Shown: positions 1-12,765 of the stretch, piece by piece | Layout of the letters: the number at the start of each line of letters is the position of its first letter | How positions within the stretch are numbered: position 1 is the first letter of the stretch | From: a virus | Lineage: Duplodnaviria > Heunggongvirae > Uroviricota > Caudoviricetes | Virus record (IMG/VR): IMGVR_UViG_2721755658_000004 | Length of the DNA stretch: 12,765 nucleotides | Direction: 5' to 3' (one strand) | Notes under the pieces: model-generated | Database searches by the model: none | What the model saw: only the letters and a program-made list of their open reading frames with translations | What the model was told of the DNA's origin: nothing | Position numbers and translations under genes: made by a program

Positions 1-378
1 ATGGACGAACAGTGGGGATACGTCGGGGCTAAATCGCGCCAGCGCTGGCTGTTTTACGCGTATGACAGGCTCCGGAAGACGGTTGTTGCGCACGTATTCG
101 GTGAACGCACTATGGCGACGCTGGGGCGTCTTATGAGCCTGCTGTCACCCTTTGACGTGGTGATATGGATGACGGATGGCTGGCCGCTGTATGAATCCCG
201 CCTGAAGGGAAAGCTGCACGTAATCAGCAAGCGATATACGCAGCGAATTGAGCGGCATAACCTGAATCTGAGGCAGCACCTGGCACGGCTGGGACGGAAG
301 TCGCTGTCGTTCTCAAAATCGGTGGAGCTGCATGACAAAGTCATCGGGCATTATCTGAACATAAAACACTATCAATAA
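1..378 (+). CDS. insB: IS1 transposase InsB, C-terminal 125 aa (window begins at an internal Met; N-terminal part lies upstream of the window)
   Basis: Translation [24 protein letters not shown]... is identical to residues 43-167 of the InsB ORF of the complete IS1 copy at 8859-9362. Confidence 0.8.
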
Positions 379-393
379 GTTGGAGTCATTACC
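1..393 (+). mobile_element. IS1, partial (3' 393 bp including the right terminal inverted repeat ...GGAGTCATTACC ending at 393); element continues upstream of the window
   Basis: Sequence 1-393 is the exact reverse complement counterpart of the insB-distal end of the complete IS1 at 8844-9236; terminal sequence ttggagtcattacc at 380-393. Confidence 0.85.
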
Positions 394-548
394 CAGAAAT
401 AGTTGCAATTCATAATTGATCATGGGTTGTCAGTTAAACTCGTGGCGATTTAAATAGACTAATTGGGAGTGCGTCCATTACTTATATCTTGTAATGTTAA
501 CTATCAGAAATGATACAAAGATAATATGTCTTTAAAGAAAAGGCTGAT

Positions 549-575
549 GGCGAAAAGTGGCCCGATGAGGGCCAC
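549..575 (-). terminator. Putative intrinsic terminator of the flxA-like gene (7-bp GC-rich stem GTGGCCC/GGGCCAC, 5-nt loop, then TTTTCGCC on the - strand)
   Basis: Hairpin 557-575 lies 15 nt downstream of the stop codon at 590-592; the U-tract is short (4 U). Confidence 0.4.
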
Positions 576-589
576 AATACGGCTGTCAC

Positions 590-922
590 TTAGACGTAAA
601 TATCAATGGTGCCAGCGGTATTTGTATCGTCTTTTTTCTCTTCTTTTTTATCAGGCTGAACTGTCGCGTCTTCATTCTTTTTCTCTGCCTGCTGCCTTAA
701 CAACTGCTCCAGTTGAGCCCTGAGGCTTTCAATTTGCTTCTGTACCAATGCAGCCATTTCTTTTTTCTGCTGTGTCGTCATCCCCTCTTCCGATGAGATT
801 TTCCCAAGCTTTTCAGTCAGCACCTGAATTTGTCTTGTGATTTTGGCTATTTCTGATGTTCCTTCCGGGGCGGAGTTGTTTGAAATAACGGTTGAGGTAT
901 TTCCCTGAATTGTGACAGACAT
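590..922 (-). CDS. flxA: FlxA-like protein, 110 aa, Lys/Glu-rich with predicted coiled coil
   Basis: ORF with strong RBS (AAAAGGAGAAATCT-ATG); translation MSVTIQGNTSTVISNN...TIDIYV matches my recollection of E. coli FlxA (Qin prophage, FliA-dependent); a sigma-28-like promoter sits immediately upstream. Identity is from memory, not a search. Confidence 0.6.
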   Translation of the reverse strand: MSVTIQGNTSTVISNNSAPEGTSEIAKITRQIQVLTEKLGKISSEEGMTTQQKKEMAALVQKQIESLRAQLEQLLRQQAEKKNEDATVQPDKKEEKKDDTNTAGTIDIYV

Positions 923-945
923 AGATTTCTCCTTTTAAAAAAGCA

Positions 946-972
946 CTATCGACATGCACAAAAAAATCTTTA
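946..972 (-). promoter_or_regulatory. Sigma-28 (FliA)-type promoter: -35 TAAAGATT, 11-nt spacer, -10 GTCGATAG (consensus TAAAGTTT-N11-GCCGATAA)
   Basis: Read on the - strand: TAAAGATT-tttttgtgcat-GTCGATAG, about 23 nt upstream of the flxA-like ATG; 7/8 and 6/8 matches to consensus with the correct spacer. Confidence 0.5.
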
Positions 973-1480
973 ATCGTATTTCTTGTGTCATTAATTGTTT
1001 GATGTTCAGATTGTTTTCCTCGCGGGCTGGCGCGCCTCAGAAAGTAAAGCTTGTTGACAGGGGTAAACGTTCGGCAATAATTTTCTGCCGCATGCGGGTG
1101 TTGCATAAAACGTGCTACGTTCCTTTATCGACAGGTCAGGTCACCGCTCACCCGCCGACGAGAAAGCAACACTGACATGCTAAAGCAAAAAATAGATGAA
1201 TAAGTTGAGTTGTGCATATGTAGCCTGACCGTCACAAAGTATATGGTGTCTGTACCAGTAAGATGATGGCCGGACTCTTTAAAAACGAGCTGACCTGCAC
1301 AATACAGGATGGACTTAGCAATGGCTGCTCCTGGCACATAGCAGACCAGAGACACTGGCGTAAAGCCATGGAGGATCGGTGGGAGGAGGTAAAAATCCTC
1401 TCATGCAAAAAATACGCAAAATCGATAACAGTTGGAAATAATTCAATACTCGCACTATCGGAAGTTCACCAGCCAGTCGT

Positions 1481-1525
1481 AGCACGTTCTTGCATATGAC
1501 GTGGCTACGGGTTTCGAGACCGACC
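1481..1525. repeat. Imperfect direct repeat A (about 45 bp), partner of 2502-2551; resembles the 3' end and 3' flank of the pin gene
   Basis: agcacg-ttcttgcata-tgacgtg-gctacgg-gtttc...ccgacc versus agcacg-atcttcttgcata-cgacgtg-ctacgg-tttc...ccgacc; hand alignment only (roughly 85-90% identity over the ~35-bp core, with one 3-nt indel). Confidence 0.5.
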
Positions 1526-1605
1526 CGATCATCAAACGAAACATAAAATTAGCTCACATTATGAGGAAAGGTATCTTTTTGCGCTATGTAAATTCAAAGG
1601 GTTAG

Positions 1606-2475
<870 letters not shown>

Positions 2476-2501
2476 GTCTTTAAGTGATAAGCATAAACCG
2501 C

Positions 2502-2551
2502 AGCACGATCTTCTTGCATACGACGTGCTACGGTTTCATTTATCTCCGACC
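2502..2551. repeat. Imperfect direct repeat B (about 50 bp), partner of 1481-1525; overlaps the last codons and 3' flank of pin and contains a dyad AGCACG...CGTGCT
   Basis: See repeat A; 2536-2551 encodes the pin C-terminus (..PVGDK*). Confidence 0.5.
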
Positions 2552-3090
2552 GGAAACTTCTTATACAGTGTCGATATACCAACATCATAGATGATCGCCA
2601 CCTTCTGGCGAGGAACGCCTGATGCAATTAATCGCCCGGCCTGCGCCCATTGTTCTGGTGTAAGTTTGGGACGACGTCCACCAATTCGTCCCTGTGCGCG
2701 AGCAGCTTCCAGTCCAGCTTTTGTTCGTTCAACAATCAGTTCTCGTTCCATTTCAGCCAAGGCCCCCATCACATGAAAGAAAAAACGCCCCATTGGTGTG
2801 CTGGTATCAATTGAATCCGTCAGACTACGAAAGTTGATGCCTCGTTCGCGCAACTCCTCCACCAACACGACAAGATGCCGCATACTACGCCCCAGTCGGT
2901 CCAGCTTCCAGACAACCAGAGTGTCACCTGCCGATAATGTCCTGAGCAGTTTTTTCAGTCCCGGCCTTTCGGACTTTGTGCCGCTTATCTTGTCTTCAAA
3001 AATCAGCTCGCATCCTGCACAGTTCAGCGCATTACGTTGTAGATCTGTGTTCTGGTCATTTGTTGATACGCGTACATAGCCAATAAGCAT
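2536..3090 (-). CDS. pin: Serine-recombinase DNA invertase, Pin/Gin/Cin/Hin family, 184 aa
   Basis: Translation from the ATG at 3090 begins MLIGYVRVSTNDQNTDLQ (catalytic Ser in the RVST motif) and ends in an HTH region (GRPPKL...IYDVGISTLYKK); closely resembles my recollection of e14 PinE. The upstream in-frame ATG at 3126 was rejected because family members start at MLIGYVRVS. Confidence 0.85.
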   Translation of the reverse strand: MLIGYVRVSTNDQNTDLQRNALNCAGCELIFEDKISGTKSERPGLKKLLRTLSAGDTLVVWKLDRLGRSMRHLVVLVEELRERGINFRSLTDSIDTSTPMGRFFFHVMGALAEMERELIVERTKAGLEAARAQGRIGGRRPKLTPEQWAQAGRLIASGVPRQKVAIIYDVGISTLYKKFPVGDK

Positions 3091-3116
3091 GGTAGATCCC
3101 CCTGACAAAAGCAGGA

Positions 3117-3509
3117 ATGATGCCATTTGCTCGTTATTTCTGCATTTTCATAAACGTTGGTTTGGGAGAAGCGGCTAAAAGGAATGTAGGGACAGGGGCG
3201 AATCAGATACCTGATATGGGTAGCTTCACGCTTTCTGTTTCAGGTACTGGATATCAAAAATTACCATCAGGTTTTATTCTTCAGTGGGGCTCAATCGGCG
3301 CACCAGGCATTGCACAGGATGTAGTAACCCATTTCCCGATTGCATTTCCAAACAGATGTCTGCGTGTTTTGGTCTCACAAGACTACACACCAGATAGCGG
3401 GGCTGTTGGTTATATTGCCTGTGCAGGTTTTAGTCCCGACCCGGTTAAATTTATATCCAGAGCCAGTACTCCTGGCCTCGGCGCTTCATTTTTAGCGTTA
3501 GGCTGTTAA
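3117..3509 (+). CDS. Tail-fibre protein C-terminal variable segment (fragment; N-terminal constant part would be supplied across the crossover site), 130 aa as an ORF
   Basis: Divergent from pin, contains the crossover site, and is followed by a tail-fibre assembly gene; [13 protein letters not shown]-type motif typical of fibre C-termini. Probably not an autonomous gene. Confidence 0.5.
3145..3170. other. gix/pix-like 26-bp invertase crossover site (TTTTCATAAACG-TT-GGTTTGGGAGAA; half-sites TTTTCATAAACG and TTCTCCCAAACC around a central TT/AA)
   Basis: Imperfect dyad 55 bp upstream of the pin start and inside the 5' end of the tail-fibre variable ORF, as for gix in the Mu S gene; fits the TTxTCxxAAACC half-site pattern of the Hin/Gin/Cin/Pin family. 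Confidence 0.55.
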
Positions 3510-3530
3510 TTTAGCTATATGGAGTGAAAA

Positions 3531-3971
3531 ATGAATTACATATATTCCGCGACTACAAACTCTTTCTATCCGCTGGAGATGAAAGAGGATTACACTCAAG
3601 CTGACTCATGGCCAGATGATGCTGTTGAAGTTGATGAGCAAGTGTATATTAAGTTTTCCGGATTACCGCCGAAAGGAAAAATCCGTATCGCTGGAGAAAA
3701 TGGTTTTCCTGCATGGTCTGAAATTCCACCACCAACACATGAGGAACAGATTGCTGCAGCCGAACTGGAAAAGCAGCAACTGATTAATCAGGCCAACGAT
3801 TATATGAACAGTAAACAATGGCCTGGTAAAGCGGCTATTGGCCGGCTGAAAGGTGAGGAACTGGCGCAATATAATTTGTGGCTGGATTATCTGGACGCAC
3901 TGGAACTGGTCGATACTTCCGGTGCGCCAGATATTGAATGGCCTACGCCTCCGGCAGTTCAGGCCAGATGA
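3531..3971 (+). CDS. Tail-fibre assembly protein (Tfa/U family), 146 aa
   Basis: RBS GGAGTG 6 nt before the ATG; C-terminal region (LWLDYLDALELVDTSGAPDIEWPTPP) characteristic of Tfa chaperones; position immediately after the fibre variable segment. Confidence 0.7.
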   Translation: MNYIYSATTNSFYPLEMKEDYTQADSWPDDAVEVDEQVYIKFSGLPPKGKIRIAGENGFPAWSEIPPPTHEEQIAAAELEKQQLINQANDYMNSKQWPGKAAIGRLKGEELAQYNLWLDYLDALELVDTSGAPDIEWPTPPAVQAR

Positions 3972-4548
3972 CATCCGGCGCGGTGCTGGTATCTGTTGCC
4001 GTCACCGCGTCAATGTAATCCAGCGCAGCGTTAAGTCGGGCGGTTTCTGCCTGCGTCAGATTCCGTCCGGCCTGCAATTTCAGCTGAATCAGACTAATGG
4101 AAGCCATTGCAGTATCAATCAGTGACTGACGCTGTGCTTCTGCCGCGCCTACTGCGGCGCTATGCTGTGCCACAGTATCTGTTACCCATTTCTCACCATC
4201 CCATTCATCGTATGGCGTTAACGGGGCGATAGTGGTTGTATTTTCAGGATAATCACCCGGAGCTGTGATTTCTTTCGATTCTCCTGTTTCGGTGCTATAG
4301 ATGATTTCACCGCGATGGTCTGACACATATTCCCATGAGTTTAAATCTGCCGAACGGCAGATTGCATAACCAGCCTTATGTGTGCCAGGAGCATCTAAAC
4401 AGGAATATGCAGGGATACCGACACCCACAGCAAGATATTCAGTTGATGCAGAAATATACTCCCGTGTCTCACTGTCATAGTTATAAACGGTAATCTCTCC
4501 TGCCTTTGTGGCAATAAATTTACTATTCAAGATGGCGTTATACATCAT
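3943..4548 (-). CDS. Tail-fibre assembly protein (Tfa/U' family), 201 aa, convergent with and overlapping the previous tfa by 29 bp
   Basis: Starts MMYNAILNSKF with RBS GTGAGGG; shares the C-terminal Tfa signature (LDYIDAVTATDTSTAPDVIWPELP); the convergent pair matches the U/U' arrangement of invertible G/P segments. Confidence 0.7.
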   Translation of the reverse strand: MMYNAILNSKFIATKAGEITVYNYDSETREYISASTEYLAVGVGIPAYSCLDAPGTHKAGYAICRSADLNSWEYVSDHRGEIIYSTETGESKEITAPGDYPENTTTIAPLTPYDEWDGEKWVTDTVAQHSAAVGAAEAQRQSLIDTAMASISLIQLKLQAGRNLTQAETARLNAALDYIDAVTATDTSTAPDVIWPELPEA

Positions 4549-4776
4549 GCAGCCCTCACAATGTAATTAAATGAAATATTACGTGGCCGTGTCTCTGCTG
4601 CACCGACAATACTGGGGTACCCAGAAATAGTTGCAATTCATAATTGATCATGGGTTGTCAGTTAAACTCGTGGCGATTTAAATAGACTAATTGGGAGTGC
4701 GTCCATTACTTATATCTTGTAATGTTAACTATCAGAAATGATACAAAGATAATATGTCTTTAAAGAAAAGGCTGAT

Positions 4777-4803
4777 GGCGAAAAGTGGCCCGATGAGGGC
4801 CAC
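4777..4803 (-). terminator. Putative intrinsic terminator of the flxA-like gene (copy 2)
   Basis: Duplicate of 549-575 at +4228. Confidence 0.4.
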
Positions 4804-4817
4804 AATACGGCTGTCAC

Positions 4818-5150
4818 TTAGACGTAAATATCAATGGTGCCAGCGGTATTTGTATCGTCTTTTTTCTCTTCTTTTTTATCAGGCTGAACTGTCGCGTCTT
4901 CATTCTTTTTCTCTGCCTGCTGCCTTAACAACTGCTCCAGTTGAGCCCTGAGGCTTTCAATTTGCTTCTGTACCAATGCAGCCATTTCTTTTTTCTGCTG
5001 TGTCGTCATCCCCTCTTCCGATGAGATTTTCCCAAGCTTTTCAGTCAGCACCTGAATTTGTCTTGTGATTTTGGCTATTTCTGATGTTCCTTCCGGGGCG
5101 GAGTTGTTTGAAATAACGGTTGAGGTATTTCCCTGAATTGTGACAGACAT
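4818..5150 (-). CDS. flxA: FlxA-like protein, 110 aa (copy 2)
   Basis: Translation identical to 590-922. Confidence 0.6.
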   Translation of the reverse strand: MSVTIQGNTSTVISNNSAPEGTSEIAKITRQIQVLTEKLGKISSEEGMTTQQKKEMAALVQKQIESLRAQLEQLLRQQAEKKNEDATVQPDKKEEKKDDTNTAGTIDIYV

Positions 5151-5173
5151 AGATTTCTCCTTTTAAAAAAGCA

Positions 5174-5200
5174 CTATCGACATGCACAAAAAAATCTTTA
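5174..5200 (-). promoter_or_regulatory. Sigma-28 (FliA)-type promoter (copy 2)
   Basis: Duplicate of 946-972 at +4228. Confidence 0.5.
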
Positions 5201-5708
5201 ATCGTATTTCTTGTGTCATTAATTGTTTGATGTTCAGATTGTTTTCCTCGCGGGCTGGCGCGCCTCAGAAAGTAAAGCTTGTTGACAGGGGTAAACGTTC
5301 GGCAATAATTTTCTGCCGCATGCGGGTGTTGCATAAAACGTGCTACGTTCCTTTATCGACAGGTCAGGTCACCGCTCACCCGCCGACGAGAAAGCAACAC
5401 TGACATGCTAAAGCAAAAAATAGATGAATAAGTTGAGTTGTGCATATGTAGCCTGACCGTCACAAAGTATATGGTGTCTGTACCAGTAAGATGATGGCCG
5501 GACTCTTTAAAAACGAGCTGACCTGCACAATACAGGATGGACTTAGCAATGGCTGCTCCTGGCACATAGCAGACCAGAGACACTGGCGTAAAGCCATGGA
5601 GGATCGGTGGGAGGAGGTAAAAATCCTCTCATGCAAAAAATACGCAAAATCGATAACAGTTGGAAATAATTCAATACTCGCACTATCGGAAGTTCACCAG
5701 CCAGTCGT

Positions 5709-5753
5709 AGCACGTTCTTGCATATGACGTGGCTACGGGTTTCGAGACCGACC
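5709..5753. repeat. Imperfect direct repeat A (copy 2)
   Basis: Duplicate of 1481-1525 at +4228. Confidence 0.5.
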
Positions 5754-5833
5754 CGATCATCAAACGAAACATAAAATTAGCTCACATTATGAGGAAAGGT
5801 ATCTTTTTGCGCTATGTAAATTCAAAGGGTTAG

Positions 5834-6703
<870 letters not shown>

Positions 6704-6729
6704 GTCTTTAAGTGATAAGCATAAACCGC

Positions 6730-6779
6730 AGCACGATCTTCTTGCATACGACGTGCTACGGTTTCATTTATCTCCGACC
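6730..6779. repeat. Imperfect direct repeat B (copy 2)
   Basis: Duplicate of 2502-2551 at +4228. Confidence 0.5.
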
Positions 6780-7318
6780 GGAAACTTCTTATACAGTGTC
6801 GATATACCAACATCATAGATGATCGCCACCTTCTGGCGAGGAACGCCTGATGCAATTAATCGCCCGGCCTGCGCCCATTGTTCTGGTGTAAGTTTGGGAC
6901 GACGTCCACCAATTCGTCCCTGTGCGCGAGCAGCTTCCAGTCCAGCTTTTGTTCGTTCAACAATCAGTTCTCGTTCCATTTCAGCCAAGGCCCCCATCAC
7001 ATGAAAGAAAAAACGCCCCATTGGTGTGCTGGTATCAATTGAATCCGTCAGACTACGAAAGTTGATGCCTCGTTCGCGCAACTCCTCCACCAACACGACA
7101 AGATGCCGCATACTACGCCCCAGTCGGTCCAGCTTCCAGACAACCAGAGTGTCACCTGCCGATAATGTCCTGAGCAGTTTTTTCAGTCCCGGCCTTTCGG
7201 ACTTTGTGCCGCTTATCTTGTCTTCAAAAATCAGCTCGCATCCTGCACAGTTCAGCGCATTACGTTGTAGATCTGTGTTCTGGTCATTTGTTGATACGCG
7301 TACATAGCCAATAAGCAT
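6764..7318 (-). CDS. pin: Serine-recombinase DNA invertase, Pin/Gin family (copy 2)
   Basis: Translation identical to 2536-3090. Confidence 0.85.
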   Translation of the reverse strand: MLIGYVRVSTNDQNTDLQRNALNCAGCELIFEDKISGTKSERPGLKKLLRTLSAGDTLVVWKLDRLGRSMRHLVVLVEELRERGINFRSLTDSIDTSTPMGRFFFHVMGALAEMERELIVERTKAGLEAARAQGRIGGRRPKLTPEQWAQAGRLIASGVPRQKVAIIYDVGISTLYKKFPVGDK

Positions 7319-7344
7319 GGTAGATCCCCCTGACAAAAGCAGGA

Positions 7345-7737
7345 ATGATGCCATTTGCTCGTTATTTCTGCATTTTCATAAACGTTGGTTTGGGAGAAGC
7401 GGCTAAAAGGAATGTAGGGACAGGGGCGAATCAGATACCTGATATGGGTAGCTTCACGCTTTCTGTTTCAGGTACTGGATATCAAAAATTACCATCAGGT
7501 TTTATTCTTCAGTGGGGCTCAATCGGCGCACCAGGCATTGCACAGGATGTAGTAACCCATTTCCCGATTGCATTTCCAAACAGATGTCTGCGTGTTTTGG
7601 TCTCACAAGACTACACACCAGATAGCGGGGCTGTTGGTTATATTGCCTGTGCAGGTTTTAGTCCCGACCCGGTTAAATTTATATCCAGAGCCAGTACTCC
7701 TGGCCTCGGCGCTTCATTTTTAGCGTTAGGCTGTTAA
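7345..7737 (+). CDS. Tail-fibre protein C-terminal variable segment (fragment; copy 2)
   Basis: Translation identical to 3117-3509. Confidence 0.5.
7373..7398. other. gix/pix-like crossover site (copy 2)
   Basis: Duplicate of 3145-3170; sequence re-read at 7373-7398. Confidence 0.55.
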
Positions 7738-7758
7738 TTTAGCTATATGGAGTGAAAA

Positions 7759-8199
7759 ATGAATTACATATATTCCGCGACTACAAACTCTTTCTATCCG
7801 CTGGAGATGAAAGAGGATTACACTCAAGCTGACTCATGGCCAGATGATGCTGTTGAAGTTGATGAGCAAGTGTATATTAAGTTTTCCGGATTACCGCCGA
7901 AAGGAAAAATCCGTATCGCTGGAGAAAATGGTTTTCCTGCATGGTCTGAAATTCCACCACCAACACATGAGGAACAGATTGCTGCAGCCGAACTGGAAAA
8001 GCAGCAACTGATTAATCAGGCCAACGATTATATGAACAGTAAACAATGGCCTGGTAAAGCGGCTATTGGCCGGCTGAAAGGTGAGGAACTGGCGCAATAT
8101 AATTTGTGGCTGGATTATCTGGACGCACTGGAACTGGTCGATACTTCCGGTGCGCCAGATATTGAATGGCCTACGCCTCCGGCAGTTCAGGCCAGATGA
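7759..8199 (+). CDS. Tail-fibre assembly protein (copy 2)
   Basis: Translation identical to 3531-3971. Confidence 0.7.
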   Translation: MNYIYSATTNSFYPLEMKEDYTQADSWPDDAVEVDEQVYIKFSGLPPKGKIRIAGENGFPAWSEIPPPTHEEQIAAAELEKQQLINQANDYMNSKQWPGKAAIGRLKGEELAQYNLWLDYLDALELVDTSGAPDIEWPTPPAVQAR

Positions 8200-8776
8200 C
8201 ATCCGGCGCGGTGCTGGTATCTGTTGCCGTCACCGCGTCAATGTAATCCAGCGCAGCGTTAAGTCGGGCGGTTTCTGCCTGCGTCAGATTCCGTCCGGCC
8301 TGCAATTTCAGCTGAATCAGACTAATGGAAGCCATTGCAGTATCAATCAGTGACTGACGCTGTGCTTCTGCCGCGCCTACTGCGGCGCTATGCTGTGCCA
8401 CAGTATCTGTTACCCATTTCTCACCATCCCATTCATCGTATGGCGTTAACGGGGCGATAGTGGTTGTATTTTCAGGATAATCACCCGGAGCTGTGATTTC
8501 TTTCGATTCTCCTGTTTCGGTGCTATAGATGATTTCACCGCGATGGTCTGACACATATTCCCATGAGTTTAAATCTGCCGAACGGCAGATTGCATAACCA
8601 GCCTTATGTGTGCCAGGAGCATCTAAACAGGAATATGCAGGGATACCGACACCCACAGCAAGATATTCAGTTGATGCAGAAATATACTCCCGTGTCTCAC
8701 TGTCATAGTTATAAACGGTAATCTCTCCTGCCTTTGTGGCAATAAATTTACTATTCAAGATGGCGTTATACATCAT
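8171..8776 (-). CDS. Tail-fibre assembly protein (copy 2)
   Basis: Translation identical to 3943-4548. Confidence 0.7.
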   Translation of the reverse strand: MMYNAILNSKFIATKAGEITVYNYDSETREYISASTEYLAVGVGIPAYSCLDAPGTHKAGYAICRSADLNSWEYVSDHRGEIIYSTETGESKEITAPGDYPENTTTIAPLTPYDEWDGEKWVTDTVAQHSAAVGAAEAQRQSLIDTAMASISLIQLKLQAGRNLTQAETARLNAALDYIDAVTATDTSTAPDVIWPELPEA

Positions 8777-8843
8777 GCAGCCCTCACAATGTAATTAAAT
8801 GAAATATTACGTGGCCGTGTCTCTGCTGCACCGACAATACTGG
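8773..8843 (-). pseudogene. 3' remnant (about 23 codons) of a tail-fibre gene, truncated by IS1; its TGA stop overlaps the tfa ATG (ATGA)
   Basis: The - strand frame ...PSIVGAAETRPRNISFNYIVRAA* runs open up to the IS1 boundary at 8844; the equivalent remnant in copy 1 (4545-4617) abuts the duplication junction. Confidence 0.3.
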
Positions 8844-8858
8844 GGTAATGACTCCAAC

Positions 8859-9362
8859 TTATTGATAGTGTTTTATGTTCAGATAATGCCCGATGACTTT
8901 GTCATGCAGCTCCACCGATTTTGAGAACGACAGCGACTTCCGTCCCAGCCGTGCCAGGTGCTGCCTCAGATTCAGGTTATGCCGCTCAATTCGCTGCGTA
9001 TATCGCTTGCTGATTACGTGCAGCTTTCCCTTCAGGCGGGATTCATACAGCGGCCAGCCATCCGTCATCCATATCACCACGTCAAAGGGTGACAGCAGGC
9101 TCATAAGACGCCCCAGCGTCGCCATAGTGCGTTCACCGAATACGTGCGCAACAACCGTCTTCCGGAGCCTGTCATACGCGTAAAACAGCCAGCGCTGGCG
9201 CGATTTAGCCCCGACGTATCCCCACTGTTCGTCCATTTCCGCGCAGACGATGACGTCACTGCCCGGCTGTATGCGCGAGGTTACCGACTGCGGCCTGAGT
9301 TTTTTAAGTGACGTAAAATCGTGTTGAGGCCAACGCCCATAATGCGGGCTGTTGCCCGGCAT
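8859..9362 (-). CDS. insB: IS1 transposase InsB (ORF as in track; expressed as InsAB' fusion by -1 frameshift)
   Basis: Translation [49 protein letters not shown]... is canonical IS1 InsB. Confidence 0.85.
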
Positions 9363-9556
9363 CCAACGCCATTCATGGCCATATCAATGATTTTCTGGTG
9401 CGTACCGGGTTGAGAAGCGGTGTAAGTGAACTGCAGTTGCCATGTTTTACGGCAGTGAGAGCAGAGATAGCGCTGATGTCCGGCGGTGCTTTTGCCGTTA
9501 CGCACCACCCCGTCAGTAGCTGAACAGGAGGGACAGCTGATAGAAACAGAAGCCAC
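9281..9556 (-). CDS. insA: IS1 protein InsA (transposition inhibitor / N-terminal part of transposase), 91 aa
   Basis: Translation [43 protein letters not shown]... is canonical IS1 InsA with zinc-finger cysteines. Confidence 0.9.
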
Positions 9557-9693
9557 TGGAGCACCTCAAAAACACCATCATACACTAAATCAGTAAGTTG
9601 GCAGCATCACCTTAATTTTCATCAATCCATTTAACTATCGTTTAATTGTTGTCACATAGGATTCTGCCGTTTTTAACAATGCAGGATAATAAG

Positions 9694-9987
9694 ATGAAAA
9701 AAATGTTATTTTCTGCCGCTCTGGCAATGCTTATTACAGGATGTGCTCAACAGACGTTTACTGTTGGAAACAAACCGACAGCAGTAACACCAAAGGAAAC
9801 CATCACCCATCATTTCTTCGTTTCGGGAATTGGACAGGAGAAAACTGTTGATGCAGCCAAAATTTGTGGCGGCGCAGAAAATGTGGTTAAAACAGAAACC
9901 CAGCAAACATTCGTAAATGGATTGCTCGGTTTTATTACTTTAGGCATTTATACTCCGCTGGAAGCGCGGGTGTATTGCTCACAATAA
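9694..9987 (+). CDS. bor: Bor outer-membrane lipoprotein (lambda bor / Iss family), 97 aa
   Basis: Start chosen at MKKMLFSAALAMLITGC (lipobox LITGC) with RBS AGGAT; sequence near-identical to my recollection of lambda Bor. The upstream in-frame start at 9646 was rejected. Confidence 0.85.
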   Translation: MKKMLFSAALAMLITGCAQQTFTVGNKPTAVTPKETITHHFFVSGIGQEKTVDAAKICGGAENVVKTETQQTFVNGLLGFITLGIYTPLEARVYCSQ

Positions 9988-9997
9988 TTGCATGAGT

Positions 9998-10015
9998 TGC
10001 CCATCGATATGGGCA
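9998..10015. terminator. Stem-loop between convergent bor and Rz (TGCCCAT-cgat-ATGGGCA); possible bidirectional terminator, weak U-tracts
   Basis: 7-bp perfect stem read directly; lies between the bor stop (9987) and the Rz stop (10019). Confidence 0.3.
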
Positions 10016-10018
10016 GCT

Positions 10019-10480
10019 CTATCTGCACTGCTCATTAATATACTTCTGGGTTCCTTCCAGTTGTTTTTGCATAGTGATCAGCCTCTCTCTGAGGGTGAAA
10101 TAATCCCGTTCAGCGGTGTCTGCCAGTCGGGGGGAGGCTGCATTATCCACGCCGGAGGCGGTGGTGGCTTCACGCACTGACTGACAGACTGCTTTGATGT
10201 GCAACCGACGACGACCAGCGGCAACATCATCACGCAGAGCATCATTTTCAGCTTTCGCATCAGCTAACTCCTTCGTGTATTTTGCATCGAGCGCAGCAAC
10301 ATCACGCTGACGCATCTGCATGTCAGTAATTGTCGAGTTCGCCAGCTTCAGTTCTCTGGCATTTTTGTCGCGCTGGGCTTTGTAGGTAATGGCGTTATCG
10401 CGGTAATGATTAACAGCCCATGACAAGCAAACGATGATGCAGATAACCAGAGCGGAAATAATCGCGGTTACTCTGCTCAT
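10019..10480 (-). CDS. Rz: Rz i-spanin (inner-membrane spanin subunit), 153 aa
   Basis: Translation [44 protein letters not shown]... is near-identical to lambda Rz from memory; 4-bp overlap with R. Confidence 0.9.
10078..10260 (-). CDS. Rz1: Rz1 o-spanin lipoprotein, 60 aa, embedded in the +1 frame of Rz
   Basis: Translation [60 protein letters not shown] has the lipobox VVVGC and proline-rich region and is near-identical to lambda Rz1. Confidence 0.85.
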
Positions 10481-10953
10481 ACCTCAATCTCTCTGACCGT
10501 TCCGCCTGCTTCTTTGAATTTTGCAATCAGGCTGTCAGCCTTATGCTCGAACTGACCGTAACCAGCGCCCGGCAACGAAGCCCAGATATTGCTGCAACGG
10601 TCGATAGCCTGACGAATATCACCACGATCAATCATCGGTAAAGCGCCACGTTCTTTAATCTGCTGCAATGCCACAGCGTCCTGGCTTTTGGGGGAGAAGT
10701 CTTTCAAACCAAGCTGTTTACGGTAAGCATCCCACCAACGTGAAAGAAGCTGGTAACGTCCGGCGGCTGTTGATTTGAGTTTGGGGTTTAGCGTGACAAG
10801 TTTGCGAGGGTGATCGGAGTAATCAGTAAATAGCTCTCCGCCTACAATGACGTCATAACCATGATTTCTGGTTTTCTGCCGTCCGTTATCCGTTCCTTCT
10901 GACCATGCAACCATATCCAGGAAAGCTTTACGCTGGGAATTTAGTACCTGCAT
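10477..10953 (-). CDS. R: Endolysin R (lambda-type lytic transglycosylase), 158 aa
   Basis: Translation ...[48 protein letters not shown]... is near-identical to lambda R from memory, with a divergent N-terminus. Confidence 0.9.
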
Positions 10954-10956
10954 AAA

Positions 10957-11388
10957 TTACTCCTTCGAGCTACCAAACTTGTTACCGATTACTCTCATTG
11001 CAGCCCCACGAATAGCATCGACACCGATCAGCCCCACCCCACCACCAATGGCAACAGAAAGCGATTTAGGCCATCCGACATACTCAAGCGCGGATGCAAA
11101 GGTCAACGTCAGAGCGCCACATAGCAAAATCTCGAGCGTTTTTCGCTTCCAGCCACCACCACCGCCAAAATAGGCGATGCGCAAACCAGCCATAACAATC
11201 GACATAATCACTGCGCCCAGCGGCGTATCTCCACGCCACCAGCTCTGAAACAACTCCAGCCAGTCCGGCCAGGTATTTGGGTTATGAGGCATTTCGTCAT
11301 CTCTCACCTCGCGATATTTGCGGGTGCTGTGTTGGAAATAAAAAGGCCACGCAACGTGGCCACCAGAATTATTTCCCCACCAGTTCAC
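10957..11388 (-). CDS. Candidate holin / lysis membrane protein (three predicted TM segments), 143 aa from GTG 11388; alternative internal ATG start at 11292 (111 aa)
   Basis: Sits immediately upstream of R with a 3-nt gap; hydrophobic segments LGAVIMSIVMAGLRIAYF, TLEILLCGALTLTFASALEY, SLSVAIGGGVGLIGVDAI; RBS AAGAGG before the GTG. Not recognisably lambda S; call rests on position and topology. Confidence 0.45.
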   Translation of the reverse strand: MNWWGNNSGGHVAWPFYFQHSTRKYREVRDDEMPHNPNTWPDWLELFQSWWRGDTPLGAVIMSIVMAGLRIAYFGGGGGWKRKTLEILLCGALTLTFASALEYVGWPKSLSVAIGGGVGLIGVDAIRGAAMRVIGNKFGSSKE

Positions 11389-12421
11389 TTACCTCTTTCA
11401 CCGTCTGATTAAACCGCTCTGACTCAAGTTCAACACCTAACGCCCGACGCCCCAGCGCCATTGCCGCTTTTATTGTGGAACCGGATCCCATAAAGAAATC
11501 AGCAACCAGATCGCCTTGTCGACTACTGGCACTGATTATTTGCCGGAGCATATCCGCGGGCTTCTCACACGGATGTTTACCCGGGTAGAACTGAACGGGT
11601 TTATGCGTCCAGACGTCGGTATAAGGCACGGAAACTGATACGGAGAAATAGCGCCGGAGAGTTTTAAACTCATCCAGCAATTCAGAATATTTGCGATTCA
11701 GTGAATCATAAGATGCCACCAGCTGGTGGTGTGGTTGTTCCAGTTGTTGTTCCTGAAATTTCTCTGCCGCTATACGGGAAAACAGTGCCTGCAACTTCCG
11801 GTAGTCAGCCTCATTCGGCAACTGCCACTGACTGGCACCAAACCAGTGGGAAACCATATTTTTCTTACCAGTGGCTTCGGCAATCTGTTTTGCCGTTATA
11901 CCCAGTTCGGCACGAGCATCCCTGAAATACGAAATCAGCGGTGCCATTATGTGCTGTTTGAGTTGACTTTCTTTTGCCGCATAGCCGTCACTTTTGCCGC
12001 GATATGGTCCCTGGTAATGTTCAGCAAACAGAACGCGTTCTGTTGCGGGAAAATATGCGCGCAGACTTTCTTTATTACACCCGTTCCATCGTCCGGACGG
12101 CTTCGCCCAGATAATATGGTTAAGAACGTTGAAACGTTCACGCATCATGATCTCGATATCAGATGCGAGGCGATGTCCACAGAACAGGTAAAGGCTTCCG
12201 GCAGGTTTCAGCACCCGCCAGAACTGAGCCAGACAGTGGTCCAGCCACTTCAGGTAATCTTCGTCCCCTTTCCACTGATTGTCCCAACCGTTGGGTTTCA
12301 CCTTGAAGTACGGCGGATCGGTAACAATCAGGTCAATGGAATCATCAGGCAGGGACTGAATAAAATGCAGGCAATCAGCGTTGATTAAATCAGCACTGTT
12401 TATTTTCACAGTATTTTTCAT
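11369..12421 (-). CDS. DNA methyltransferase, beta-class amino-MTase (N6-adenine or N4-cytosine), 350 aa; no restriction endonuclease partner in the window
   Basis: Motif IV DPPY near the N-terminus (IVTDPPYF) and the AdoMet-binding motif I FFMGSGST near the C-terminus; this IV-before-I order marks the beta group. Its 3' end overlaps the holin start by 20 nt. Confidence 0.75.
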   Translation of the reverse strand: MKNTVKINSADLINADCLHFIQSLPDDSIDLIVTDPPYFKVKPNGWDNQWKGDEDYLKWLDHCLAQFWRVLKPAGSLYLFCGHRLASDIEIMMRERFNVLNHIIWAKPSGRWNGCNKESLRAYFPATERVLFAEHYQGPYRGKSDGYAAKESQLKQHIMAPLISYFRDARAELGITAKQIAEATGKKNMVSHWFGASQWQLPNEADYRKLQALFSRIAAEKFQEQQLEQPHHQLVASYDSLNRKYSELLDEFKTLRRYFSVSVSVPYTDVWTHKPVQFYPGKHPCEKPADMLRQIISASSRQGDLVADFFMGSGSTIKAAMALGRRALGVELESERFNQTVKEVSELVGK

Positions 12422-12552
12422 GGATCAGTAAGCGTAACTCTGGTAGGCTCACTCTGCTTTTGCGCTAAAGCAGTGGGCCGTGGTTCGCTTGTGACCAGTA
12501 AGCATGAGCGAATGGCTGGCAGGTGCTACCAACACCCACCAGCCGCCCATTT

Positions 12553-12584
12553 TCACAAATTAAAAGCCCTTCATTGCTGAAGGC
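12553..12584 (-). terminator. Putative intrinsic terminator overlapping the stop of the 64-aa ORF (6-bp stem CCTTCA/TGAAGG, GCAA loop, then UUUUAAUUUGUG on the - strand)
   Basis: Hairpin 12568-12583 followed on the - strand by a U-rich tract; position between an upstream small gene and the late lysis genes is reminiscent of a tR'-type element (inference). Confidence 0.4.
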
Positions 12585-12765
12585 GTCTGTAACAGCCGAA
12601 CTGGTAATCTGCCAGCCCCGCCATAACCAGCTGGGTCAGTATTAACTGACAGCGTTCGCGTGAAAGGTATGTGTTTTGTGCAATCTCCCCGACTGTTGCC
12701 GGTTTGCCGTTTAATTCATTAAAAACAACTTTCGCCGTTTCTGTCATATCTAGCTGTTTTAGCAT
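12571..12765 (-). CDS. Hypothetical small protein, 64 aa, possible winged-helix/HTH DNA-binding fold (TVGEIAQNTYLSRERCQLILTQLVMAGL)
   Basis: ORF whose ATG coincides with the window edge; HTH-like segment by eye. No family recognised; N-terminus could extend beyond the window. Confidence 0.35.
   Translation of the reverse strand: MLKQLDMTETAKVVFNELNGKPATVGEIAQNTYLSRERCQLILTQLVMAGLADYQFGCYRRLQQ

Follow-up and report, generated by a model that had tools for sequence, protein, structure and literature searches.

Among the closest known systems is the P segment of the e14 prophage in Escherichia coli K-12, which has the crossover sites pixL and pixR and the gene order pin, pix, variable cassette, tfa and convergent tfaE, with the defence gene mcrA adjoining pin. 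The Mu G segment with its invertase Gin and the P1 C segment with Cin are built from a constant part, a site, a variable part and a chaperone gene, followed by a convergent chaperone gene and variable part, a second site and the invertase gene. Invertase genes are also found in decayed prophages without an invertible segment of their own, as with PinQ and PinR in Qin and Rac of K-12; both enzymes are only 38% identical to PinE of e14, and for PinQ, trans inversion of the P segment of e14 has been reported (PMC12529663). Inversion of e14 P can yield the chimera StfE2, which is reported to block adsorption of phage T2, and recent work has ascribed a role in phage defence to orphan Pin enzymes as well as to chimeric fibre fragments of the pin-proximal type.

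Here, we analyzed a window of 12,765 nucleotides, the whole stretch of tailed-phage DNA recorded as IMGVR_UViG_2721755658_000004, in which an earlier note had recognized an orphaned DNA inversion system. The region is very probably an IS1-truncated remnant of an e14-type Pin inversion system, with an intact pin gene, one pixR site and no inversion in cis. It belongs to a known kind of system, of the sort that prophage decay ordinarily produces, and no new mechanism is required. The repeat unit measures 4,222 bp (394-4615) and is duplicated in tandem at an offset of 4,228 bp; positions 390-4619 equal positions 4618-8847 with 0 mismatches, such that the copies agree at every base of 4,230 bp. 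Each unit carries flxA (590-922, minus strand; second copy 4818-5150), which encodes 110 aa, matches Pfam FlxA (E=1.2e-14) and is annotated as flxA in relatives. An Rfam scan of the whole window gave no match, and a promoter and terminator scan of 2400-4700 yielded hits at chance level only.

The pin gene (2536-3090, minus strand; second copy 6764-7318) has an intact reading frame in both copies and encodes a serine DNA invertase of 184 aa, with Pfam scores of 1.5e-51 for Resolvase and 4.8e-13 for HTH_7. A longer ORF of 196 aa, reaching to 3126, adds 12 codons upstream of the ATG at 3090. The protein is identical to K-12 e14 PinE at 178 of 184 residues (97%), including all of residues 1-128 and the wild-type His at the equivalent of Hin H107, and to Mu Gin at 144 of 193. 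Over residues 1-181, it also matched Gin structure 3UJ3 (E=2.7e-94). The resolvase-type catalytic domain, the active-site Ser9 and the C-terminal helix-turn-helix together identify a small serine recombinase. A resolvase of the Tn3 or gamma-delta kind was rejected, since Gin scored 317 bits versus 112 bits for gamma-delta resolvase, and so was a res-type system, since each unit holds one dimer-binding 26-bp site and the consensus scan found no accessory half-site-like matches nearby. From pix into the pin 5' region, 341 of 350 nt are identical to e14, indicating that the e14 content of this region has been retained. Systems of this family carry a recombinational enhancer in cis, with two Fis sites, in the 5' part of the invertase gene; a scan with the degenerate Fis motif (G-N13-C) picked out no convincing conserved pair at about the distance where the enhancer would lie. 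Pin is probably still produced and active.

The crossover site, TTTTCATAAACGTTGGTTTGGGAGAA, was located by the window scan at 3145-3170 on the plus strand (core dinucleotide 3157-3158), starting 55 nt from the pin ATG, and again at 7373-7398 in the second copy. Its reverse complement agrees with the published pixR, TTCTCCCAAACC AA CGTTTATGAAAA, at all 26 positions (PMC3241671), which makes it the pin-proximal type and bears out the Pin/pix system named in the earlier note. Two 12-bp half-sites surround the 2-bp core; the dyad is imperfect, with half-site symmetry at 8 of 12 positions. Against the palindromic consensus of Hin, Gin, Cin and Pin, the site has 1 mismatch in 18 specified positions. 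None of the window shuffles yielded a match to the 26-bp site, and the next-best consensus matches in the window carry 6 mismatches, no better than chance (an average of 3.7 such places is expected in each shuffle). Scans with both the site and the consensus found no pix site in inverted orientation within the 12.7-kb window. Rather than two inverted sites on one molecule, the window has two plus-strand sites, in direct orientation and 4,228 bp apart as previously described, which are the product of the duplication. Each unit has one site and the duplication provides nothing but direct repeats, so that with the sites in these 12.7 kb Pin is unable to flip the segment it belongs to; the prediction that the segment is locked in cis holds at this scale, even though an inverted pix might lie farther along the same replicon.

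Next to pin, the pix site occupies codons 10-18 of a plus-strand ORF of 130 aa (3117-3509; second copy 7345-7737), which consists of a short leader and a variable cassette assigned to Pfam Gp53-like_C over residues 48-130. The leader shares 71% identity with the N-terminus of e14 StfE; from pix onward, the ORF shows 77% identity with residues 96-213 of a fused 213-aa fibre at a related locus (L016). This is the cassette without a link to the constant part. The cassette is followed by its chaperone gene, a tfa of 146 aa (3531-3971, plus strand; second copy 7759-8199; Pfam Caudo_TAP, E=1.2e-37), and by a tfaE-type tfa of 200 aa on the minus strand (3943-4545; second copy 8171-8773; Caudo_TAP, E=4.2e-31), the chaperone gene of a Collar-type cassette, whose counterpart in ETEC H10407 is annotated as tfaE. 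The two tfa genes are convergent and overlap by 29 bp, so the arrangement noticed earlier, with the site in the 5' end of a variable fibre ORF and convergent overlapping tfa genes behind it, is confirmed. The Collar-type fibre gene itself survives as a minus-strand 3' remnant (4545-4615; second copy 8773-8843), identified by tblastn as 100% identical to residues 254-275 of the 275-aa ETEC fibre (4548-4613 and 8776-8841). These 22 codons plus stop correspond to the roughly 23 codons counted in the earlier note. The fibre constant part (residues 1-95) has no match anywhere in the window. Thus, in place of a constant part with two alternating cassettes, the locus lacks a constant part and keeps just 22 codons of one cassette, together with both tfa genes. 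For annotation, this means that the 130-aa 'gp53-like' ORF and the 22-codon remnant should be treated as cassette fragments, not as genes for working fibres.

Intact relatives show what is missing. The E. coli genome CP088890.1 is colinear with the whole unit (394-4615) at 99.93% identity and continues beyond it into a complete fibre gene, YmfQ and baseplate genes, with an exact pixL and the constant 5' part of the fibre gene about 455 bp past the IS1 boundary. ETEC H10407 has its partner site, TTCTCCCAAACCAAGGTTTTCGAGAG, also an exact pixL, about 455 bp past the end of homology with the window, within the 275-aa fibre gene; it is inverted relative to the pixR-type site and about 1.9 kb from it. 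The proposal that the partner site and constant region are missing and that the break falls exactly at the IS1 boundary is thus supported by two intact loci that retain both. Among 33 related loci, every intact one (about 30) has two inverted sites, and comparison of these genomes reveals both orientations: at least 19 join the constant part to the Collar-type cassette and at least 7 join it to the Gp53-like cassette. Moreover, the outer half-sites are fixed while the inner halves are swapped at the central TT/AA. The presence of both isomers and the exchange of inner halves at TT/AA indicate that the family truly inverts. One related locus, in E. coli LR-33, is an independent orphan with pin and pix only, so that such decay recurs. 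It does not represent the same deletion, since the IS1 there is flanked by a 9-bp target duplication and points the opposite way.

Two IS1 copies bracket the duplicated units. The left one (1-393, plus strand) is cut by the window start and was recognized from a 394-nt perfect inverted match to 8843-9236; its IRR terminus, ...GTCATTACC, points toward the unit, and an ORF for the C-terminal part of InsB spans 1-378. Its junction with flxA recurs by itself in E. coli EH10-18-47, in a different prophage context. The right one (8844-9611, minus strand), delimited by the inverted match and its flanks, is a complete IS1 of 768 bp, inverted versus the left copy. A simple IS1 insertion leaves a 9-bp (sometimes 8-bp) direct target-site duplication around the element. 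The flanks of the right IS1, CAATACTGG versus TTAATTTTC, contain no 9-bp duplication and its two sides derive from far-apart parts of the prophage, so a simple insertion was rejected; the absence of a target duplication fits the product of a deletion or recombination. The element stands where the remainder of the fibre gene would be, along with every head and tail gene as far as bor, and in related prophages the structural genes lie between bor/Rz and the fibre.

This anatomy makes one course of decay very probable. The locus lies at the right end of a prophage of the e14/SfV-like kind that had a Mu-type tail module, and its Pin-controlled P segment would originally have comprised the constant fibre 5' part, pixL, the Collar-type part, tfaE, the convergent tfa, the Gp53-like part, pixR and pin. 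An IS1-associated deletion, starting some 70 bp upstream of the stop codon of the fibre gene, then very probably removed pixL, the constant part and all head and tail genes up to bor, and froze the remainder in the orientation with the Gp53-like cassette beside pin. The later 4,228-bp tandem duplication would have added direct pix repeats only, leaving the switch dead in cis.

The junctions of the duplication were read directly. Between the two units lies GGTACC (4616-4621), which equals the terminal nucleotides only of two inward-facing IS1 IRR ends (GGTA... and ...TACC). A source in native sequence was rejected: in K-12 and CP088890.1, the corresponding flanks read ...GTGACTA|CAGAAATAG and ...ACTGG|TACTCAACC, without these bases. 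Neither the tandem junction nor the right IS1 junction was found in any E. coli complete genome, and the junction 23-mer, GCTGCACCGACAATACTGGGGTA, had no hit in species-representative genomes, in IMG/VR or in JGI metagenomes. Two short junction-spanning ORFs gave no match in look-ups, and look-ups with four window proteins returned other strains only. The lack of any further instance of the junction is one reason to ask whether the duplication is an assembly artefact and the real locus a single unit between two inverted IS1 copies; the identity of the copies over 4,230 bp points the same way, as do the inverted IS1 repeats at both ends, which are hard for assemblers. Nevertheless, identity is expected of recent duplications, and GGTACC is a specific new sequence made of IS1 terminal bases rather than read-through or a collapsed repeat. 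We consider an artefact rather unlikely. A genuine duplication presumably arose, and would collapse, by IS1-end-related and homologous recombination, not through pix.

The earlier note had further suggested that Pin could recombine the direct pix sites and excise a 4,228-bp circle, so that pix and Pin would act as a copy-number switch of the unit. The arrangement invites the idea, with two identical direct sites 4,228 bp apart and an intact pin with each. Low-level Gin- and Hin-dependent deletions were reportedly seen in vivo in the early 1980s, which would favor it. In Hin mutants that no longer need the enhancer, deletion between direct hix sites is as fast as inversion (PMC4817059). However, efficient deletion between direct sites is a trait of such mutants, e.g. 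Hin-H107Y (PMC3798978; PMC4817059), whereas Pin matches PinE throughout residues 1-128 and keeps His at the H107 position. The wild-type Fis/enhancer invertasome gives intramolecular inversion as its exclusive outcome (PMC3798978). Sites aligned antiparallel present an asymmetric core (TT/AA here) that cannot be religated after one 180-degree exchange, and the two exchanges then needed restore the parental arrangement (PMC4817059). Furthermore, the novel junction lies at the IS1 ends and not at pix, indicating that pix did not create the duplication, and 4.2 kb of perfect homology permits RecA-dependent loss in any case; duplications of 2.6-3.3 kb in P. aeruginosa are lost at about 1e-4 per generation (PMC12607827). 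These data made us regard a pix-mediated switch as extremely unlikely, and this part of the earlier note was not upheld. The PCR it had proposed, for a 4.2-kb circle or a single-copy allele, cannot discriminate between the two routes: since the copies are identical, a crossover at any point yields one and the same 4,228-bp circle and single-copy allele, whether RecA or Pin is at work.

The caveat that Pin might act on sites elsewhere fared better, since PinQ acting on e14 provides a published precedent (PMC12529663), and Pin could likewise have P-type segments at other places in the genome as its targets in trans. A related proposal is that the orphan Pin has been kept for trans inversion of the P-type fibre segments of other prophages; it is compatible with an IS1-truncated remnant and concerns why pin stays intact. 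Both copies of pin are intact, and the inner half-site plus core, TTGGTTTGGGAGAAG, shares 15 of 16 nt with the e14 inversion repeat used by PinQ and PinE (PMC12529663). E. coli prophages very commonly have this type of cassette, with at least two in some genomes. In addition, one related locus (L014) has its P segment flanked by two pin-side sites, together with 205 bp of the pin 5' end copied in inverted orientation, a structure that suggests exchanges between different P loci. On the other hand, the unit is 99.93% identical to its intact relative, and recent truncation may suffice to explain the intact frame; an intact pin could reflect either recent truncation or ongoing selection for a role in trans. 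We therefore regard retention for trans inversion as possible rather than probable.

Each unit also carries, in the same duplication as pin, a GIY-YIG nuclease gene (1702-2475, plus strand; second copy 5930-6703) with a full-length PADLOC match to the anti-phage defence protein PD-T4-3 (E=2.2e-140) and a Pfam LEM-3_GIY-YIG match. With this gene and a StfE2-like ORF in one unit duplicated at IS1 ends, the fossil switch might conceivably have turned into a constitutive, dosage-amplifiable anti-phage island, which we judge very unlikely. If it were true, the GGTACC junction would be a record of an unusual IS1-end-joining route to tandem duplication. The presence of PD-T4-3 in the duplicated unit may make the locus worth the attention of researchers studying defence islands.

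Taken together, the remnant with its intact pin and single pixR can be placed among the systems described at the outset. It resembles the e14 P segment in gene order and in having a defence gene beside pin (PD-T4-3 here, mcrA in e14). Unlike e14, it has lost pixL and the constant part, which is the 5' end of stfP; most of one cassette is gone as well, with IS1 at the break. Its Gp53-like cassette is only 27% identical to that of StfP, and the unit stands in tandem duplicate. The order of elements in Mu G and P1 C is likewise recognizable, their sites share the 26-bp consensus with pix, and Pin is 75% identical to Mu Gin over its full length, but the core is AA/TT here versus GA/TC in gix and only the invertase-proximal site is left. 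With StfE2, the ORF at 3117-3509 shares its size of about 130 aa, a pin-proximal leader and a Gp53-like_C domain joined to it at the pix-encoded GLGE motif, while the domain itself is only 27% identical. As in the cases of PinQ and PinR, an invertase gene persists in a decayed prophage without an invertible segment of its own; in contrast to those enzymes, the one here is a PinE orthologue adjoined by one cognate site and one-and-a-bit cassettes. The orphan-invertase state is thus already known from PinQ and PinR in K-12 and recurs in E. coli strains such as LR-33. Taken alone, the locus carries little weight; it represents a clean, well-delimited case of IS1 eroding a prophage and leaving behind an orphan invertase with a single target.

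The window begins with an IS1 cut by its start (1-393), followed by a 4,222-bp unit (394-4615), the six bases GGTACC (4616-4621), a second copy of the unit (4622-8843) and a complete IS1 in inverted orientation (8844-9611). The DNA beyond the right IS1 belongs to a lambdoid-type late region, of which the lysis end is present, with bor, Rz, lysozyme, holin, and DNA methyltransferase genes. The stretches 390-4619 and 4618-8847 are identical, with zero mismatches. Each unit contains flxA, pin (184 amino acids) and, beside it, a GIY-YIG nuclease gene (1702-2475 and 5930-6703) matching the PADLOC PD-T4-3 model over its full length (E=2.2e-140). These are accompanied by a pin-proximal ORF of 130 amino acids (3117-3509 and 7345-7737), with a fibre tip domain (Gp53-like_C) at residues 48-130, two convergent genes overlapping by 29 bp (tfa and a tfaE-type gene), and the last 22 codons plus stop of a Collar-type fibre gene. 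The constant N-terminal 95 fibre residues had no match in the whole window. A 24-nt stretch (TGCAATGTTCATTAATATACGTCT) directly upstream of the PD-T4-3 gene (1652-1675 and 5880-5903) recurs with 88% identity at the 3' end of Rz (10024-10047), with no longer homology around it, and may be what is left of an old module boundary.

The 26-bp crossover site pix (TTTTCATAAACGTTGGTTTGGGAGAA) is located in codons 10-18 of the pin-proximal ORF and occurs twice on the + strand, at 3145-3170 and at 7373-7398; shuffled windows yielded no match to it. Only 1 of the 18 specified positions of the palindromic Hin/Gin/Cin/Pin site consensus is mismatched in pix, versus 6 mismatches at the runner-up positions in the window, a level at which shuffles yield 3.7 hits. 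The reverse complement of pix, TTCTCCCAAACC AA CGTTTATGAAAA, is identical in every letter to e14 pixR as tabulated in PMC3241671. The dyad is imperfect, being symmetric at 8 of 12 half-site positions, and the TT/AA core is asymmetric. The coordinates of the site, its 55-nt gap to pin and the 4,228-bp spacing reported in the earlier note are all correct.

Pin contains Resolvase and HTH_7 domains; its residues 1-181 align with the Mu Gin crystal structures (E=2.7e-94), and Ser9 is present. It is identical to K-12 PinE at 178 of 184 residues, the first 128 being unchanged, and to Gin at 144 of 193. At the position equivalent to the Hin residue whose change from His to Tyr gives enhancer independence (PMC4817059), Pin has His. 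Since the 350 nt that lead from pix into pin match e14 at 341 positions, the cis-acting enhancer of the e14 system, if any, has very probably been kept. A degenerate scan for Fis motifs yielded no persuasive conserved pair where the enhancer would be expected.

Intact relatives reveal what the window lacks. ETEC H10407 has the same genes in the same order, and its second site (TTCTCCCAAACCAAGGTTTTCGAGAG), which is the published pixL, lies inverted about 1.9 kb away within a 275-amino-acid fibre gene; its homology with the window ends about 455 bp before pixL, exactly at the IS1 start in the window. E. coli CP088890.1 matches 394-4615 from end to end (99.93%), continuing to the right into a complete fibre gene, ymfQ, and Mu-type baseplate genes and to the left into native sequence upstream of flxA. 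All intact copies among the 33 related loci examined carry a pair of sites in inverted orientation. Across these loci the outer half-sites do not vary (TTTTCATAAACG beside pin and CTCTCGAAAACC beside the constant part), and the inner half-sites are GGTTTGGGAGAA on both sides. Both orientations are represented: at least 19 loci have the constant part fused to the Collar-type cassette, and at least 7 have it fused to the Gp53-like one. Such a pattern marks real exchange at the central TT/AA. Mu-tail, P2-like, and other myovirus prophages have the cassette pair in common. In several E. coli strains (matches H18-H25), 99.8-99.9% identity covers only 394-3171, i.e., to the end of pix. Because one related locus (L024) carries the remainder of the segment in the opposite orientation, this break at pix is an inversion isomer rather than divergence.

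On this evidence, the window preserves the end of an e14-type P segment that lies next to pin, in the orientation with the Collar-type cassette joined to the constant part and the Gp53-like cassette silent beside pin; an IS1-associated deletion cut the segment afterwards. No 9-bp target duplication surrounds the complete IS1 at 8844-9611 (flanks CAATACTGG versus TTAATTTTC), and this element links the last 22 fibre codons to the lysis cassette on its bor side. In related prophages the entire head and tail gene set lies between the fibre 3' end and the bor region; because IS1 joins the two, this prophage lacks all its head, tail, and baseplate genes, a set that spans some 20 kb or more in relatives. 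Each unit has a single site and so offers nothing that could be inverted; the switch is therefore locked in cis, which bears out the earlier note's reading of a segment locked in one orientation after loss of the partner site and the constant part at the IS1 boundary. The same system has decayed independently at two other loci: that of E. coli LR-33 (10294-10974) has pin, pix, and about 50 bp of cassette before unrelated DNA, and its mirror image, L023, has only the site beside the constant part (11540-11565), without pin. The IS1-flxA junction at 334-454 recurs identically at 12001-12121 of a locus in one E. coli complete genome (L003, strain EH10-18-47), in a different context, a Rac-site prophage followed by ydfV-relBE-hokD; either the IS1 insertion beside flxA is old and moved with the module, or the site is a hot spot.

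Both breakpoints of the duplication fall within 4 nt of two inward-facing IS1 IRR termini (390-394 and 8844-8847), which suggests IS1-end-related joining rather than unequal homologous exchange. GGTACC corresponds to the start of the right IS1 (GGTA...) and the end of the left one (...TACC) with a TA overlap, or to three nucleotides from each; it happens to be a KpnI site. Native sequence was ruled out as its source, the flanks being ...GTGACTA|CAGAAATAG and ...ACTGG|TACTCAACC, and random illegitimate recombination was rejected since the breakpoints are too precise. We infer a joining of breaks at the IS1 ends through 2-nt microhomology. This joining might have involved sister chromosomes, or the unit might first have formed a circle and then re-inserted by homologous recombination. 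No published account of such a footprint for IS1 was found in the literature searched. An assembly artefact is a less probable rival account of the duplication.

The earlier note also envisaged that Pin could resolve the two directly repeated pix sites of the duplicated unit. We consider this unlikely. Wild-type invertases assemble a Fis/enhancer invertasome that confines the outcome to intramolecular inversion (PMC3798978). When sites align antiparallel or core nucleotides are mismatched, ligation takes two exchanges, which restore the parental arrangement and leave knots; it is enhancer-independent mutants that delete between direct sites as fast as they invert (PMC4817059). Pin here has a wild-type catalytic domain, and the TT/AA core of pix is asymmetric. 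The duplication has its new junction away from pix, and therefore pix did not make the duplication. Furthermore, the copies share 4.2 kb of perfect homology, and duplications of 2.6-3.3 kb in P. aeruginosa were lost at about 1e-4 per generation (PMC12607827); by our own comparison, a disfavoured Pin reaction is unlikely to exceed this baseline. The suggested PCR for a 4.2-kb circle or single-copy allele cannot separate the routes, because any crossover between identical copies yields the same products.

Action in trans, which the earlier note had allowed for, has a precedent: the Qin prophage invertase PinQ, which has no associated segment, is reported to act on the e14 P segment, inverting it at the repeats TTGGTTTGGGAGAAGG (Kirigo et al., PMC12529663), and this repeat matches the inner half of the window pix at 15 of 16 positions. 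In L014, a related E. coli locus (CM129873.1), pin-side (pixR-type) sites stand at both ends of the P segment (10029-10054 and 11915-11940), and after the second of them 205 bp of the pin 5' end are repeated in inverted orientation (11914-12118). The same genome carries a second, normal locus (L013), and the arrangement may reflect past recombination between two distinct P loci.

The frozen ORF at 3117-3509 has the same build as StfE2, with a leader 71% identical to the StfE N-terminus and a Gp53-like domain, whereas the Gp53-like domain of StfP is only 27% identical to that of the window. StfE2, the chimeric protein formed after e14 P inversion, is reported to block T2 adsorption (PMC12529663). 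The arrangement of the pin-proximal ORF is fixed in the window by loss of the partner site. In relatives the slot beside pin is occupied by other genes of defence type, namely mcrA in e14 and genes for products with HNH, GmrSD, AAA_15/AAA_21, HEPN, or FRG domains. PD-T4-3 is a single-gene anti-phage system, and the unit duplication doubles its gene copy number. There is a small probability that the StfE2-like ORF beside PD-T4-3 in the duplicated unit constitutes a constitutive, amplifiable defence island.

The enzyme and its site belong to the Hin/Gin/Cin/Pin-type family. When the defining features of such systems were sought in the window, neither paired inverted sites nor a constant part with two complete cassettes was found; orphan Pin genes, namely PinQ and PinR, are already known. 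The locus is a remnant of an e14-type system and not a new kind: it works like e14 Pin/pix and descends from it, and Mu Gin/gix and P1 Cin/cix are siblings of the e14 system.

Follow-up and report, generated by a model that had tools for sequence, protein, structure and literature searches.

A recent tandem duplication between two inverted IS1 copies in a prophage, joined by a hexamer that can be drawn from the facing IS1 tips

Results

The window, by which we mean the whole 12,765-bp stretch of DNA that was analyzed (IMG/VR record IMGVR_UViG_2721755658_000004), carries the distal end of a decayed, Mu-like-tailed E. coli prophage twice over between two copies of IS1. It begins within the left IS1, of which the 3' part is present (positions 1 to 393, plus strand, 393 bp) and whose right end (IRR) reads ...GGAGTCATTACC up to its last base at 393. 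The duplicated unit follows as copy 1 (394 to 4615) and copy 2 (4622 to 8843); the copies are 4222 bp each, lie head to tail with a period of 4228 bp, and are identical, with 0 mismatches. Between them stands a novel junction, GGTACC (4616 to 4621). Copy 2 is followed by a complete IS1 of 768 bp on the minus strand (8844 to 9611), which is inverted relative to the left one and has its IRR (GGTAATGACTCC...) toward the unit and its IRL (...GCAGCATCACC) toward iss. The DNA beyond it, from 9612 to 12765, is a prophage lysis region that comes from the same or a related prophage.

We named the genes of the unit from Pfam matches and from the annotation of relatives. With coordinates given for copy 1, the unit holds flxA (590 to 922, minus strand), a small hypothetical gene, a gene for a LEM-3-like GIY-YIG protein (1702 to 2475, plus strand), the pin invertase gene of the Pin family (2536 to 3090, minus strand), a gp53-like alternative tail-fiber C terminus (3117 to 3509, plus strand), a tail-fiber assembly gene that encodes a 146-aa protein (3531 to 3971, plus strand; 7759 to 8199 in copy 2), another tail-fiber assembly gene (3943 to 4545, minus strand), and a 67-bp stub of the 3' end of a tail-fiber gene (4549 to 4615). 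Where the gp53-like cassette starts, each unit copy keeps a single Pin crossover site, pix (3145 to 3170 in copy 1 and 7373 to 7398 in copy 2; reverse complement TTCTCCCAAACCAACGTTTATGAAAA). The partner Pin site should lie in the part of the tail-fiber gene that has been deleted from this prophage (see below), and the tail-fiber switch appears to be frozen. Three relatives (L013, L014, and L020) carry the segment on the right of the Pin crossover site in the opposite orientation. In annotated relatives, part of a capsid gene is found between flxA and the GIY-YIG gene. A 24-nt sequence immediately upstream of the GIY-YIG gene (1652 to 1675 and 5880 to 5903) recurs with 88% identity at the 3' end of Rz (10024 to 10047) and may be left over from mosaic prophage joints.

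The right flank carries iss/bor (9694 to 9987, plus strand) and, on the minus strand, the genes for Rz (10019 to 10480), a lysozyme (10477 to 10953), a holin (10957 to 11292), and a DNA methyltransferase (11369 to 12421), as well as a 64-aa open reading frame (ORF) at 12571 to 12765. This flank is 99.9% identical to the prophages of strains 14EC001 and E89. Several PLSDB plasmid entries, either ~3.5-3.6 kb or ~48.5 kb in size, are ~94% identical to its bor-Rz-lysozyme region (9640 to 10935), and their hosts are unrelated (Staphylococcus, Acinetobacter, Synechocystis, Paenibacillus, and Stenotrophomonas). These entries look like phage lambda control DNA, either whole lambda or the 3.6-kb sequencing control amplicon, that was deposited as plasmids.

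The two IS1 elements form an inverted pair that is 100% complementary over the 394 nt available (left copy versus 8844 to 9236), and their right ends face each other across the unit. The left element ends in CATTACC at 387 to 393, and the right element begins with GGTAATGACTCC at 8844. Three independent IS1-free empty sites make these boundaries exact to the base. At the left site, K-12 and CP088890.1 read ...GTGACTA followed directly by CAGAAATAG, with homology starting exactly at 394. On the unit side of the right site, H10407, CP088890.1, and several other contigs read ...CAATACTGG followed directly by TACTCAACC. On its iss side, 14EC001 and E89 read ...ATATAGTT followed directly by TTAATTTTC. 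The best reference is CP088890.1, which carries the whole unit once, colinear and at 99.93% identity, with both native flanks and without IS1 (L016, 6864 to 11085). Comparison with these relatives shows that the ancestral prophage end was single copy and IS1 free.

No 9-bp target duplication flanks the right IS1 (CAATACTGG versus TTAATTTTC), which joins the 3' stub of the tail-fiber gene straight to the region upstream of iss. At its position, 14EC001 and E89 carry HNH, terminase, and further structural genes (>14 kb). The missing target duplication implies that the right IS1 marks an IS1-associated deletion inside the prophage, and this deletion is older than the duplication. The window holds no further IS1 within the 3.1 kb to the right of this element.

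There are 3 differences between the right IS1 and the IS1A of NZ_CP063499.1 (strain EH10-18-47; L002, 5236 to 6010). In that strain, IS1A sits at the identical flxA-side position, where ...CATTACC is followed directly by CAGAAATAG (window 387 to 402). Its context differs from that of the window, with a truncated Rac-type integrase to the left and a Qin-like ydfV-relBE-hokD region ~950 bp on. The common position reflects either an insertion hot spot or a junction that was spread by recombination.

The junction between the unit copies reads ...CAATACTGG (4607 to 4615), GGTACC (4616 to 4621), and CAGAAAT (from 4622 on), and its 31-mer is CCGACAATACTGGGGTACCCAGAAATAGTTG. GGTACC is found once in the whole window. 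The first-pass annotation had described this hexamer as GGTA from the right IS1 and TACC from the left IS1, overlapping at TA, and its coordinates and sequences were all correct on recheck. The direct repeat reaches 4 nt into the left IS1, where 390 to 393 equal 4618 to 4621 (TACC), and 4 nt into the right IS1, where 8844 to 8847 equal 4616 to 4619 (GGTA), so that the repeat extents are 390 to 4619 and 4618 to 8847. The two intrusions overlap in the TA at 4618 to 4619, with parental TA at 390 to 391 in the left IS1 and at 8846 to 8847 in the right IS1. These extents agree with the earlier description and refine it to three equivalent ones, GG+TACC, GGT+ACC, and GGTA+CC; that is, the first 2 to 4 nt of the right IS1 are joined to the last 2 to 4 nt of the left IS1 across a 2-bp junctional microhomology.

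The breakpoints had been placed inside the IS1 termini rather than in unit DNA, and there they remain: they lie 2 to 4 nt within each facing IRR, and the flanks natively lack the junction bases. All six of these bases can be derived from the two IS1 tips, and none is native to either flank in IS1-free relatives. A native GGTACC was rejected because the uninterrupted sequence of each flank is known and reads otherwise. In the native tail-fiber sequence, ...ACTGG does continue with TAC; these 3 nt agree with the junction by coincidence and leave its preceding GG and following C unexplained.

The TA is the 3rd and 4th nt from each IS1 tip. Both breakpoints therefore occupy mirror-image positions in the two tips, positions that would pair in an IS1-IS1 stem, and this bears out the earlier suggestion that the IS1 ends are implicated. 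GGTACC is the center of an 8-bp palindrome, GGGTACCC (4615 to 4622), the extra pair of which is there by chance. When two inverted ends are joined symmetrically, a palindrome necessarily results, and the KpnI site is thus a by-product. Only 5 of the 4096 possible hexamers (ATTACC, GTTACC, GGTACC, GGTAAC, and GGTAAT; ~0.1%) consist of a prefix of GGTAAT... and a suffix of ...ATTACC, and a chance origin of the junction hexamer seems unlikely.

Taken as a whole, the locus has the features of a microhomology-mediated tandem duplication, namely, head-to-tail copies, one novel junction, and a short identity that is retained once. There is no long direct repeat at the duplication endpoints, where the sole long repeat is the inverted IS1 pair, and homologous unequal crossing-over is therefore excluded. 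The zero divergence between the unit copies fits a recent event. What we see looks like a real and recent event in which the DNA between two inverted IS1 copies was duplicated in tandem. The duplication implies no function and is probably neutral and transient; it involves a decayed prophage end, and a phenotypic consequence is probably absent. Short ORFs run over the duplication junction (4556 to 4651, minus strand; 31 aa) and over the two IS1/unit boundaries (8799 to 8924, plus strand, 41 aa; 313 to 423, minus strand, 36 aa) and have IS1-derived C termini in common. Gene calls on record include none of the three, which are probably without significance.

A search of related genomes for the same junction had been proposed, and we ran it without finding a second instance. 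BLAST searches with the junction and with the unit/IS1 and IS1/iss boundaries returned nothing that spans them in 5,426 complete E. coli genomes, in PLSDB plasmids, or in phages. Exact-pattern scans for GCACCGACAATACTGGGGTA and TACCCAGAAATAGTTGCAATTCATAA gave 0 matches in genome, viral, and metagenome contigs. The collections searched also held no circle, no single-copy IS1-unit-IS1 ancestor, and no genome with the order unit-IS1-X-IS1-unit, and the lineage of the window is absent from all of them. Exact protein matches were found for both copies of the 146-aa tail-fiber assembly protein (APK70724.1 and APK70729.1) and for the lysozyme (APK70734.1). The accession spacings of 5 and 5 fit the gene order copy-1 tfa, copy-2 tfa, tfa200, IS1, iss, Rz, lysozyme, which suggests that GenBank has a deposited E. 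coli genome with the duplication annotated.

Discussion

We consider the junction to be best explained as an IS-end scar made on the two facing IS1 right ends, by a transposase-initiated strand switch or end join that was followed by homologous reintegration, and we give this reading a probability of roughly 45%. IS1 transposase would pair the two facing IRR ends in a "reversed-ends" synapse; with the ends used this way round, the 4.2-kb segment is the only DNA that does not belong to the "transposon." The 3'-OH at the right end of the segment would then be extended by a few bases of the right IS1 (...TGG-GGTA). Synthesis would jump at TA to the equivalent spot at the left IS1 tip and continue from there as CC-CAGAAAT.... 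A microhomology end join could take the place of the strand switch on the reversed ends. The product would be either a 4228-bp circle, consisting of the unit plus GGTACC, or a directly re-copied unit, and RecA-dependent recombination of the circle with the resident unit on the sister chromosome would give IS1-unit-GGTACC-unit-IS1. When worked through, this transposase-initiated route yields exactly the observed junction. Its most specific form, in which the transposase synapses the inside ends of the inverted pair, an abortive copy-out with a strand switch circularizes the segment with a 6-bp scar, and the circle re-enters by homologous recombination, is offered more tentatively than the reading as a whole.

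In inverted IS1 composites such as Tn1681, which transpose with like ends, pairs of like IS1 ends are transposase substrates. The two facing IRR ends form a legitimate end pair. We also considered staggered transposase cuts by which the donor would retain IS bases before its ends are joined. Linear IS3 molecules carry flank-derived overhangs and not the reverse, which makes this route less attractive than a strand switch after priming into the IS. Against the transposase reading, the identical junction can also be drawn by a transposase-independent template switch, and E. coli is not known to have classical nonhomologous end joining (NHEJ). The first-pass annotation had named both transposase action and end-proximal illegitimate recombination as possible causes, and the sequence is compatible with either.

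Work on IS excision gives the reversed-ends reaction some footing. IS1 is counted among the copy-out-paste-in IS families and is reported to produce circles (bioRxiv 10.1101/2023.06.07.543989). [quoted passage not shown] As a class, IEE-promoted excision needs an active transposase; when ISApl1 or IS30 is lost, deletions remain between 2-4-bp microhomologies that lie no more than a few bases from the IS tips, and some of these deletions intrude into the IS, and a strand switch of the copy-out primer has been proposed for these excision scars (bioRxiv 10.1101/2023.06.07.543989). Against this stands the report that IEE gave no detectable extension on 2-nt overlaps in vitro (bioRxiv 10.1101/2023.06.07.543989), and the 2 bp used here is at the weak end of the range. 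In the literature, we found no published imprecise IS1 excision scars; IEE assays select for precise excision.

The junction resembles the excision scars of ISApl1 (from Tn6330), IS30, and IS629 with IEE in its tip-proximal breakpoints, its partial intrusion into the IS, and its microhomology, which at 2 bp (TA) is at the lower limit of the 2-4 bp seen with those elements, and IS1 is among the IEE-responsive families. In those scars, however, the IS is deleted and its outside flanks are joined, whereas here both IS1 copies are kept and the two ends of one inter-IS segment are joined, so that, formally, what has been "excised" is everything outside the unit. Since both IS1 copies are retained, this would be a reversed-ends variant and not a standard member of the excision-scar class. 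The closest conceptual parallel is the reversed-ends (alternative) transposition of maize Ac/fAc, although both the chemistry and the junction content differ. The maize reaction reportedly yields tandem direct duplications of adjacent DNA and, like the reaction proposed here, pairs the facing ends of separate nearby elements. It is a eukaryotic hAT cut-and-paste process with NHEJ repair, in which the excised ends reportedly insert into the sister chromatid, an element stands at the duplication junction, and the inter-element segment reportedly gets a footprint and is lost.

Other IS-bounded systems are more distant. IS-mediated amplification, as in Tn9 with its direct IS1 copies or in the translocatable units of IS26, likewise places an IS-bounded segment in tandem, but it needs direct IS copies and leaves a full IS at every junction, whereas the IS1 copies here are inverted and the junction is 6 bp long. 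For the same reasons, inverted copies and a 6-bp junction without an IS, homologous IS1-IS1 amplification was rejected. The Tn1681-type composite has the same architecture of IS1, segment, and inverted IS1. Unlike Tn1681, the present arrangement shows no sign of having moved as a unit, and its right IS1, with no target duplication, marks a >14-kb deletion within one prophage. Our literature search found no description of an inverted-IS1 inter-IS segment that had been duplicated through an IS-tip scar.

The strongest rival, which we hold to be less likely, is a transposase-independent template switch that is guided by the inverted repeats and resembles the "nearly precise excision" of Tn10 and Tn5. 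Precise and nearly precise excision of these transposons is inverted-repeat-stimulated replication slippage between 9-bp or 24-bp direct repeats, by which the element is deleted; it is established for kilobase-long arms with spacers of several kilobases. In common with Tn10 and Tn5, the locus has long inverted IS arms, endpoints that correspond in position between the arms, and a short palindrome left behind. A TA at precisely the same place in each arm of a perfect inverted repeat, here at least 394 bp and probably 768 bp long, is the hallmark of slippage at the base of a stem, and the remnant at the junction is palindromic. However, the known inverted-repeat-stimulated excisions use direct repeats of 9 to 24 bp, which would make an event on 2 bp orders of magnitude rarer, and the visible product here is a duplication. 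Basal, IEE-independent IS excision may itself be fork slippage (bioRxiv 10.1101/2023.06.07.543989).

Slippage could have acted in one step or in two. In the two-step variant, homologous recombination of the left IS1 with a direct IS1 copy further right would first produce unit-[IS1rev-X-IS1fwd]-unit, and this inverted-repeat element would then snap back during replication and be skipped at the base of its stem via TA. The deletion reproduces the junction, but the variant needs an unobserved large duplication in addition to a rare deletion, and the 3.1 kb to the right contains no IS1 that could have served. In the one-step variant, a polymerase that is copying the loop of an IS1-unit-IS1 panhandle in long single-stranded DNA would cross the stem base and re-copy the loop. 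Drawn by hand, the panhandle jump also gives the observed junction exactly, at the price of a single-stranded template of >5.7 kb, which is unusual in vivo. A one-step fork template switch between the IS1 arms was rejected, since by hand it gives inverted and not direct products.

It is improbable that the junction is an artifact, made in vitro (by template switching on snap-back strands in whole-genome amplification or as a chimeric library molecule) or by the assembler. Strand-displacing polymerases do make microhomology chimeras, exact multikilobase tandem repeats are difficult to assemble, and among the genome, plasmid, phage, and metagenome records searched there was no independent one with the junction. 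On the other hand, the hexamer is absent from the parental sequence, and a k-mer assembler cannot invent it when the parental paths have only TA in common; a de Bruijn graph misjoin was rejected on the same ground, 2 nt being all that these paths have in common. For a chimeric library molecule to enter the consensus, most of the reads would need to come from it. Past copy 2, the contig continues across the whole 768-bp IS1 and on into unique flank, something that takes long reads or good scaffolding, and the accession spacing indicates that the assembly appears to have been deposited and annotated with both copies.

Very improbable, finally, are an engineered KpnI/Acc65I cloning junction and a chance microhomology duplication that has nothing to do with IS1. 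GGTACC is a common cloning site, and the first-pass annotation had cautioned that an engineered origin should be excluded. That caution can now largely be set aside. Cloning would leave the site at both ends or need a resident site, but there is one GGTACC only, the outer IS1 ends are natural and read GGTAAT and ATTACC, the junction bases all come from resident DNA, and the palindrome arises automatically. Moreover, no vector, linker, or scar sequence surrounds the junction, and a decayed prophage offers no reason for engineering. As for chance, short-microhomology tandem duplications do arise spontaneously, but mirrored breakpoints that both fall within 4 nt of the tips have a probability of ~1e-3 by hexamer count and a far lower one by breakpoint position. 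Action of the Pin invertase on pseudosites was rejected as well; against a background mean of 7.5 matches, no more than 3 to 5 of the 26 positions of the resident pix site are matched by the IS1 tips and by the junction.

Segments between inverted IS copies are usually thought to be unable to amplify, since recombination between inverted repeats inverts DNA and does not duplicate it. The junction shows that duplication of such a segment is possible all the same, with breakpoints that are tied to the IS tips. If the event was transposase dependent, it would extend to reversed ends the strand-switch model of IS excision, which has been invoked for how flanking IS copies are lost from resistance genes, mcr-1 among them. 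IS1 composites, including enterotoxin and resistance transposons, would likewise gain a further route by which cargo is duplicated or circles form. If the proposed reaction is true, it would be a bacterial counterpart of alternative Ac/Ds transposition. Inverted-IS composites, to which amplification by IS-IS recombination is closed, would then have a means of duplicating their cargo that has not been described before. The locus is a natural example that bears on models of IS excision, drawn from a single genome and a single event; it is not a new system, and the mechanism is one that we propose from the sequence. On a practical level, a lone GGTACC at a rearrangement junction beside IS1 need not mean engineering, because symmetric joins of IS1 tips produce GGTACC.
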